Shown piece after piece: positions 1-64,000 of a stretch of 64,000 nucleotides of DNA. The stretch is from an uncultured Candidatus Saccharibacteria bacterium. Its GTDB lineage: Bacteria > Patescibacteriota > Andersenbacteria > UBA10190. Within the stretch, counting starts at the first letter, position 1; every line of letters begins with the position of its first letter. The notes under the pieces were generated by a model. The model ran no database searches, was not told the origin of the DNA, and was given only the letters and a program-made list of their open reading frames with translations. The stretch covers positions 588,977 to 652,976 of the forward strand of contig CAZSUC010000001.1 of NCBI GenBank assembly GCA_964610055.1, in the 5' to 3' direction. Both the position numbers and the translations under genes were made by a program.

Positions 1-1
1 A

Positions 2-307
2 GAAATAGTCGTTCTTCCTCACCGCTCCGCCACCCAATCAGCCATCGCCGCCTTAGCCATAGCCGCAGCTAAACCGATTATCGCATCCCGTACCGGCGCC
101 ATCCCTGAATTATTAGAAGATAATCGCACTGCCATCCTAACTAAGCCTAATGACCCCGAATCGCTTGCTAGTGCTATCAAGCAGCTCCTTAATAACCCTC
201 TCAAACAAAAAACTCTGCGCCTGAATGCCTTCCAAGACTCTCGCGAACGTTTATCTTGGAATAAAGTCAGCCAAAAATATATTGATCTTTACTCTTCCTT
301 ATTATGA
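2..307 (+). CDS. Glycosyltransferase family 4-like protein, C-terminal fragment (5' end outside window)
   Basis: The open frame from the window edge reads ...AKPIIASRTGAIPELLEDNRTAILTKPNDPESLASAIKQLL..., the typical GT4 C-terminal pattern. The stop overlaps the next ATG (TTATGA at 302-307). Confidence 0.55.
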   Translation, partial: EIVVLPHRSATQSAIAALAIAAAKPIIASRTGAIPELLEDNRTAILTKPNDPESLASAIKQLLNNPLKQKTLRLNAFQDSRERLSWNKVSQKYIDLYSSLL

Positions 308-1221
308 TTCCTGGTCTCTCTATAATCATTCCCACTTACAATCGGTCCCTATATTTAAACCGCCTACTTAACGCACTTACTGCTCAGTCATTGCGCCCAA
401 ATCAAATAATTATCGTGGATGACCACTCGTCCGACGACACGAAGAAAGTTGTAATTAGTCTGCAAGAAAAATTTCCCGAAATACAATATGCCCTTAATCA
501 GGGCCACTACCAACGAGACGGCAAAAAAACTGGCCTTGCGCTAGCCAACCAACCTTACCTTGGATTTTTAGACGACGACATTATTATTGAAGACCAGGAT
601 TTTATAAAAAAATTATTACCTTACCTAAAACCTGACCGCCTTATCCAAGCCAAGGTTATTCTTGAAAACCTTGGTTATCAAAACGTCCTTCAAACAAACT
701 GGCGTGACCATATTGCTCACCGCCCCTATCCAATCCTAGAACTAATTACCGGACGTTTTCACGCCGGCTCTCGCCCTCGATTTACATTTCCAACAATCGA
801 ATTCGGCATCTTCGTTCACAAAAACCATGCCCCTCATTTAATTGACGACAATCTCATTAAGGACGCTTACGGAGAAAGTTACGCTTCTTCAATTAAGCTT
901 TTCCAAAAAGGAATCCCCACCCTCCTCGTACCAGAGCTTGTCATCCGCCACCCCGGTGCCCCCTCTGGAGGGTCAAGTCGGTTTAACCGTATGTCTATGT
1001 TAAAAAACTTTACTGAATTCCATGAAGGTTACTTCTATAACATGATTTACATCCATAGCCGCTACCTACCAGCATGGATATGTCTCTGGCTGCCGTTTTA
1101 CTTGATAAAATCACTGATCGCTCTTGCGGTTAATCACAACTTATCCGGCTGGTACTCTTATGCCATCATACCCATCTCAAAATCCTTATTCCGAAACTTC
1201 TTTCGAAGGCACTATGTCTAA
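304..1221 (+). CDS. Glycosyltransferase family 2
   Basis: N-terminal LSIIIPTYNRSLYLNRLL...IIIVDDHSSDDT matches the GT2 (GT-A, DxD-type) signature. 305-aa ORF. Confidence 0.8.
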   Translation: MIPGLSIIIPTYNRSLYLNRLLNALTAQSLRPNQIIIVDDHSSDDTKKVVISLQEKFPEIQYALNQGHYQRDGKKTGLALANQPYLGFLDDDIIIEDQDFIKKLLPYLKPDRLIQAKVILENLGYQNVLQTNWRDHIAHRPYPILELITGRFHAGSRPRFTFPTIEFGIFVHKNHAPHLIDDNLIKDAYGESYASSIKLFQKGIPTLLVPELVIRHPGAPSGGSSRFNRMSMLKNFTEFHEGYFYNMIYIHSRYLPAWICLWLPFYLIKSLIALAVNHNLSGWYSYAIIPISKSLFRNFFRRHYV

Positions 1222-2278
1222 CCAACCCTCTCTTCACTTCTTTGCATGGGTCGGCGAATCATCCGGCGGAGCCGCTAAAATAGTTTACGACCTCGCCCTC
1301 ACCGCTTCTCAAAAAGGCTTTTTAGTCACTCTAGGGGTTTTTAAAAAAAATCCTGAATATTCCCTACCCCAAATCGTTATTCCTATACCCGCCTTTGTAC
1401 CTTCGTCATTTAAGTCTTTACTTGCTTCCTTTGTCTTCCAAATCATCCATGCTCACCGCTTCCACATCGTATATGCCCATACCCTCGGTTTCTGGAAAAA
1501 TAACCACAACAAACTCTTCGTCCATGATGCGGCCGACCTAGACGAAAAATACCGCCAAATTCCCGACCAAGTCCACCGCTTGGCTTACAGTTTTTGGTCA
1601 TGGCTTTACCTAAATACCTGCCTGCGGCAAGCCGACACAGTTTTTGCGGCCACCCAAAAATTTTATGCATATTTGCAAAAACATAACATTGACACTGAAC
1701 GTATTCTTCTTAGCGGATCATACTTTGACCAAAATATTTTTCACTTCTCACCCTGCTCGCACCCCCGGCAGCCTTTTAAAATACTCTTTGTCGGCCGGCC
1801 TGATGATCCTGCCAAAAACTTCGTCTATTTGCGCCAACACCTTTACAAAGTTCCTCATCTCCAACTAACAGTCATCGGAGGAACTAAGTCATATAAAGAC
1901 CATAACTTCCGTTTCCTGGCCGCCTCCTCACCCCAAACCGTAGCCAAACACATGCACGCTTCGCATTTATTTATTCTTCCCTCAATATCTGAGGGTTTTC
2001 CGCTAGTCCTGTTAGAAGCACTTGCTTCTGGACTACCATGCTTAGCCTCTGCCGCTTCAATCCCAGCCGAACTGTCACATATAAACTCGCTCCACGTCTT
2101 TGATATCACTACCACTCCTCTACCTGCAATTCAAAACATCATGGACAACTATCCTTCTATTACCAAGCCCCCGGCCGTTCTCGCTCAGTTCCATAAAGAC
2201 CGAATCCTCAATCTGGAATGCCACGCTATCCTCCACTCTTTTGACACCGACCCACTGCCCAATAATACCAACTTTTAG
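1214..2278 (+). CDS. Glycosyltransferase family 4
   Basis: C-terminal PSISEGFPLVLLEALASGLPCLAS is the GT4 E-x7-E region. The start is moved to ATG 1214 (MSNQPSLHFF...), which overlaps the upstream stop by 8 nt. Confidence 0.8.
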   Translation: MSNQPSLHFFAWVGESSGGAAKIVYDLALTASQKGFLVTLGVFKKNPEYSLPQIVIPIPAFVPSSFKSLLASFVFQIIHAHRFHIVYAHTLGFWKNNHNKLFVHDAADLDEKYRQIPDQVHRLAYSFWSWLYLNTCLRQADTVFAATQKFYAYLQKHNIDTERILLSGSYFDQNIFHFSPCSHPRQPFKILFVGRPDDPAKNFVYLRQHLYKVPHLQLTVIGGTKSYKDHNFRFLAASSPQTVAKHMHASHLFILPSISEGFPLVLLEALASGLPCLASAASIPAELSHINSLHVFDITTTPLPAIQNIMDNYPSITKPPAVLAQFHKDRILNLECHAILHSFDTDPLPNNTNF

Positions 2279-3038
2279 GCATTAACCCAGTTACCAGAAT
2301 TTCTCGAAAATATACCGGTATATTACTCGCCCATCCAGGATAATCTTTACGATATTGGTATGCCGCCGTTAAGAATAACCAGTACTGGCGCATTTTATGC
2401 TTTCCTGAAACTGTCCGAGTACTTACCCGATGCGACATGCCACACATACTTAAATTACATAGCCTATATTCCGTCCCAATCCTTAACCACAGCTCATAAT
2501 CCTGAGCATACTGTCTTTTTTCGTCATACCCTCCTAACCGCTGTAACGCTTCTCGCCTTACACAAACACTTGCGTGACCAAATGGGTTCTCACGTAGCAT
2601 TATTTTGCGAATTTCCGCATCTTGCTCCGGCATTCTTAACTGGTATAAGGCATTTCCCTTATCGTCTATCACCTGATACTGAGTTCCACATACCCCCAGC
2701 TTCGGATCCGCTTCAAATACTCGCACTTGTTCCTCTAACTTAGCCAGACTAATCCAAACATCATCGTCATCAATCCTAGCAATATATTTCCCTTGTGACC
2801 GGCTAATACCTACGTTTAACGATCTAGTTAAACCTAATCTCTTTTGGTTCACGACAATCTTAATTCGATTATCACCGATACTCTTTACCACATCAGCCGT
2901 ACCATCGTCTGAACCATCATCAATCACAATTAGCTCCCAGTCTAACAACGACTGTTCTTGCACGCTCTTAATTGCGTCGCGGATCCGATTCGCCCCATTA
3001 TAGGTCGCTAAAACCACCGAAACGATCGGTTCCCCCAT
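2226..3038 (-). CDS. Glycosyltransferase family 2
   Basis: VSVVLATYNGANRIRDAIKSVQEQSLLDWELIVIDDGSDDGT is a GT2 signature. Confidence 0.85.
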   Translation of the reverse strand: MGEPIVSVVLATYNGANRIRDAIKSVQEQSLLDWELIVIDDGSDDGTADVVKSIGDNRIKIVVNQKRLGLTRSLNVGISRSQGKYIARIDDDDVWISLAKLEEQVRVFEADPKLGVCGTQYQVIDDKGNALYQLRMPEQDAEIRKIMLRENPFGHASVCVRREALQRLGGYDEKRQYAQDYELWLRIGTEYRLCNLSMCGMSHRVSTRTVSGKHKMRQYWLFLTAAYQYRKDYPGWASNIPVYFREILVTGLMPKSWYYWAVGRCQKSGG

Positions 3039-3039
3039 A

Positions 3040-3984
3040 TTAAGCGTTTATGTTAGAGCGATACCAATCCAACGATTTCTTCAACCCATGTTCAAAATCT
3101 ATCTTTGGTTCATATCCTAAGTCGCGCTTAGCTTTACGTATGTCGGCTCGCGTACCTAAAATATCTCCGGCCCGCTTCGGAAGCCTCTTAACTTCCGGAT
3201 CAACTTTTAACAACTCTTTAAGATTTTGCAACAATTCATTAATGCTAGTTGTTTGGCCCATACCGATATTATATGCTTCTCCGCTCCGAACTTTTAAACT
3301 AGTTGCCGCTTTTAAGTTAGCCTGTACTACATTTGCCACATATGTAAAATCGCGACTTTGACGCCCGTGCCAATGCACCTCTACCGGTTCACCAGTTAGC
3401 AACGCCTGGGTCATAAGAGGAATTACAGCCGCATACGCCGAATCCGGTCTCTGGCGCGGACCAAATACGTTAAAATAACGTAAGCACACGGTTTCTAATC
3501 CATACAAATCACTAAATAGACGTGCATAATACTCCCCGGTCAGCTTACTAAGTGCATACGGAGACTCCGGATGCGTAGGCATTTTTTCGTTATTTAAATT
3601 GGCCTTAAGAGAACCATACACAGAAGAAGATGAAGCTAATACTACTCTCTTCACCCCCGCTTCTTTTGCACCTAACAAAACTTGCAGTGTGCCACCGATA
3701 TTCACTTCGTTCGTATCCCAAGGATCTTCCACTGACCGCTGCACTGCTCGCAACGCCGCCTGGTGCAACACATAATCCACTCTCTTCATTGCCCGATTAA
3801 CTACTAACGGATCTGTAACCGATCCTTCAAAAACCGTAATTTTATCCCGAACCAAATCTAAATTTTCTTGTCTACCGGTAATAAAATTATCCAAAACTGC
3901 TACTTTGTGACGACGCTTGACCAGCTCCGTCACAATATGTGAACCAATAAATCCCGCCCCACCCGTGACTAGATAATACGCCAT
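3040..3984 (-). CDS. NAD-dependent sugar-nucleotide epimerase/dehydratase (extended SDR)
   Basis: Carries LVTGGAGFIGSH (Rossmann GxxGxxG) and the YALSK catalytic YxxxK motif. 314 aa. Confidence 0.85.
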   Translation of the reverse strand: MAYYLVTGGAGFIGSHIVTELVKRRHKVAVLDNFITGRQENLDLVRDKITVFEGSVTDPLVVNRAMKRVDYVLHQAALRAVQRSVEDPWDTNEVNIGGTLQVLLGAKEAGVKRVVLASSSSVYGSLKANLNNEKMPTHPESPYALSKLTGEYYARLFSDLYGLETVCLRYFNVFGPRQRPDSAYAAVIPLMTQALLTGEPVEVHWHGRQSRDFTYVANVVQANLKAATSLKVRSGEAYNIGMGQTTSINELLQNLKELLKVDPEVKRLPKRAGDILGTRADIRKAKRDLGYEPKIDFEHGLKKSLDWYRSNINA

Positions 3985-4028
3985 AATCGTGCTTTAGTGA
4001 TTATACCCACACAATAAGGGCAATTCCT

Positions 4029-5003
4029 ATGAAACGCAAAGTTTGGATTCCATACGACTGGGCCGAAATCGGCGGCCCGTCTTCTTTTTTATCATCCTTT
4101 AAATCAGGACTGGTAAACTTTGGTTTTTCTGTTTCAGCCCGACCTAACATATCTTTTGACACGCTGTTTATTATGTCCGCCTGTCCGTTATCTTATGTTA
4201 TCCTTGCAAAACTGCTAAGACGACGCATTGTTCAACGCCTTGACGGCGTTTATCACCCTGGCCTCCCGGGCCGAAACGGCCGCCTTTATTGGTTTAAAAA
4301 TTTACGCGCCCAAATCATCCATAATTACCTAGCAAATCATATTATTTACCAAAGTCAATTCAGCCAAAAGGCTTGTCATCTTCTTTTAGGAAAACCTAGC
4401 GGCCAAACTTCAATCATCTATAATGCCATCGCCTATAAATTTCCAGCACGCGCCCCAATTAGTCGTAAAAATATCCGCCTCATTACTTTTGCTAATTGGC
4501 GCCGCTTAGACCAAATCGATCCCATTATTAAAGTAATATCATTACTACCAGACAATTTTACCTTGGACATAGCCGGCCCTGCCTCCCCCTCCTTACAATC
4601 AGTTCTAACTCAAGCCAAATCGCACTCCCGCATTACCTACTTAAGCAAGATACCCCATGAAGAACTACTCTTGCGTCTCAATCAATACGACATTTTTCTA
4701 TTCTCCGACCAATCAGCCTGTCCTCACAGCGTCCTAGAAGCTCTTGCTGCCGGCCTCCCTGTCGTCGCTTTTGATCGCGGTGCCTCTGCCGAGCTTGTTC
4801 AAACTGGACAAACCGGCGAAATTATCCCTCTGCCTCCTCATAACCCTTTTAAAGATAGCTACCAATTTTCTGACCAGGATATTAGTGCATTTACTCACGC
4901 TATAACCAAAACTGCCAATAATCTCGTCGAATACCAAAAACACACATCTGAACACCAAACTGGCTACCATGATATGCTTCAAGCATACGCCAATCTACTT
5001 TAA
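4029..5003 (+). CDS. Glycosyltransferase family 4-like
   Basis: The C-terminal region reads HSVLEALAAGLPVVAFDRGASAELVQTGQTGEII. Confidence 0.75.
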   Translation: MKRKVWIPYDWAEIGGPSSFLSSFKSGLVNFGFSVSARPNISFDTLFIMSACPLSYVILAKLLRRRIVQRLDGVYHPGLPGRNGRLYWFKNLRAQIIHNYLANHIIYQSQFSQKACHLLLGKPSGQTSIIYNAIAYKFPARAPISRKNIRLITFANWRRLDQIDPIIKVISLLPDNFTLDIAGPASPSLQSVLTQAKSHSRITYLSKIPHEELLLRLNQYDIFLFSDQSACPHSVLEALAAGLPVVAFDRGASAELVQTGQTGEIIPLPPHNPFKDSYQFSDQDISAFTHAITKTANNLVEYQKHTSEHQTGYHDMLQAYANLL

Positions 5004-5014
5004 CCCTGCTCTCT

Positions 5015-5674
5015 ATGCCTGTTATCTCACTATTGCTTCTTAAACTTCAAAAATCATCTTGGCGTCTCGTTATATTGCGCCACCTGCTTGACTACGATAA
5101 CCATCTGCGCCGTTGGATTACTTTCTTTGCCATGGAAAAAGGTATCCACCCGAAACACCGCCTAACTCGCTACCACGATTTTTTTCTGGACCACATCTCT
5201 GCTAACCAATCCGTCTTAGACGTTGGCTGTGGCGCAGGCTACCTCGCCTATGATATTGCTTCTAAATCCGTCTCTATTACCGGAATCGATATTAACCCGG
5301 TTTCCATCAAACACGCCCGCCGAAATTCGCTCCCAAATATTAAATTCATTGTCGGCGACGCCACCGTTTATACCTTTCCGAACACATTTGACGTTTTAGT
5401 GTTAAGTAACGTTCTTGAACACATTCAAAACCGTCCTGAATTTCTGAAAAAACTAAAACACTTAGCCCCTAAAATTCTTATCCGCGTACCCATGATTGAC
5501 CGTGATTGGACAGTACCACTAAAAAAAGAAATGAACCTCGAATACTGCTTAGATCCTACTCATGAAATCGAATACACTGAATCCATATTCCGCCAAGAAA
5601 TGGCCGCCGCCAAACTATGTGTACAAGAGCTAAGTATTCGTTGGGGAGAAATATACGCTGTTGTCACTGCCTGA
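5015..5674 (+). CDS. Class I SAM-dependent methyltransferase
   Basis: Motif I is VLDVGCGAGYLAYDIA, and the downstream VLVLSNVLEHI segment fits the family. The exact start is uncertain. Confidence 0.75.
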   Translation: MPVISLLLLKLQKSSWRLVILRHLLDYDNHLRRWITFFAMEKGIHPKHRLTRYHDFFLDHISANQSVLDVGCGAGYLAYDIASKSVSITGIDINPVSIKHARRNSLPNIKFIVGDATVYTFPNTFDVLVLSNVLEHIQNRPEFLKKLKHLAPKILIRVPMIDRDWTVPLKKEMNLEYCLDPTHEIEYTESIFRQEMAAAKLCVQELSIRWGEIYAVVTA

Positions 5675-5675
5675 C

Positions 5676-6470
5676 ATGAAAAAATATTACGACCGACAAC
5701 ACCACCGACTGGTTTATCTACATACTCAGGCCAACTCTTCATTTTGGGATAACCAGTGGCAATCCCCCCGTCTTAAAGAAAAAATTCTAGCTGACAGTCG
5801 TAATCCTTTCTATGTACACATCACTCGACGTTATCTACCAGTCATAAATCCCGCCCCTAAAATTTTAGAAGGTGGCTGCGGGCAAGGAGCAGTCGTACTC
5901 AGCCTCCTCCAAGCCGGATATAAATCTGAAGGAATAGACTTTGCTCATAAAACTATCACCAAAGTAAACCAAATTTTCCCTAACCTGCCCCTTCAAACCG
6001 GCGACGTCACAAAACTACCTTATTCCTCCAACTACTTTGACGGTTACTGGTCATTAGGAGTAATTGAGCACGATTACAATGGATTTACTGCCCTAATTCA
6101 CGAAGCCCACCGCGTTCTCAAATCAAATGGATACCTTTTTCTCACTTTCCCCTACATGTCATTTACCCGAAAAACTAAAGCCGCTTTAGGCTTGTACCCC
6201 GACTGGCACGCCTCATCAACCAACCTCAGTAATTTTTACCAATTTGCCTTAGACCACCTGCAAACTTTAAACGAAATTACAAAATTTGGTTTTGTAGTTA
6301 AAGCAGGGAATCCAATCGATGGATATAAAGGCTTCCAGGAAGAAATACCCATCTCCCAACCCCTGATCAAATTAATTAAACGGCTCCCGCGTCCGCTGCC
6401 GTACGCCCTCTCTACCCTCCTCACGCCAGTTAGCGGACATATTTACCTTGCCGTCTTTCAAAAACAATAA
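5676..6470 (+). CDS. Class I SAM-dependent methyltransferase
   Basis: Motif I is ILEGGCGQGAVVLSLL, and GVIEHDYNG is also present. ATG 5676 lies 1 nt after the upstream TGA, which makes it more plausible than 5661. Confidence 0.75.
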   Translation: MKKYYDRQHHRLVYLHTQANSSFWDNQWQSPRLKEKILADSRNPFYVHITRRYLPVINPAPKILEGGCGQGAVVLSLLQAGYKSEGIDFAHKTITKVNQIFPNLPLQTGDVTKLPYSSNYFDGYWSLGVIEHDYNGFTALIHEAHRVLKSNGYLFLTFPYMSFTRKTKAALGLYPDWHASSTNLSNFYQFALDHLQTLNEITKFGFVVKAGNPIDGYKGFQEEIPISQPLIKLIKRLPRPLPYALSTLLTPVSGHIYLAVFQKQ

Positions 6471-7493
6471 TTACTTCTTAGAAACAATAGTCTTCCCCAT
6501 ACTCTTTTCCGTATCTAATTTGCCATAACGAACATGAAAATTATCTGCAATATAGCCTAAAACGTCTTTGCGTTCTTGTACGCCTTGGATTGTATCGAGC
6601 CCCGCTCCCTCGCCCAAAATGTAATCAAATACCAAAATACCATTATCTTCTAACGCCTCATGCATTCGTTTAACTGTATCCAGCGGCCTATTCAAATGTT
6701 CAAACACAGTCATACAATAAATCACTTCTACTTTTCCTTCTGTTTTTAACTGGAATTCATCCGCCGGATCTAATACCAGCGGAAACACATTCTGATTACA
6801 TCCCAACTTATACGCTCCAAAATGAAATGCTAGCGTCGCAATATCACTAATAAATATTAACCCTTGTCTGCTTTTAGGCCAAAATTCCAACAACGTGGTA
6901 GTAATTGGAGCAGTCCCGCACCCGAATTCTAAACTCTTAGCTGGCCAACGCGGCGCTACTTGTCCCATCAAATTTAATAATGCTAATTCATTAGCACGCG
7001 ACTCCTTGTAAACCAAGTGTAGCAACTGGTACAAAACTTCTGGCTGCTGCCAAGCGCTTAAATGCTGCTCCGCCCCCGCCGCTCCCGGTACGTTGCTTTG
7101 TTGAAACTTCAATCGATACCAACTACGCAAAAAGTATAAATCCTCTGGCCCCCACAACGGTCTTCCTCCCAACACCTGGGACCAGTAGCGCTGAAAGACT
7201 TCAAACCAAGACTGATCCAATCCAGTTCTCCGCCACCAATGCCACGCATAATTCCTAGCTCTTAACGGCAACCAGCTAGTTCTATACACTTTATGAAATG
7301 GGTCTTTCAACCAATCATCAGATACATCTTCTCGATTTTCCGGCGGATATTGCGCGTATAGCTCAGATACATTCACTTGCATATTTCCATACCCATCCTT
7401 ATCTAAATCTATATTCTCATTACTCAACATCTGATATATTGTGCACGAGATGACCATACCTGCCAATAGCAAACCAATTAGATTTTTTCCCAT
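6471..7493 (-). CDS. Membrane-anchored class I SAM-dependent methyltransferase
   Basis: Motif I is LEFGCGTAPITTTL, followed by CMTVFEHLNRP, with an N-terminal hydrophobic helix GLLLAGMVISC. The ORF is open up to 7571 and start choice (7493, 7457 or 7430) is uncertain. Confidence 0.7.
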   Translation of the reverse strand: MGKNLIGLLLAGMVISCTIYQMLSNENIDLDKDGYGNMQVNVSELYAQYPPENREDVSDDWLKDPFHKVYRTSWLPLRARNYAWHWWRRTGLDQSWFEVFQRYWSQVLGGRPLWGPEDLYFLRSWYRLKFQQSNVPGAAGAEQHLSAWQQPEVLYQLLHLVYKESRANELALLNLMGQVAPRWPAKSLEFGCGTAPITTTLLEFWPKSRQGLIFISDIATLAFHFGAYKLGCNQNVFPLVLDPADEFQLKTEGKVEVIYCMTVFEHLNRPLDTVKRMHEALEDNGILVFDYILGEGAGLDTIQGVQERKDVLGYIADNFHVRYGKLDTEKSMGKTIVSKK

Positions 7494-8460
7494 TGCCGAC
7501 ACCGCTAGTGGCTGGTATCCTGACCGAGCCTTACAAGAATTTAAACAAGCCTCCTCCCTAAAGCTTGTCACTTCCCCTCACCAAGCAGACCTAATTTGGA
7601 TATTCTCTTACTACTTATCTCTTAATCCAATTTTGTCATGGCCACACCTGCGCCATCTTCTAAACCAACCACCCCTACGACATAAATCTTTAACACACAC
7701 GCCCGTCATTACTACTATTCACCACCTCTCCCCGCAGAAAAAAAATATCTGGCATCCAATCATAACTAACCTGGAACACATCACCGACTATTGGCATACA
7801 GCCAACCCAACAGGGCACGCGACTATTTCCAGCATCAGCTCAAAACCCATTATAGATTTACCTTATTGGATTGATACCAATCTTTTTCAGCCTTTCACGT
7901 CCAGCCAAAAACAAGCTAATCGCCAAAAGTTAAACATCCCCAAAGACCATTTAATCATTGGTAGTTTTCAACGTGACACTGAAGCAGACGGACAGACCCC
8001 CAAGCTGGACAAAGGTCCCGACATCTTCTGCGATATTATCGCTAAAATCCCGCAACCAGTCTTCGTAGTACTCACAGGAACTCGTCGCCAATATGTGGAA
8101 AAACGCCTAAAATCGGATAATATTCCGTATCTTAATGTTGGACATGTGCCCTATCATGATCTTCCCCGCTTATATTCCATCCTTGACTATTATTTAGTCA
8201 CCGCTCGCCTGGAAGGCGGCCCCCAGTCTATTCTTGAAACTATGGCAACCAATACCCCTATCCTTAGCACCTCGGTTGGTATATCCGGCCTCCTGCACTC
8301 CTCCGCTATTTTCTCGCCGGAATCCTTTACCCCTGATATTCTTCGCGCTGCCAACTCACCTCAAGTCCTTGCTCAACATCTAACTACTGCCACGCAATAT
8401 AGCATACAAAACATTATTCCTCAATACGATCAGGCTTTGGCACAGATATGCACAAACTAA
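7450..8460 (+). CDS. Glycosyltransferase (GT4-like C-terminal half)
   Basis: YLVTARLEGGPQSILETMATNTPILSTSVGISGLL resembles the GT4 nucleotide-sugar binding region. The start is uncertain (GTG 7441 or ATG 7450) and lies in a 5'-5' overlap with the divergent gene. Confidence 0.65.
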   Translation: MTIPANSKPIRFFPIADTASGWYPDRALQEFKQASSLKLVTSPHQADLIWIFSYYLSLNPILSWPHLRHLLNQPPLRHKSLTHTPVITTIHHLSPQKKNIWHPIITNLEHITDYWHTANPTGHATISSISSKPIIDLPYWIDTNLFQPFTSSQKQANRQKLNIPKDHLIIGSFQRDTEADGQTPKLDKGPDIFCDIIAKIPQPVFVVLTGTRRQYVEKRLKSDNIPYLNVGHVPYHDLPRLYSILDYYLVTARLEGGPQSILETMATNTPILSTSVGISGLLHSSAIFSPESFTPDILRAANSPQVLAQHLTTATQYSIQNIIPQYDQALAQICTN

Positions 8461-8461
8461 T

Positions 8462-9490
8462 ATGAAAGTCTTCATCTCCTTCCCAATCAAATCAAAGCCT
8501 TACGGCGGCGCTAACCAGTTTCTCAAAGCACTCGCAAAAGAGTTAGAACTCACTGGTCACTTAACTCAAAATCCTGCAACCGCAAGTTTAATTCTCGTGA
8601 ACGCCAACCCCAGTAACTTATTCTTTGGATTTCAACAAGCCTTACGCTTAAAACAAAAGTTCCCTAAAGCCAAAGCCGTTATCCGAATTGATGGTCCCAT
8701 TTCACTTATTCGGAATACCAATAACACTATTGATAAACTAATTTTAAAACTATCTAACCTCTTGGCCGACGGCATCATCTTTCAGTCGCAATGGAGCGCA
8801 AAACATAACAATCTCATCCAGACGGTCACCGCCCCTAACCAAACCGTTATCTACAACTCTCCGGATAATCACATATTTTATCCGCAAACTACCCCAAAGC
8901 CCAGCGTCCCTATCCGCCTAATTGCGACTTCTTGGTCCTCTAATCAAAACAAAGGTTTTAGCTTTTATAGGTACATTGACGAAAACCTTGATTTTAAAAA
9001 ATACCACATGACCTTTGTCGGCAATGCGCCACAAACTTTTAAAAACATCCGCTGTCTTTCCCCCGTCTCATCTCACCAACTCGCCCACTTACTTAGACAA
9101 AGCGACATCTATATTACCGCTTCACGTAACGACCCCTGTTCTAACGCTCTGATTGAAGCCCTGGCGTGTGGACTTCCCGTCGTTGCCATGAATAGCGGCG
9201 GACACCCTGAGCTAGTCCAAAACAACGGGGAACTATTCCAAAACGCAACCGAATTGATCCAGAAGCTAGAAACAATCATATCTAATTATTCTCGTTACAC
9301 AAATCGGCTTCCCCGCTTTTCAATTAGTCAGACTGCCACCGAATACGTCCAATTTTTTAGCCAGGTTTCAGACACCCGCTCCACTCCCATCTCTATCTGG
9401 AAAACTTATCGTTACTGGACAATATGGGGAAAATACTATTTCACTACCATGGTTTCCGGAATCATCTCCCGAATCTTCCCTAAAATATAG
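8462..9490 (+). CDS. Glycosyltransferase family 4-like
   Basis: Contains ITASRNDPCSNALIEALACGLPVVAMNSGGHPELVQNNGELF. 342 aa. Confidence 0.75.
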   Translation: MKVFISFPIKSKPYGGANQFLKALAKELELTGHLTQNPATASLILVNANPSNLFFGFQQALRLKQKFPKAKAVIRIDGPISLIRNTNNTIDKLILKLSNLLADGIIFQSQWSAKHNNLIQTVTAPNQTVIYNSPDNHIFYPQTTPKPSVPIRLIATSWSSNQNKGFSFYRYIDENLDFKKYHMTFVGNAPQTFKNIRCLSPVSSHQLAHLLRQSDIYITASRNDPCSNALIEALACGLPVVAMNSGGHPELVQNNGELFQNATELIQKLETIISNYSRYTNRLPRFSISQTATEYVQFFSQVSDTRSTPISIWKTYRYWTIWGKYYFTTMVSGIISRIFPKI

Positions 9491-10374
9491 GCTGCTGCTG
9501 CTCCGTTCTGTATGTGTTGCGCAAAGTATTTTAGATTGTTTTTCGATATTTCCTTGCGCAGATTCTCATTTTTCAGGACAGGTAAGAGCTGTTTAGCTTT
9601 CTCCTTATACTCACTGCATAATTTTAAAAACTCAGCAGATGACAAATTATTATCCATTGGTCCGCTTAAACCTAAGCTCATATAGTGCACTTTCTCCCGT
9701 ACCGGAACGGGCCAATATGAAGTCGGCGGATAATCAGCTATCACTGCTCCTCCAATACTCATATAGTCAACCATTTTGAAACTTAGACAATCATGCTTCC
9801 CCCTGTTAAGAACATTCCAACGTGCCTGGCGGTTCCATTCTAACCATTTTTGATACGGCACATTATCTTTCCAAACTTCCACCCCGGCTTCTTGTAATAG
9901 CGCCCCCCACCGCTCATGGTCATCTGAACTCACCATCCTAGCCGCCAGTTTCATTTTAAAAGGCAAAGACGCTAACGCCAAAAACATCGCCACCTTATGA
10001 GGACGCCCCCCTGAAATACCAGCCAGCCAAACAATATCATACACCCTACGTTCCTCAGGAAGCGGGAAATTATGCTTTGTTAATGTCGTGCCGTTTAAAG
10101 ACGACACAACATTAACAGGATACAACCTCCCCGGATCATAATTAGCCTTAAAGTAAACCCCGTACTGCGTCGGATCATAGGCTAAGTCCTTACTATCTGT
10201 CACATCAATCAAATACGGTAAACCGTTGACTTCAAAATAAAAACAAGCCGGAGGACTACTTTTACGCAGATGTGGATATAGCTTAATTTTTCCCTGTCGC
10301 GCCAATTGCCAAAACTGCCGCATCCAAAAGCGGCTATACCAATGCGGATTAATTGCTATCGTGACTTTATCCAT
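9436..10374 (-). CDS. Hypothetical protein, possible glycosyltransferase (candidate nonulosonate transferase)
   Basis: 312-aa ORF with no motif I can name. The C-terminal part (HDCLSFKMVDYMSIGGAVIADYP) loosely resembles exostosin/GT-B-type acceptor-side folds. It lies immediately downstream of pseI. Confidence 0.55.
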   Translation of the reverse strand: MDKVTIAINPHWYSRFWMRQFWQLARQGKIKLYPHLRKSSPPACFYFEVNGLPYLIDVTDSKDLAYDPTQYGVYFKANYDPGRLYPVNVVSSLNGTTLTKHNFPLPEERRVYDIVWLAGISGGRPHKVAMFLALASLPFKMKLAARMVSSDDHERWGALLQEAGVEVWKDNVPYQKWLEWNRQARWNVLNRGKHDCLSFKMVDYMSIGGAVIADYPPTSYWPVPVREKVHYMSLGLSGPMDNNLSSAEFLKLCSEYKEKAKQLLPVLKNENLRKEISKNNLKYFAQHIQNGAAAAYILGKIREMIPETMVVK

Positions 10375-10380
10375 ATAAAG

Positions 10381-11436
10381 CTATTCGTCTTTAATCATGT
10401 CCCAACTTAAAGGCTGTCCTTTTTTTAAAGTATACTTTGCTTTCCTACCTAGAACATCAGACCAATATTTCGGATGCATCCCAAATCCTGGCCGAATTGA
10501 CCGAATATTTGATTCGGTAAGACTCTCTCCTTCATTCACATCCTCTGTCACAAACAAGGAACGAGAGTGTTCCCGACTTTTCTTAGCCCTATTAGTCAAC
10601 ACAAAAGACCTTGTCCCCAAAGATTTTTCAATATTTCGAACTGCTTGCGACATCGCCTTAAATTCTTTCGGATCCAAAGAGAACATAGCATCTGGGCCAC
10701 CCAGATCCTTATCTAAAATAAAATGCTTCTCTATTATTTTTGCTCCCAACGCTGTTGCCGCCACTGGCATCTCAATTCCTAATGTATGATCAGACAAACC
10801 AACCACAGTCTGGTAGATCGCTTCTATTTCTGGCATTCCTCTTAAGTTTACCTCTTCTAAAGGAGTTGGATATGCGGATGTACATTTTAATAAAGCTATT
10901 TCATTATTACCCGCTTCTTTTATGGTTTGTACCGCTAAATCAATATCTTCTTTCATAGCCACGCCAGTTGATAATATTACTGGCTTATTCTTCTGTGCTA
11001 TATATCTAATTAACGGAATATCAGTAATTTCAAAAGAAGCAACTTTATAAGCCGGTACATCCATCTTTTCTAAAAAATCAACTGCCGTTTTATCAAACGG
11101 ACTAGAAAAACATACCAACCCCACGCTCTCTGCTACCTCTTTCAGTTTTGGCTGCCAATCCCACGGCGTATACGCCTTTTCATATAACTTATATAAGGTT
11201 GTACCATCCCATATGGTTCCTTGGTTAATTTGGAAATATTCGTTATCACAGTCTATCGTGATGGTATCAGGTGTATACGTTTGTAACTTGATCGCATCCG
11301 CCCCAGCATCTTTTGCTGCTTTTATAGTTGCTACTGCAACGTCAAAATCCTGATTATGATTTGCTGACAGCTCAGCAATAATAAAAACTGGACATTCTGT
11401 CCCAATCTTACGTTTAGCAATATTCATGACTGCCAT
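10381..11436 (-). CDS. pseI: Pseudaminic acid / N-acetylneuraminate-type nonulosonate synthase (NeuB family)
   Basis: PVFIIAELSANHNQDFDVAVATIKAAKDAGADAIKLQTY is the NeuB/PseI/SpsE signature. The C-terminal SAF-like domain reads ...GESLTESNIRSIRPGFGMHP. Confidence 0.85.
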   Translation of the reverse strand: MAVMNIAKRKIGTECPVFIIAELSANHNQDFDVAVATIKAAKDAGADAIKLQTYTPDTITIDCDNEYFQINQGTIWDGTTLYKLYEKAYTPWDWQPKLKEVAESVGLVCFSSPFDKTAVDFLEKMDVPAYKVASFEITDIPLIRYIAQKNKPVILSTGVAMKEDIDLAVQTIKEAGNNEIALLKCTSAYPTPLEEVNLRGMPEIEAIYQTVVGLSDHTLGIEMPVAATALGAKIIEKHFILDKDLGGPDAMFSLDPKEFKAMSQAVRNIEKSLGTRSFVLTNRAKKSREHSRSLFVTEDVNEGESLTESNIRSIRPGFGMHPKYWSDVLGRKAKYTLKKGQPLSWDMIKDE

Positions 11437-12056
11437 ACTTTTATCTTATTAAGAATCTTATACGCGTCATCATTGTCCATCACATTCTTAATGTGCACCG
11501 CCTCTATACTAACATTCATAGCACCTTTAATATCAGCTTCCCAGTCATCCCCTATAACTAAGGCCTCTGATGGATCAACATTAAACCTTTCCAACGCTTC
11601 CAGGAAATACTTCTGATGTGGTTTTGCGTACTGCAACCCATCCAACTGAGAGTATAAAATTAGGTCAAAATAATTCTCCAGACCTAAAGCTTCAACTTTC
11701 CGTGCCTGCACATTCGGCCACCCATTCGTAATCAAACAAAGCTGATGATCCACACCCAACCTGCCTAATAACTCAACTACTTGCTCGGACATTCGTATAT
11801 CTGGCACATGAGAACGATATACATTAATTAATTCCGGCACCACCCCTGCCCCTAAAGCAAACTTCTGTACTAAAGTTTCAATGTTCTTTCCGCGTCCATT
11901 CCTAATAAACGACTCTAATAACAATCTATACGCTTCAAAATAGCTCTTGTTGAATTTATGTTGAACATATTTCGCTACCGTTTTAAATCCACTGATAACA
12001 TAGTCACCTTCAGCATATAGAGTATTATCCAGATCAAAAATTAATAATTTAATCAT
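11424..12056 (-). CDS. HAD-superfamily hydrolase
   Basis: Carries the N-terminal LLIFDLDNTLY motif (DxDxT motif I) and a C-terminal GDDWEADIKGA motif. Confidence 0.8.
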   Translation of the reverse strand: MIKLLIFDLDNTLYAEGDYVISGFKTVAKYVQHKFNKSYFEAYRLLLESFIRNGRGKNIETLVQKFALGAGVVPELINVYRSHVPDIRMSEQVVELLGRLGVDHQLCLITNGWPNVQARKVEALGLENYFDLILYSQLDGLQYAKPHQKYFLEALERFNVDPSEALVIGDDWEADIKGAMNVSIEAVHIKNVMDNDDAYKILNKIKVWQS

Positions 12057-13027
12057 ACCTTAGACACTTCGGCATCTTCTAAAAATAAATCCTGACTAAA
12101 TCGCATCATTATTAACCCTGGTTTAAAACCCTGATAACTAACAGGTAAGTTACGCAATAAGCGCAGAATAAAAACAGGTGTGTTAGCCCCAGACGCAAAA
12201 GACAGACTGCTTCCGCCTCCGTACCGCGGATTAATCTCTAGAAGTTTCACTGACCCATCGCTCAGCTTAAAACACTGCAGTACGTTATGCCCAATGAGCT
12301 GCAACTTCTCTCCAACTGCTCTCGCCAATTCCAGCACTTCCTTATCATCCACCGTCACCCCAACTTTCGATTCCCCGTCTTCAACCAGCAGTCTCACTCG
12401 CGGCACAATACTAATAACCTTACCTTGCCAATCAGAAAAATAATCGACTGAATACTCGACCCCCACCACTTGTTCCTGAAAAAGGGGATTTGAAACCAGC
12501 TTTAAAGCCATGTCCATTTCTTCTGGATTCGACACCAATTGCACCCCTCTGCTCCCCGCCCCCCAACGCTCTTTGACTATACAAGGAAAATTTGTAACTT
12601 CTGCCTTATCCAACCAAGTTTGGATAAATGGAAAATGGTTCCGCACTAAAAATTTAAAAAAAGCATATTTATCATTGCAGACTGTCGCCGTTTCATATGA
12701 TGGAGCCACAACTTTTACTCCTGCCTGATCGAATGTTTTTTGGTTCTTTGCTAGATACAAGACATCACTATCCCGTGTTGGCACCACTAAACTTATATTA
12801 TTTTTCTTACAAGTTTCGATAATATATTCGTCAAATCTAGGATCATCTAAACGAGGAGAAACATCAAACGCATCGCATGCATACAAGCCCGCGGAATAAG
12901 GGTTAATATCAAGACCAATTACCTTGCCAATCACATTTTCGTGCTTTAGAGCGTCCTTAAACGAGTTCACCAGCGTAACTTTATTACTTACACTCGTAAT
13001 TAGAATATTAATCTGCGCATCCTTCAT
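12053..13027 (-). CDS. ATP-grasp domain protein
   Basis: PCIVKERWGAGSRGV ... LLEINPRYGGG are typical ATP-grasp segments. It overlaps both neighbours, consistent with an operon. Confidence 0.8.
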   Translation of the reverse strand: MKDAQINILITSVSNKVTLVNSFKDALKHENVIGKVIGLDINPYSAGLYACDAFDVSPRLDDPRFDEYIIETCKKNNISLVVPTRDSDVLYLAKNQKTFDQAGVKVVAPSYETATVCNDKYAFFKFLVRNHFPFIQTWLDKAEVTNFPCIVKERWGAGSRGVQLVSNPEEMDMALKLVSNPLFQEQVVGVEYSVDYFSDWQGKVISIVPRVRLLVEDGESKVGVTVDDKEVLELARAVGEKLQLIGHNVLQCFKLSDGSVKLLEINPRYGGGSSLSFASGANTPVFILRLLRNLPVSYQGFKPGLIMMRFSQDLFLEDAEVSKV

Positions 13028-13547
13028 ACTCTCTTCTTAGCATAGCGTGTAAAACACTGTCGTAATAATGCCCTTTTTTGTATACATTCTCCCTGAGAAC
13101 ACCTTCTTTTCTAAAACCGATCTTCTCTAAAGCTAATATTATCCGTTTTCTAAAAACATAAGTCTCAGTAACAACTCGGTTCATATTCATATCGCCAAAC
13201 CCTACATTTAACATGTGTTTTACAAATCCAGTGAATATCCCTAAAAATTCCTCGTCTGACTCCGACAATTTCGGATCCAACAAAAACGAAATCTCTCCTT
13301 TTTGGCTCACATAATCAACATGCACCAACCCTCCGTAACCAATCAGATCTCCAGTTTCATCAACAATCGCCAGCAGCCTTTCTTGATTACCGAAACTGAT
13401 TCTTTCCCAATACCGATCCTGGTCATCATTTGTTAATTTTTGATTTTGCCGCAGAATATCCATCTGCTTGTTCCTCCAATCCTTAATCAGTGACAAATCC
13501 TGCCTTCTCAATTCTCGAATTCCGTAATCTTTATAAATATTTTGCAT
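13008..13547 (-). CDS. GNAT N-acetyltransferase, PseH-like
   Basis: 179 aa. The N-terminal IRELRRQDLSLIKDWRNKQ...DRYWERI pattern is typical of PseH-type GNATs, and the gene sits between a cytidylyltransferase and an ATP-grasp gene in a pse-type cluster. Confidence 0.7.
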   Translation of the reverse strand: MQNIYKDYGIRELRRQDLSLIKDWRNKQMDILRQNQKLTNDDQDRYWERISFGNQERLLAIVDETGDLIGYGGLVHVDYVSQKGEISFLLDPKLSESDEEFLGIFTGFVKHMLNVGFGDMNMNRVVTETYVFRKRIILALEKIGFRKEGVLRENVYKKGHYYDSVLHAMLRREYEGCAD

Positions 13548-13548
13548 A

Positions 13549-14301
13549 CTATATCCTGTAAACCACTGGAGTATAAGCCACTTCTTGAAGAGAGGTTGTT
13601 TTTTGCTTCACTTCACAATTGACTGTTAATAGCCCGTGATTTTCCTTAAGATAATATACAATATTTTCGAACGTTAAAGATTTAACATTTTGCATAACGA
13701 TGCGAACTAGCCGGTAATCATCTTTCGTATCTAAGGTTAATCGCATCTCAGAAAAATCGCGGTTGCACACTAACGCTCCAGCGTTTACTTTATTTCTCCT
13801 GCTTCTCATATACAAAGTCACATGCTCTCGCTCTGCTTGTGTCCTGGCGTTCTGGCATGCCTGCTCTAACAACTCAAAAGAAAAAACCTCTGCGTCAAAC
13901 CCTCTTGGAAACGTCTCCGTATCAATTCTAGCATAAGCAAATTTATTTTTCTGAAACGCTTTATATAGCGCTTGAATCAAAGATGAATCCACCAAAGGAC
14001 AATCAGCAGTTATCCGAATTATGACATCATACCCACCCTCTTTAGAACACTTATAGAACCTCTCCAAAACGTCCGTTTCCGACCCCCTAAAACACTTCAC
14101 TCCATTACCTTTACACAAATCAAATATTACATCGTCCTGTCGCTGGTCAGAAGTTGCTACAATCACTTCTCCTAAATCGGCTATCTGCATCCTTCTAACC
14201 ACATGCATTAATACCGGCACGCCTTCCAGATCCAGCATAACCTTGCCCGGCAAACGAGTTGACCCCATTCTGGCCTGAATAATAATAGCTGGATTATTCA
14301 T
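13549..14301 (-). CDS. Nonulosonate cytidylyltransferase (SpsF/PseF-like, CTP_transf_3-type)
   Basis: N-terminal AIIIQARMGSTRLPGKVMLDLEGVPVL matches the SpsF/acylneuraminate cytidylyltransferase-family signature. Confidence 0.75.
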   Translation of the reverse strand: MNNPAIIIQARMGSTRLPGKVMLDLEGVPVLMHVVRRMQIADLGEVIVATSDQRQDDVIFDLCKGNGVKCFRGSETDVLERFYKCSKEGGYDVIIRITADCPLVDSSLIQALYKAFQKNKFAYARIDTETFPRGFDAEVFSFELLEQACQNARTQAEREHVTLYMRSRRNKVNAGALVCNRDFSEMRLTLDTKDDYRLVRIVMQNVKSLTFENIVYYLKENHGLLTVNCEVKQKTTSLQEVAYTPVVYRI

Positions 14302-15422
14302 TTTTTCTTTAAAAACTGTCGAACTAACCTGATAACTATATCCTGATCCTTTACCGATAAAGATGGGTACATTGGCAGACTCATGATTGTACTATAAAAC
14401 TTTTCTGCCTTAGGACATTGACCCTTCTTATAACCTTTCTTCTGATAGTAAGGATGCCAATATACCGGTATGTAGTGAACTTGGGTCATCACTCCATAAT
14501 CATGCAAAAAATCATATAATTTCCGTCTCACTATGTCATCTTTAAGTCTAATGACGTACAAATGGTAAGCGTGCTCTACGTCCCGGCTTAACGGCAGAAC
14601 CTGTAGACCTTTCAGTCCCAAAAAAGACTTATCATACCGCCGAGCAAGCATTCTTCGTCTTTCAATAAAAAAACTTATTTTATTCAACTGACTAGCACCT
14701 AAAGCAGACTGGATATCAGTCATTCTATAATTAAAACCCAAATCTACCATTTCATAACACCAAGGATCATATAGTCTATCTTCATTCTTCTGAATACCAT
14801 GGCTTCTTAACCGCAACAATTTTTGATACAAATCATCGGAATTAGTTGTTATCATACCGCCCTCACCAGTTGTAATATGCTTAACCGGATGGAAGCTAAA
14901 AACTGACATGTCAGAATACTTACAACTTCCCACTCGGCTTCCTTTATACTCTGCCCCCAATGCATGACACGCATCCTCAATTACGATTAGTCCTTGCTTT
15001 TTCGCAACCCTACTAATTTTTTCCATATTACATACCGAACCAGCGTAATGCACCGGTATAATTACTTGAGTTTTTTTAGTCACCTGGCCCAATACCAGGT
15101 TTTCATCAAGTAACCCATTAGCCTTAATATCAACAAAAACAGGCTTAGCCCCGCAATACCACGCACAATTTGCAGAAGCGACAAACGTCATCGGTGATGT
15201 TATTAATTCTTCTCCCCTTTTTAATCCGGAAGCCAGGCAAGCTAAATGCAAAGCCGCGGTCCCCGAAGATACAGCAACGGCATATTTTGCGCCAACATAC
15301 TGACTAAAGAGATTTTCAAATTCTACTACTTGCGGACCACTTGTAAGCCAATCTGACTTTAAAACATTAGCCACAGCTTCTACGTCCTTATTATCCACAA
15401 ACTGATGTCCGTACGATATCAT
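14298..15422 (-). CDS. pseC: DegT/DnrJ/EryC1-family PLP aminotransferase (PseC-like)
   Basis: Contains MISYGHQFVDNKDVEAVANVLKSDWLTSGPQVVEFE and SVFSFHPVKHITTGEGG (PLP lysine region). 374 aa. Confidence 0.85.
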   Translation of the reverse strand: MISYGHQFVDNKDVEAVANVLKSDWLTSGPQVVEFENLFSQYVGAKYAVAVSSGTAALHLACLASGLKRGEELITSPMTFVASANCAWYCGAKPVFVDIKANGLLDENLVLGQVTKKTQVIIPVHYAGSVCNMEKISRVAKKQGLIVIEDACHALGAEYKGSRVGSCKYSDMSVFSFHPVKHITTGEGGMITTNSDDLYQKLLRLRSHGIQKNEDRLYDPWCYEMVDLGFNYRMTDIQSALGASQLNKISFFIERRRMLARRYDKSFLGLKGLQVLPLSRDVEHAYHLYVIRLKDDIVRRKLYDFLHDYGVMTQVHYIPVYWHPYYQKKGYKKGQCPKAEKFYSTIMSLPMYPSLSVKDQDIVIRLVRQFLKKK

Positions 15423-16444
15423 CTTAACAACCCCAAAGAGTTAAATAGCTTTATAACCTCTTTTTTTGAAATTACCGCATCCCGCGAACTGTATTGTTCC
15501 ATTACTTTTTCGTCTAACAATTTTCCTTGCCTCATATAAGCCGGACGCGTCTTCCCGGATTGAGCTTGTATACAAGAACTAATCACATACAAATTCTTAA
15601 AATCATAAGTCCTTGGAACTTCGGCAGAATTAATCATCAGCTCATGAATCTTTTCACCAGGTCTTAACCCGATTTTTTTAATCTTACTGTTAGCCTGATA
15701 TCGCTCTGTCAGTATTTCAATTAAATCCGTAACTTTAAAAGACGGCAATTTTGGAATAAACACTTCTCCGCCCACCCCATACCTCAGAGCATCAAATATT
15801 AAATTGACAGCTTGCTTAGGGCTAATAATAAAGCGTGTCATTCGCGAATCCGTCAAAGGAATGCTTTCACCTTGCATAATCTTCTCTGTAAAAAACGGAA
15901 TTACAGATCCTGTGCTTTCTAAAACATTACCATATCTAACCGTAGTAAACACGGTTTTAATGTCCCCCTTACTATAATTACTCTCACTAAAGATCCTCTC
16001 ACTCACAAATTTGCACGCCCCATAAGTATTAACCGGAGCACACGCCTTATCGCTAGAAATAAATACAGCCTTTTGAACACGATTATGCAAACAAGCGTCA
16101 ACTACATTTAACGTTCCAATAATATTAGTCTTAATTGACTCTTCCACGTTATATTCCAGTAAATCAAGTCGTTTGAGAGCAGCTGCATGTATCACGATAT
16201 CAGCCTGCCTCGTTGCTCTTATCAGCCTCTCTCGATCGCGAATATCTCCTAGTAAATGACGAATCTTATTATTATGCTTAAACAATTCTTGAAGATGGTG
16301 GTGCTTTACTTCGTCACGGCTAAACACACGAACGCTATGCGGCCCCTTTTTTAATATCTCTGTCACTAACGAGCGCCCTAAATATCCAGTACCCCCAGTA
16401 ATTAATATTGTTTTACCCTGAAACATATTGGTTTTCTTTGCCAT
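15419..16444 (-). CDS. pseB: UDP-N-acetylglucosamine 4,6-dehydratase (PseB/FlaA1/CapD-like)
   Basis: Contains GKTILITGGTGYLGRS, HAAALK, YGACK and VRYGNVLESTGSVIPFF...LTDSRMTRF. By recall it aligns closely with Helicobacter FlaA1/PseB. Confidence 0.85.
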   Translation of the reverse strand: MAKKTNMFQGKTILITGGTGYLGRSLVTEILKKGPHSVRVFSRDEVKHHHLQELFKHNNKIRHLLGDIRDRERLIRATRQADIVIHAAALKRLDLLEYNVEESIKTNIIGTLNVVDACLHNRVQKAVFISSDKACAPVNTYGACKFVSERIFSESNYSKGDIKTVFTTVRYGNVLESTGSVIPFFTEKIMQGESIPLTDSRMTRFIISPKQAVNLIFDALRYGVGGEVFIPKLPSFKVTDLIEILTERYQANSKIKKIGLRPGEKIHELMINSAEVPRTYDFKNLYVISSCIQAQSGKTRPAYMRQGKLLDEKVMEQYSSRDAVISKKEVIKLFNSLGLLR

Positions 16445-16550
16445 ATATCACCTAAACTTACTATGCTTATACTGCCCTAAAAAGTAAATTTTGCAGCTAC
16501 TTAATATAAACCCATCCTGAATTTATTGACAACAAAATGTATACCACTAT

Positions 16551-17762
16551 ATGTCAAATAATATAGGTTTTGTCATATCCCGTTCTGCCGAATTAAAAGT
16601 ATATGCCCCCCTTGCCAGCGCTGCTTTAGCCAAAGGATATAAAGTTTTTTTAATATGCGGCCCAAACCCTGAACAATCATGGCCCAATACACCTACATAC
16701 AAACCCATTAAAGCCAACTTAAGGTTTCAGGATGACCAGCACATTCAATATATTCCGTATTCTGACTACAAAGATGCACACCACCAAATTATAACGCACC
16801 GGATTAAAAATATTTTTACCCTTGGCTTCCGTCCCGGTTCTTTGACTTATTATCTTGGCCACCAAATCTCACAAAAATTCCGTCTCTACGGGCTCCAGTC
16901 TTATGCCGATTACTTGGCTACTCCTCCGGAATTAATGCAAAAGTTTGACGCTTTTTTCACTTTCAGCCCAATCATGAAAGACATATATCAAAAAGTTTAT
17001 CCCAAAGCGTCTATGGCAAGTCTAAACAGCGTCTTTCAAGCTGTCGGCAATCCCATGACTGAAAACATTAACACACTTCAACAACACTCTGCCGATATCC
17101 GCTCAAAATACAGCCTGCCTAGCAACAAAAAGATTGTATTATTGTTATCCTTTAACATCGGTAACGAATTATGGAGAAAATATGTTTTTGGTTCACCCAA
17201 CTGGCTATATTCTCTTGCTGCCCTAATCTACTTTCACGAATACTCTAAGATACCTTTAATCTGGTCTCAACCCAAGCTCAAGCGTATCCTAGCCGAACTT
17301 AAGCAATGGACCCGACAAAACAACGCGATTCTTGTCACCAAAACCCGGTCCAAACAAAACGAGCCCTCTTACCTCAAACGCACAACTGATTATCTTATTA
17401 CAGACACCGGATCTTGGCTGCCCTATCCTGCCCTGGAACTCATGTCTATTTCTGATTTGGTGGTCAGCTTTAACAGCACCGGAATCATTGAATCATCCGC
17501 ACTAGGCAAATTCATGCTTTCTATAAAATTAACTGACGATAAAACCACGTCAATTGGAGACACGTTTACTCGTACAATTTATCGCCCCTCAAACGTTAGT
17601 CAAACTGTGGACTACTATGACTTTCAAAAATTTCTATCATCACACGCCTTATCAGACTTTACCAAACAATCATCTGAATTTGCGCTCTATAACAACACCT
17701 TTATTAGCAAAAATACCACCCCCGCATCGCATCAAATTCTTGATTACTTAAATCAACATTAA
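16551..17762 (+). CDS. GT-B-fold protein, possible PseG/SpsG-like nucleotide-sugar hydrolase or transferase
   Basis: 403 aa. The C-terminal LMSISDLVVSFNSTGIIESSALGKFMLSI resembles the MurG/PseG-type (Glyco_tran_28_C-like) segment. It is divergent from pseB. The functional call is weak. Confidence 0.5.
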   Translation: MSNNIGFVISRSAELKVYAPLASAALAKGYKVFLICGPNPEQSWPNTPTYKPIKANLRFQDDQHIQYIPYSDYKDAHHQIITHRIKNIFTLGFRPGSLTYYLGHQISQKFRLYGLQSYADYLATPPELMQKFDAFFTFSPIMKDIYQKVYPKASMASLNSVFQAVGNPMTENINTLQQHSADIRSKYSLPSNKKIVLLLSFNIGNELWRKYVFGSPNWLYSLAALIYFHEYSKIPLIWSQPKLKRILAELKQWTRQNNAILVTKTRSKQNEPSYLKRTTDYLITDTGSWLPYPALELMSISDLVVSFNSTGIIESSALGKFMLSIKLTDDKTTSIGDTFTRTIYRPSNVSQTVDYYDFQKFLSSHALSDFTKQSSEFALYNNTFISKNTTPASHQILDYLNQH

Positions 17763-17765
17763 GAC

Positions 17766-19655
17766 TTATTCACCGAATGACATCTGCTGTGTTAACAACA
17801 TCTGATAGTACTGCCCTCTTTTTCGTAGTAGCTCTTCCGACGAACCAAACTCAATTATTCTACCCTTACTTATAACTGCTATAATATCAGCCTGAGTTAC
17901 CGTCGACAGCCGATGAGCGATTATAATTGTAGTTTTTTTATGGCTCAAAGCGTTGATTGCCTGCTGCACCTCGTGCTCTGACTTACTGTCCAGAGCACTT
18001 GTTGCTTCATCAAAGACCATTACCTGTGGATCACGTACCAGAGCCCGTGCAATTGCTATCCTCTGTCTCTGCCCTCCAGACAACCGCACTCCTCTATCAC
18101 CAATCACCGTGTCATATCCATCCGCTAAATGACTGATAAACCCATGCGCGTTAGCCGCAACCGCCGCCTTCCGAATCTTGTCTATAGGACATTCTCGTGA
18201 TGCACCATAAGCAATGTTCTGCCCGACGGTATCATGAAACAAAAACACGTCCTGACTCACCACTCCAAACAGATTACGATAACTCGCCTTTTCAAAATCT
18301 TTCACATCCACCCCATCAACCAAAATCCGGCCTTTTGTTGGATAATATAATCCTAAAATTATATCTACCAAAGTACTTTTCCCTGAACCACTTTCTCCTA
18401 CTAAAGCCAAAGTCTTTCCAGTCGGCAAGAACAGATCTATATCTCTCAGTACTAAGCCATCTCCATAGCTAAAACTCACCTTCTCAAACTTTATCCCATG
18501 CTTCACCACACTAACCCGCTTTACGCCTTTATCAGTTTCTTGAGGCTCATTCAAAAATGAATATACTCTCTCAGTTGAGGCCATGCCTTCTTTTATGCTA
18601 AACCAAACGCCTACTAAGATATTCACGGGCTGCTGGAACCTGGTTAGCACGACAAAAAACAGAATCAGCTCCGGTACCGACAACTCATTCCTTATAATCA
18701 AAACTCCCCCTAAAAACACCACGGCCCCCGATAACAACGCGCTTGTAATTTCTTTAAAACGGTTTGGCAATGCTTTGCTTGCTGCATTCAGAGCCTCTAA
18801 TCGACGCCATTCTTGTAAATACTGCCTCCAACGCGTATTTTCGTCTTGTGCACGGTTAAATATTTTCACCACCTTAATGCCACTTAACGTCTCCTGTATT
18901 ACAGATGTAACTGCCGCCTGCACAACCAATATTTTTCGTTTATTGCTTTTCATCCACTCGCCTATTCCAATGGAAAATACACTGATCAAAATCCCGACTG
19001 GAATCATAATTAAAACTAGCTTTGCATTAATGACTAATAAAACGACAAGTAAGCTCGCCGAAACAAAAAAATTAATCACTATGTTGGCCACACTTCCGGA
19101 AACCATCTGAATCACCCCTTCGATATCATTAGTCATGCGAGACAAAATCGTTCCACTCCGCTCCTTTACAAAATACTGGTATGGCAGCTTAACTAGATGC
19201 TCATAACACGTTGCTCTTAGTAAAGCGTTTCCGCCCGTTTGCACACGAATGAACAAGAAATCCACTCCAAAGCCAATTATTGCCGACAAAACAACCAGAC
19301 TAATTATAAACCCCACTAGCCGTATCAACTGAAACGACTTCGTCCCTTCCCCAGCAACCACCACATAAAAGTTATTAACAACACTTTTCACCCGACTCTC
19401 CCATTCGGACACTTTTTTAAAAGCCAAGGGCTCACCATACATTTCCGGATCACTACTACTACCAAGCCCGCTCACTTCTTCAGGAAACAAAGTTTGCACT
19501 ACAGGCAAAAAAGAGTAAGTGGCTACACTGCTAACTAAACTCAACATGATCGCCAAAACACTCGCCACCACTAACACCCGCCACTCCGGCAGAATATACC
19601 GTAATGCCCAGCCATATAAACAGATTTGTTTACGCTTGTCCATCCACTGCCACAC
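17766..19655 (-). CDS. ABC exporter, fused permease/ATPase (MsbA-like)
   Basis: Six-TM N-terminal half. Walker A GESGSGKST, ABC signature LSGGQRQR and Walker B VMVFDEATSALD are present. Confidence 0.9.
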   Translation of the reverse strand: MWQWMDKRKQICLYGWALRYILPEWRVLVVASVLAIMLSLVSSVATYSFLPVVQTLFPEEVSGLGSSSDPEMYGEPLAFKKVSEWESRVKSVVNNFYVVVAGEGTKSFQLIRLVGFIISLVVLSAIIGFGVDFLFIRVQTGGNALLRATCYEHLVKLPYQYFVKERSGTILSRMTNDIEGVIQMVSGSVANIVINFFVSASLLVVLLVINAKLVLIMIPVGILISVFSIGIGEWMKSNKRKILVVQAAVTSVIQETLSGIKVVKIFNRAQDENTRWRQYLQEWRRLEALNAASKALPNRFKEITSALLSGAVVFLGGVLIIRNELSVPELILFFVVLTRFQQPVNILVGVWFSIKEGMASTERVYSFLNEPQETDKGVKRVSVVKHGIKFEKVSFSYGDGLVLRDIDLFLPTGKTLALVGESGSGKSTLVDIILGLYYPTKGRILVDGVDVKDFEKASYRNLFGVVSQDVFLFHDTVGQNIAYGASRECPIDKIRKAAVAANAHGFISHLADGYDTVIGDRGVRLSGGQRQRIAIARALVRDPQVMVFDEATSALDSKSEHEVQQAINALSHKKTTIIIAHRLSTVTQADIIAVISKGRIIEFGSSEELLRKRGQYYQMLLTQQMSFGE

Positions 19656-19688
19656 TTAAAAACACATGATATTATTACAGTAGACGTT

Positions 19689-21095
19689 ATGCCTATACAT
19701 TACAAAGCCAACTGGCAATCTATTATTGCACTGATAGGAGCTACAGTAATTCTCCTTACCCTCACCCTCCAATATCCCTTCTCTGTTACTTTCCCTATAG
19801 GCGGAGATGCACCCTCATACATCACTTATACTAAAATGCTCCTTGGCGTTTTCCATAACCCCAACGATGCCTGGTACGCCCTTACTCACACCTGGTACCC
19901 ACTTGCATACTTTTACTTCGCCCCCTTCGCTTTAATTCCAATTAGCTGGCCCATGCGCTTCGTCTGGTGGGCCGCTACAGGATACGTCATTTCTGGAGCC
20001 GCTCTCGGCTGGCTAATTTACCGGATCGGGGGTTGGAAATATGCTGCCGCCAGTATCGCTCTCTGGGCACTCGTCCCGATTGCTGGCATGCGCCACTTTG
20101 AAGATGCCACCATCGCTCAACTCTGGAGCTATACCCCCTTCTTTTTATTTATTGAACGCTTTTACTCTAAAAAAACCATTGTCACCCTGATCCTACTGGT
20201 TATTACCTGCCTGAGCCACCCCATCACCGCCATCGTACTTCTCACCGGCATGTTTGCTTTTATTCCTGCTGGCATATATTCACATAAAGGATTCCAGCCC
20301 GCCGACAAACGCTTCACTATTATTATGGTTACAGCGGCATCGATCATGGCTCTCGCTGCATTGGCGGTTGTTATTAGTCGCGCTTCCGTATTTAACGTCG
20401 TTGTCGCTCTTCCTCAACCATCCGGAATATTTGATTACATGCGACCTAACTTCATTCCAATCGCTATGCTTGCTCCAATCGGGCTAATCTTCCTCCTAGA
20501 ACACTTGCGCAACAAACCTCACGCCTTACTTATGATGACCTGTATTATATTATCCAGTACATATTTTGGCCTTAACGGAATTTTCGGACACCACGTTTGG
20601 GAAGTTAGGTTCTACGCCTTCTTCGTCATGAGCCTCATTATATTAGCTTCCTTTTCCCTGCCTCATTTAGTCCACCATATATTTCCCTCTCACATTCTCG
20701 CTAGCGCATTTTTAGTTTGTTTTTTTAGCGTTATGGCCATCACTAATTGGTCCCAGGCTGCCTATGTTTATAACTTTTACGAATCGTCTAGTCGGTACGG
20801 ACGTCTGCACTCTGATGAAATTTCCGGTATCGAGTGGATGATTAACAACCTACCAAGCCACTCCAAAGTATATGTCACCAATACTACTCGACACTCGGAA
20901 TGGATCCAGGCGCTGACTGACTTCCAGGTTCAGTTCGTTGATGAGAATTCACTGACTAACGGTCTAATCCCTATCACAGAAGGCGCACAATATCATGCCT
21001 TCTTTACACATACTGAAAGTTTTCCAAAGGATCTTATCCAATACCCTATGATCTACCAGAACCAGGGGTTTAAAGTAATCCAACTCAATTCATGA
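19689..21095 (+). CDS. Polytopic membrane protein (possible glycan polymerase/GT-C-like)
   Basis: 468 aa from ATG 19689, with many hydrophobic helices. No named motif was found. Confidence 0.6.
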   Translation: MPIHYKANWQSIIALIGATVILLTLTLQYPFSVTFPIGGDAPSYITYTKMLLGVFHNPNDAWYALTHTWYPLAYFYFAPFALIPISWPMRFVWWAATGYVISGAALGWLIYRIGGWKYAAASIALWALVPIAGMRHFEDATIAQLWSYTPFFLFIERFYSKKTIVTLILLVITCLSHPITAIVLLTGMFAFIPAGIYSHKGFQPADKRFTIIMVTAASIMALAALAVVISRASVFNVVVALPQPSGIFDYMRPNFIPIAMLAPIGLIFLLEHLRNKPHALLMMTCIILSSTYFGLNGIFGHHVWEVRFYAFFVMSLIILASFSLPHLVHHIFPSHILASAFLVCFFSVMAITNWSQAAYVYNFYESSSRYGRLHSDEISGIEWMINNLPSHSKVYVTNTTRHSEWIQALTDFQVQFVDENSLTNGLIPITEGAQYHAFFTHTESFPKDLIQYPMIYQNQGFKVIQLNS

Positions 21096-21406
21096 TTATC
21101 AGTCACAAAACATCCAGCTGGATTATTATGGTTAGCTTGCTTATCTACTTTTTTGCAGACCACCACATCGTTTTTTACATTTGGCTCACCGGAACAACAA
21201 TCCTTTTATTAACCTCTATCCCTGTCCGTACTTTTCTGCTGTTTACTGTCCTCGCATTTTTTGCTATTGCCGCCTTAAACATCTCCATCCCATGGCCAAA
21301 CGCCTGGCCGGATCTCATTAAATTATCTGCTTCAGCTCTTACTTGGGTAGCTATTACTACTACCACTTCCGCCTGTATCCTTTCATACCACCGAAGTGCG
21401 CCTTAA
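21092..21406 (+). CDS. Small membrane protein
   Basis: 104 aa with about 3 hydrophobic helices and an ATGA overlap with the upstream gene. Confidence 0.45.
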   Translation: MIISHKTSSWIIMVSLLIYFFADHHIVFYIWLTGTTILLLTSIPVRTFLLFTVLAFFAIAALNISIPWPNAWPDLIKLSASALTWVAITTTTSACILSYHRSAP

Positions 21407-22093
21407 AATTTTCCGAAAGAAATAAATCAAGTCATCTAACACAACACCGGGAAAAGCAATTATAAACCAAACCCCCAACAATCCCATCAAGGCATCCCTT
21501 ATTCCTAATAGTGGTGCTTCTTTATATCCTGACCACATTTTTTCCCATAACATACTCCTACCTACCAACTTCATCTCCACATCACCCTCCTTGTTATTCT
21601 CCGCAATCCAATAATGTCCGTCAGGATAATTGGGGTCAGCTTTTTCCACAAACACCCGCGGCGCCCGCGCCTGGTTTTCATGTGCAATCTTAGAACCGTT
21701 AAATACCACTTCTAAATCCCCGTCCAGCCAAACCGCAGGATTAATCTCAAATACTTCCTCCCAAGTCCGCCCCGCTTCACCTTGCCGCCGCCAACGCTGT
21801 ACTAATTTCCCGTTCCGACGCAAATCAATCTGCAACTCTTCAGTTTCTTCCGGCCAATAGATTGGCACAACTATTTTTGTCGCTTCAAACGGCTCTTCCA
21901 CCCTTAAAGTCTGAGTAACTATAAATTGCGCAAAAACAGGCATACCATTTTCTGGCACATCATGAGCAGCTAAAATCCGAATAGCTGCAAACTCTTGATA
22001 TTGACCCAACCAATTCCATCCCCACCACCCAAACACCAACAATAATATTCCGCTCGCACTCATTCGAACTATTTTGATCCAGCTTTGCGACAT
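21383..22093 (-). CDS. Membrane-anchored protein with extracytoplasmic beta-rich domain
   Basis: 236 aa with N- and C-terminal hydrophobic helices. It lies directly downstream of the 22103-23503 gene. Confidence 0.6.
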   Translation of the reverse strand: MSQSWIKIVRMSASGILLLVFGWWGWNWLGQYQEFAAIRILAAHDVPENGMPVFAQFIVTQTLRVEEPFEATKIVVPIYWPEETEELQIDLRRNGKLVQRWRRQGEAGRTWEEVFEINPAVWLDGDLEVVFNGSKIAHENQARAPRVFVEKADPNYPDGHYWIAENNKEGDVEMKLVGRSMLWEKMWSGYKEAPLLGIRDALMGLLGVWFIIAFPGVVLDDLIYFFRKILRRTSVV

Positions 22094-22102
22094 AAAACTG
22101 AC

Positions 22103-23503
22103 TCAAACGTTCTTCCGCCGCCGCAAACCGATCGCCAACCACGCCCACGGCATCAACCAAACAAAATACTGATGCAATAAAGTAGGGAAAAACCCGATCA
22201 ATATCGTAAAGATTGCCAGCCCGGCTTCATATATATTTATCTTCCGCCACCAAAGCGCTGCGTACACGAGCGCCATCATTCCTCCCACCACCACCATCTT
22301 CCCCACGCTCCCGAAGTCCAACACAACCGGTAATGCCGGCAAATCATAATCCATCCGCGCCTCCCGCGTCACTGAATATGTCAGCCCCTTCACTACCGCC
22401 GCCGGATTATCCCAGACAAACGGCAAAATACTTACAACCGGTATAGCACTAACCAGCACCGCTGCTAACAACGTGATTTTCACTTTTTTCCCCGGCCGTG
22501 TCCGCTGCCAAACACTAATCAAAAATACCGGCACAAACACCACTGCCACCTGCTTCACCGAAAGCGATACTCCTAAAATCAACGCTGCCCATAACGCATG
22601 CTGCTCGACCAACGTCACTGCCCCTATCAAAGACACAACACCTAAGAAATCCGTATGCGCTATTCGTGCCACATACAAAGACCAGCGGTTAAACAGCCAA
22701 AATAAAGCGGCCAGAACGCCCAAAACCGGCTGCTTCCGCCGCCAAAGCCAAGCCCCTAATAATCCGGCTCCCCCAAACCAAACTATCGTCACAATTACCC
22801 GCCAGACTTCAATCCAGTCTTCATATTCAGTTAAGCCTAGCTGCTGCATTCCGGCCGACATCCAATACACCAAAGGAAAATGAGCCGGATAACCAATACA
22901 AGTATTGTCTAAAGCACATTTATACGGATTTTCTCCTGATTTAATTTGCCCACCCCGTTGCCAATAATATCCAATATCATCTCCCGCCGTATCATGACTC
23001 CAAAAAGAATTTAGAACTGCTGCCAACGCTCCCATTCTCGTCTGAAACACTATGGCTATATTAACGTCCTCATTATCTTCAGCCATATCTTGATTTCCAG
23101 GCTTCCATTTCACCTCATTCCCGTAATTTACAAACCTCAACCTCGCGATTGATGTAGTTTTTGCCTTAATTTTTGCAAATTCAAACACCCATTTCACCTC
23201 TGCCTTTTTACCAATATCTCTTTTTCCACTTACCTCTCGAATCACATTTCCTTGTTCGTCCTGAACTTGCATTATTATTTCACCCGGATTAAGCGCTTTT
23301 TGTTCCTGTGTAATAATTTCCGAAAGTCCGCTCATTGGTACCTGAATTACTTGCTCTAGCTGTTCGTTCGTCTCTAGCACCACAGGATCGATTTCGCCTT
23401 CCTGAGGCTCAATCACACGCACCGGAACTGTAACTGGCCATATTGCCAATATAGTTAGCAACAATACCACTATTCCTAATTGTATATATAAAAACTTTTT
23501 CAT
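22103..23503 (-). CDS. Polytopic membrane protein, GT-C-like (DUF2029/GT87-like guess)
   Basis: 466 aa. An N-terminal anchor and a soluble segment are followed by about 8 TM helices. The family call is tentative. Confidence 0.65.
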   Translation of the reverse strand: MKKFLYIQLGIVVLLLTILAIWPVTVPVRVIEPQEGEIDPVVLETNEQLEQVIQVPMSGLSEIITQEQKALNPGEIIMQVQDEQGNVIREVSGKRDIGKKAEVKWVFEFAKIKAKTTSIARLRFVNYGNEVKWKPGNQDMAEDNEDVNIAIVFQTRMGALAAVLNSFWSHDTAGDDIGYYWQRGGQIKSGENPYKCALDNTCIGYPAHFPLVYWMSAGMQQLGLTEYEDWIEVWRVIVTIVWFGGAGLLGAWLWRRKQPVLGVLAALFWLFNRWSLYVARIAHTDFLGVVSLIGAVTLVEQHALWAALILGVSLSVKQVAVVFVPVFLISVWQRTRPGKKVKITLLAAVLVSAIPVVSILPFVWDNPAAVVKGLTYSVTREARMDYDLPALPVVLDFGSVGKMVVVGGMMALVYAALWWRKINIYEAGLAIFTILIGFFPTLLHQYFVWLMPWAWLAIGLRRRKNV

Positions 23504-23568
23504 TATCTCACGTATTTATAGCATACCGCATTGCCAGGCTCCCCCTCCAGCGATTACCCTTATACTTA

Positions 23569-26346
23569 ATGTTACAACGACTCTGGCAAACAGAACGCTC
23601 CGGAATTATATGGATCGGACTTACTTGGTTTTTTTTCTTCGTCCGTATTCTCAGTGGTACTCATGTTTATTTTCTCGATGACCTCAAATTATTTTATTAC
23701 CCCATTGAAACCATCTACGCTGAGTTTCAACATTCTGGCCACCTACCTCTTTGGAGTAACGTTTTTGGTTTCGGACACCCCTTACTTGCCTGGGGACAAC
23801 TTGGCTTCTTCACTCCCTTACATTTTCTGCTTCGCGCACTTTATATCCCCGCCCTGAATCTTCTTCAAATTTCACTGGTCACTTATTTTGCCATTGGTCT
23901 CTCGGGACTATACACCTTTCTCCGCCAGTGTCGCCTCTCACCGCTTGCCTCAGCTTTTGGTAGTATCGTCTTTATCTTTGCCGGATTCAATATTGGTCAC
24001 TTAAATCATGTGAATTTTTACGTTGGCACCATGGTTCTACCATGGCTCTTAGTTGCCATTCTACGTTTCACTAAACAACCCTCTTTGCGTTTATCAAGCA
24101 TTGTTGCTTTACTTGGCGCCACTATCGCTGTCAGTGCTCAGCCCCAAATCGTGGCTTATTGTTTTGTTATCGCTGGCATTACAGCCATCATTTTTTTCGT
24201 TCATCATTTTTTTTCTCTGACACGCTCACATCGTCTCCATTATCTTATTCATTTTCTCGTTTTGGGCATTATTGCCACTATCCTAGCCTTGGGTATTTCT
24301 TCAATTACCCTGCTTCCTCTTTTTGAGTTCTTACCATATACAGAACGTAGCGCCGGACTCAGCACCACTGAGCTTCTCGACTTCAGCTTTCCTCCCTACC
24401 ATTTTATTACTTTCCTTGCTCCTTATTTCTTCGGAGACCATGCCAATTATTGGGGCCCTAAAGGCTTTCAAGAACTTGCTGCCTATACTGGCATGATTCC
24501 GCTTTTACTTGCTGCTAGTTCGCTTTTCTCTTGGCGCACGCATCGCCCTCTTCGTATCCTTGGTCTCGCTTTAATCTGCTTTAGTCTCCCGTTACTCCTC
24601 GGTTCATATTCCCCGTTATATCGTTACCTTGTCTCACATGAGATTATTTCTGCCCTTTCTATTCCTGGACGATTCGTTTTACTTCTTGATTTTGGTCTCG
24701 CTCTTCTGGCTGCCATCGGTTTATCTGATTTCTTAAACCAAAAACTAAAACTATCACGTTATTTTGGGGCCATTCTCATTACCATTGCCATTTTTCTGCC
24801 TTTTGCCTATACCGCCACACTTACCCCTCAAATTCGCCTCCGTCTTTATCAGCTAATCAGTCAACTCAACTGGTCTTTTCTCCTAGCTGGTCTCGGATTT
24901 ATTGCCACTCTCTGGGCTTGGCTCTGGCCATTTCGACTCCAACGTCGTCATTATGCTAGCATCCTTCTAGGTATCACAGCTTTTACTCTTATTGCTTACG
25001 GCTGGAGTTATAATCCCATTACTTCACGCGCTCAAGTTCAATCTACCTCTCCTTTACTAACTAACACTACTCTCATTACTCCCGCTCGAATTTTCAGTCA
25101 GCACCAGCTTCTCATTTCTCAAGCTGCCACTAAATTGCATACTACTGAGGATCTTTCACCTTCTTTCTCAATCAAACAACCAATCTTCACCTGGCCAGAG
25201 TCTGGTTGTTTTTCCATTGCCATGCACGCGAAACCAGAAATTAACTCTCACATTACCGTCACTATATCCAGTGATCTTGATAGTCGTGAAATCCTCGCCT
25301 CTCAATCAATTGCCAGTAGTCTTATCACTTCAAACGACAATCAAATTATCTGTTTTCCTTCTTTTACTCCGACAGCCGATCAAAACCTCATCTTGTCTTT
25401 CACGAGCTTAACTGATTCTGGCGTTAATCTATATTACCAATCCGAACCAGCCACCAGCTCAACATATCTAATCAGAGTTGCGAACCCAACTCTCAGTCAG
25501 CTTCAAGCATCAGCAAAACCAGGTCAAATTATGTATCAAACATACGATTTTGACGACACCGAATCGATCACTTTAAATCGTCATCTTAACGCCGCTGCTG
25601 GTTTAAGTAGTGCAAATTGGATTGGATCGCTCTCAATTCTATCGTATCGAGAATTTGTTGATACTTTCTTCGGTAATGATCAGGAAAACGTCGATGGTGA
25701 CGGTCATCATGTTTTAGCAAAAAATCGTCATATTTTTAACATGGCTAGCGTCAATTATTTTGCTCAAATCTTGAATCCCAACACTCAGGATATTATGCCA
25801 TCAGCTGATTTCTCAGAAGAATCTGTGTATCAATTCGGCGACAAAACCGCTAAGCTTTACTTTAACCCCGAAGCTTTTCCTAAAGCCTATTTAGTACGCA
25901 ATGCCGAATATGTACCCCCTGCCGACGAAGCTCGCACAATTATGCTTGATCCCGAATTCAACCCTTCTCAACTTGTTCTTATTAGCGGAACAAGCGAACC
26001 TAAACATTTACCTGCGTATAGCTCCGACCCAATCAATGGCACAGTTAATACAACCGTTTACGAGCCAACTCGTATTGACATTGACGTCACTACTGATACC
26101 GAAGCTTGGCTTGTAGTCACTGATGCTAGTATCCCTTTATGGCAAACTTATATTGATGGCGAACTTGCCCCATACTATGTTGCTAACACCGTGTTCAAAA
26201 CTGCTCGTGTTCCTGCCGGAAATCACACCGTCAGCTTTCGCTATATATCGCCAGCTACTCAATTAGCTTCCAAACTATGTCTTTCTGCTTTAGCTATTAG
26301 TATATTGATATTAATTATTCCTTTTAAGCGCCTTTCTCATAAATGA
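23569..26346 (+). CDS. YfhO-family polytopic membrane protein (putative glycosyltransferase)
   Basis: 925 aa. N-terminal HLPLWSNVFGFGHPLLAWGQLGFFTP and C-terminal ...WQTYIDGELAPYYVANTVFKTARVPAGNHTVSFRYISP plus a terminal TM are typical of the YfhO architecture. Confidence 0.75.
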   Translation: MLQRLWQTERSGIIWIGLTWFFFFVRILSGTHVYFLDDLKLFYYPIETIYAEFQHSGHLPLWSNVFGFGHPLLAWGQLGFFTPLHFLLRALYIPALNLLQISLVTYFAIGLSGLYTFLRQCRLSPLASAFGSIVFIFAGFNIGHLNHVNFYVGTMVLPWLLVAILRFTKQPSLRLSSIVALLGATIAVSAQPQIVAYCFVIAGITAIIFFVHHFFSLTRSHRLHYLIHFLVLGIIATILALGISSITLLPLFEFLPYTERSAGLSTTELLDFSFPPYHFITFLAPYFFGDHANYWGPKGFQELAAYTGMIPLLLAASSLFSWRTHRPLRILGLALICFSLPLLLGSYSPLYRYLVSHEIISALSIPGRFVLLLDFGLALLAAIGLSDFLNQKLKLSRYFGAILITIAIFLPFAYTATLTPQIRLRLYQLISQLNWSFLLAGLGFIATLWAWLWPFRLQRRHYASILLGITAFTLIAYGWSYNPITSRAQVQSTSPLLTNTTLITPARIFSQHQLLISQAATKLHTTEDLSPSFSIKQPIFTWPESGCFSIAMHAKPEINSHITVTISSDLDSREILASQSIASSLITSNDNQIICFPSFTPTADQNLILSFTSLTDSGVNLYYQSEPATSSTYLIRVANPTLSQLQASAKPGQIMYQTYDFDDTESITLNRHLNAAAGLSSANWIGSLSILSYREFVDTFFGNDQENVDGDGHHVLAKNRHIFNMASVNYFAQILNPNTQDIMPSADFSEESVYQFGDKTAKLYFNPEAFPKAYLVRNAEYVPPADEARTIMLDPEFNPSQLVLISGTSEPKHLPAYSSDPINGTVNTTVYEPTRIDIDVTTDTEAWLVVTDASIPLWQTYIDGELAPYYVANTVFKTARVPAGNHTVSFRYISPATQLASKLCLSALAISILILIIPFKRLSHK

Positions 26347-28313
26347 AAATTTCACTCGTCTTTGTTTCTCTTTGGGGGCTTATTTCACTTTGTCTTTCAC
26401 TTGGCTTATTTTATCTCGCTAATCAAGCTCCTAATACTCTTAAGGCCTTACCTGTAATTGACGCACCTACCTGGCTAACTTATGGTCTCTGGCAAGGACT
26501 TCTGGTCGGATCCGCTTTCTTATGTACCGTTTTGCTGATTAATCGTTTACCCCGCCATCGTTGGTTAGCTGCCAGTATCGCACTCGTCATTTTTACTCCT
26601 CTAGCCATTGGTGGTTTTTGGTTTTCTACCTCCAATCTTGGCATTTCTGACTGGGATTATTATTTTTCTTATCACGAAGTTTTACGTCAAGGTATTCTCG
26701 TTCATCACACTTTTCCTTTTTGGAATCCATATATTTGCGGCGGTACCGCCGGCTTAGGCGATCCCGAATTTCCTGTCTTTACTCCTACATTCTTGTTAGA
26801 GCTCATCTTTGGTATTCCAATCGGATTTCGTCTCGCTATTATGTTTTCAACTGCCATGACCGCTCTTGGCATGCTTATGCTAGGTAAGCGCTTAAAACTT
26901 TCAGTTAATGCTTCTCTACTTGCTGCTTTAGTTGTTGCTTTTGGCAGCGTTAACTTACTAGAAATTGTTGAAGGCCATCCTAACATTTTTTCGGCCATGT
27001 GGGTACCATGGATATTTTGGGCCTGGCTTGCGGAGTATAAATCTTTTCGTCTTAAACACTCCATCCTAACCGGCACCTTCTTAGCTCTCACTTTCTTCCA
27101 GGGCGGAATTTATATGCTGATGTACGTCACAATTACTCTGGGTCTCTTAATTATCTTCCTTCCAAAACATAAACGCTCATTTCTTATTACCGCTACTGCT
27201 GGTTTATGGGCTCTGGGCTTCGCTGCCATTAAACTTATCCCTGTCTTATTTTGGTTAAACCAATTTCAAGACCAAGTATATGCCAGCTCAGCTAACACAT
27301 TATTATCTTTACATAAAATTCTTCTCGGCCGTTTTCTTCATGGAGAAACTAATGCCAATCTCATTTCAAGCCAAGGTAGTGGATGGCATGAATATGGCGC
27401 TTATATTGGCCCGATCGCCTTCGCCCTCGCCTTTGTTCGTCTCTCTCGTCTAAAAACACACCGTCTCACTCAACTTTTAATTGCTTTTGCTTTAATTTTC
27501 CTTCTCTTCTCAGCTTTAGGACCAACTCTAAAGCCCTTCTTCAATCAAGTCTCTTATTTCCCTCGCTCTAATATCTCCCGCATTATCCTATTTGCAGTTT
27601 TACCTTTAGCCTTATTAGCCGGACAAGGTCTAGATCAATTTTCCAAACGCTTTAAATATCTTGGCGCCGCTATCGTCGGGTTAGCCGCTATTGATCTCTT
27701 TTCTCTGGCTTACCCGTTATCATTACAAGCTTTTACTCTCGTGCCTGCTGTACCCACTCCAGAAACCGCTGCTTATCCCTTAGAACGCACTGTCGGCACT
27801 TTCATGGTTCGTTCTAACGGAGTTGACTACACTCGTGCTTACACTGCTATCAAATCTGGCTATGGCACCGAAACCTATTGCTCAGTTCTTACTCCAACTA
27901 ATTCTACTACCGCTATAGAAGAAGGCGAATCAGATCAAGACCGCGCCTACGTCACCTTATCAAATTCAAATGACGGTACAACCCAGCTACTTGATTGGAA
28001 CTATAACCGAGTAGCAGTCAGTGTTAATTCCTCACAACCGACTCAAGTGATCCTTAACAGTAATTATGCCTCTGGTTGGCTCACTAACGGTAAACCAGCC
28101 AAAGAAATTAACAATCGCCTAGGCGCATCTATTCCCAAAGGACACAGTGAAATCATTTTTACTTACCGTTCACCTGGGTTTATAGCCGGCTTAGTTGTTA
28201 CTTTACTTTCGTTAATAGCAGCCCTTACAAGCTATATCTTCTCCACCACAAAATATTTCAACTCTGGACACGCTTCTATCCCTGATAAAGACTCCGTTTT
28301 ACCATCACGATAA
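26343..28313 (+). CDS. YfhO-like polytopic membrane protein
   Basis: 656 aa. It shares the FPFWNPYICGGTAGLGDPEFPVFTP motif with the two other + strand YfhO-like genes. ATGA overlap with the upstream gene. Confidence 0.7.
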   Translation: MKISLVFVSLWGLISLCLSLGLFYLANQAPNTLKALPVIDAPTWLTYGLWQGLLVGSAFLCTVLLINRLPRHRWLAASIALVIFTPLAIGGFWFSTSNLGISDWDYYFSYHEVLRQGILVHHTFPFWNPYICGGTAGLGDPEFPVFTPTFLLELIFGIPIGFRLAIMFSTAMTALGMLMLGKRLKLSVNASLLAALVVAFGSVNLLEIVEGHPNIFSAMWVPWIFWAWLAEYKSFRLKHSILTGTFLALTFFQGGIYMLMYVTITLGLLIIFLPKHKRSFLITATAGLWALGFAAIKLIPVLFWLNQFQDQVYASSANTLLSLHKILLGRFLHGETNANLISSQGSGWHEYGAYIGPIAFALAFVRLSRLKTHRLTQLLIAFALIFLLFSALGPTLKPFFNQVSYFPRSNISRIILFAVLPLALLAGQGLDQFSKRFKYLGAAIVGLAAIDLFSLAYPLSLQAFTLVPAVPTPETAAYPLERTVGTFMVRSNGVDYTRAYTAIKSGYGTETYCSVLTPTNSTTAIEEGESDQDRAYVTLSNSNDGTTQLLDWNYNRVAVSVNSSQPTQVILNSNYASGWLTNGKPAKEINNRLGASIPKGHSEIIFTYRSPGFIAGLVVTLLSLIAALTSYIFSTTKYFNSGHASIPDKDSVLPSR

Positions 28314-29662
28314 TAAATTCTATATTCTGCTTCGCTTAAATCTTCTTCGCCTACTATCTTAATCGCGCTATTTCCATGGCTTAAATACAAAAGCCGATCA
28401 TAAATATGCACATTTTCCGTACCGATCGCACCCAGCCCCGACACACATTGAATTAAAGGTTGTACATCAACTAAATCAGCCGCACTATTTGTCCTATTTC
28501 CTAATGAAAAATCATTTAAACTCCCTCCTGTTTTCAGGAATGGCCATATCACTAAACCTAAAAACACCACCGCTCCCGCACCACTGACAGTTATTGTTCC
28601 TAATTGAATCCAACGCACACTATATCTCTTTAAAAACTTTCCGTACCCAATGCCGGACAATACCCATATTCCCAAACTTACTAAAACAAAATAACGCAAT
28701 GTAAACCGATCAATCATATACAGTAAAGCGCTTAAATGTATCACTAACCCAATCAGCCACGCCCCAGCCTGCACTCGTTTTCGCGGCAATACAATAGCTA
28801 AAATTACTCCCACACATAATAATCCTAAAATAGTTATTTGCACTCCGCCCGGAAATTCCTGCCCCGTATAACGCGCTATAAACGATGACCCGCTCACAGC
28901 CACGCGCAAAATACCGGGTAAATCATGCCAACGCTGACCCATTAAATCGGCCACAGCCGTCGGATCACCTTGGTCATCCGTAAACAACTGCAACATAATC
29001 ATCTGTGTCCCAAAGGCAGCCCAAAAACCCACCGCTGCCGGCCACCATTCCCACCATGTCCGTAAAATTCGCCGAATCATATGTTTATTACCTTTTCTCT
29101 GTACTGCCTCAACCGTTTCTTTGATTAACCACACTAGTGCAATCGCTAATACCGTCGGCGCAAATAAAATATGCGTATGCATCCCTAAACCAGCCACCAC
29201 CCCCGCTAACAAATGCTTATAACGCCATTTCTTTTCTAACACCCACAATAACAAAAATGACCAGAAGGGAATTAAAGTAATCCCCCAACCAATTCGTTGA
29301 TAAGTTAAATAAATAGGCGAAAATCCCATCATCACTGCTCCTATTAAACCAACTGATCGCCCGAATGTTTTTTCCAACACAGCAATCGCCAATAAATAGG
29401 TTATTATCGACACTATCAGCATCGGCACCCGTAACGCCAAGGCTGTATATCCAAACACTTTAATAAAAGGCACACGCACGTAATCCATTAAAGGCCCAAT
29501 ATATGACCTTTCTCCTTTGAAGACCAACTCTTCTGCTTGAGTCAGCTCCCATGCATTTTCTCCCTCCGACCCCTCATCTCCCATTAACCCCGGCACACTT
29601 CCCAGCCAGGCCATATTAATCACTATAAACAGTCCTAATAAACCTAATTTCACTTTATCCAT
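28232..29662 (-). CDS. GT-C glycosyltransferase, family 39/83-like (ArnT/PMT-type)
   Basis: 476 aa. GDEGSEGENAWEL...IGPLMDYVRVPFIKVFGYTALALRVPM... matches the ArnT/PMT first-loop DE motif and helix pattern. Confidence 0.75.
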   Translation of the reverse strand: MDKVKLGLLGLFIVINMAWLGSVPGLMGDEGSEGENAWELTQAEELVFKGERSYIGPLMDYVRVPFIKVFGYTALALRVPMLIVSIITYLLAIAVLEKTFGRSVGLIGAVMMGFSPIYLTYQRIGWGITLIPFWSFLLLWVLEKKWRYKHLLAGVVAGLGMHTHILFAPTVLAIALVWLIKETVEAVQRKGNKHMIRRILRTWWEWWPAAVGFWAAFGTQMIMLQLFTDDQGDPTAVADLMGQRWHDLPGILRVAVSGSSFIARYTGQEFPGGVQITILGLLCVGVILAIVLPRKRVQAGAWLIGLVIHLSALLYMIDRFTLRYFVLVSLGIWVLSGIGYGKFLKRYSVRWIQLGTITVSGAGAVVFLGLVIWPFLKTGGSLNDFSLGNRTNSAADLVDVQPLIQCVSGLGAIGTENVHIYDRLLYLSHGNSAIKIVGEEDLSEAEYRIYYRDGKTESLSGIEACPELKYFVVEKI

Positions 29663-29664
29663 AG

Positions 29665-31620
29665 CTAAAGTTGGTATGCAATATCACCTGACTTAGCGAC
29701 CGGCTCTGTCTCTCCTTTGCGTTGCAAAAACATATTACCGGGACGTAGATCTTCATCAATGTACCGGACAGTTACTGCGTTTCCGGCTGTCCCGTCAGGA
29801 CTGGTAATAGCCACGTAAAATTCATGTCCCGCCGCTTCTGTAATCGGATCAAACTCAAAGCGCTTCCATTCGTTGTCTATAATTTCACTGGCATTCACTG
29901 TCACTCGTCGCAACGCGGTTGCCGAATCTGGCCGCTCCTTAATTTCCAACACGACTTCCGCTGTATTATTTCGACTCGAAAAAGTCGCAAACCCAATTTC
30001 GACCGCATTCCAATTATCCTGCTCGGGCTGCACAGTTTGCCCCACTTCCATTCCGCTCGTTAACTCGCCTACATGCTTCGTGAAATATCCAACTGTCATT
30101 GTCTCGTAAATCCAGGCATAAGGCACACCATGTATTGAAACAGTATGTACTGGCGTCTTGTCTTTCACTTCATCTAAAACGTTACTCGCTTGATCATCCA
30201 GAGCTCTTCCCCCCATATTACGATAAGTAATAATGTAACCTACTCGATAATCGTCTCTCGCACTTAAGCTAAATACTTTTCCCTGAAAATACGGCCGCAT
30301 CACGTTCGGATACCAAGAAGCAACTGTTAATTTGTCTCCCAACGGATTTTCATTCAACCAATCAGCCGCTAAATCTAACCCTTCCCCCCACCCCTGCTGA
30401 CTCAAAGAACGCACATTAGGAAATATCGGATTATTATACGCAATCGCATACGGCGCCCACCGCCACCATGTCACTCCCGCTAATATAACTACCAACCCAA
30501 TCAGAATTAATTTATCTCGCTTCTTACTGTGCCACCACGTCATCCCTTGCGCTAACATCCAACCTGATAGAATAGGCCCTATAACCAATGCCGGCATTGC
30601 GTAACGATCCCCTTTCTTAGCCGCCAACGAAATCAATACTAGAAAACCAACAGCATACACAATCATCCAAACCATTGTCTGCGCTCCTTTATCTCGTCGT
30701 TTAACCGCCGCATATAACACATAAACCACAGCCGCTATACTCAAAATTTGTACCCACGGAGTTACTCTCCCTAAAACTGTTCGCACATAAAACGAGGCTG
30801 GCGAAATAGGCTCATCTGATATTTCTAACGCCACATGCTCATCCTCTAAAACCGTCTGCGTATCTTTAGCAATATATCCTAATTGAAAATCCTTCCGAGT
30901 TAACATTGTCGGCCATAAAATTACCAAGACCACCACCGCTATTACGCCCCACATTGCCATTTCACCTAAAACTCGCTTCCAATTCTTCCCTCGCTCCCAA
31001 TACAAATCAATCATCCACATTAAACCAGCAACTGGCCCCAACCAAAATGCTAATACCATTTTTACTCCTAACGCCGCCCCCGCAAAAACTGCGCTAGTAA
31101 TCAAATAACCAGTCTTACGCCGTCGTCGAAACTGAATAAACCACAACAAAGACGTTAACATCAGCATCGCTTGTAACATATCCAAATGCGCCACCATACT
31201 CATCCCTACTACATACGGCTCCAACGCCAACATTATTCCTGCCAACCACGCCATCTCTTTTCCCCAGATCTGACTTAATAGATACGCCACTAATCCAATC
31301 AGACCTGACACAACTATCGCAACTGGCACAGTCGCTGCTTTTCTAAAGCCAATCACATTATTGTCATCTAATTCCACTCCGCTTATTTTTTCTTTTACCA
31401 CAATTCCCGCTCCCATGATCCACATTCCCGTTGCACCCGGATGACTCGTTAAGAATGTCCCGCTAATATCACCAGCGGCTAACTTAGCGTAAAACTCATT
31501 ACTTCGCATCATCCAGTTTTCTTCATCGGCCGTCATAAACGATCCAATCCCAACCAATCGCACACTTATCGCTAGCATCCCGATTACAATCCCAATTATA
31601 ATGTCTTTTACTTTTATCAT
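29665..31620 (-). CDS. GT-C glycosyltransferase (ArnT/PMT-type) with C-terminal soluble module
   Basis: 651 aa. The N-terminal ~500 aa are paralogous to 40168-41676 (FMTADEENWMMRS vs YMTVDEEAWMLRS; ASWYPNVMRPYFQGKVFSL vs ASWYPQVLQTYFRGEVVSL). The C-terminal ~135 aa are homologous to the N-terminal module of 41673-44324. Confidence 0.75.
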   Translation of the reverse strand: MIKVKDIIIGIVIGMLAISVRLVGIGSFMTADEENWMMRSNEFYAKLAAGDISGTFLTSHPGATGMWIMGAGIVVKEKISGVELDDNNVIGFRKAATVPVAIVVSGLIGLVAYLLSQIWGKEMAWLAGIMLALEPYVVGMSMVAHLDMLQAMLMLTSLLWFIQFRRRRKTGYLITSAVFAGAALGVKMVLAFWLGPVAGLMWMIDLYWERGKNWKRVLGEMAMWGVIAVVVLVILWPTMLTRKDFQLGYIAKDTQTVLEDEHVALEISDEPISPASFYVRTVLGRVTPWVQILSIAAVVYVLYAAVKRRDKGAQTMVWMIVYAVGFLVLISLAAKKGDRYAMPALVIGPILSGWMLAQGMTWWHSKKRDKLILIGLVVILAGVTWWRWAPYAIAYNNPIFPNVRSLSQQGWGEGLDLAADWLNENPLGDKLTVASWYPNVMRPYFQGKVFSLSARDDYRVGYIITYRNMGGRALDDQASNVLDEVKDKTPVHTVSIHGVPYAWIYETMTVGYFTKHVGELTSGMEVGQTVQPEQDNWNAVEIGFATFSSRNNTAEVVLEIKERPDSATALRRVTVNASEIIDNEWKRFEFDPITEAAGHEFYVAITSPDGTAGNAVTVRYIDEDLRPGNMFLQRKGETEPVAKSGDIAYQL

Positions 31621-31659
31621 GCATTACTTATAGTACAATAATTCTAATTAATAAACCGA

Positions 31660-33930
31660 ATGTCGCCTTTTTCTCGTCCTTACTTTGCCTTATTAATTGT
31701 TAGCGCTTTAGCGCTCTGGCCGCTTTTTTTCGGCCGTTTTTACGGTATTGGCGATACACGCTCCGTTTATATTCCCATCGAGCATTTTTTTGCTGAGCAA
31801 CAACGGCACTTTAATTTACCGGCCTGGATGCCAGACACTGCTTGGGGTTTTCCGGTAATTGCTTCTGCTCAAATCGGTTTCTTTTATCCGCCTCTTTTAC
31901 TGACACGCTTCTTACCTATCTTTATTTACCTGCCGTTATTACTCTGGCTCCACATCTTTTTTCTCGGTATCGGCGCCTATCGTTTGGCCCGAACCCTAAA
32001 TATTAGTCAAAACGGCGCCCTGATTACCGCCCTATCCATTGCTCTTAACGCCTTTCTTTGGCAGCACTTAACCCACCTAAACATTATTTTTGCTTTGGCT
32101 TGGTTTCCTTGGCAATTACTCGCCGCTCATTACTTAGCCAGATCACATCGACCTAATTTCAAACAATTTGCCGGCTTAGTTTTCACTTTAGGCCTCCCGT
32201 TTTTAGCTGGCCAACTTCAAGTTCCTTTTCTCACCGCTCTTTTCTCTACCATTTATTATTTCGTTTCTTTACCCAAAAAGCCTTTCCCCTCTCGACATCT
32301 CCTCATTTTCCTCGGCGCAACTCTTTTGACTATTACTCTCACCGCCGTCCAAACATTTCCCACCCTAGAGCTCACATTCCTTTCCAGCCGTGGATCAACT
32401 AATGAATTTTCTTTGGAACGAGCTAATCAACATAGTTTTCCTATTTATCATCTACCCACCTTACTTTTTCCACGCTTTTTCGGCTCAGATAATACTTATT
32501 GGGGGAAACGTATTGAAATAGAATACGGCTTTTTCTTCGGCGTCATTCCGCTATGCCTCAGCTTTATTGCTATATTCAACAAATCACGTCGTTACCGTTT
32601 CTGGATTATCAGCGGCTTCATAGCTTTTCTGTTAAGCCTGGGCGAATTTTCTCCTTTTCGCTTAGTTGGCTTAGAGCCATCGCTCTGGTACTTTTCTGCT
32701 CCCGCCCGTTGGCTATTCTTCACCGTTTTTTCTGGATCAATCCTTGCTGGTTTTGGTTATGATCTTTTGCCTAATATCTCACCTCGTTACCTGCGCATCC
32801 TTAAATCAACTATTGTAACCATATTAAGCTGCGTCATTTTATATAATCTCGTCCTTTGGCTCTTGCCGGAAAATTTTGCTTCTTATGTTCTAACCTGGTT
32901 GCAATCACAAAATCTCACCGGCGCTCGCGATTCAGCCTATTATTTAGATAAGATTAATTCCTTACTCTCCTCTGCAAAACACACGGGCTTATCACTTGCT
33001 TCGCCATATACTTACATCACTCTCATTCCTTTGCTCGCCATTCCATGGCTCTTCCAAAAACATCACTCGTGGCTTATTCCTCTCACAGCTATTGAACTCA
33101 TCTTAATTGCCAGTACGGCCAATCCAAGTGTTACTTGGTCCAATATTCTAACTCCTCCTGCCAGCATCTCTGCCCTTCCTCAAAGTGTTACCAGCGATCA
33201 CGCTCGCATCATTTCAATCTCAGCTCCCGGCGATACAGGGCTTTGGCTAACTAACCCTGAAACCCGTGCCGATACCGCTCGTCGCGAACAATATCGTCAA
33301 CAACTCGAACCACTCACTCACTCACTTTTTAATCTTGCCGGTTCTCAATGGCCCGCCTCGCTGGATCTACAATCTCAGGCACATACTTTAGAAAATTTAC
33401 TCGAATCACGCCAAGATCAACTATACATTGATTCTGACAAAGCCGCTGCTCTCAATATCGGTGCTGCCTTAATTGCCAACGAAGCTCCCCACACTGTTTC
33501 AGAAGTACTACCCCAAAATATTGCACCGAATATCTTCTTGTATTCCTTCTCTCCTCAACCTCGCGCTTCTCTTTTAACTGAAGACCAAACCGAATTAGCG
33601 CTTCCATACGACAACACTAATCCTAATCACCAAACTTATACCCTCTCATCATCTACTCCCGCGACCCTTATTATTCGCGACACCTGGTACCCTGGTTGGC
33701 AAGCCACACTTGACGACCAACCCGTTAACATTGATACCTATAACAATATTTTCCGTTCTGTTTCGGTTCCCTCCGGATCACATACCGTTTCTTTCACCTA
33801 TCATCCTACTTGGCTTTATTACGGTCTAGCTATTTCGCTTACCACTCTTGGTTTTCTAATATTTGTGCTGATGTACAATAATCATATCTACACTGTTCCC
33901 TTTATTTTAAGGAGGAAGACCATTGGCTGA
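31660..33930 (+). CDS. YfhO-family polytopic membrane protein
   Basis: 756 aa. Contains NLPAWMPDTAWGFPVIASAQIGFFYP, and the C-terminal RDTWYPGWQATLDDQPVNIDTYNNIFRSVSVPSGSHTVSFTYHP plus a terminal TM. Confidence 0.75.
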   Translation: MSPFSRPYFALLIVSALALWPLFFGRFYGIGDTRSVYIPIEHFFAEQQRHFNLPAWMPDTAWGFPVIASAQIGFFYPPLLLTRFLPIFIYLPLLLWLHIFFLGIGAYRLARTLNISQNGALITALSIALNAFLWQHLTHLNIIFALAWFPWQLLAAHYLARSHRPNFKQFAGLVFTLGLPFLAGQLQVPFLTALFSTIYYFVSLPKKPFPSRHLLIFLGATLLTITLTAVQTFPTLELTFLSSRGSTNEFSLERANQHSFPIYHLPTLLFPRFFGSDNTYWGKRIEIEYGFFFGVIPLCLSFIAIFNKSRRYRFWIISGFIAFLLSLGEFSPFRLVGLEPSLWYFSAPARWLFFTVFSGSILAGFGYDLLPNISPRYLRILKSTIVTILSCVILYNLVLWLLPENFASYVLTWLQSQNLTGARDSAYYLDKINSLLSSAKHTGLSLASPYTYITLIPLLAIPWLFQKHHSWLIPLTAIELILIASTANPSVTWSNILTPPASISALPQSVTSDHARIISISAPGDTGLWLTNPETRADTARREQYRQQLEPLTHSLFNLAGSQWPASLDLQSQAHTLENLLESRQDQLYIDSDKAAALNIGAALIANEAPHTVSEVLPQNIAPNIFLYSFSPQPRASLLTEDQTELALPYDNTNPNHQTYTLSSSTPATLIIRDTWYPGWQATLDDQPVNIDTYNNIFRSVSVPSGSHTVSFTYHPTWLYYGLAISLTTLGFLIFVLMYNNHIYTVPFILRRKTIG

Positions 33931-34126
33931 TGACAAAGACCAAGACGAACGAAACCGACGACTTACAGAAGCCCTTGCGCCGTTAGGGCGAGGCGAGCTT
34001 CCTGACGGTACACCCATTGACCTAGCCGCCATCTCTGAACGTGCAAATCGGAAAGCCTGGATTTTTGCGCGCCGGCTTAGAGATAGCGCAGTACGTGACA
34101 ACCGCCGATACAAGGGTCAACACTAG
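33923..34126 (+). CDS. Small hypothetical protein (67 aa), paralog of 34285-34476
   Basis: TTG start lies 7 nt after GGAGG (33911-33915). It shares ERNRRLTEALAPL...IDLAAISERA with the second copy, and a perfect terminator follows. Confidence 0.5.
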   Translation: MADDKDQDERNRRLTEALAPLGRGELPDGTPIDLAAISERANRKAWIFARRLRDSAVRDNRRYKGQH

Positions 34127-34141
34127 CCCACCTCCTTACGT

Positions 34142-34169
34142 CCCGTGCCACATCGGCACGGGCTTTTTT
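34142..34169 (+). terminator. Rho-independent terminator
   Basis: CCCGTGCC-acatc-GGCACGGG forms a perfect 8-bp stem, followed by C and T6. Confidence 0.7.
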
Positions 34170-34284
34170 ACAATTTATTCCGTCCCAGTCTCTCATACCG
34201 GTATAAAATTTCTACTTTTGTAGATCGATATAGTATATTAACTTTATCTTTTGTTCCCTTCACTTTTAGTAGGAGGATAAACCG

Positions 34285-34476
34285 TTGGATAATGAAAACG
34301 AACGAAACCGACAACTTACCGTGGCTCTCAATCCATTAAGGACAGGTCTATCATTATCTGACCTCTCCGCAATCGCTGACCATGCCACAGACGACGCCAT
34401 GTCGCATGCCAAAGCAGTTCGTTCAGGAACAGCAAGGACCAGAGCTAAACACAGGTTAGGCCCATACAAAGGCTGA
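34285..34476 (+). CDS. Small hypothetical protein (63 aa), paralog of 33923-34126
   Basis: TTG start lies 8 nt after GGAGG (34272-34276). It carries ERNRQLTVALNPL...LSDLSAIADHA. A 20-nt stretch, gaacgaaaccgacNacttac, is shared between the two copies (33947-33966 and 34300-34319). Confidence 0.5.
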   Translation: MDNENERNRQLTVALNPLRTGLSLSDLSAIADHATDDAMSHAKAVRSGTARTRAKHRLGPYKG

Positions 34477-34509
34477 CCTTTGCGCACCATCACAGTCAGG
34501 AGAATTTTC

Positions 34510-34788
34510 ATGGCAGCAGAAACTTATCATTTCATCCTTTTAGGAAGCCCTCTCTCACGAACAGACTTCCTTAATCCGCTTAAAAGGCGGATACAATTCG
34601 ACATGGGCAAGACAGCTCTCGCTCAAGTCCCAGGCATACGTTTCGGTACCGAATTTCCTATTGCTTGCGCCGTAACCATCACCTGCCCGCGAGAATCACT
34701 GCCAGAACTCCACCGGATCATGACTGAACACAGTTTTCAAGAAGGTAGCCAGGAGATTTCAATCAAAACAGCCAGAGAAATCGCCTAA
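34510..34788 (+). CDS. Hypothetical protein (92 aa)
   Basis: ATG 34510 lies 7 nt after AGGAG (34498-34502). No recognisable motif. A terminator follows. Confidence 0.5.
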   Translation: MAAETYHFILLGSPLSRTDFLNPLKRRIQFDMGKTALAQVPGIRFGTEFPIACAVTITCPRESLPELHRIMTEHSFQEGSQEISIKTAREIA

Positions 34789-34814
34789 CACACCTCCTCC
34801 TTCATCATCCTACT

Positions 34815-34841
34815 CCACCAAGCCAGTCTTGGTGGATTTTT
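34815..34841 (+). terminator. Rho-independent terminator of the small-gene unit
   Basis: CCACCAAG-ccagt-CTTGGTGG forms a perfect 8-bp stem followed by ATTTTT. The U-tract overlaps the stop codon of the convergent ATPase gene. Confidence 0.65.
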
Positions 34842-36135
34842 ATATCCACATCCTATCAATCAATTCTCGCGGTTGTCCGTACCGTAATCGATTTACCGCC
34901 TGCACCTCTACCTTCCCTATAGCCGTTTCTAAACTTAACGGCGGCAAACTCTGCCCCCGAAATGCTCGGTACGTAATTCCGGCCTGAGTCAGACGGATAA
35001 AAAAGTGATATGGCGGCAAGTCCTGAAAATCCTCCACTTGAATCGCCTGCCCCTTATCCCACGATGTTTGCTGAAAGGCCGGCAGTAACGCTTCCGCATC
35101 ATTTGCCCCTATTTGAAAAGCCACCAACGTTCCTACATTACCCAACACCGCCTCTCGCACCTCGTCAGTTAATTGCGCCACATACTGATTAGTTAAATGC
35201 ACAGCTAATCCGTACTTGCGCGCTTCCGACAACATAGAAATGAATGTTTCCGTCATCACATTCTGAAATTCATCGACGTATAAATAAAAGGGAACCCTGT
35301 CTTCGACCGGCATATCGGCACGACGCATTATCGCCGCCTGTAACTTTGCCATCAAAATCAATCCCAACATATATGAATTTAATTCTCCCAGTCTTCCTTT
35401 AGACAAATTCACAATCAAAATTTTGCCATGATTCACAATCTCATCAAACGCCAAAGCATTGCGCTTCTGACCGATGATATTGCGCATCGTCGTATTTGTC
35501 ATAAAGCGACCAAACTTGGAAGTAAAATAATTCAACATTTCCGAGCGATGAAACTGCGCGGTTTTTGCCATCTGCTCTTCCCAAAATGACAATACGACCC
35601 GATCTCGCACATGGCGACGTTTTTCTTGCTCAAATTTTTCATCCGTAAATAAGCGCGGAATCTCAATCAAAGTTCCGCCCGCCGGATCGGCCATAACTGT
35701 TAAAGCCGCATTTCGCATCCAGTGTTCAAACTGCGGCCCAATAATTCCCTGCTGATCCGGATCAAATAGTTTATAAAATATCTGAATCGCCTCGGCCACC
35801 AAAAAATCTTTCTCACTTTCAGTTTTACCATCCAATAAGTTCAAGCCTAATGGCCATTCCGTATCAGCCGGATCAAACAACACTACATCATCCAACCGCT
35901 CCGCCGGAATATTATTTAACAGCCAATCGCACACTTCTCCATGCGGATCAACAAAACAACACCCCGCCCCAGCCTGAATATCCTGCAAAATCATATTTTG
36001 ATACAAAGTCGATTTACCCGTCCCAGTTTTTCCAATGCAATACATATGTCGCATCCGATCTTGCGGTGCTGTTTGAATACTGCGCATTTGATTGCGAAAT
36101 TCAGCGTGTCCAATTACATTCATTCTTTCTGTCAT
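34840..36135 (-). CDS. Soluble FtsK/HerA-superfamily P-loop ATPase, TraD/VirD4 (type IV coupling protein)-like
   Basis: Walker A CIGKTGTGKST, then FVDPHGE, Walker B FYLYVDEFQ, and the C-terminal LSEARKYGLAVHLTNQYVAQL...LGNVGTLVAFQIGANDAE (TraG/TraD C-terminal-type pattern). No TM segment is visible. Confidence 0.8.
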   Translation of the reverse strand: MTERMNVIGHAEFRNQMRSIQTAPQDRMRHMYCIGKTGTGKSTLYQNMILQDIQAGAGCCFVDPHGEVCDWLLNNIPAERLDDVVLFDPADTEWPLGLNLLDGKTESEKDFLVAEAIQIFYKLFDPDQQGIIGPQFEHWMRNAALTVMADPAGGTLIEIPRLFTDEKFEQEKRRHVRDRVVLSFWEEQMAKTAQFHRSEMLNYFTSKFGRFMTNTTMRNIIGQKRNALAFDEIVNHGKILIVNLSKGRLGELNSYMLGLILMAKLQAAIMRRADMPVEDRVPFYLYVDEFQNVMTETFISMLSEARKYGLAVHLTNQYVAQLTDEVREAVLGNVGTLVAFQIGANDAEALLPAFQQTSWDKGQAIQVEDFQDLPPYHFFIRLTQAGITYRAFRGQSLPPLSLETAIGKVEVQAVNRLRYGQPRELIDRMWI

Positions 36136-36136
36136 T

Positions 36137-36361
36137 TCAGCTCCTTTCTACCATTGTAAAATAATTAGCCGGAATAGGACGTGGCGGCAATCCCGGTCGC
36201 ATCACCATAACTACTTTTGTTTCCACCTTAGCTTCAGACGTAATCTTCACTGTCCGCCGCCATGCTTCCAAACGGTTTTTAATTACTCTCTGCGTTTCTA
36301 TTGGCAGCCAATGCTTAATTCGCTCATACTCCTCTTCTACTTTGTGTAATTTTGCTATCAT
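36137..36361 (-). CDS. Small hypothetical protein (74 aa)
   Basis: ATG 36361 overlaps the upstream TGA (ATGA), and its own stop lies 1 nt before the next ATG. This translationally coupled position is the main evidence. Confidence 0.55.
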   Translation of the reverse strand: MIAKLHKVEEEYERIKHWLPIETQRVIKNRLEAWRRTVKITSEAKVETKVVMVMRPGLPPRPIPANYFTMVERS

Positions 36362-38043
36362 ATTGTTTCTTTCATCATCCATTGCCCGATCGCTGATTCC
36401 GCCGTTTGTTCTAGCCATCTTTTCAACGGCCTAACCCCGAACCGCGGATCATATTTCTGCTCAATGTGTTGTCTAATCATATTATCCGACATCGACAAAT
36501 TAACTCCCAAATGACTGAATCGTCTTTCAATCTTCTGTAGTTCCAACCGTCCGATCATCACTAAAGTTTCCGGCGCAAACGGAGCAAAAACAGCAATTCC
36601 CTCAAACCGATTCAAAAACTCCCACCGAAAATATTTAGTCAGCAATGGCAACATCCGCCGACTTAACCATTCCGCACTTGTTACATCCTCTCCTGCCTGC
36701 CAATCAGTCACAATTTCACTTATCCCTATATTCGAAGTCGCCACAATCACGGTTTTCCGGAAATCGATTGTTCGTCCTTGCCCATCAGTTAAACGCCCAT
36801 CTTCTAACACTTGTAAAAAAATATCAAACACCGCTTTATCGGCTTTTTCAATTTCATCCAATAAAACTAACGAATATGGCCTTTGTTGTACTGGATTAGT
36901 TAATTGACCACCACTCTCATACCCAACATAACCAGGTGGCGCACCAATTAAACGCTGTACATTATGTGCTTCCTGGTATTCCGACATATCAACCCTTACC
37001 ATCGCCTTATCTCCGCCGTACAATTCTCGCGCCAACACACGCGCCACCTCTGTTTTACCGACTCCGGATGGACCTAAAAACAAAAATGAACCCAATGGTC
37101 GATCCGGATTCTTCAATCCTAACCATGACCTTTCGATTACTTTTGTTACCATATTTACTGCTTGATCCTGACCAATGACCTGCGCTGCTAATCTACCCCC
37201 CAACCCAGCAATGGCCTTCCTATCTCGCGTTTGAACTTTTATTGTCGACATCCCCAACTTATCACTCAAAACCCGCTGCGCATCTTCATATGCCACAATC
37301 CTCCGCCCCTGCACCACCGCCTCCGCTCCAATGTCATCTAAAAACCTAATTGCCCGTTCGGGCATCGCTAAGCTCGCTGGTAACTGACTCGCTAAATCAT
37401 AGATTGCTTCCGGCATATTAGCAGCCATCTTAATATTATGTTTGAATCCAAAATAAGCGGCGCGATCTCTTAAAATTTCCACCACATCTGCTTTTCCTAA
37501 TTCATCTAATCGAATCCATTCGAACTCACGTACATACTTCGGATAATTTTCCTTAAATTTTATTTCTCCTTCTAACGACAACGCTAACACTAATCTATGC
37601 CTCTGTTTCTGCCAAAACTTACTCCACACATCCGCCATCTGCGCTGTATTCATCACATACTCCAACAGCACCTCTGCCTTATCAATCACCAAAATACAGG
37701 CTGGTAGCGCTCCTAGTGCTTCTCCGTAAAGCCGTAATTTCGCGGCCGGATCATGCGCTCGATTCATTTTTTCCTGCCACCATTTCAAATCTAACTCCAG
37801 AATTGGTGTTTGAATTATCCCCTGCAAACTGCCTTTGACCGCCGCCTGCGCCAACCCTCTCAACAACGCTGTTTTGCCTACTCCTTCTCCTCCTGTCACC
37901 ACCACGTTATTCATTTGATCACGCTCAAATACTCGCGCCATCAAACTCAACTCTCGCTCCCGACCTCTCACTGGCCACTGACGAACTTGAGTAGCCTCTC
38001 GCACTAAATCAATTATATGTATTGTTTCTAATCGCTCAGGCAT
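36358..38043 (-). CDS. Clp/Hsp100-family double-AAA+ ATPase, short form (no N-domain, no M-domain, degenerate NBD1)
   Basis: NBD2 is intact: GPSGVGKT, LLDEIEKA, GAPPGYVGYESGGQLT, VIVATSN, FLNRFEGIAVFAPF and GVRPLKRWL. NBD1 keeps Walker A GGEGVGKT, but Walker B reads ILVIDKAE (E replaced by K) and the KYRGEFE-type pore loop is absent. 561 aa. Confidence 0.85.
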   Translation of the reverse strand: MPERLETIHIIDLVREATQVRQWPVRGRERELSLMARVFERDQMNNVVVTGGEGVGKTALLRGLAQAAVKGSLQGIIQTPILELDLKWWQEKMNRAHDPAAKLRLYGEALGALPACILVIDKAEVLLEYVMNTAQMADVWSKFWQKQRHRLVLALSLEGEIKFKENYPKYVREFEWIRLDELGKADVVEILRDRAAYFGFKHNIKMAANMPEAIYDLASQLPASLAMPERAIRFLDDIGAEAVVQGRRIVAYEDAQRVLSDKLGMSTIKVQTRDRKAIAGLGGRLAAQVIGQDQAVNMVTKVIERSWLGLKNPDRPLGSFLFLGPSGVGKTEVARVLARELYGGDKAMVRVDMSEYQEAHNVQRLIGAPPGYVGYESGGQLTNPVQQRPYSLVLLDEIEKADKAVFDIFLQVLEDGRLTDGQGRTIDFRKTVIVATSNIGISEIVTDWQAGEDVTSAEWLSRRMLPLLTKYFRWEFLNRFEGIAVFAPFAPETLVMIGRLELQKIERRFSHLGVNLSMSDNMIRQHIEQKYDPRFGVRPLKRWLEQTAESAIGQWMMKETI

Positions 38044-38044
38044 A

Positions 38045-39895
38045 TTAGACCATCATTGTCCGATTAACAGTTGTGCCACCCGTAATCTGACTGGATCTTA
38101 TCGTTCCTTCCTCTTCATCTTCTGTTCCTATAATTATCCCGCCACGATGACGCGCTTCTGCCGCTAACTCAATCTCTGTCCCTCTTTGCTTAATCTGACC
38201 AACATAATTATCTAAATCTACTCGCCAACCCGGCTTCTCTCTTTCATTTCTCCAATTTTCTCTTTCCGCCTCTGCTCTCCATTCATATCCAACCGGACCA
38301 TCTGTCACTTGCTCTAAACTATCCGGCTTCGTTTTCGCCTCATAAAAACGATACCTAACTGCATCCCCATCTCGCTCCACTACCGTTACATCCAACACTT
38401 CGCCTTTTACCGTACGCTCTCCCGAAAAATACTGCTGTTCTCTGTTTACTGCGCCTCTAATCACTTTTTCTAGCTCTCCTCGCTCTTCCACCGGCCACAA
38501 ATCCATCACACTCTTTTCTATTTGCTCCGGCATCAACGTTAAAGCGACTTTCTCTTCCATATCTAACTCAACATCAATACCCTGAATTTCCTCTCTTCTT
38601 ACCTCCGCCTTATAAACCGTTTCTACCTTCGGGTACTCTTTCTTTTCCCCAACCTTCACATCTACATTCACATCTACATCTATATTCTCTACATTATTTT
38701 CTCTTCCCTTTTCTAAAATCACTGGTCTTTCAGCTATTTTTTTCTCCTCCGTAATCGCAACTTCAACTCTTTCCTTAACTCTCGTAACGCTTTGCTCCGA
38801 TAAAACCTGGTCGGCTTTCACATCCACCGCTTTCGGCACTAGTCCCGGAAACATCTCCTGTAAACTCACTTCTACTTTCCTAGATTCATTTTTCTGTCCT
38901 AAATCAGTTTGCACTACTTCTGGCATTGAAGCAGCTTCTCTTTCCCCCGCATTTACATACTTTATCTCTATGGCTTCACTCGGCGTATTTTCTATCACCC
39001 GTACCTCTCCTGTCTTCGTCTCACCAGGTTCCTCTTGCTTTAACAACTCCTTACGCAACTCCTCATGATTCCAAACTTCTTCTAGCTGCGGCTCTTCAAC
39101 CTGCCTCTGCTCCACAAACACATCAGAATTAATCGTATTTTCAGATGCTTGTTCTTCTAGTTCTTCTCTTTGATCATCTACTTCCACTCTTTCACCAACC
39201 ATATCCATCGCATTTATATAATTTATCTCAATGCCTTCACTCGACGTATTTTCTATCACTTGCACCTCTTCTTCTCTCACCTCATTGCTTTGCTGTTCTT
39301 GTACCACTACCACTTCTTCTCTAACAAGCTCTTCACTTATCTCATCAACCATACTTTCTGCTTGCGCTTCAATCTCTACTTGTTCTACTTGCGCTTCATC
39401 TTCACTGCCTATCCACTCGTCGCTTTCTTCATTCAAATTAACCGGTACTTCACGAAATTGCACTAACATATATTCTGTTTCTCGTTCTCCCCACTCATTC
39501 ACTTCGTCTTTGACCACCACTGCACAACTTTTAAACTCATGATAAGCCACATATCCACTTTTCGCGCCACATAATGTTTCAAATTGCCCTTCTTCATCCA
39601 TTCCTTCACTACTAATCTCCTGATCATTCCAAAATACCCGTCTCTTACCAGTCGCGTCTTCCCTCACCACGCATTTATATGTCTGCGCCATTTCTAGTCT
39701 TTGCCCTGTCCCTTGCTCTAAATCAACTCGAGCTGATTCTAATCTCATTGTCATTCGCTCATGTTCTTCTGTCTGGCGTTCCTTTTCCGATGCTAATTCT
39801 TCTGCTTGAACCTGTACCTCAGATTCAATCTCTTCAACATCCAACATTTCCTCTAGGCTTTCTTCGGTTTCCGCTATGTTTATACTTTCAGGCAT
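38045..39895 (-). CDS. Hyper-acidic repeat-containing protein (616 aa), function unknown
   Basis: ATG 39895 lies 8 nt after AGGAG. The long central region is Glu/Val/Gln-rich with an internal duplication (EVQVIENTSSEGIEINYINA and EVRVIENTPSEAIEIKYVNA). There is no signal peptide or TM segment. Its stop lies 1 nt before the Clp-like gene's start. Confidence 0.75.
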   Translation of the reverse strand: MPESINIAETEESLEEMLDVEEIESEVQVQAEELASEKERQTEEHERMTMRLESARVDLEQGTGQRLEMAQTYKCVVREDATGKRRVFWNDQEISSEGMDEEGQFETLCGAKSGYVAYHEFKSCAVVVKDEVNEWGERETEYMLVQFREVPVNLNEESDEWIGSEDEAQVEQVEIEAQAESMVDEISEELVREEVVVVQEQQSNEVREEEVQVIENTSSEGIEINYINAMDMVGERVEVDDQREELEEQASENTINSDVFVEQRQVEEPQLEEVWNHEELRKELLKQEEPGETKTGEVRVIENTPSEAIEIKYVNAGEREAASMPEVVQTDLGQKNESRKVEVSLQEMFPGLVPKAVDVKADQVLSEQSVTRVKERVEVAITEEKKIAERPVILEKGRENNVENIDVDVNVDVKVGEKKEYPKVETVYKAEVRREEIQGIDVELDMEEKVALTLMPEQIEKSVMDLWPVEERGELEKVIRGAVNREQQYFSGERTVKGEVLDVTVVERDGDAVRYRFYEAKTKPDSLEQVTDGPVGYEWRAEAERENWRNEREKPGWRVDLDNYVGQIKQRGTEIELAAEARHRGGIIIGTEDEEEGTIRSSQITGGTTVNRTMMV

Positions 39896-40097
39896 ACAAA
39901 AAACTCCTACATGCACAACACGCATGAGGAGAAATCACTAAAAATCCTTATGCGCGTAGGCTCAACAAAGGATTCAGGCACTCTGACTTATGGCTTTTAG
40001 CCCATCACAGTTGCGGCATACCAGCGCCGGATTCTCACCGGCTTTCCCTGATCACACTTTTCAGTGCGCGTGGTGCGAACCACGCCAATCCTCTTTA
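39896..40097 (-). promoter_or_regulatory. Cobalamin riboswitch-like 5' leader (aptamer ~39966-40096, expression platform 39896-39965)
   Basis: The minus-strand RNA reads AUCAGGGAAAGCCGGUGAGAAUCCGGCGCUGGUAUGCCGCAACUGUGA (40005-40050) plus the B12-box-like GCCAUAAGUCAGAGUGCCUG (39975-39994). These are closed by P1 AAGAGGAUU/AAUCCUUU. Downstream, hairpin 39904-39931 (CUCCUCAUGC-guguugu-GCAUGUAGGAG) sequesters the SD and is followed by U6 and then the ATG. Confidence 0.8.
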
Positions 40098-40167
40098 AAA
40101 ATTAATGTGCACTCTTAGCTTACCGCCGTTCCCTTGGCCCCACAATCAGTTTTTTGCACAGGCTCGT

Positions 40168-41676
40168 TTATTTAGCGTATATCCAAACATAAGGCACGTC
40201 GTGCACCTTTATAACCTCCACCGGCACGACATCTTTCATTGCCGCTAACGCCTGACTCGCCAAAGTGTCTTCTCCGCGACCACCCATGTTTCTATAGGTC
40301 ACAATATAATCAACATGTTCATTCTCCCGAGCCGCTAAACTAACTACCTCGCCCCTAAAATATGTTTGCAACACTTGCGGATACCAAGATGCAACCGTTA
40401 ATTGTTCCGCCTCTGTCTGCGCGTTTAACCAAGCTGCCGCCGCTTCTAACCCCTCACCCCATCCTTGCTGACTTAGTGGCCGTATCTCCGGTAATAAAGA
40501 ATTATTATACGCAATCAAATAACTATCTCGCCAATTAGCCCATGTCCAAACGGATAGAAATACCACCACGCCTATCGCAAACCCTTGCCATGTTTTTTTT
40601 CGTCTCGCCAAAGTTATCTTTGCCGTTACCCATCCCGTCAACACCGGCCCCACAACCAACGCTGGCAATGCATACCGATCCGCTTTTTTCGCCGCCCAAG
40701 TCATAATAACCAAAAAGCCAATCGCATAAACATACATCCAAACCATTTCTTGGCTGTGCTTTTGTTTCCGCACTATTACTATTAATGCTGCTACCCAGCC
40801 AAATAACACCAGCGGCGTACTCCGACCCAATGCGGTTCGCATATAAAAAGTCGCGGGCTGAATCGCATCCGTCCCAGCATCTAACTCAACATGCTCCCAA
40901 GTAACTGCTGTCCCAATATCACGCGTAAATGAACGACTCATATCTGCTTTCACCCACGCCGCTGGCCATGCCACCCAAAACACCAGTCCTGCTACTCCAA
41001 TCACCGTGCCCAAAGTTCGCAACATTATATTTATTTTTCCTGACTTGCCCCATAACTTCCACACCACCCACCCCATCATCATTGGCACTAGCCATAACGC
41101 TAAAATTAATTTCGTTGCCGCTGCTAGCCCAAACCAAATACCTGCTCCAACTAGCCAACGCCATTTTTGCTTTTGCCACCAGACCATCCACGCCAACCAA
41201 CTATTCAACATGAACAATGCCAATAATCCATCCAAATGCACAATCTGCGTCGCTCCTGCTAAATACGGATCTAACGCCAAAAATATTCCAGCTAACCAAC
41301 CGACTGGCGCCCCTCCTAAGATCGTCAACATAAATGCCGCTATCCCAATCATCCCAGCCGCCGCTAAACTCACGGGCAGAACAGCTGCCTTACGAAAATG
41401 TTGTAAATTACCTGGCTGAACTGTTACTCCTAAACGTGTTTCTTGCACCACTTCCCCTGCCCCTGCTAGCCACATTAAAGGCGCCCCCGGATGAGTTGTC
41501 ACAAATGTCGACGCTGGATCCATGGCTCGAATTGCCTGCCAATATTGAGCGCTGCGTAACATCCACGCCTCTTCATCCACTGTCATATATTGCCCTAACC
41601 CCGGCCACCGCGCCAATAACGCTAAAACTCCGATACTAACTGGTATTATTCCTGCTTTCGCTTTAATCCAATTCAC
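40168..41676 (-). CDS. GT-C glycosyltransferase (ArnT/PMT-type), paralog of 29665-31620
   Basis: 502 aa and polytopic, with extended similarity to the first ~500 aa of the 651-aa protein. Confidence 0.75.
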   Translation of the reverse strand: MNWIKAKAGIIPVSIGVLALLARWPGLGQYMTVDEEAWMLRSAQYWQAIRAMDPASTFVTTHPGAPLMWLAGAGEVVQETRLGVTVQPGNLQHFRKAAVLPVSLAAAGMIGIAAFMLTILGGAPVGWLAGIFLALDPYLAGATQIVHLDGLLALFMLNSWLAWMVWWQKQKWRWLVGAGIWFGLAAATKLILALWLVPMMMGWVVWKLWGKSGKINIMLRTLGTVIGVAGLVFWVAWPAAWVKADMSRSFTRDIGTAVTWEHVELDAGTDAIQPATFYMRTALGRSTPLVLFGWVAALIVIVRKQKHSQEMVWMYVYAIGFLVIMTWAAKKADRYALPALVVGPVLTGWVTAKITLARRKKTWQGFAIGVVVFLSVWTWANWRDSYLIAYNNSLLPEIRPLSQQGWGEGLEAAAAWLNAQTEAEQLTVASWYPQVLQTYFRGEVVSLAARENEHVDYIVTYRNMGGRGEDTLASQALAAMKDVVPVEVIKVHDVPYVWIYAK

Positions 41677-44324
41677 ACTGCACTCGCTTTAATTCGATGC
41701 ATGAACACCAGCGTGTTTGATCCATTCTCTACTTCATGAACTGTTTCAAAATCAGTTTCCATCCCTGCCTCAATCTCGGAATACTCCATCAAAAATGAAA
41801 ACCCAGTTTGTTTTTCTAGTAACACCCATTCCGCCTCACGCCAAGCCTGAACCATCTCTTCGGCGGAAGGCAAAAACACATTCAGTCTTTCTGGGTTCTT
41901 TCGTGTAAATTCATAGGCATACCAACGCGGATGAGCAATATCTAACGACACATGATGACCAGATAAATATGGTACTGCCGCTGCTCCCGTAAAAATCGGT
42001 TTATCTGATGGAATATTTTCCTGCGCCCATTCTGCCGCCTCACGCAAAGAATCTTGCTGAAAAGTTCCAGTGTGCTCAAACGTTGCCGTAATATAATTTG
42101 ATAAATAAACTGCCCACATAATCACTAGTATACTTATCACCGCCAATGGGCGGCGTACCATTTCTCCTTTACCTACCACAAACAAACGTCTCCACAACCA
42201 ATAAGCTCCTACCGCCGCCAATATCGTCAGAGGTGGCAAAAATTCAATAATGTAATTCGCATGAAACTTAATCCAATTCCAGTAAAAGAAGGCTAAGCCT
42301 AAAAACCACGCCAACAAGACCAATGCACTCGCTAGCATCTGTCCCGCCGATTGTTCTCCCGGTGCCACTTTAATTGACTGTTTAATTTCAAATTGAGCTT
42401 GTGCTCCTGAAACTACATTCATCGGTATATTCACCCCTGCATCCGGCTGCGTACTAGCTTTAACTTGAGATGACGCCACCCATCCTTCTTCATTACTACG
42501 CGGCCATACAGTTGCAATCAGTAAAACACTCATCATACCCCACCATAACCCTCGCATTCCACCCATTGATAAAAACGGTTCTCCTTCATATTCAAAGAAA
42601 AATCCATGCGCCCACCACCACCCTAACCATGCCAATAACCAGCCTATTTTTGGCAGCACATGATCGACAATTACAATAGTGATCTTGTCCGACTTATCAC
42701 TGACCCACTTTCGCGCTATCACCCGTAACCATCTTTCCCACATCATTCCAACTCCCACCAGCGCCAAAATTATTAGCGGCAATGATTCTCGGAAAAACGG
42801 CGTCATGCCTCGAATTGAATATTCGCGCACTTGTTCCGCCTCTGCCGGATCAATTGCGGTTTGCCCATCTTCCGCTGAATTAAAACCACTCACTTCCCAC
42901 AAGCCTTGTGTACCATACTGACCATATGCCCACCCTAACAACGCCGAAATTACTAACAAAAATCCCGCCCCAATCAAAACTAAACGCTGGAATTTATTGC
43001 GCCATCCTCGCGACTCAATCCAGACTAATAATAACGGCACAATCCCTAACGCTAGAATACTCTTACGCGAAGCAACACCTAACCCCAATAAAAGACCACC
43101 TATTAACAAGCGATATCCTAATTTCCGGCCTCCCAGATGACCCCGCAACGCCGTCCATATCACCGCGATTCCACTAATCCCAAATAACATCGCCACTGGC
43201 TGAGTGTGCACATACACTGTACTCACTGCTGCCGATCCCAACATCCCCCACATTACCGCTGCCAATAATCCTGTTCGTTTGTTATGTGCTTCTCGTCCAA
43301 TAAAATACATCGGAATGATTGTCAGCACTCCAGCCATAATTGATCCCATGCGTCCCGCTAAAATTGTCGGTCCCATTATTAACTGCCATAATGCCACCCA
43401 TAACAACATAATCGGCGCCTTCACATAACCATCCCCTCCGGCTAAGTGTCCGCGCAATAATGTTTGCGCATCATACAAATAATTACCCTCATCATTAGTC
43501 ACCGGCATTTCTACGGCATATCTGATACGCCATAAAGTCGCCAATATCATGACTAAAGCAATAATCGTTCCCACTACTACTCGATTTAATTCTTTTTCCT
43601 GAGCTTGCCCGCTCAAAACTACTATTGCTCCTACAACCACCGCAGCCGCCAACGCTAAAATCATCCAGTTATAATACGTTCCTTCCCGTGTATCCCAAGT
43701 TCCCACTACCCACCGCGCCTGATTCCCAACAGTGGTAATAATAGCTTCTCGCAACGTCACATCATGATGAGCTATAAACGCCACATCCACCGTTGGCTTT
43801 CCTGACCGCGCAATTACCTCCGCCCCTATCTGCCCTTCGCTGTTCCGCACTAAAAATGCTGACCCTAAGTGATAAGGATCTTGCGTGTTCAAATCAACAG
43901 TCACTGCATTTCCCACCACTGACGCCGGCGAAGTAATCGCGAAGAAATAAGTTTTTCCTTTGCTATTCGCAATCGGATCAAACTCAAACCGATAAAATTG
44001 ATTATCTCCTAGCTCCTGCGGCTCAGCTATGACAGTCCGCAAATTTTCATCACTTGTATAGGACTCTCGTAAATAGAAATAAACCGGCGCCGTGTTGTCC
44101 CTCCCCGAATACGTTGCAAACATTACGCTTACTGCCGACAAGTCATCTGCATCCGCCACAAAAGTCTGTCCTACTAACGCATCGCCCGTTAATTCACCTG
44201 CGTTAGTTGTATATTCCTTAATTTCCGTGTCATTTTGCTTAACCTTAATAAAATTCGCTGACACTGCTGCAGCCGCTAAAACAACTACCACAATTAAAAA
44301 CCAAATTTTTGTTGATGATCGCAT
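41673..44324 (-). CDS. Large GT-C glycosyltransferase with N-terminal anchored soluble module
   Basis: 883 aa. A signal-anchor is followed by a module (GELTGDALVGQTF...YRFEFDPI...FFAITSP...GNAVTV), then many TM helices with an ArnT/PMT-like pattern (NDEGNYLYDAQ). Confidence 0.75.
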   Translation of the reverse strand: MRSSTKIWFLIVVVVLAAAAVSANFIKVKQNDTEIKEYTTNAGELTGDALVGQTFVADADDLSAVSVMFATYSGRDNTAPVYFYLRESYTSDENLRTVIAEPQELGDNQFYRFEFDPIANSKGKTYFFAITSPASVVGNAVTVDLNTQDPYHLGSAFLVRNSEGQIGAEVIARSGKPTVDVAFIAHHDVTLREAIITTVGNQARWVVGTWDTREGTYYNWMILALAAAVVVGAIVVLSGQAQEKELNRVVVGTIIALVMILATLWRIRYAVEMPVTNDEGNYLYDAQTLLRGHLAGGDGYVKAPIMLLWVALWQLIMGPTILAGRMGSIMAGVLTIIPMYFIGREAHNKRTGLLAAVMWGMLGSAAVSTVYVHTQPVAMLFGISGIAVIWTALRGHLGGRKLGYRLLIGGLLLGLGVASRKSILALGIVPLLLVWIESRGWRNKFQRLVLIGAGFLLVISALLGWAYGQYGTQGLWEVSGFNSAEDGQTAIDPAEAEQVREYSIRGMTPFFRESLPLIILALVGVGMMWERWLRVIARKWVSDKSDKITIVIVDHVLPKIGWLLAWLGWWWAHGFFFEYEGEPFLSMGGMRGLWWGMMSVLLIATVWPRSNEEGWVASSQVKASTQPDAGVNIPMNVVSGAQAQFEIKQSIKVAPGEQSAGQMLASALVLLAWFLGLAFFYWNWIKFHANYIIEFLPPLTILAAVGAYWLWRRLFVVGKGEMVRRPLAVISILVIMWAVYLSNYITATFEHTGTFQQDSLREAAEWAQENIPSDKPIFTGAAAVPYLSGHHVSLDIAHPRWYAYEFTRKNPERLNVFLPSAEEMVQAWREAEWVLLEKQTGFSFLMEYSEIEAGMETDFETVHEVENGSNTLVFMHRIKASAV

Positions 44325-44333
44325 TAACGCCTC

Positions 44334-45353
44334 TTACCAATAATACTCTTTATTCTTGCGATAAAACTCGACCATTTCACGAATACCGTCCTTAAAATCT
44401 ATCTGTGGTTTCCAGGCACATGCCATTTCCAATTTATGCGTATCAGCAATATAATCCCCTGTCTCATTTTTTTCATAATCTTCCGGCCAGGGTACGTATT
44501 TCTTCGTCCCCGCCCCCGCCGCTGCGATAATCATATCTACCATCTCTCCAAATTTAATCCGCTCATGACTCCCCACATTATACGCTTCTCCCGCCTGTCC
44601 TTTGACGATTAAGCGCATCATCCCATTTACAATATCATCAATATAAATATAATCTCGCTCCTGTTCTCCATCTCCAAAAATCTGAATTTCTTGCCCCTCT
44701 AAAGCCTGCCTCACAAACCAACCAACTATTGAATACTTACCATGTTTCATCTGCTGTCGTGGACCATATGGATTTGGGATCCGCATAGACACGCCTTGCA
44801 CTCCAAAAGTATGCGCATAATATCGATAATACTTTTCTCCTAATAGCTTATGAATTCCATACAAAGACAAAGGATCAGTCGGATGCGTCTCTTTAACCGG
44901 TAATTCTAAAATTTTTCCATACACTAATCGAGATGACGAAAAAAGAATCCGCGCTTCTGGTGCAAAATTTTTGACTGCTTCCAAAATCACTAAATTGCCT
45001 CGGCCGTTAAAATCCAAATCCATAAACGGCTTATCCTTTGATTCCAAATAACTCACTTGTCCCGCTAAATGAAACACAAACTGTTTGCCTTGCACTAATT
45101 TATTCATTAGTTCCTCATCCCGAATATCACCATCTACCAGCTCTAACTTCTCTTCTATATCCGCTACGTTAAACCGATTACCTCCATACGGCGGCAATAA
45201 CGCATCCAAAATTGTTACTTTTGCTCCAGCTGCTGTTAGCGCTCTTGCCAAATTACTGCCAATAAATCCTAGGCCACCAGTAATCAACACCTGTGCTCCA
45301 GTTAGGGCTGTTTTTATATCTTCCGGCAAATCGCTTGTTAATTGCTTATCCAT
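44334..45353 (-). CDS. NAD-dependent sugar-nucleotide epimerase/dehydratase (extended SDR)
   Basis: Carries VLITGGLGFIGSNLARAL and the YGIHK (YxxxK) motif. 339 aa. Confidence 0.85.
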   Translation of the reverse strand: MDKQLTSDLPEDIKTALTGAQVLITGGLGFIGSNLARALTAAGAKVTILDALLPPYGGNRFNVADIEEKLELVDGDIRDEELMNKLVQGKQFVFHLAGQVSYLESKDKPFMDLDFNGRGNLVILEAVKNFAPEARILFSSSRLVYGKILELPVKETHPTDPLSLYGIHKLLGEKYYRYYAHTFGVQGVSMRIPNPYGPRQQMKHGKYSIVGWFVRQALEGQEIQIFGDGEQERDYIYIDDIVNGMMRLIVKGQAGEAYNVGSHERIKFGEMVDMIIAAAGAGTKKYVPWPEDYEKNETGDYIADTHKLEMACAWKPQIDFKDGIREMVEFYRKNKEYYW

Positions 45354-45402
45354 TGCCTATCACGGTAGCAGAAAAATTCTGTGTCTGCATCTCTAATTCT
45401 TT

Positions 45403-45441
45403 AACAAAACCCCTTAAAGAAAGACGCATTTCCTTAAGGGG
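45403..45441 (-). terminator. Rho-independent terminator
   Basis: The minus strand forms CCCCUUAA(g)GAAA-ugcguc-UUUC(u)UUAAGGGG followed by UUUUGUU. It lies 12 nt after the stop of the 149-aa ORF. Confidence 0.6.
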
Positions 45442-45452
45442 CGAATAAACAC

Positions 45453-45902
45453 TCAGGATTGCAAGCGAATCAAGAGAGCGTAAGATTCCCTCAGCCGCGG
45501 AACACAGTGATTCATTGCCAAACCACGTGTCGTGCAAGACTTATACAGCCACGATCCGCGGGTAAGACCAAACTTATCGCGAGTATCCAGTTGCACAATC
45601 TTGGCATATGGCAACAACAAACCACGCAGAAAAAAATGAGCGCCCACAGCCAAAAGATCGCACTGATCCGCTAACCAAACACGCTTCTTCTCAACCCAAT
45701 CCATCGCTTGCATATCAGTCGTTTCAACTCCAAAGCAAACGAGTTCCAAAGGCGCTAAACCAGCCGCATGGGGCGCACACCAATCTTGAGGTATAGTCAC
45801 CCCGGTCACCATGTCATACTTAGCACTATCAACGCGTTCCTGTAAAGATACACTCCGGGGCGGCAACCAGACATCACGCAGTTTCGTTATAACCACTGTC
45901 AT
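45453..45902 (-). CDS. Orphan hypothetical protein (149 aa)
   Basis: ATG 45902 is preceded by CAGGAGAA. No recognisable motif. It sits in a patch where the window-wide C>G bias is lost. Confidence 0.5.
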   Translation of the reverse strand: MTVVITKLRDVWLPPRSVSLQERVDSAKYDMVTGVTIPQDWCAPHAAGLAPLELVCFGVETTDMQAMDWVEKKRVWLADQCDLLAVGAHFFLRGLLLPYAKIVQLDTRDKFGLTRGSWLYKSCTTRGLAMNHCVPRLRESYALLIRLQS

Positions 45903-45969
45903 CTCTCTTCTCCTGTATGAGTGAAACTTTGTCTCAGTGAAAGGTACGATCAATTACACTCTCACGATT

Positions 45970-47109
45970 TTACCCCTGTTTATATTCCCGATACAACCGG
46001 TCGTATTCACTCATGATTGCACTCCAATCGTATTGCAAAGCCATCTCTCGACTTGCTTTCCCCATTCGTTCTCGTAAATCTTGATCATCAATCAATCGTA
46101 CCAATCTCTCGGCAATCTGTTCTTCATTTTCTCCCACTAAAAATCCATTTTCGCCCTCTTTAACGATTTCGTTATTTCCTCCCACATCACTCGCCACCAC
46201 CGGCAATCCGCACCCCATTGCTTCTAAAATTACTGATGGCATACCTTCTGATAATGACGTCAACACAAACACGTCAGCATACTGATAAGATTTTTCTAAT
46301 TTGTCGTAAGGCACAGTCCCCACATACTTAATCACATCTGACACGCCTAATGAAGTCGCCAACTGGTCCAGTTCACTACGATAAGTTCCTGTCCCCACTA
46401 CTTCAACTTCAAACGGATACTGCGCTCGCTCCCTCACTAACGGCAATGCCTTCACTACCCGCTGAAACCCTTTCCGCGGAATCAAACGACCAATAAACAA
46501 TAGTCTGACTTTGGGGTTAGCTGACCGTTCAATCGGAGAAAACCTTTTCGTATCCACCCCATTTGGAATCAACTTAAACTCCGCTTTCGGATCAACTTGT
46601 TGACCTAAGCGAACCAATTCTTCTGAACAAACAGTTCTAAACTCCGCTCGTTGCCAAATTAATTTTAATAGGGGAGTAATCACCGGATACACCCGTTTGT
46701 ATCGCGATGGATTCGCCCCCGGAATATCCGATCCGCCAAAATAAACAGCGTAGGGGAGACCTCGCACTAATGAAATCACCCACGCCACCCATCCCGCCGG
46801 CACCGCAAAATACGCCTGAATAAAGTCCACTTTATGCCTTAAGGTGTACCACCACACGTATCCCAATGCTGATATTCCAAATATGACTAACTCCCACATC
46901 GCCGCATAGTCAGCAAATCGCCGCACTGCCGGAATCCTAATCACTTCAGCTCCATCAATCACTTCCCTGCGCGGCAATCCCTTATATCCCGATGTCACTA
47001 AAGTCACTTCATGCCCAGCCGCCACTAAATATTTAATCGCATATTTTGTAACCGTTGATCCTCCCCCGCCAATCGGCGGAAATTCATTGTTAATTAGCAG
47101 CAGCTTCAT
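45970..47109 (-). CDS. Glycosyltransferase family 4
   Basis: MKLLLINNEFPPIGGGGS at the N-terminus and LTSLSEGMPSVILEAMGCGLPVVASDVGGNNEIVKEGENGFLV (E-x7-E). Confidence 0.85.
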   Translation of the reverse strand: MKLLLINNEFPPIGGGGSTVTKYAIKYLVAAGHEVTLVTSGYKGLPRREVIDGAEVIRIPAVRRFADYAAMWELVIFGISALGYVWWYTLRHKVDFIQAYFAVPAGWVAWVISLVRGLPYAVYFGGSDIPGANPSRYKRVYPVITPLLKLIWQRAEFRTVCSEELVRLGQQVDPKAEFKLIPNGVDTKRFSPIERSANPKVRLLFIGRLIPRKGFQRVVKALPLVRERAQYPFEVEVVGTGTYRSELDQLATSLGVSDVIKYVGTVPYDKLEKSYQYADVFVLTSLSEGMPSVILEAMGCGLPVVASDVGGNNEIVKEGENGFLVGENEEQIAERLVRLIDDQDLRERMGKASREMALQYDWSAIMSEYDRLYREYKQG

Positions 47110-47114
47110 TGCAA

Positions 47115-48053
47115 TTATTCAAATCCAACTGTTCTCCGGATTGTATAGGGCTTTTTTTCCGTGTAATAAGTTTTTGCCACCTGATCAGCCAATACTCCGG
47201 ACAATAAAAATTGAAAACCTAATAAAACTAATAAAACAGCCAGCAGGGGAGAAGTTCGATTCGCCAACCCAATAATCCGAAATAACCACAGTGCGCCTAG
47301 CGTACCACCCAAGACAAATCCAGTTCCGATAAATCCCGCCCCGATCGCTCCAAAAAAGTGCATCGGCCTAGCTGAATATTGAATCCAAAATTTCACCACA
47401 AATAAATCCAAAAACCCTTTTAATTTCTTTTTGATTGAATATTTCGTCTTACCGTATTTACGAGGATGATGCCTTACCACCATCTCTCCCACTCGAAATC
47501 CTTTCCATGACAACAACGCTGTAATATACCGATGCATTTCTCCGTATAATTCCAGTCCTTCCAAAGCTTCTTTGCGGTACACTTTCAAACTGCACCCTTG
47601 ATCGTGAATTTTTTCGCCTGTTACTCTCCGTCGCACCCAATTCCCAATCTTACTCCCCAGCATCAATAGTTGCTTATCATGCCGCTCTTTTCGCCATCCG
47701 GATACGACATCTAATTTATCCTCCTCTAACTTCTTAATCATCGCCGGAATATCTTCCGGATCATTCTGTAAATCAGCATCTAACACAATCACGTATTTCC
47801 CTTGCGCTTTATCAAACCCAGCCGACCAAGCCGCTGTCTGTCCAAACTGTCGTCGGAATTCAATTAGCTTCACGCGCTTATCTTGTTCAGTCAGGCGCAC
47901 AACTCGTTTCAATGTCTCATCCGTGCTACCGTCATCAATAATAATCAATTCCCACTCTCCTGCCATTTCACCCACTACCCGCTTAACCGACTCATACAAA
48001 GGCAGGATTGAATCTTCTTCGTTATGTGCTGGGACAACAATTGAATATTGCAT
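47115..48053 (-). CDS. Polyprenyl-phosphate glycosyltransferase, GT2 (GtrB/ArnC/DPM1-like)
   Basis: YSIVVPAHNEEDSILPL...WELIIIDDGSTDET...VLDADLQNDPEDIP, plus two C-terminal TM helices. Confidence 0.85.
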   Translation of the reverse strand: MQYSIVVPAHNEEDSILPLYESVKRVVGEMAGEWELIIIDDGSTDETLKRVVRLTEQDKRVKLIEFRRQFGQTAAWSAGFDKAQGKYVIVLDADLQNDPEDIPAMIKKLEEDKLDVVSGWRKERHDKQLLMLGSKIGNWVRRRVTGEKIHDQGCSLKVYRKEALEGLELYGEMHRYITALLSWKGFRVGEMVVRHHPRKYGKTKYSIKKKLKGFLDLFVVKFWIQYSARPMHFFGAIGAGFIGTGFVLGGTLGALWLFRIIGLANRTSPLLAVLLVLLGFQFLLSGVLADQVAKTYYTEKKPYTIRRTVGFE

Positions 48054-48068
48054 ATCTTTGTCTTTCTA

Positions 48069-48953
48069 TTATGAAACAGTCTGGTCAGCTACCTCAAGCA
48101 GATAATCTCCATACCCACTTTTTTTCAATGGCTCCGCTAAAGCAATGAGTTGTTCTCGAGTGATATACCCCATCCGATAAGCCGTTTCTTCAATACAGCC
48201 CACTTTCAAACCCTGTCTCTTTTCAATCACTTGGACAAAATTCGCCGCCTGCAACAAAGAATCATGGGTTCCCGAGTCTAACCACGCCGTCCCACGATTT
48301 AATTTCGCTACCCGCAAATTCCCCGCTTGCAAATACAGCTTATTAATATCTGTAATCTCTAATTCGCCTCGCGCTGACGGCTTTAAGTTTCGCGCCATCT
48401 CCACCACTGCGTTGTCGTAAAAATATATTCCTGGCACCGCATATGACGATTTCGGTTGCAATGGCTTTTCTTCAATACTCAACACCTTACCTACCTCATC
48501 AAAATCAACTACTCCATACCTTTCCGGATCAGACACGTGATAGGCAAACACTAACCCTCCGCCTTGGTTCTCTACTTCTTGCTTCGCTTCTTGTAACACT
48601 TCTTGAATTCCGCCGCCGTAAAAAATATTATCGCCTAGAATCAATGCCACGCTTTCTTGACTAACAAAATCCGCACCAATCACAAAAGCCTGCGCTAAAC
48701 CTTCTGGCCGCGGTTGTTCGGCATATGTAAAATGCATGCCTAATTGCTGACCATCGCCCAGCAGCTTCTTGAACAACGGCAAATCATACGGTGTTGAAAT
48801 AATTAAAACTTCCTGAATCCCAGCCAAAATCATCATTGATAAGGGATAATAAATCATTGGTTTGTCGTAGACTGGAACCAATTGTTTACTTACTGCAATT
48901 GTTGCCGGATTTAATCTTGTCCCTGCCCCACCTGCTAAAATAATCCCTTTCAT
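48069..48953 (-). CDS. rmlA: Glucose-1-phosphate thymidylyltransferase
   Basis: [46 protein letters not shown] matches the RmlA/RfbA N-terminus. Confidence 0.9.
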
Positions 48954-48984
48954 AAGTCTTCTGCTTAATTAAGACTAACCTATA

Positions 48985-49014
48985 ATTATAACACTTTTAC
49001 CCTAATATTGTCAA
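48985..49014 (-). promoter_or_regulatory. Sigma70-like promoter upstream of rmlA
   Basis: On the minus strand, TTGACA (49014-49009), an 18-nt spacer and TATAAT (48990-48985). A GGGGAGTCCCC palindrome lies just upstream at about 49026-49036. Confidence 0.5.
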
Positions 49015-49077
49015 TAGGAATAGGGGAGTCCCCTCCGCCATTTATCATATACTTATCGCCTGCCGGCTACCACTCCT

Positions 49078-50055
49078 TTATTCACCTAGATGCTTGTGCG
49101 GCTCCAAATAATCTTGTACATACTCACGTACTGCATCCTCTAATAAAGTACTATCCTTCGCAAACCCTGTCCCCCATAATTTCTTCATTATCGCTTCAGT
49201 GTGATTTTGATACTGGTTTTTTATATTATCCGGCAAGTCAATGTATTGAATTCGAGTTTCTTTTCCTAACGCATCAAACAACGCCTTCATCGTATCATTC
49301 CACGTCCGCGCCTTGCCTGTGCCAACATTAAATACCCCATTAGCCTCCGGATGATCCATTAAAAACAGTGTCGCCCGCACCGCGTCTTTAACATAAATAA
49401 AATCTCGATCTTGTTCCCCGTCAGCATAATCCGAATGATTTGACTTAAATAACTGCACCACTCCCTGCTCTTTTGCTTCGGGATACTTTTTCAAAATAAC
49501 ACTACGCATCCCTTCCTTGTGCCATTCATTCGGTCCAAACACATTAAAATACCTTACCCCCGCCACGTTATTTAAATAACCACCATCTCGTGCCCAAATA
49601 TCAACCTTTAGTTTTGATTTGCCATACAAATTCAAAGGCCGCAATTCATCAAATAAATCATGATCATCATCAAACCCATTGGAACCGTCACCGTACGTCG
49701 CTGCACTCGATGCATATACGCAGCGCACTCCTCGATCAGCACTCCACCGAATTATATCCTGTGAATATTCCACGTTATTATCCTGCAAATAATTCCAATT
49801 TTGTTCTGTCGTGCTCGAACATGCACCCATATGTAAAATTGCTGTCACTTCTCGCTCATTCCAAACTCCTTCCAATAATTGTTGTCTAAAATCTTGCGGA
49901 GTCACTAACTCCTCATACTGCAAACTGCCAACATTATGTTCTTTTTCATCGTGATCCAACTCATCTACGATCACAATTCCTCGCTCCCCTTTTTCATTCA
50001 AAGCCCATACCAAAGCACTCCCAATCAACCCTGCTCCCCCTGTTACAATAATCAT
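49078..50055 (-). CDS. hldD: ADP-L-glycero-D-manno-heptose 6-epimerase
   Basis: MIIVTGGAGLIGSALVWALNEKG...VDEL matches the HldD/RfaD N-terminus. 325 aa. Confidence 0.85.
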   Translation of the reverse strand: MIIVTGGAGLIGSALVWALNEKGERGIVIVDELDHDEKEHNVGSLQYEELVTPQDFRQQLLEGVWNEREVTAILHMGACSSTTEQNWNYLQDNNVEYSQDIIRWSADRGVRCVYASSAATYGDGSNGFDDDHDLFDELRPLNLYGKSKLKVDIWARDGGYLNNVAGVRYFNVFGPNEWHKEGMRSVILKKYPEAKEQGVVQLFKSNHSDYADGEQDRDFIYVKDAVRATLFLMDHPEANGVFNVGTGKARTWNDTMKALFDALGKETRIQYIDLPDNIKNQYQNHTEAIMKKLWGTGFAKDSTLLEDAVREYVQDYLEPHKHLGE

Positions 50056-50097
50056 TTCCTTATTATTCCTAATTATCTTTAAAAAAGGAACTGCAGT

Positions 50098-50601
50098 TTA
50101 CTTACTTCTCCGTATTTTCGCTACAATATCTGATGTCGCCAGCCCAGGACGTCGTTCTACCGTATAAGGCTTAACTCCATATCGCTGCATTACCGGCCAT
50201 TCAATCCAAGTTTCAGGCGCACCGTACTCGCTCCCATTAACATGCACATCTGGTTGCACCGTCTCAATCAAAACATCCTGCACCTTATTATATGGCGCAT
50301 CTATCACCACTACATAATCTACACAACTCAAAGCCGCCAACATGGCCGCTCTTTCTGCTTCCGGAATAAACGGACGCATTGATCCTTTGCCATCTTTTAC
50401 GGAAGCATCGGAATTCATCCCTATAATCAACAAATCACCCTGCTGCTTAGCCTCTTCTAACATATCTAAATGTCCAGCATGCAAAATATCAAAAGCACCA
50501 TTTAAGGTCACCAGCTTCTTTCTAGCCTGCTTCCATTCTCCTGTCCGCGCCGCCGCTTCAGCAATTGTTAAGATTTTTTCTGTTCGCCAATGATGTTTCA
50601 T
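50098..50601 (-). CDS. hldC: D-glycero-beta-D-manno-heptose 1-phosphate adenylyltransferase (stand-alone HldE domain II)
   Basis: VTLNGAFDILHAGHLDMLEEAKQQGDLLIIGMNSDASV is the cytidylyltransferase-like HxGH motif as in RfaE domain II. Confidence 0.8.
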   Translation of the reverse strand: MKHHWRTEKILTIAEAAARTGEWKQARKKLVTLNGAFDILHAGHLDMLEEAKQQGDLLIIGMNSDASVKDGKGSMRPFIPEAERAAMLAALSCVDYVVVIDAPYNKVQDVLIETVQPDVHVNGSEYGAPETWIEWPVMQRYGVKPYTVERRPGLATSDIVAKIRRSK

Positions 50602-50606
50602 AGTTA

Positions 50607-51149
50607 TTAAGATAACATAATCTTATTCGCCGCTTCATCTAACGACTCCACTATCATATCCGGCTGAACTGATAATTCTTCCGCTTGCCAGTACTGGCTT
50701 TTTATCAACGCTGTTTTTGTTCCTAGCTTTTTACCGAACAATAAATCCGCCTCTTTATCCCCAATTGTCCAACTCGCCGCATAATCAATCTTCCCGATTT
50801 TTTCTTCAATCTGTCGCGCCATTCCAATTTCCGGCTTCCGACACTCACACCCCGCTTCTCGATGATGAGGGCAATACGCAATCACATCTAATTCTGCTCC
50901 TGATTTTTTCAATTCGGCCTGCATATATATATGCAAAGCTTCTACATCCGCTTCCGTGTACAACCCATGCCCAATACCAGACTGATTCGTAATCAACGCT
51001 AATTTAAACCCGGCTGCTTTCAAGTTATGCAACGCCTCTTTGGCTCGTGGCTTAAACTGCCAATCTTCCTTCCGATATACATATCCACAATCATGATTAA
51101 TCGTCCCGTCACGATCCAAAAAAACTACCTTATTCTCCTCGCTCGGCAT
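50607..51149 (-). CDS. gmhB: D-glycero-D-manno-heptose 1,7-bisphosphate phosphatase
   Basis: Carries FLDRDGTIN and the zinc-site CPHHREAGCECRKP. 180 aa. Confidence 0.8.
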   Translation of the reverse strand: MPSEENKVVFLDRDGTINHDCGYVYRKEDWQFKPRAKEALHNLKAAGFKLALITNQSGIGHGLYTEADVEALHIYMQAELKKSGAELDVIAYCPHHREAGCECRKPEIGMARQIEEKIGKIDYAASWTIGDKEADLLFGKKLGTKTALIKSQYWQAEELSVQPDMIVESLDEAANKIMLS

Positions 51150-52131
51150 AATGCGCTAATAAATCTATAATTTCATCAGCCGTTACTCCGGTTGCTCCAA
51201 TTTTATGAGCATTGATTGTTCCCGCCGCGTGACCTAAAATCGCTGCCTCTTCATCACTTGCTCCAACTAACTTGGCTAACAAGATTGCCGCCGAAGCCGA
51301 ATCACCGCAGCCGGACGTATCCAAAACTTCATCATCACCCGTAAATTCTTGTTGCGCATGATATGACTTCCCGTCTCGATTCAAAACATAAATTCCATTC
51401 TCAGACAAAGTTAAAAATACATTCGTGTTAAATGTATCTCGCAACAACCCCGCTAATTCACTCGGCTCCTTCTGATTATCAAACTGGTTAAGGCCCAAAA
51501 ACTCATAGGCTTCCTTCCGATTAGGAGATATATAATCTGCTCCGGTAAAGAAGTTTATCCGCGACGGTTTTACATCCGCCATCACTGGCACCCCGGCTGA
51601 ACGCGCCGCCTCCATTACTGCTAACGCTGTCTTTTGCGTCACACAACCTTTGGCATAATCTGACACTAAAACCCCGTCTACTTCTGAAATAATATCTTGA
51701 ATTGCTTGCACCGCCTCTGCTTCCGCCGCTCCTTTAACTTCCCGCTTGTCTTCATAATCAACTCTCAACATCTGCTGTGTGCGCACGACATATCTAATTT
51801 TTTCTGTCGTTGGCCGCGTTGCATCACTAATCAGTCTAATCTTATACCCTTCCTGTTCTGCTGCCTGCTCCAACTCACGCGCCACCGCATCGCCACCACC
51901 AACTGCCACTAATTCCGCTTGGCCGCCAATCGTCACTATATTCTTAGCCACGTTCCCCGCACCACCCGTAACTTTTCTCTCATCTGTTACTTCCAGAATA
52001 GGTACCGGCGCCTCTGGATTTAATCGTTCCACTTTACCGGTAATATACCGATCCAACATTACATCGCCAAATACTAATACTTTTTTGGATTTAAACTCAC
52101 TTAAAATTTGTCGTGCTTTGTCTGCTTTCAT
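51130..52131 (-). CDS. hldA: D-glycero-beta-D-manno-heptose 7-phosphate kinase (stand-alone HldE domain I, PfkB family)
   Basis: KVLVFGDVMLDRYITGKVERLNPEAPVPIL matches RfaE domain I, and the C-terminal DTSGCGDS is the PfkB motif. Confidence 0.8.
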   Translation of the reverse strand: MKADKARQILSEFKSKKVLVFGDVMLDRYITGKVERLNPEAPVPILEVTDERKVTGGAGNVAKNIVTIGGQAELVAVGGGDAVARELEQAAEQEGYKIRLISDATRPTTEKIRYVVRTQQMLRVDYEDKREVKGAAEAEAVQAIQDIISEVDGVLVSDYAKGCVTQKTALAVMEAARSAGVPVMADVKPSRINFFTGADYISPNRKEAYEFLGLNQFDNQKEPSELAGLLRDTFNTNVFLTLSENGIYVLNRDGKSYHAQQEFTGDDEVLDTSGCGDSASAAILLAKLVGASDEEAAILGHAAGTINAHKIGATGVTADEIIDLLAHYAERGE

Positions 52132-52136
52132 ATGTT

Positions 52137-52742
52137 TTAAACTTCTAAATTCATATCTTCACCTGGTCCGGGTGCCTCAATTACCGGTACCTCGTTTTCA
52201 AATAATTCACACAGCAAATGAATCGCGTGTAAATGCATTTCCTGAATCCTAGCATTCGTATGTGAAGGCGAGATGATGGCATAATCAGCCGTATCTTTCA
52301 ACGTCCCCTTTGGCCCTGTCATTGCGATAATCGTCATTCCTTGTGCCCGTGCCTGTTCAGCCGCTGCAAGAATATTTTTGCTATTCCCTGAAGTTGTTAA
52401 CCCCACCAAAATATCACCTTCTCGGCCTAAAGCTTCCACCTGGCGCTTAAACACATCTTCATATCCATAATCATTTCCAATACAAGTTATCACCGCTCCG
52501 TCCGCCGTTAAAGCAATTACAGGATACGCCTCTCTATTCTCTTTATACCTTCCCACCATCTCATCAGATAAATGTTGGGCTTCGGCCGCCGAACCACCGT
52601 TTCCTGCTACCAACACCTTATTGCCTCGCGCAAACGCTGCTTTCATTTGCTCCGCCACCAGCCTAATCTGTTCGTGAAATTCTTGTGTATTTTCTAAAAC
52701 TGTTTTTAGCTCCTCGGAATGTTGTTTAAATAAGTCGTTCAT
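52137..52742 (-). CDS. gmhA: Phosphoheptose isomerase (SIS domain)
   Basis: Contains VLVAGNGGSAAEAQHLSDEMVGRY and GLTTSGNSKN. Confidence 0.85.
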   Translation of the reverse strand: MNDLFKQHSEELKTVLENTQEFHEQIRLVAEQMKAAFARGNKVLVAGNGGSAAEAQHLSDEMVGRYKENREAYPVIALTADGAVITCIGNDYGYEDVFKRQVEALGREGDILVGLTTSGNSKNILAAAEQARAQGMTIIAMTGPKGTLKDTADYAIISPSHTNARIQEMHLHAIHLLCELFENEVPVIEAPGPGEDMNLEV

Positions 52743-52751
52743 ATTTTTATC

Positions 52752-53591
52752 CTACGTCTCCGCCTTACGATTTCGCAAATAATCACTTAAGGCCTCTTCC
52801 CAGGTTCTCATATTCGGACCTCGATCATTAATCAGCACACTCCATTCTGGTCGTTGAGCCGGCCGCGGATATTCGACTGCTTTGATCGGCACCACCTTAA
52901 CTTGTTTATTCGCCAACTCAAAAATCTTCTGTGCAAAACCATACCAAGTTGTCATGCCTTGATTAACTCCATGATAAATTCCCGGCTTATAGCCAGCTTG
53001 CACTAATTCTTTAGTATACCTGGCTAAATCAACCGTATAAGTGGGTGAGCCATGCTGGTCATTTACTACTTTGATTTCATTTTGCGAATCAGCCAACTTC
53101 AGCATCGTTTCCACAAAATTACGCCCACCCGCTCCATACAACCAAGCTGTACGCACTAAAAAATACTCACCACCCACAGTGGCTAAGGCCTTCTCACCGG
53201 CTAATTTTGACTCGCCATACGCATTCACTGCCGGACCAGGCATATCATTTTCTTGATACCCCTCCGCTTTATCCCCTGGAAAAACATAGTCAGTACTGTA
53301 ATGCACTAAACTAATCTCCAACTCACGGGCTACCTGAGCAATATTTCTAACCCCTATCTCATTAACTGCCAAAGCTGCTTCTTGATCAGTTTCCGCTCCA
53401 TCAACATTCGTATACGCCGCTGCATTCAAAATCCAAGCTGGTTTTTCTGCTGTAATTTTTTCTCTCACTGCCTGGACGTCAGTAACATCCAACTGCTCCC
53501 GATCCCACGCCACCACTTCTTGGTCACTCCAAACTTCCGTTAAAGCCTGGCCTAACATTCCTCCCGCACCCAAAATCACAACTTTGCTCAT
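52752..53591 (-). CDS. rmlD: dTDP-4-dehydrorhamnose reductase
   Basis: VVILGAGGMLGQAL... and YGESKLAGE are present, at RmlD-like length. ATG 53591 forms an ATGA overlap with the upstream stop. Confidence 0.8.
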   Translation of the reverse strand: MSKVVILGAGGMLGQALTEVWSDQEVVAWDREQLDVTDVQAVREKITAEKPAWILNAAAYTNVDGAETDQEAALAVNEIGVRNIAQVARELEISLVHYSTDYVFPGDKAEGYQENDMPGPAVNAYGESKLAGEKALATVGGEYFLVRTAWLYGAGGRNFVETMLKLADSQNEIKVVNDQHGSPTYTVDLARYTKELVQAGYKPGIYHGVNQGMTTWYGFAQKIFELANKQVKVVPIKAVEYPRPAQRPEWSVLINDRGPNMRTWEEALSDYLRNRKAET

Positions 53592-54544
53592 CGCTTCTGA
53601 GGCAAATACCAATTTTTCATCCATTCCACTAAATCACGCACACCATCTTGAACCGATATCTCTGGAATCCAACCTAATAGTTTTTGCGCTTTCGTTGTAT
53701 CAGCATACGTTACTCGCATTTCTCCCGCCGGTGATTCCATCGGCACAATTATTGGCGATTTTCCAGCCGCCTCGGCAATTGCATCCACTAACTTACGTAA
53801 AGGCACTGGTTCACCTCGGCCAGCATTAATAATCTCAAATCCCAAATCTTTATCGACCGCCGCCCCAATTGCTCGCACTAAATCATTGATATGCGTTACA
53901 TCTCTTTGTCGATCATCCTTATTTAACGGCACCTCTGCCTCCGTTAGAATTTTTTCCGCAAAAATCATTGGTGCCATATCTGGCCGACCCCATGGCCCAT
54001 ACACACTGAAAAAACGTAGTACAGTAATCGGTAAACCGTGCAAATCATGCCACATCGAACAATAATCTTCTGCTGCTGCTTTACTGGCTCCATATGGAGA
54101 TTTCGGCCGTAACGGATAAGTAGTTTCTTCAAACGGAGTCTGTTCATCGTTATACACCGACGAGCTCCCCGCAAAAACCAAGCGCTTCACATCGTATTTA
54201 GTCGCCGCCTCTAATACTGCCAAAGTACCATTTACATTCGTATACGTATATTCTTGCGCTCGTATTACACTCTCTTTCGGATTTGCATGTGCCGCCAAAT
54301 GAAGTACTACTTCAAACTTCCCCTCTCTAAAAGTTTTTTCTAACAACTCAGCGTCAGTAATATCACCCTCAATCACCGGTACTTCATTCTTCAGAAAGTC
54401 TGTTACCCGTGCTCGTTTTAACCACGATGGATACAAAAAATCACTAAAATTATCCCATAACACCACTTCATCCCCGCGCTCTTGCAACATTTTTGCCGCG
54501 TGACTCCCTACAAATCCCGCTCCACCAGTAATTAATACTTTCAT
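53588..54544 (-). CDS. NAD-dependent epimerase, UDP-glucuronate 4-epimerase-like
   Basis: Carries MKVLITGGAGFVGSH, YGASKAAAE and FFSVYGPWGRPDMAPMIF. The PWGRPDMA segment is characteristic of the UDP-GlcA 4-epimerase subgroup. Confidence 0.7.
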   Translation of the reverse strand: MKVLITGGAGFVGSHAAKMLQERGDEVVLWDNFSDFLYPSWLKRARVTDFLKNEVPVIEGDITDAELLEKTFREGKFEVVLHLAAHANPKESVIRAQEYTYTNVNGTLAVLEAATKYDVKRLVFAGSSSVYNDEQTPFEETTYPLRPKSPYGASKAAAEDYCSMWHDLHGLPITVLRFFSVYGPWGRPDMAPMIFAEKILTEAEVPLNKDDRQRDVTHINDLVRAIGAAVDKDLGFEIINAGRGEPVPLRKLVDAIAEAAGKSPIIVPMESPAGEMRVTYADTTKAQKLLGWIPEISVQDGVRDLVEWMKNWYLPQKR

Positions 54545-54545
54545 A

Positions 54546-55091
54546 TTAAAAACCTTCCGCTTGTTCTAATTTCGGCAAAGCCGCGTCTCGTTTTGATAAA
54601 ATAGGTTCTTTGACCGGCCAATCCACGCCAATCTTAGCATCATTCCAAACAATTCCTCCTTCTGTTTCCGGCGCATAATAGTCAGAACATAAATACAAAA
54701 CATCAGCTGTCTCCGAAGTTACGCAAAAACCATGCGCAAATCCTGTCGGAATGTATAGCATCTCAGCTTTTTCTGCCTTCAGCATTGCTCCGGCCCACAT
54801 GCCATAAGTCGGCTTATCTCTGCGCAAATCAACTGCTACATCAAAAATCTCTCCACTTAAAGGCATAATTAATTTTGCCTGCGCTTGTGGAAATTTCTGA
54901 TAATGTAATCCTCGCAAGACATTTTTCTTGCTACGCGATCGATTAAACTGCACCCATGGCCCCCGCACCCCGTAATCATTAAAAATATTCTCCCGCACCA
55001 TTTCACTAAAAAAACCTCTCTCATCCGGATAAACATCCGACGTAATATGTAAAACTTCCGGCAATGATAGTTTTTCAATCACAAAAGCCAT
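54546..55091 (-). CDS. rmlC: dTDP-4-dehydrorhamnose 3,5-epimerase
   Basis: DERGFFSE...NRSRSKKNVLRGLHYQ...AKLI...GEIFDVAVDLR is the RmlC cupin signature. The start is set to M12 of the ORF. Confidence 0.85.
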   Translation of the reverse strand: MAFVIEKLSLPEVLHITSDVYPDERGFFSEMVRENIFNDYGVRGPWVQFNRSRSKKNVLRGLHYQKFPQAQAKLIMPLSGEIFDVAVDLRRDKPTYGMWAGAMLKAEKAEMLYIPTGFAHGFCVTSETADVLYLCSDYYAPETEGGIVWNDAKIGVDWPVKEPILSKRDAALPKLEQAEGF

Positions 55092-55150
55092 AAAGGAAAA
55101 AGTTAACAATCTTTGACCTGACAATACCGGTTTTGTCCCGGTTGGTCAAT

Positions 55151-55495
55151 TCACTTCTCCTGTTGCTTAACTAAAAACGCATCTAACCATTCACGCGCTT
55201 CTTCCGACTGCATTTTTATATCCGGACTCTTAGCTATACTTTCCATAACATCGATCTCTTGAGTAGCGGTATCTTGCCAATCAGTCCGAGCAGTTAAACG
55301 TAATGTTTCTTTCTCAGCCGATATTTTCTGGCGCGGAACATTCAACCATGCAATTCCGATTACCCCCATTCCGAGCACAGCTAAAAAGAATAGTTTCTTT
55401 GGTTCCGCTTCAAAATATATACCTACCGCCAATCCCCACGTTGCCCCTACTAAGATCCAAGTTCCCAGCGCTAACTTTTCCCATTGATTCATCAT
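55151..55495 (-). CDS. Small membrane protein (114 aa)
   Basis: Two N-terminal hydrophobic helices, with no motif. Confidence 0.5.
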   Translation of the reverse strand: MMNQWEKLALGTWILVGATWGLAVGIYFEAEPKKLFFLAVLGMGVIGIAWLNVPRQKISAEKETLRLTARTDWQDTATQEIDVMESIAKSPDIKMQSEEAREWLDAFLVKQQEK

Positions 55496-55500
55496 ATTTC

Positions 55501-57273
55501 TTACCTTTTTAAAACTGCTAAATACGCTTCCGGCGGAATATCCACTGAACCATGTTCGCTCATACGCTTCTTCCCTTTTTTCTGCTTTTCTAATAATTTG
55601 CGCTTACGTGAATAATCACCACCGTACAAATGTCCCGTGACATCTTTCCGCATTGCCGGCAAAGTTTCCCGCGCGACAATACTTCCTCCAATCGCTGCTT
55701 GCAAAGGTACTGCAAATAATTGCCGCGGTAATACTTCCTTTAATTTCGCTACCAGGCGCCTGCCTGTTGCCTCTGCCTTACTACGCGCCACAATTACCGC
55801 CAGTGCTTCTACCTCCACTTTATTCACTAACAAAGACAGCTTCACCACCTCGGCCGGTCGCCACTCTTTCATCTCATAGCTCATTGAGCCATACCCCGCT
55901 GTCACTGACTTTAATTTGTCATAAAAATCAACCACTAATTCACGCATCGGTATTAAATAGGTTAACTGCACCCGCTCCCCCTCTAAATGCTGTTGATTTA
56001 CAATTTCCGCTTCTCGATCCTGCATTACTTCAAAGACGGCTCCCATGTACCCAACTGGCGTTAAAATATCAACCTGAGCATACCGCTCTTCAATCGCTTC
56101 AATCTGAGATGGGTCCGGAAATTCTACCGGCGTCGCCGCTTCCATATCCTCACCGTTTCGCAACTTAATTCGATACGCCACACTCGGAGTCGTAATCACT
56201 AAATCTAAATTATATTCTCGACGTAAACGCTCTTGAATAATTTCCATATGCAGCATCCCTAAAAATCCACATCGAAACCCTTGTCCTAAAGCTTCGCTTC
56301 TCTCTTGTAATGCCGTTAGGCTCGCATCGTTTAACATCAATTCACTAATCGCATCTTTTAATAAGGGAAAATCATCACCCCGAGCAGGAAAAATTCCGGC
56401 AAACACTTTGGGCTGCGGAATTCTAAAACCCGGCAAAGCTTGTAAACCTGACCGCCGACTTGCCAAAGCAATCGTATCGCCCACCCGCGCTTGTCGCACG
56501 TCTTTTAACCCCGTTGCTATATATCCAATTTCTCCCGCATCAATCATTTGATCAGGATGCCATTCGGGTGCAAATGAACCAACTTCCACTGCCCGATCAG
56601 TCGCCCCTGTCCCTAGAAAAATCACTTCATCTCGTGCTGATACTTTACCTTCTATGACCCGCACGTAAGTTACAACTCCTTTATAATCATCGTACACAGA
56701 ATCAAAAATAAGGGCTCGCAAAGGCTTAGTATTGTCCTGCTGTGCCGCCGGTATTCGCTGCACCACTGCATCCAAAACTTCTTTGACTCCTTCTCCTGTC
56801 TTAGCTGAAATCTTGAGAATATCAGTCGCCTTGCCACCCAATAAAGCGAGTATCTCTTGAGTGACTCGCGGTACATCTGCTGCCGGTAAATCCACTTTAT
56901 TAATCACTGGAATAATCTCCAAATTATTCTCAATCGCAAAATACAAATTAGAAATAGTTTGCGCTTGCACACCCTGGGTTGCATCCACCAGTAATACGGC
57001 TCCCTCCACCGCCTGCAAACTCCGACTCACCTCATATTGAAAATCAACATGACCCGGCGTATCAATCAAATTCAGCATGACCCCATTCCACTGCATGCGC
57101 ACTGGCTGTAACTTAATTGTAATTCCCTTTTCCCTCTCTAATTCCATTGAATCTAATAGCTGTGCTCGCATCTTCCGACTCTCCACTGTTCCGGTCAGCT
57201 CTAACATCCGGTCGGCTAAAGTCGACTTCCCGTGATCCACATGCGCAATAATGCAAAAATTACGTATCTCCAT
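55501..57273 (-). CDS. lepA: Elongation factor 4 (LepA)
   Basis: MEIRNFCIIAHVDHGKSTLADRMLELTG... with DTPGHVDF and NKVDL. The start is set at ATG 57273. The ORF-track extension to 57387 runs through a terminator hairpin. Confidence 0.9.
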   Translation of the reverse strand: MEIRNFCIIAHVDHGKSTLADRMLELTGTVESRKMRAQLLDSMELEREKGITIKLQPVRMQWNGVMLNLIDTPGHVDFQYEVSRSLQAVEGAVLLVDATQGVQAQTISNLYFAIENNLEIIPVINKVDLPAADVPRVTQEILALLGGKATDILKISAKTGEGVKEVLDAVVQRIPAAQQDNTKPLRALIFDSVYDDYKGVVTYVRVIEGKVSARDEVIFLGTGATDRAVEVGSFAPEWHPDQMIDAGEIGYIATGLKDVRQARVGDTIALASRRSGLQALPGFRIPQPKVFAGIFPARGDDFPLLKDAISELMLNDASLTALQERSEALGQGFRCGFLGMLHMEIIQERLRREYNLDLVITTPSVAYRIKLRNGEDMEAATPVEFPDPSQIEAIEERYAQVDILTPVGYMGAVFEVMQDREAEIVNQQHLEGERVQLTYLIPMRELVVDFYDKLKSVTAGYGSMSYEMKEWRPAEVVKLSLLVNKVEVEALAVIVARSKAEATGRRLVAKLKEVLPRQLFAVPLQAAIGGSIVARETLPAMRKDVTGHLYGGDYSRKRKLLEKQKKGKKRMSEHGSVDIPPEAYLAVLKR

Positions 57274-57333
57274 AGAATACCGCCCAGCATACCAATTCAC
57301 GCCCTTTTCGCCAATATCTCTCTTGTTCATCAT

Positions 57334-57384
57334 AAAAAAACGCCCCAAGGACAATCCGACCGGGCCATCGGGAAAGCCTTGGGG
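57334..57384 (-). terminator. Intrinsic terminator / attenuator immediately upstream of lepA
   Basis: The minus strand forms CCCCAAGG-(26 nt)-CCUUGGGG followed by CG and U7 (A-run 57334-57340 on the + strand). Confidence 0.55.
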
Positions 57385-57485
57385 CACACATGAAGGAACA
57401 ACGCAACAGGGTAAAGAGAGCTATGCGCATGGCACCAGCCGCTCGGTCTCAACTTAAACCACACGCATAGCCCACACGTAGTTTT

Positions 57486-57513
57486 ATCATATCCCGCCTA
57501 CTCCAGATGTCAA
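57486..57513 (-). promoter_or_regulatory. Sigma70-like promoter (proximal)
   Basis: On the minus strand, TTGACA (57513-57508), a 16-nt spacer and TATGAT (57491-57486). Confidence 0.45.
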
Positions 57514-57519
57514 CCAAAG

Positions 57520-57557
57520 AAAAAAACCGCCGAAAAGCGATTGTGTGGCACGGCGGG
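57520..57557 (-). terminator. Intrinsic terminator-like element (distal), with competing or pseudoknotted helix
   Basis: The minus strand forms CCGCCG-(18 nt)-CGGCGG followed by U7. The loop contains GCCACAC, which pairs with the upstream GUGUGGC (57562-57568). Confidence 0.45.
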
Positions 57558-57644
57558 AGAATATCGCCACACAAAGAGCTTTTCGACGGCAACCGGGAAA
57601 GGGTAATCTCGCATCTCTTGCAAATTTGAGTCACCATTCTCAAG

Positions 57645-57662
57645 CTAGCCCGGCGGAGTCAT
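57645..57662 (-). other. Mini-ORF MTPPG-stop with consensus SD
   Basis: AAAGGAGG, a 6-nt spacer, then ATG ACT CCG CCG GGC TAG on the minus strand. Confidence 0.3.
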
Positions 57663-57846
57663 GTACGACCTCCTTTCTAAAATGAGATCAGCCGACAGAC
57701 AACGCAAGGGGCCCTACCAACTTCAAAAAAAGAAAGAAAAAGAGAACAATATAACCGCCCGGAGGGGTTCATGAGAACCTACTTGGGGCACTAGCAGTCC
57801 CCTACAACACCCTCCAGACGGCTCGCACGACAGGTGCTGTTAAGTT

Positions 57847-57875
57847 CTTATACTCTTACCCGCTTTTTTTGTCAA
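57847..57875 (-). promoter_or_regulatory. Sigma70-like promoter (distal)
   Basis: On the minus strand, TTGACA (57875-57870), a 17-nt spacer and TATAAG (57852-57847). It lies just downstream of the murJ stop. Confidence 0.45.
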
Positions 57876-57896
57876 CGGTCAAATTATCGTCTACCC

Positions 57897-59519
57897 TTAT
57901 TCCAACATTCCACCAAACCTTGGCGTCTCGGTCCCTGCATCTAATTTAACTTTCCATTTCCGCGGCAAATATTTTCGCAACACTTCTAACTCCTCACATC
58001 GGAATAACATACATAACCCTAAATAGGCCATTGCCCCGCCTACAAAGGCTCCAACCATCTGTACGCTCACACCCCAAAACCGCGTCATATTCACCCAAGG
58101 CTCAATTGCATACTTTAATCCTTGTACCACCATACCAGCCAATCCGCTCGCCACCGCGATCCTGATCATACTTGCCACCACCGCTTTATCATCAAACCCA
58201 TTCAGTTCTATATGCAGTTTTCCTAGCAATAACACCAAAGTTATAATCGCTGATGCCGAAAAAGCCAAGGCCAATCCTTCCACCCCCATACGCGGCGACA
58301 ACCAAATTGCCAATCCAATATTCGCCGCCATACTAATCAAAGAAATAACAACTGGTGTTGCTGTATTTTGTCTGACATAAAAAGCCCTAATCAACAACGG
58401 AGCGGCTGCTTGAGCAAATAAACTAACCAACAATAGACCTAAAATTGAATACGTCATAATAGTATCATTCCAATCAAACGCCCCATCACCAAACAAAACT
58501 CGCACAATTTGAGCGCGTAATAAATAAGCAAAAGCCGCGGTTGGTACTGTTAAAAAGATAATATAACGAAATGTTCGCGTTAGCGTCATCCGAAAATCTT
58601 TCGCCTGCTTCCGCGCCCATTGTTCGGCTAATGTTGGAAAAGCCGCTTGCGCAAATGCCAATCCAAAAATACCCACCGGTACGCTTTGAATGTTATTCGC
58701 CAAATGAAATGTCGCAATACTGCCAGCCGAAAGAGTCGAGCCAATAATGGTTACTAAAAACAAATTCATTTGTTGGCCTGCCATACCAAACATTCTCGGT
58801 ATAATCATCCGCCGTAAAGTTTTTACGTCTTTTGATTTCCATTTCATAACCGGACGCCACCGCCATCCCAACCGCCAAACACTCGGCAATTGAACTAAAG
58901 CATGCAAAGCTGCTCCTAACACCACCCCCCATCCTAACCCCGCCACTCCTAACCATGGCACCAGCCACACCACACCAACAATAATACCGATGTTGTAAAC
59001 AATCGGAGCCAACGCATACGCCACAAATCGCTTAAATGAATTCAGCACCCCTGAAAACATAAAGCTAATACTCAATAAAATTGGCTGTAATGCCATTATG
59101 CGAGATAAAGTGATCGTCATTTCTAACTTATCTCCCATAAAACCAGGTGTAATTAAAGGCACAATCCAACGCGCCCCTAATGCATATCCTGCGCTCAACA
59201 CTATCACTGTTAACAACACAATATTTAAGACCGACAAAGAGAAGTCAAAGGCCTCCTCATGATTACCTTTTTTACCTTTAACTAATTTCTCCGTAAACAA
59301 CGGAATGAAGGCTGCCGATAAAGCGCCCATCACTACTAAATTAAAAATCAAATCCGGCAAACGGAAAGCTGCAACAAACGCATCAAAAATATCGCCGGCC
59401 CCAAAAGTCGTAGTCATCACCCGTTCCCGTAACAACCCCACGACACGCGACCCTAACGACGCTACCGAGAGCCACAAAGCTGCTGAAATTAATTTTTGTG
59501 TATTGCCGTTCTTAATCAC
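57897..59519 (-). CDS. murJ: Lipid II flippase MurJ (MviN family)
   Basis: LGSRVVGLLRERVMTTTFGAGDIFDAFVAAFRLPDLIFNLVVMGALSAAFIPLF matches the MurJ N-terminus. 540 aa and polytopic. Confidence 0.9.
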   Translation of the reverse strand: MIKNGNTQKLISAALWLSVASLGSRVVGLLRERVMTTTFGAGDIFDAFVAAFRLPDLIFNLVVMGALSAAFIPLFTEKLVKGKKGNHEEAFDFSLSVLNIVLLTVIVLSAGYALGARWIVPLITPGFMGDKLEMTITLSRIMALQPILLSISFMFSGVLNSFKRFVAYALAPIVYNIGIIVGVVWLVPWLGVAGLGWGVVLGAALHALVQLPSVWRLGWRWRPVMKWKSKDVKTLRRMIIPRMFGMAGQQMNLFLVTIIGSTLSAGSIATFHLANNIQSVPVGIFGLAFAQAAFPTLAEQWARKQAKDFRMTLTRTFRYIIFLTVPTAAFAYLLRAQIVRVLFGDGAFDWNDTIMTYSILGLLLVSLFAQAAAPLLIRAFYVRQNTATPVVISLISMAANIGLAIWLSPRMGVEGLALAFSASAIITLVLLLGKLHIELNGFDDKAVVASMIRIAVASGLAGMVVQGLKYAIEPWVNMTRFWGVSVQMVGAFVGGAMAYLGLCMLFRCEELEVLRKYLPRKWKVKLDAGTETPRFGGMLE

Positions 59520-59522
59520 ACC

Positions 59523-61466
59523 TTATTGCCTTTCTAAAACCGCCCCTACCAACACGTCTTGGTTAAGCTCTCCTCGATAAACCAACTCTTGGCTGCTTGT
59601 TGTTGTAATTCCGTCATGAGGGATAGTATGCACAATCCCTATGTTTTCGGGAAGCCGTATTTCTACTCGCACTTCTGTTCGATTATCACCTGGTTGTTTT
59701 ACTACATAAGTTTCGTATCTCTCTGCTGGATCTAACAAATCCGGTAAGTCCGCTGCGCCCGGTAATCGATAGCGGTAAATTCCCACTGTCGTTGCTCCCG
59801 GTTTAGTTATCATCCAATTAGCAAAAAACTTATATCCACTTTCTTGACCAATCACCGTGCCGCTAACATCCGCCACTTGCGCTCGTTGCCATTCCGCTAA
59901 ATCAGGATCAGCCGTTAATTCCTCTGGCAATTCTGGAAAATCATATCGCGGCACATCTGCAGCTTCTGTAAAACCTCGTGCCTCTATTAACTCTGCCTCA
60001 TCCGGTACTAATACTCGCTGCCAAACTACATTATCTTTATACGCTGGGTTTTCGCCATCAGGATATTCACGATCCAATATCTCTTCCGGACCCCGATGCG
60101 TTCGCCTAATCGTAACTGTCACTTCCACATCGCCATTGCTTTGCACATCGCTGCGATAATCAATCTCTTGATCCATAAACTGATCACTCTTATGCCCTCC
60201 AATATTTGTATTATTTACATAAAGCAAGCCTAACTGTTCCTCAGGCAACTCTCCACTCCAATTTAACTCATGTACTCGCGCCTGTTCCTCTGTTCTTGTT
60301 AAATTAACTAATAAACTTTTTTTCTGAATTGCATTATTCATGACATTTAACACATCTAATACTGCTTTCGAATCTTGTGCGAACACTCGATTCAACAAAA
60401 CCGGCGTTAAGTCAGCCAAAAATTGTTTCGGCCGATTAACTTCTTTATCGTAATCATATGTCACCTCGTCTTGAGTTAGCGCAATGAAGTTATCCTCATC
60501 CACCGTCACGTTATAAGTTGGCATTTCAATTGGACCAGTAATCGCTAACAAATCTTGAATAATCTCTGGAGTAATTGCAATGACTCCATCCACCTTTGAT
60601 CCACCCTCCTTTTCCCAAAACGACTGAATTTTCTCTGCACTTAAGTCAAAATCAACAAACCAATTAGCATCTCGTAAGTACCATCTATCCGTAATTCCTC
60701 GCATCGGATCAGGTGGTGCAATATATTCTTTTAATTGTCCGTCCGGATCATATACTGTTTGCACATCTACTTCTTCCACCTGACCTCGACTAACATTTAC
60801 CACTCCTAGACTTCCAATAAATCCACCTGTTGGCCGCAATTCATGATTGTTTTGAAACACTAACAAATAACGTCGATCTTCTTGCGCTCCTAAAACTGAT
60901 AACAATAAATCACTTTGTTCATTGAAAGATTGAATTGATGCTAATAATTCTGGCACTACTTCTTTCAACATTTGCGCAGGCTCTTTTACGGATGCTGGCA
61001 ACAACAAAGTATTAACGCCATTTAAGTTTTCGACTGCGTCTTCCAACGCCGCTTGTGCCACTCCCATATTCTCTTGTGTAATCTCCAGCGCGCCAACCAA
61101 AGTCCTTTCCGACTTTTGATTACTACCGATTACCGACCCACTTGAAGCCATTAAAACAGACAACGCTTCCGTAACTCTCTGCCCTGCCTCAGTTACACTT
61201 TCCGCTGCCGCTAACATATTATCGCCTGAACGGACTGTGCCTGTAACATCTAAAGTTTCTAGAACTAATCGCGATGCTGATAAAGCATCCCGCAGTTGCT
61301 CTCGCGCTTCCATCAATTGCTCCTTGGCGTTAGCAAAATTTTCACTCCCAGTTTCAAAATCGCTTTGCGATACCGCCGCCTGCGCAGCTGCCACTTCATT
61401 CAAAGCCTCTTTCGTGCGTCTAATAATTGGGCCAATTGCAACATACCCTCGACCCAAAGCTTGCAA
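59523..61466 (-). CDS. DUF4012 domain protein (as annotated from TTG 61466; probably lacks its true N-terminus)
   Basis: YLLVFQNNHELRPTGGFIGSLGVVNV is the DUF4012 hallmark. The frame stays open upstream to 61547 and encodes a TM helix (LVSNALILIIGCGIGWLAL) with no canonical start codon. Confidence 0.8.
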   Translation of the reverse strand: MQALGRGYVAIGPIIRRTKEALNEVAAAQAAVSQSDFETGSENFANAKEQLMEAREQLRDALSASRLVLETLDVTGTVRSGDNMLAAAESVTEAGQRVTEALSVLMASSGSVIGSNQKSERTLVGALEITQENMGVAQAALEDAVENLNGVNTLLLPASVKEPAQMLKEVVPELLASIQSFNEQSDLLLSVLGAQEDRRYLLVFQNNHELRPTGGFIGSLGVVNVSRGQVEEVDVQTVYDPDGQLKEYIAPPDPMRGITDRWYLRDANWFVDFDLSAEKIQSFWEKEGGSKVDGVIAITPEIIQDLLAITGPIEMPTYNVTVDEDNFIALTQDEVTYDYDKEVNRPKQFLADLTPVLLNRVFAQDSKAVLDVLNVMNNAIQKKSLLVNLTRTEEQARVHELNWSGELPEEQLGLLYVNNTNIGGHKSDQFMDQEIDYRSDVQSNGDVEVTVTIRRTHRGPEEILDREYPDGENPAYKDNVVWQRVLVPDEAELIEARGFTEAADVPRYDFPELPEELTADPDLAEWQRAQVADVSGTVIGQESGYKFFANWMITKPGATTVGIYRYRLPGAADLPDLLDPAERYETYVVKQPGDNRTEVRVEIRLPENIGIVHTIPHDGITTTSSQELVYRGELNQDVLVGAVLERQ

Positions 61467-61525
61467 ATTTTGTAACGCTAACCAACCAATCCCACATCCA
61501 ATAATTAGGATCAGGGCATTAGAAA

Positions 61526-62218
61526 CTAATCGACGTACAGTTTTTTTTTACGCCAAGCCTCCTTTAACGCTTCTGTTAACTCTATGTCTTGTCCGGCTTT
61601 TGCCGGAACAATATTTTTCGGAAAAATACTAAAGTGCAGAGGTAAGGCAAACCGACGCTTAGGCGGTTGGATTGCATTTTGCTCATTTACTTTAATCTCT
61701 GCTCCGTCAGGTTTTTGCTTTTTGTCTTCCCATTCATACGGCATATCTCGCTCTTTTGTAATCAGTACCTTAACCGGCTTTGGTTGCATCATTTTTGTTT
61801 TATTGGTTCCTCGGGCTGGAGGAGTCATTCTTTTCGATTGCGCCAACATGTTTCCATACGGCGGCAACATTACACTCGCCCCCGGCTTATTCTCTCGCCA
61901 TACATCGCCAGTATGTTGTTCTACTCCTCGTTTCGGTTTCGGCGTTCGCCGCATAGAATATAGAGGATACTTTGAAGGTAATTCAGAATATAAAGGTCTC
62001 CGCTCAAATTGAATAATTGCTTGCTGTTGTCGCCTCTTGCGTCTTTGTCTTTCTAATTCATATCGTACTGGGCGGCGCAAACGTGCTGGCAATTTCCAAT
62101 CAAACTGCACAACTGGCGGCTGCGGTTTAGCCGCTTTCTTCGGTACTCGCCGTGTCTTTCCGTGCGCAATTTTTCGCTCCGGTCTTAACGGTTTTTTTGG
62201 AGGAACTACATCGTACAC
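61526..62218 (-). CDS. Basic, Pro/Lys/Arg-rich protein (230 aa); probable N-terminal part of the DUF4012 protein
   Basis: MYDVVPPKKPLRPERK... is low-complexity and basic. It ends ...RKKKLYVD* directly after an A9 run (T9 at 61541-61549 on the + strand). A -1 shift there continues into the DUF4012 frame. Confidence 0.6.
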   Translation of the reverse strand: MYDVVPPKKPLRPERKIAHGKTRRVPKKAAKPQPPVVQFDWKLPARLRRPVRYELERQRRKRRQQQAIIQFERRPLYSELPSKYPLYSMRRTPKPKRGVEQHTGDVWRENKPGASVMLPPYGNMLAQSKRMTPPARGTNKTKMMQPKPVKVLITKERDMPYEWEDKKQKPDGAEIKVNEQNAIQPPKRRFALPLHFSIFPKNIVPAKAGQDIELTEALKEAWRKKKLYVD

Positions 62219-62252
62219 ACGCTTATTATATCATCATGCTACACTATAACCA

Positions 62253-63644
62253 ATGTCACAGTTTCTCCCTCTTGGTCAGCATGATCTACCACCCGCCCTA
62301 TCTTTCCGCCGCTTGATTGGCCCCAGCTTTATTATCTTAGGTCTCGGCTTAGGTAGCGGCGAGGTCATTCTTTGGCCTTATCTTTCTAGTAACTATGGTC
62401 TCGGTATTGTTTGGGCTATTGTCGTCGGTATTACCATGCAGTTTTTCATCAACTTAGAAGTCGAACGATACGCTTTAATTTATGGTGAAAGCATTTTTGT
62501 CGGTTTCGCACGCATGCTGCGTTATCTTCCCGCCTGGTTTATTCTCACCACCTTCTTTGGTTTCGGCTGGCCCGGTATCGGTTTAGCCGGCGCAACTTTA
62601 CTTGCTCATGCTTTCGGTATTTCTAATGTAAACATCGCGGCCATCGCCATCTTTCTCCTTATCGGACTTATCTTGTCTTTTGGACGCGTTCTTTACCAAA
62701 CCGTTGAAAATATTCAAAAATGGCTGATCGGCTTAGGTGTCCCGGCAATTATTCTGCTCACTCTTTACCTATCTTCTCGAGCTGACTTTGTTGTTCTCGC
62801 CCAAGGTTTAATTGGCCACGGTCACAATTTTTGGTTCTTACCCGACGGCTTAGCAATTGCTGCTTTTTTAGGCGCTCTGGCTTTCTCTGGGGCAGGCGGA
62901 AATCTTAATCTGGCTCAATCTTTTTACGTGCGCGACAAAGGTTACGGCATGGGAAAATATTCTGCACGAATTACTAATCTGCTCCACGAAAATCAAGATG
63001 ACGCTCACTTTCACCTCACCGGCTCCACTTTCCCTCTGTCTTCTTCTAACCTCAGTCGCTTTCATCGTTGGTGGCGCATCATGAATCTCGAACACTTTTT
63101 AATTTTTTGGGTTCTCGGTTTGATTACAATGTTAACCCTAGCTTTATTAGCTTACGTCACCGCTTACGGCACACCTGGCAATGAGCAAAATATTACTTTC
63201 GTTCTCAATGAAGCCACTGCCATCAGCCAACTCACTCTTCCTGTTATCAGCCTGTTATTCCTGATCATAACTGGCATCATGCTTTCCGCCACCCAGATGA
63301 CTGTGCTTGATTCCACTAGTCGTATCATCGCCGAAAATTGGCTGCTCTTTACGCGCAAAGCTAAAGGCAAAATGGCACACCTGTATTATTTTATTCTTTG
63401 GGCTCAAATCGCTTTTGGAATCCTGGTTTTCCTGGCTGGATTTAACGAACCGAAACAATTAATTATTACTTCCGCTGTCATTAATGCTTTCACCATGTTT
63501 ATTTACACCGGACTTTTACTTTGGTTAAATAATAGTCGCTTGCCTCAACCTCTTAAACCTCGTGCCTGGCGCAATGTCGCTCTCGCTATTACTTTTCTCT
63601 TTTTCGGTGTTTTCTGCGTTTTGTATCTCATTGATAAATTTTAA
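62253..63644 (+). CDS. Nramp-related polytopic transporter
   Basis: 463 aa with about 11 TM helices. The N-terminal GLGLGSGEVILWPYLSSNYGLGIVWAIVVGITMQFFINLEVERYALIYGESI parallels the first Nramp/MntH segments, although the canonical DPGN is absent. Confidence 0.6.
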   Translation: MSQFLPLGQHDLPPALSFRRLIGPSFIILGLGLGSGEVILWPYLSSNYGLGIVWAIVVGITMQFFINLEVERYALIYGESIFVGFARMLRYLPAWFILTTFFGFGWPGIGLAGATLLAHAFGISNVNIAAIAIFLLIGLILSFGRVLYQTVENIQKWLIGLGVPAIILLTLYLSSRADFVVLAQGLIGHGHNFWFLPDGLAIAAFLGALAFSGAGGNLNLAQSFYVRDKGYGMGKYSARITNLLHENQDDAHFHLTGSTFPLSSSNLSRFHRWWRIMNLEHFLIFWVLGLITMLTLALLAYVTAYGTPGNEQNITFVLNEATAISQLTLPVISLLFLIITGIMLSATQMTVLDSTSRIIAENWLLFTRKAKGKMAHLYYFILWAQIAFGILVFLAGFNEPKQLIITSAVINAFTMFIYTGLLLWLNNSRLPQPLKPRAWRNVALAITFLFFGVFCVLYLIDKF

Positions 63645-63653
63645 TTGAAATAT

Positions 63654-63677
63654 AAAAGCCGGTGCGCTATGCACCAG
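63654..63677 (-). terminator. Possible intrinsic terminator
   Basis: The minus strand forms CUGGUGC-auagc-GCACCGG (7 bp including one G-U) followed by CUUUUAUAUUU. The U-tract is short. Confidence 0.4.
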
Positions 63678-63697
63678 CATTGCCGTTACGGCGGCAT

Positions 63698-64000
63698 TTA
63701 ATCAAGGGAACCAAAGAGAGGCTGACAACCAGGCGGAACGATACTATTTAGCGAGTAGCACCCCGCTTCAATGTATGGCAATTGCCCGCACTTCTGTATC
63801 AGACTCACATACAGAATCATTGAAGTCCCCCGTGGAGACCTCAACACAGTGCCCAAAAAATCACGATGCAAGACCGTCTCCTCTGGAAATACCTTAGCCA
63901 GCAAAGAATCCCGCTCTTGCTCTGTCGGCTTCTCTGTCCTTTGAAAATCATCAAGCAAATCAAGAAATTGGGACAATCCCAACGGACACAGCAAAGTATG
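63698..64000 (-). CDS. 3' end of an unidentified ORF running off the window edge
   Basis: The frame is open to position 64000. The first part (…SQFLDLLDDFQRTEKPTEQERDSLLAKVFPEETVLHRDFLG) looks protein-like, while the last ~45 codons do not. The base composition is balanced. Confidence 0.3.
   Translation of the reverse strand, partial: HTLLCPLGLSQFLDLLDDFQRTEKPTEQERDSLLAKVFPEETVLHRDFLGTVLRSPRGTSMILYVSLIQKCGQLPYIEAGCYSLNSIVPPGCQPLFGSLD

Follow-up and report, generated by a model that had tools for sequence, protein, structure and literature searches.

Between murJ and lepA, on the minus strand of the window (the whole stretch of 64,000 nucleotides analysed here), a five-codon open reading frame (mini-ORF) reading Met-Thr-Pro-Pro-Gly-stop lies behind a consensus Shine-Dalgarno (SD) sequence. 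Comparison with related loci suggests that this mini-ORF is probably selectively maintained and translated. Taking the element as a whole, we tentatively read it as a Pro-Pro-stop minigene that is translated from a separate, structured small RNA. The spacer RNA carrying the mini-ORF matches no described family: Rfam 15 returned zero matches at the gathering score in the whole window and, at E ≤ 1, only a chance microRNA match in the spacer, and ARAGORN found neither a tRNA nor a tmRNA in the window.

The best database relatives of the LepA encoded in the window are Candidatus Andersenbacteria (CPR/Patescibacteria). The window has a G+C content of 44% and a GC skew of about -0.3 throughout, which means that the coding (minus) strand is rich in G and poor in C, and nearly all genes of the window are situated on one strand. 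A DUF4012 protein is encoded upstream of murJ, while lepA is followed on its 3′ side by a 114-aa ORF and then by rmlC, rmlB and rmlD-like genes; the genes surrounding the mini-ORF are all encoded on the minus strand. The murJ-lepA spacer is 623 nt long, in a genome of approximately 0.7 Mb, and is made up of the following features, listed together with the two flanking genes:

59519-57897, minus strand: murJ, PF03023-type, assigned via homology with the relative L083; stop codon at 57897
57875-57847, minus strand: P1, promoter-like, with TTGACA (57875-57870), 17 nt and TATAAG (57852-57847), read from the sequence just past the murJ stop
57823-57753, minus strand: hairpin H1, a long GC-rich stem in the minimum free energy (MFE) fold; RNA 5′ end or murJ end
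57761-57727, minus strand: CU-rich tract, CGGGCGGUUAUAUUGUUCUCUUUUUCUUUCUUUUU / GGUUAUAUUGUUCUCUUUUUCUUUCUUUUU, SD-complementary, found by local alignment with L083
57713-57647, minus strand: hairpin H2, the 3′ arm of which consists of the SD, the start codon and the mini-ORF; MFE -26.3 kcal/mol
57676-57669, minus strand: SD-like AAAGGAGG; AGGAGG with equal 6-nt spacing also in the relative L081
57668-57663, minus strand: SD-to-ATG spacer TCGTAC, 6 nt
57662-57645, minus strand: mini-ORF ATG ACT CCG CCG GGC TAG, Met-Thr-Pro-Pro-Gly-stop, read from the sequence
57635-57602, minus strand: hairpin H3, between the mini-ORF and T1, from the MFE fold; unalignable with relatives
57590-57520, minus strand: terminator T1, a 13+10-bp hairpin (57590-57527) and U7 (57526-57520); -35.3 kcal/mol, z = -7.4
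57513-57486, minus strand: P2, promoter-like TTGACA-16-TATGAT, an 11/12 match in the promoter scan
57473-57418, minus strand: hairpin H4, 16 bp, z = -4.9
57385-57334, minus strand: terminator T2, hairpin 57385-57342 and U7 57340-57334, z = -3.5
57291-57286, minus strand: -10-like box TATGCT, 12 nt upstream of the lepA ATG, with identical box and spacing in L081
57273-55501, minus strand: lepA, ATG at 57273

P1 was missed by the promoter scan because its final -10 base is G. At the positions equivalent to P1, TTGACT-16-TATAAT is found in L092 (11/12) and TTGACT-17-TATAAA in L083, and L092 also possesses an H1-like hairpin, which is followed by GGTTATATT. The stability of T1, H4 and T2 greatly exceeds that of shuffled sequences, whereas H2 is ordinary in this respect (z = -1.4 in the window and -0.4 for its L081 counterpart). 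Together, P2, H4 and T2 form a second small transcription unit (57513-57334, minus strand) between T1 and lepA. One of the islands conserved with L081 is formed by the 5′ arm of H4, and in the L081 stem, judged by eye, at least one base pair has changed in a compensatory manner (U-A to C-G). The first-pass annotation had placed the mini-ORF in the RNA leading into lepA. It seems rather to be carried on a short RNA of its own, which would run from P1, just past murJ, to the strong terminator T1 and would be separate from the lepA leader.

The five-codon ORF, its consensus SD and the 6-nt spacer between them were verified at their exact coordinates on the minus strand, with the ATG at 57662-57660, the ACT CCG CCG GGC codons at 57659-57648 and the TAG at 57647-57645. 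In its extended form, AGAAAGGAGGU, the SD would make 11 contiguous pairs (-17.4 kcal/mol) with the canonical 16S 3′ tail, which may not be that of the host; no rRNA gene is present within the window. The "very strong initiation context" that had been attributed to the mini-ORF therefore presupposes, as an assumption, a canonical anti-SD in the host ribosome. A Pro-Pro-X motif is present in the mini-ORF frame, which is putatively coding. Pro-Pro is rare in the proteins of this genome (14/12,597 codon pairs), the commonest Pro codon is CCG, and TAG accounts for 8 of the 33 stops. Single copies of the mini-ORF element and of the CU-rich tract were found in the window and the compared loci, and the idea that either is a multi-copy element was rejected. 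A 64-aa ORF (57643-57449, minus strand) starts 1 nt past the mini-ORF stop. Its expression via coupling or frameshifting was also rejected, as this frame extends across both T1 and P2 and lacks conservation in L081; for the latter reason, it is probably no gene.

The ordinary genes of the host do not use an SD. Among 39 genes and long ORFs, an SD core is situated upstream of 18% of first ATGs versus 13% of internal ATGs. The minus strand of the window contains 77 GGAGG motifs, and GGAGG followed by 4-9 nt and an ATG was observed 9 times, mostly at tiny ORFs, versus approximately 10 expected from base composition; inside the window alone, the SD-ATG motif is thus not above chance. One clear exception to the lack of SD use elsewhere in the genome is the gene starting at 36135. 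It is preceded by the sole other properly spaced consensus SD of the window (GAAAGGAG, 6 nt, ATG; 36150-36133, minus strand) and encodes a 431-aa TraG/TrwB/HerA-like ATPase (36135-34840, minus strand), possibly the product of a mobile-element or secretion gene whose translation signals are foreign. The low SD use in host genes is in line with a survey in which an anti-SD motif was detectable in only 48% of Parcubacteria, about half being reported without one (PMC9297842). In relatives, AAAGGAG followed by 6 nt and an ATG precedes a gene for an 86-aa Cys-rich protein (seen in L094), which indicates that SD-led initiation is probably functional in the clade.

Homologous loci were collected via LepA and MurJ. 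In the database comparison, the closest LepA relative is L081, with 87% identity, and every other relative shows 74% or less. The order murJ, long spacer, lepA was found in four lineages, namely the window, L081 (LepA 87%), L083 (74%) and L092 (72%). In seven relatives with LepA identities of about 71-72% (L088-L090 and L093-L096), lepA is preceded by 38-230 nt or by other genes, without a comparable RNA, and L097 has 118 nt upstream of lepA. The genes found before lepA in relatives without the RNA are G6PD or, on the opposite strand, the Cys-rich gene mentioned above. Further searches added little to this set: a genome scan with LepA gave only matches in other phyla, none of them above 55% identity, and was dominated by the generic motif EKQKKGKK, a metagenome scan with a MurJ alignment gave four loci and was likewise dominated by a generic motif, and protein searches for fragments with the MurJ C-terminus and the LepA N-terminus found no relative nearer than L081. 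The Cys-rich gene encodes 86-87 residues (YHCP...YGCGYGP...CPxC), is divergent from lepA and is conserved in relatives without the RNA; a Pfam match is absent from its record.

L093 2055-2318, L094 2141-2401, L095 1016-1276 and L091 ~2053-2316 (uncalled), minus strand: 86-87-aa Cys-rich gene

The notion that the spacer is a decayed copy of this gene was rejected, since tblastn with the 86-aa protein gave zero matches in the window spacer.

The first-pass annotation had proposed to check whether the mini-ORF and its Pro codons are conserved in related leaders. Both are kept in the nearest relative, L081, and the picture becomes mixed farther out. Only short islands are shared between the spacers of the window and L081, and a global MAFFT alignment fails; because the spacers are too diverged for this approach, local alignment was used. 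For the window segment, the mini-ORF of L081 gives the best alignment, with 23/29 identical positions and one codon-sized gap (P ~0.012; better than 98.8% of shuffles). In L081, the element reads TAGGAGGG CAATC ATG CAT CCG CCG TAG (MHPP-stop), such that AGGAGG, the 6-nt spacing, the ATG, CCG CCG and TAGCT are common to both, and one whole codon is deleted in L081. As CCGCCG is without synonymous change between the two, selection at the nucleotide level and at the peptide level are indistinguishable in this comparison.

L092 (LepA 72%) carries CAGAAAAGGAGAG CTTGTT ATG ATG ACG AGC GGC GTT CCC CCC TAG (MMTSGVPP-stop), with AAGGAG as the SD 8 nt before the ATG; this ORF ends 14 nt before a 10-bp terminator preceding lepA. 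The Pro-Pro-TAG ORF of L092 is an independent instance in a second lineage. A further SD-led short ORF of L092 encodes MRVRQFSAHNYYLAI-stop. In L083, both SD-led short ORFs are without Pro-Pro, namely MRGKLEKRSYCATTS-stop and MPRDSPVFTR-stop (15 and 10 codons, respectively), so that Pro-Pro is present in L081 and L092 and absent from both ORFs of L083. The window mini-ORF is positionally equivalent to the 15-codon ORFs without Pro-Pro in L083 and L092. These first SD-led ORFs (L083 3647-3694 and L092 705-752) are both 15 codons long, share a Met-Arg start and are otherwise unrelated; they are located 214-239 nt from murJ, the same distance as the five-codon ORF of the window. In L092, a predicted long-range helix pairs the CCCCCC of the second ORF (969-983) with the SD of the first (GGGUGGAGG, 686-704). 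According to this folding model, translating one short ORF could unmask the other.

An SD-led ORF of at most 10 codons ending in PP or PPG arises in 8-23 of 5000 dinucleotide shuffles per spacer (0.16-0.46%), and such an ORF is present in three of the four homologous spacers; the class "ends in PP or PPG" was fixed after data inspection. From the sequences compared, we conclude that the Pro-Pro-stop ending recurs above chance, in a tiny sample and with a class set post hoc. The element is carried by three or four metagenomic lineages only, two of which share ancestry. A relaxed pattern of the element gave three chance matches in the 1.68 Mb of compared sequence, zero of them upstream of lepA, and no such ORF was found upstream of lepA in 80 distant genomes. 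As for the initiation signal itself, GGAGG or AGGAG followed by 4-9 nt and an ATG occurs six times in the four spacers versus 0.32 expected (about 19-fold), and none of 3000 shuffles reaches six. On these counts, taken from the same tiny sample, we conclude that SD-plus-ATG modules are selected in the spacer RNA family.

The CU-rich tract is complementary to the SD. Of the islands that the window shares with L083, it is the best conserved (29/35 identical; L083 3572-3605), surpassing even the mini-ORF. The predicted duplex between this tract and the SD region amounts to -9.6 kcal/mol in the window and -15.2 kcal/mol in L083, where the tract is located at the RNA 5′ end. It might serve as an anti-SD, as a site for S1 or standby binding, or as the seed of an sRNA. 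Its conservation fits the foremost alternative to a translated minigene, an untranslated structural RNA in which AGGAGG and CCGCCG are helix arms whose partners would be the CU-rich tract and G-rich segments farther upstream, and the ATG and TAG are incidental. We regard this alternative as rather unlikely. In folds of the G-rich spacer RNA, C-rich runs are always paired; the bases of the SD and the mini-ORF have predicted pairing probabilities of 0.6-1.0, and in the window, L081 and L092 alike, base-pairing is predicted for the SD, the ATG and the Pro codons, including the pairing of the L092 CCCCCC with the SD of the other short ORF. However, the hairpin enclosing the mini-ORF is only as stable as its shuffled counterparts, unlike T1, H4 and T2, so that a selected RNA helix does not explain why the mini-ORF is conserved, and the predicted pairing partners in L081 are not those of the window.

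The same alternative draws on the variable length and sequence of the ORFs (4, 5, 8, 10, 15 and 15 codons), on the SD-less genes of the host and on the anti-SD motif missing in many Parcubacteria (PMC9297842), while the SD of the Cys-rich gene of relatives, an ordinary gene for 86 aa, speaks against it. Furthermore, an ATG is situated 5-8 nt past every strong SD core in L083 and L092 and past the main one in the window and L081, which is hard to reconcile with incidental start codons given the six modules observed. The indel between the window and L081, which measures exactly one codon and keeps the stop codon, likewise speaks against a purely structural RNA.

The proposal of the first-pass annotation itself, namely that a Pro-Pro-Gly stall decides whether T1 forms, through competition of CCGCCG for CGGCGG, and thereby tunes read-through into lepA, appears improbable. 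The mini-ORF is indeed located upstream of lepA in the same orientation, and the identity of the hexamers is real: CCGCCG recurs at 57556-57551, and CGGCGG with U7 is found at 57532-57520. However, contrary to what had been claimed, CCGCCG is not the 5′ arm of T1. That arm is a 13-nt segment, GCCGUCGAAAAGC (hairpin 5′ arm CCGUCGAAAAGC), which pairs with GCUUUUCGGCGG(U) and is supplemented by an inner 10-bp stem; CCGCCG (57556-57551) is part of the apical loop. A short CCGCCG/CGGCGG stem was thus rejected as the terminator in favour of the 23-bp hairpin T1, with its stability of -35 kcal/mol.

A ribosome on the mini-ORF was modelled by forcing the segment from the SD through stop+10 or stop+13 to be single-stranded. 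Under this constraint, T1 kept a pairing probability of 0.99-1.0 in the window, and the terminator of L092 one of 0.91-1.0. In L081, only three basal pairs of the long hairpin were lost, and a local 7-bp terminator stem is also present. The postulated competition was therefore not borne out, T1 pairing being intact under the modelled ribosome and no antiterminator being seen. Stop codon and terminator are 54 nt apart in the window and 10 and 14 nt apart in the other two lineages, the terminator arms are unrelated in sequence, and that of L081 is GAGCGGC, without CGGCGG.

An intrinsic terminator does lie downstream of the ORF, as in attenuators (T1 here, with terminators also after the L081 and L092 ORFs), and the Pro-Pro-stop ORF of L092, 14 nt before the terminator that directly precedes lepA, speaks for the proposal, as do the precedents from work on mgtP and EF-P coupling. 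Mutually exclusive, ribosome-dependent structures were not found, and the mini-ORF does not occupy a promoter-free leader of lepA: P2, H4, T2 and the TATGCT box separate T1 from lepA. The presence of P2, T2 and the lepA-proximal box makes it unlikely that a leader peptide attenuates lepA here, and the suggestion that the peptide tunes lepA also conflicts with the absence of the RNA upstream of lepA in most relatives (the seven lineages L088-L090 and L093-L096) and of the ORF in the 80 distant genomes. Transcription that reads through both terminators might affect lepA, although this is unlikely.

A -10-like box 6-20 nt before the ATG, without an SD, is a family-wide property of lepA, with TATACT/TAYSCT in type-B relatives; it was seen in the window (57291-57271, minus strand) and in L081, L088, L089, L091, L093, L094, L096 and L097. 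Such a proximal box suggests that lepA is transcribed from a promoter of its own and that its mRNA is leaderless or has a very short leader. Whether the mini-ORF is translated or not, the present data lend no support to the feedback loop onto EF4.

Hardly credible is a neutral leftover, in which the SD and ATG would stem from a decayed gene and the likeness to L081 would be mere shared ancestry: a 623-nt spacer is long for a genome of ~0.7 Mb and relatives hold other genes at this position (G6PD or the 86-aa gene), but a 30-nt island has persisted in the window and L081 while change has saturated the rest of their spacers, the stop occupies the same position in the two, the 86-aa protein matches nothing in the window spacer, and SD-plus-ATG modules recur in L083 and L092.

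If the mini-ORF is a translated minigene, its general form would be SD, 6 nt, AUG, X, Pro, Pro, (Gly), UAG. A ribosome initiating at the unusually strong SD would be slow to make or release X-Pro-Pro(-Gly), and its dwell time would be set by EF-P, Pro-tRNA or RF1. While dwelling, it would keep H2 open and expose the upstream CU-rich tract. By opening H2 in this way, the mini-ORF would act as a translation-capacity sensor that alters the fold, stability or availability of the RNA. In E. coli, Thr ahead of Pro-Pro is a weak pausing context (PMC8129111). A wider claim can be formulated, to which we assign a low probability. In this SD-poor CPR clade, tiny Pro-Pro-(Gly)-UAG ORFs with a strong SD, on an orphan RNA adjacent to lepA, would be dedicated sensors of translation capacity (EF-P, Pro-tRNA, RF1), and their arrest would remodel the RNA, for example by freeing the CU-rich tract or raising terminator read-through, and couple stress to EF4 or other targets.

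Translation of the mini-ORF with arrest of ribosomes, if it occurs, would make this the first regulatory arrest ORF reported from the Candidate Phyla Radiation. Such a case would further mean that organisms which have largely abandoned the SD retain a consensus SD for special regulatory purposes, and it would provide an entry point to a so far uncharacterised small RNA of very reduced genomes. If untranslated, the element would be a conserved purine/C-rich motif in an orphan RNA, of local interest only.

Short ORFs with Pro codons that sense Pro-tRNA or EF-P have been described in Salmonella, namely mgtP in the mgtCBR leader and mgtL in the mgtA leader (PMC3641672, PMC5299641, PMC6460261), and loss of EF-P changes termination downstream of polyproline (PMC5021804). 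With mgtP and mgtL, the element analysed here has in common a short SD-led ORF, consecutive Pro codons and a long structured RNA, as well as the possibility of two short ORFs per RNA (here in L083 and L092); ribosome speed at Pro codons as the signal is a further likeness, here as an idea only. In contrast, mgtP and mgtL overlap mutually exclusive stem-loops on the transcript of the regulated genes, whereas no alternative structure was found here, and the stretch from the ORF to lepA contains a promoter, a second terminator and a proximal -10 box. In addition, the ORFs described here have 4-8 codons and end immediately past Pro-Pro.

In classical leader-peptide attenuators such as trpL, hisL and pheL, too, a short ORF precedes an intrinsic terminator that carries a U-tract. 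Unlike these, the present element is without an antiterminator/anti-antiterminator set, its Pro codons are at the very end of the ORF, and in the window the terminator is 54 nt from the stop. Since it shares neither a transcript with lepA nor an alternative structure with these systems, the mini-ORF is possibly arrest- or sensor-like and not a member of the attenuator family.

Ribosomes arrest at Pro-Pro-X and Pro-Pro-stop, an arrest relieved by EF-P, and termination is slow after C-terminal prolines; Pro-Pro-Gly and Pro-Pro-stop are strong stall motifs. The mini-ORFs contain these same two sequence motifs and differ from known polyproline arrest in the weak Thr context and in a nascent chain of only 4-8 residues. 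The bar minigenes of phage lambda, which comprise an SD, 2-6 codons and a stop and were studied in pth mutants, offer another parallel with their very short ORF, strong SD and short transcript, although they are phage elements, unlike the window mini-ORF. Very short ORFs behind a strong SD are prone to peptidyl-tRNA drop-off. Finally, SD-poor Bacteroidota reserve a strong SD for a regulatory gene (rpsU/bS21 autoregulation). While that is a real protein gene and the product here would have 4-5 residues, in both cases a consensus SD stands out among SD-less genes.

Follow-up and report, generated by a model that had tools for sequence, protein, structure and literature searches.

Two open reading frames on the minus strand of the window, the 64-kb stretch of DNA that was analysed as a whole, probably belong to a single gene that has a site of programmed recoding, at which slippage of RNA polymerase would give rise to two isoforms. 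RNA polymerase on the T9 template (mRNA U-A9) would slip, and some of the transcripts would gain an additional A. Unslipped A9 mRNA would yield a basic cytoplasmic protein of 230 aa with a stop four codons past the run, and A10 mRNA would encode an 898-aa protein with a cytoplasmic tail, a TM helix and external DUF4012 domains.

The A9 run spans 61549-61541 of the minus strand (T9 on the plus strand), is preceded by a T at 61550 and is the longest homopolymer of the window. The N-terminal ORF (61526..62218, minus strand; 230 aa, GTG start) is basic, rich in Pro, Arg and Lys and predicted to be disordered. Its 3' end reads CGT AAA AAA AAA CTG TAC GTC GAT TAG, i.e. the 0 frame crosses the run as K K K and stops at the TAG at 61528-61526. 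Past the run the 0 frame encodes L Y V D and a stop (61526..61540, minus strand), which would be the end of the putative short isoform. The reading frame for TM helix and DUF4012 (59523..61547, minus strand; 674 codons) extends from the run as far as a stop at 59525-59523. It opens at the TAA (61550-61548), and ahead of the called start, TTG 61466, it reads KKTVRRLVSNALILIIGCGIGWLALQN, with no ATG, GTG or TTG between the opening of the frame and that codon. The TM helix LVSNALILIIGCGIGWLAL is located in this part (61473..61529, minus strand, -1 frame; KD 2.08 over 17 residues), and its codons overlap the TAG that ends the N-terminal ORF. The DUF4012 product of the gene callers (P0001, 647 aa) starts at TTG 61466 and is therefore devoid of the TM helix. 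The N-terminal frame is joined to the TM/DUF4012 frame either by one more A in the transcript or by ribosomes that shift by -1 on A AAA AAA; adding one A in silico resulted in the 898-aa fusion protein. An earlier note on the window had claimed that the A9/T9 run separates the 230-aa ORF from the DUF4012 ORF, that the latter frame is open across a TM helix without a start codon, and that a -1 shift or one extra A fuses the ORFs and restores the helix. All of this was reproduced at the positions given here.

The 674-aa frame carries a DUF4012 domain at residues 223-361 (60465..60881, minus strand), which was detected by the Pfam HMM PF13196 with 117.6 bits against a gathering cut-off of 28 (E 8.2e-34). 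A Pfam search of the N-terminal ORF gave zero matches. The ORF has the motifs M.DVVPP, WKLPARLRRP, FERR, HTGD, PPY, ERD.PY and LPLHFS in common with single-ORF orthologs and is predicted to be the cytoplasmic part of the protein. In an AF2 model the basic N-terminal part is disordered, with pLDDT < 50 for residues 1-222, followed by a TM or long helix and then by folded domains. The A9 run is situated exactly where the cytoplasmic domain gives way to the TM helix, and its Lys triplet doubles as a positive-inside signal. The topology is compatible with that of LytR-CpsA-Psr (LCP) glycopolymer transferases, in which a short tail in the cytoplasm and a single TM helix precede the extracellular LCP domain; the gene neighbourhood, with GT4 glycosyltransferases on one side and MurJ on the other, fits them as well. 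Foldseek returned weak matches to the LCP-family structures 3pe5, 3nxh and 3qfi (E 3e-4 to 1e-3, TM 0.40-0.44). The 674-aa frame was unmatched by Pfam LCP, and a PDB sequence search with the family profile gave noise only. An assignment of function from the Foldseek results, LCP-like and other, was discarded because the matches were too weak.

The orthologs in Andersenbacteria are mostly single ORFs of 800-960 aa that cover 96-100% of the fused sequence, and a helix equivalent to the TM helix is present in all orthologs. These proteins and the AF2 model bear out, for this subfamily, the architecture that the earlier note had given as usual (basic cytoplasmic tail, TM helix, external DUF4012 domain). 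Eleven divergent lineages are split, all at the same junction (the window, L003-L006, L012, L014, L017, L023, L039 and L060). They diverge to roughly 45-70% amino acid identity, and comparison of the DNA revealed T+A9 at the junction in 11/11. With the same junction in ten other divergent lineages the arrangement is far beyond chance. Each of the eleven requires an additional A or a -1 shift and none the loss of an A; the chance of such a uniform direction is 0.5^11 if the lineages, which are deep but related, are taken as independent. The motifs of the N-domain and both halves are intact in every split lineage, while a start codon before the TM helix is absent in 10/11. The 0 frame closes 1-18 codons past the run in all 11 split loci and the third frame after 1-20 codons; the sequences of the 0-frame tails are unconserved among these loci. 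That orthologs are split at the same A9 and, in 10/11 lineages, have no start before the TM helix argues for recoding. The earlier note had counted split orthologs with independent starts against its view: the splits exist, but in all lineages except one such a start is missing.

Another 29 stand-alone N-terminal proteins all end in KKK followed by 0-13 residues. The search with the N-terminal ORF returned stand-alone forms only, despite the similar N-domains of fused orthologs; because its candidate step is word-based, the resulting list is not a census of split versus fused genes. A split locus without the run was not found, and the approximately 30 run-less loci are all single ORFs.

Nine in-frame lineages retain the run at the same site, as A9 or A10 encoding KKK, and among those in-frame lineages that had been preselected as a test it was kept in 5/5. 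The run is A10 in L007, L086 and L089 and A9 in L008, L016, L037, L087, L088 and L090; in these six, stops in the alternative frames follow within 1-17 codons. Across the 20 lineages with a run its length is nine in 17 and ten in three, with none at 8 or at least 11. The KKK codons are always AAA AAA AAA, which at a usage of AAA for Lys of 28-78% has a chance of about 1e-15, assuming independence of what are related lineages. Conservation in the 20 lineages is confined to T at -1 (19/20), the run and T at +2 (16/20), and the flanks reach only 0-0.7 bits. Ortholog comparison thereby delineates a candidate slippage element, 5'-T AAAAAAAAA C T-3', at 61539..61550 of the minus strand with A9 at 61549-61541. 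Split and in-frame states are intermixed on the tree. Retention of the A-run by in-frame orthologs points to a two-isoform site rather than mere frameshift repair. In these lineages the full-length protein would be the default product and slippage would lead to the short form; as they keep the run with a reversed default, the family would appear to set the ratio of two isoforms by means of the run. The genomes have a GC content of 43-55%, and in the Andersenbacteria-type loci (710 kb) 22 of 30 runs of at least nine are found at this one site. In distant loci (L010, L041, L077, L078, L083 and L084) runs of at least nine are either in frame within long ORFs or intergenic.

We considered whether the split has no function. 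It could stem from a homopolymer error in sequencing or assembly, the gene could have become a pseudogene by a recent frameshift, or the ORFs could be two independent genes, one for a small basic protein and one with DUF4012 translated from TTG 61466. A run that is the longest homopolymer of the window would be a plausible place for an error, and gene callers as well as NCBI list two proteins. Yet the identical A9 and 230-aa ORF recurred in independent assemblies of the same organism from the sequencing runs SRR8925775 and SRR8925805, and the ten other split lineages with A9 were assembled by different groups and programs. The next longest homopolymers of the window, five A8/T8 runs, interrupt no ORF, 5/5 being located inside uninterrupted long ones. 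An error model does not account for out-of-frame and in-frame A9 classes side by side. Sequencing error was ruled out on the grounds of the independent assemblies, the intact ORFs with A8/T8 and the coexisting A9 classes, and a pseudogene by the intact, motif-bearing halves in all split lineages. An independent DUF4012 start was dismissed for lack of an ATG, GTG or TTG before the TM helix in 10/11 lineages; ahead of any start codon the helix is still encoded by an open frame and is still hydrophobic, and a product from 61466 would miss a helix common to every ortholog. Same-site T+A9 splits, in-frame runs, the interleaved tree and the intact halves therefore led us to reject error and pseudogene, and a non-functional split in whichever form is very improbable. 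Thus, among the three options that the earlier note had left side by side, programmed ribosomal or transcriptional slippage is supported by the comparative data, while error and frameshift pseudogene are rejected.

Phase-variable homopolymer tracts are found in surface-protein genes of Neisseria, Haemophilus, Campylobacter and Helicobacter, and tracts of this kind, when located in a gene for a surface or envelope protein, are what contingency loci classically rely on. Accordingly, replication could gain or lose an A, with the surface protein ON at A10 and OFF at A9 and the assemblies displaying the majority state. The present locus resembles contingency loci in that the tract lies in the 5' part of an envelope protein gene and tract length sets the frame, and three in-frame lineages do have A10. 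One of these, L007, is the sister of the split A9 locus L060; thus changes between A9 and A10 occur over evolutionary time. On the other hand, tract length is near invariant, the out-of-frame loci are all exactly A9 and never have another single-step OFF length, and six lineages are in frame at A9, which means that the frame was changed elsewhere and the tract length kept. Unlike in contingency loci, close relatives share their state: eight groups of close relatives or repeat assemblies (window/L001/L002, L016/L061, P0146/148/150, P0131/135, P0124/126/127, P0130/137/140, P0133/139 and P0123/149) are each concordant, as far as consensus sequences tell, in which minority variants are invisible. 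Nor did the protein collection contain an 898-aa variant of the window protein. DNA-level phase variation is thus quite unlikely.

The frame could also be restored during translation of a faithful A9 mRNA by ribosomes that step one nucleotide backwards on A AAA AAA with tandem re-pairing of tRNA-Lys. A heptamer of the type X XXY YYZ is in phase with the 0 frame in 11/11 split loci, in the classical form A AAA AAG in L017, and all of them call for a shift of -1. As in E. coli dnaX, where A AAA AAG is combined with a 5' Shine-Dalgarno sequence and a 3' stem-loop, the window has a heptamer of Lys codons, the -1 direction and a Shine-Dalgarno-like AAGGAGG (61558..61564, minus strand) 8 nt 5' of the run, a similar spacing, which might act as a stimulator of -1 frameshifting in this genome; L005 has GGAGGAG. 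In contrast to E. coli dnaX, however, the Shine-Dalgarno sequence is unconserved, being restricted to the window and L005, and a 3' stem-loop is absent: the MFE of nt +3..+62 resembled that of shuffled sequences in 15 lineages (z -1.4 to +0.9). An Rfam search of 61200-61800 gave no match, including no frameshift element. The conserved element of 10-12 nt exceeds the 7 nt that suffice for a ribosomal site, and the split lineages have neither a run shorter than nine nor a first Lys codon other than AAA. In-frame lineages need no frameshift and yet retain A9 or A10. In general, -1 shifting on A AAA AAA without stimulators is usually inefficient (dnaX, IS systems). The 64-kb window has no tRNA genes and hence gives no information on the tRNA-Lys repertoire. 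Ribosomal frameshifting seems rather unlikely to us, with the proviso that ribosomal and transcriptional slippage can act jointly and that both predict an identical junction peptide.

Transcriptional slippage, the reading we prefer, is consistent with the extent of the conserved stretch. Its 10-12 nt consist of the T, the whole A9 and the T at +2, and its 10 nt of weak pairs match the 9-10 bp hybrid of RNA polymerase. The locus combines a run of at least nine, conservation of nucleotides beyond what the protein needs and a +1 layout with off-frames that close in 1-20 codons, as used to identify slippage sites. An upstream hairpin is a known stimulator of transcriptional slippage; such hairpins are enriched across the lineages, but their absence in the window and its closest relative counts against this reading. 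Nine A/T is a classic length for efficient slippage, and insertions prevail at such runs (PMC5009743; PMC5574713). What we observe is the anatomy of the locus, its conservation at the nucleotide level, the uniform direction of the shift, two intact halves and a lack of alternative starts; we infer that the slip is transcriptional and that both isoforms are made and used. The short isoform may be a by-product of down-tuning the long one.

The same dual configuration is known from tssM genes. C. rodentium tssM1 has its run out of frame, and extra A's from slippage of RNA polymerase yield the full-length protein next to a truncated one (Gueguen et al. 2014, PMC4256274), while in Y. pseudotuberculosis tssM3 the run is in frame and slippage yields a short form (PMC4256274). 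These genes share with the present one a poly-A run just before a premature stop in the gene of an envelope-spanning protein, and the out-of-frame and in-frame configurations are both seen among Andersenbacteria. The run of tssM1, however, has 11 A's and was found in two tssM genes only (PMC4256274), whereas A9/A10 here extends over dozens of deep lineages. Because the break precedes the TM helix, unlike that in tssM1, the short form is predicted to be soluble and cytoplasmic. In Thermus thermophilus dnaX tau and gamma are generated by transcriptional slippage at a run of nine, mostly by insertions (PMC5009743). Its run of nine with near stops in both alternative frames is the layout of the six in-frame A9 lineages, yet dnaX belongs to another protein family and the default product of the window lineage would be the short one. 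In the insect endosymbionts Buchnera and Blochmannia conserved poly(A) frameshifts are reported to be rescued by polymerase infidelity, and some are old and maintained (PMC5009743; PMC3017870). These too are small-genome bacteria that keep frameshifted genes with poly(A) tracts. The endosymbiont genomes are extremely AT-rich and have many tracts, in contrast to a GC content of 43-55% and rare runs of at least nine that are concentrated at one site; likewise, retention of the run by in-frame relatives sets the present case apart from the endosymbiont frameshifts.

We tentatively suggest that U-A9-N-U may be an ancient, selectively maintained switch for the ratio of a soluble cytoplasmic N-domain protein to a full-length envelope protein anchored in the membrane. 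Its default might have been flipped repeatedly by moving the frame with the run retained, both isoforms might be needed as in the case of TssM1, and in some lineages hairpins of the nascent RNA immediately 5' of the run might tune slippage.

For annotation, the consequence is that dozens of CPR genomes file this gene as two hypothetical proteins with a DUF4012 product that has no membrane anchor, while the correct gene model is, on the comparative evidence, a single recoded gene. Programmed slippage would extend to the Candidate Phyla Radiation. A full-text literature search found no paper that links programmed slippage with CPR bacteria, and, if the isoform switch is real, no programmed recoding event would have been described for CPR/Patescibacteria before this one. 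One family holds out-of-frame A9, in-frame A9, in-frame A10 and run-less orthologs together with variable upstream hairpins, and few experimentally studied slippage sites provide a comparable series. If our interpretation is correct, it would be a natural series of approximately 50 variants for effects of sequence context on slippage of RNA polymerase. The biological interest lies in ultra-small episymbiotic bacteria that may control the dosage or the isoforms of a factor for envelope assembly.

The A9 run lies at 61549-61541 on the minus strand (T9 on the plus strand), immediately after T 61550, and is the longest homopolymer of the 64 kb. The 230-aa ORF (61526..62218, minus strand, GTG start) passes through the run and stops four codons after it; on the minus strand the junction reads GAG GCT TGG CGT AAA AAA AAA CTG TAC GTC GAT TAG. 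The DUF4012 frame (Pfam PF13196, E 8e-34) is open from the run to 59523 on the same strand and is closed upstream by a TAA in which T 61550 precedes the first two bases of the run. It begins with KKTVRRLVSNALILIIGCGIGWLALQN, followed by TTG 61466, the start chosen by the gene callers. An earlier note had described an A9/T9 between a basic ORF and the DUF4012 ORF and a transmembrane (TM) stretch devoid of start codons before this TTG. Every detail of this was confirmed in the sequence, and a frame scan from the run to the end of the hydrophobic helix indeed found no ATG, GTG or TTG. Addition of one A at the run gave an uninterrupted protein of 898 aa, the fusion that the note had expected from a -1 slip or one extra A.

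The five A8/T8 runs of the window each lie within an unbroken ORF of 341-963 codons, thus the assembly shows no tendency towards frameshifts at homopolymers. An identical 230-aa ORF with A9 was present in L001 and L002, independent assemblies of the same organism from two sequencing runs. The ORF contains a further A-run, an in-frame A7 at codons 7-10 (CCA AAA AAA CCG, 62192-62198; T7 on the plus strand). A perfect TATAAT (62225-62230, minus strand) is situated 6 nt before GTG 62218, with no space for a Shine-Dalgarno sequence, a placement which points to a leaderless transcript. Among 18 orthologs with a locatable M.DV.PP N-terminus, 15 likewise start with GTG in the raw translations.

A search with the fused sequence placed the host in Candidatus Andersenbacteria (CPR) and yielded many orthologs consisting of one ORF of 800-960 aa, which covered 96-100% of the fusion. 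They are built alike: an N-terminal region, basic and rich in Pro, Arg and Lys, that carries short conserved motifs, then a TM helix, then DUF4012, the architecture given as usual in the earlier note. Because single-ORF orthologs of the same order are so many, one gene is the usual state. All of the nearest relatives, at 52-70% identity, had a length of about 650 aa, as has the called DUF4012 product of the window. On four of their contigs an upstream ORF of 195-265 aa ended 4-12 codons past an exact T+A9, and the DUF4012 frame started at the run with an offset of -1.

Wider sampling by scanning GTDB species representatives and JGI metagenomes revealed a split at the DNA level in 11 lineages (the window and loci L003, L004, L005, L006, L012, L014, L017, L023, L039 and L060). 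The frame was restored by one additional A, equivalent to a -1 shift, in 11/11 and by removal of an A in none. About 30 orthologous loci without the run were all single ORFs, and no split locus lacking the run was found among the loci sampled. A search with the 230-aa ORF added 29 stand-alone proteins of 159-289 aa, all of which terminate in KKK plus 0-13 residues, e.g. KKKL, KKKR, KKKLRES and KKKVQNSDFLTS. This search returned stand-alone forms only and no fused orthologs despite similar N-domains, while the fusion search did not list the 230-aa protein; both are biased by a word-based candidate step, and their split and fused counts are no census.

The N-terminal ORFs of split lineages retain M.DVVPP, WKLPARLRRP, FERR, HTGD, PPY, ERD.PY and LPLHFS as well as in-frame ones do, and the TM-helix codons in the -1 frame are still open and hydrophobic. 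Past the run, the 0-frame tails are unconserved and stop after 1-18 codons, and the third frame closes after 1-20 codons. In the comparison of single and split orthologs proposed in the earlier note, single ORFs are usual, yet splits recur at the same A9, in 10 of 11 lineages without a canonical start before the helix core. Taken together, these findings exclude a sequencing error, a pseudogene and two independent genes. Among the three options of the earlier note the ortholog data therefore favor recoding. Judged from sequence comparison, the evidence for some programmed recoding site is strong, and we regard such a site, whatever its mechanism, as very likely.

The run is also conserved where it is in frame. 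Four GTDB single-ORF lineages carry it (T+A9 in L008, L016 and L037; T+A10 in L007), coding for KKK directly before the TM helix. Several fused proteins have KKK at the same spot, and a pure A-run was predicted for five contigs before they were fetched; all five had it, T+A9 in L087, L088 and L090 and A10 in L086 and L089. AAA accounts for 28-78% of the Lys codons of these genes. The chance of three AAA in all 20 lineages is ~1e-15, that of T at -1 ~1e-11; both values assume independent lineages and are overstated, but at 45-55% protein identity synonymous sites have reached saturation. Conservation is limited to T(-1), the run and T(+2), with 0-0.7 bits in the 15 nt on each side. T at -1 (61550) occurs in 19/20 lineages, even though eight different codons have their wobble position there, and possibly provides a weak rU:dA pair where the hybrid ends upstream. 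T at +2 (61539) occurs in 16/20 across differing reading frames, and neither T has an evident role in decoding.

The 710 kb of fetched loci contain 30 runs of at least nine, 22 of them at this site. Other A9/T9 runs in more distant loci all leave long ORFs intact: L084 3526 (in frame in a distant DUF4012 gene, near a GGFIG motif), L077 856 and 1804 (both in frame in one 477-codon ORF), and a T9 in a neighboring gene of an Andersenbacteria MAG (L010 653 / L058 153). In a neighbor-joining tree built on the part from the TM helix to the C-terminus, the lineages with the run all fell into one large clade with split and in-frame states interleaved (at least three switches), and the run was lost in one nested subclade. 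Phase variation, i.e. switching by tract length, is a weaker rival to recoding. Seventeen lineages had a tract of 9 and three a tract of 10, with no other value. Six of those with A9 are in frame, hence the frame was altered elsewhere while tract length was retained. Moreover, in eight groups made up of close relatives or of repeat assemblies all members had the same state (in consensus sequences, where minority alleles are invisible), and the protein search with the fusion found no 898-aa form of the window protein.

As to the mechanism, we lean towards RNA polymerase slippage as the main route. The conserved element of 10-12 nt exceeds the 7 nt required by a ribosomal slippery site, the number of A's is never below nine in any split lineage, and T+A9 comprises 10 nt of weak pairs, equal to the RNA:DNA hybrid of 9-10 bp. 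In-frame lineages retain the run with nearby stops in both other frames, the layout of Thermus dnaX, a related slippage case. Nine A or T is the length for efficient in vivo slippage by bacterial RNA polymerase, as used by Thermus dnaX (PMC5009743), and insertions predominate at A/T runs (PMC5574713), in agreement with the invariable need for +1 A. Ribosomal -1 frameshifting on A9 would also fit the junction, and an AAGGAGG 8 nt before the run of the window, as at the dnaX ribosomal site, and an in-phase A AAA AAG in L017 speak for it. Yet beside the length of the element, the absence of ribosomal stimulators favors slippage: we found no 3' structure after the run (15 lineages, z from -1.4 to +0.9), no Rfam element at the window site and no conserved 5' Shine-Dalgarno sequence upstream of the run across lineages. 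Both routes may be additive.

Polymerase slippage is further favored by upstream structure. The 45 nt before the run were more structured than same-gene control windows (lowest decile) in 9/20 lineages (Fisher p 3e-4), and in roughly half of the lineages stable hairpins reach to within 0-2 nt of the run (45-nt segments L017 2078-2122, L037 4790-4834, L014 4745-4789, L060 4185-4229 and others). The enrichment was absent in the window (percentile 0.48) and in L003. These hairpins recall the known hairpin-stimulated slippage (reviewed in PMC5009743) and may act as lineage-specific stimulators.

The AF2 model (mean pLDDT 70.7) showed residues 1-222 disordered except for one short helix, a long helix from about 216 in which the TM segment lies, a helical bundle at 288-442, and then, with high confidence, an alpha/beta domain followed by a C-terminal domain rich in beta structure. 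The Lys triplet is located on the cytoplasmic side of the TM helix, a place that favors positive charge, which probably explains why a slippery run was able to establish itself at this site. Foldseek against the PDB gave weak matches alone (E 1e-4 to 1e-3, TM 0.37-0.44), including three LytR-CpsA-Psr-family structures (3pe5, 3nxh, 3qfi); a PDB sequence search gave no match. Conserved neighbors are GT4 glycosyltransferases upstream and MurJ (57897-59519 in the window), then LepA, downstream. In the lineage of the window, a divergently transcribed 463-aa multi-pass membrane protein without a Pfam match (62253-63644, plus strand; also L001 198-1589 and L003 752-2146) stands in place of the two GT4 genes of most others. 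In L087 (1-847) the upstream GT4 glycosyltransferase was called as fragments of 184 and 93 aa, 10 nt apart, which may be another frameshift or a MAG assembly problem. DUF4012, named in just three papers by full-text search, has been reported from a Bifidobacterium EPS/CPS cluster and described as enriched among CPR and Gram-positive organisms (PMC6744442). The gene product is likely a putative envelope glycopolymer assembly or attachment factor, LCP membership not being established.

The closest known case is tssM. In C. rodentium tssM1, A11 precedes a premature stop, transcriptional slippage yields 20-25% full-length protein, and the two forms are both needed, as is their ratio; the run of Y. 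pseudotuberculosis tssM3 is in frame, and there the short form arises by slippage (PMC4256274). Further related cases come from Blochmannia and Buchnera, where poly(A) frameshifts are maintained. A full-text search found no literature linking transcriptional slippage or programmed frameshifting with CPR, Patescibacteria or Andersenbacteria. Compared with tssM, Thermus dnaX and Blochmannia/Buchnera, the candidate site described here stands apart by its phylum, its protein family, how deeply and broadly it is conserved, and the position of the cut, which falls precisely where a disordered cytoplasmic domain meets the membrane anchor.
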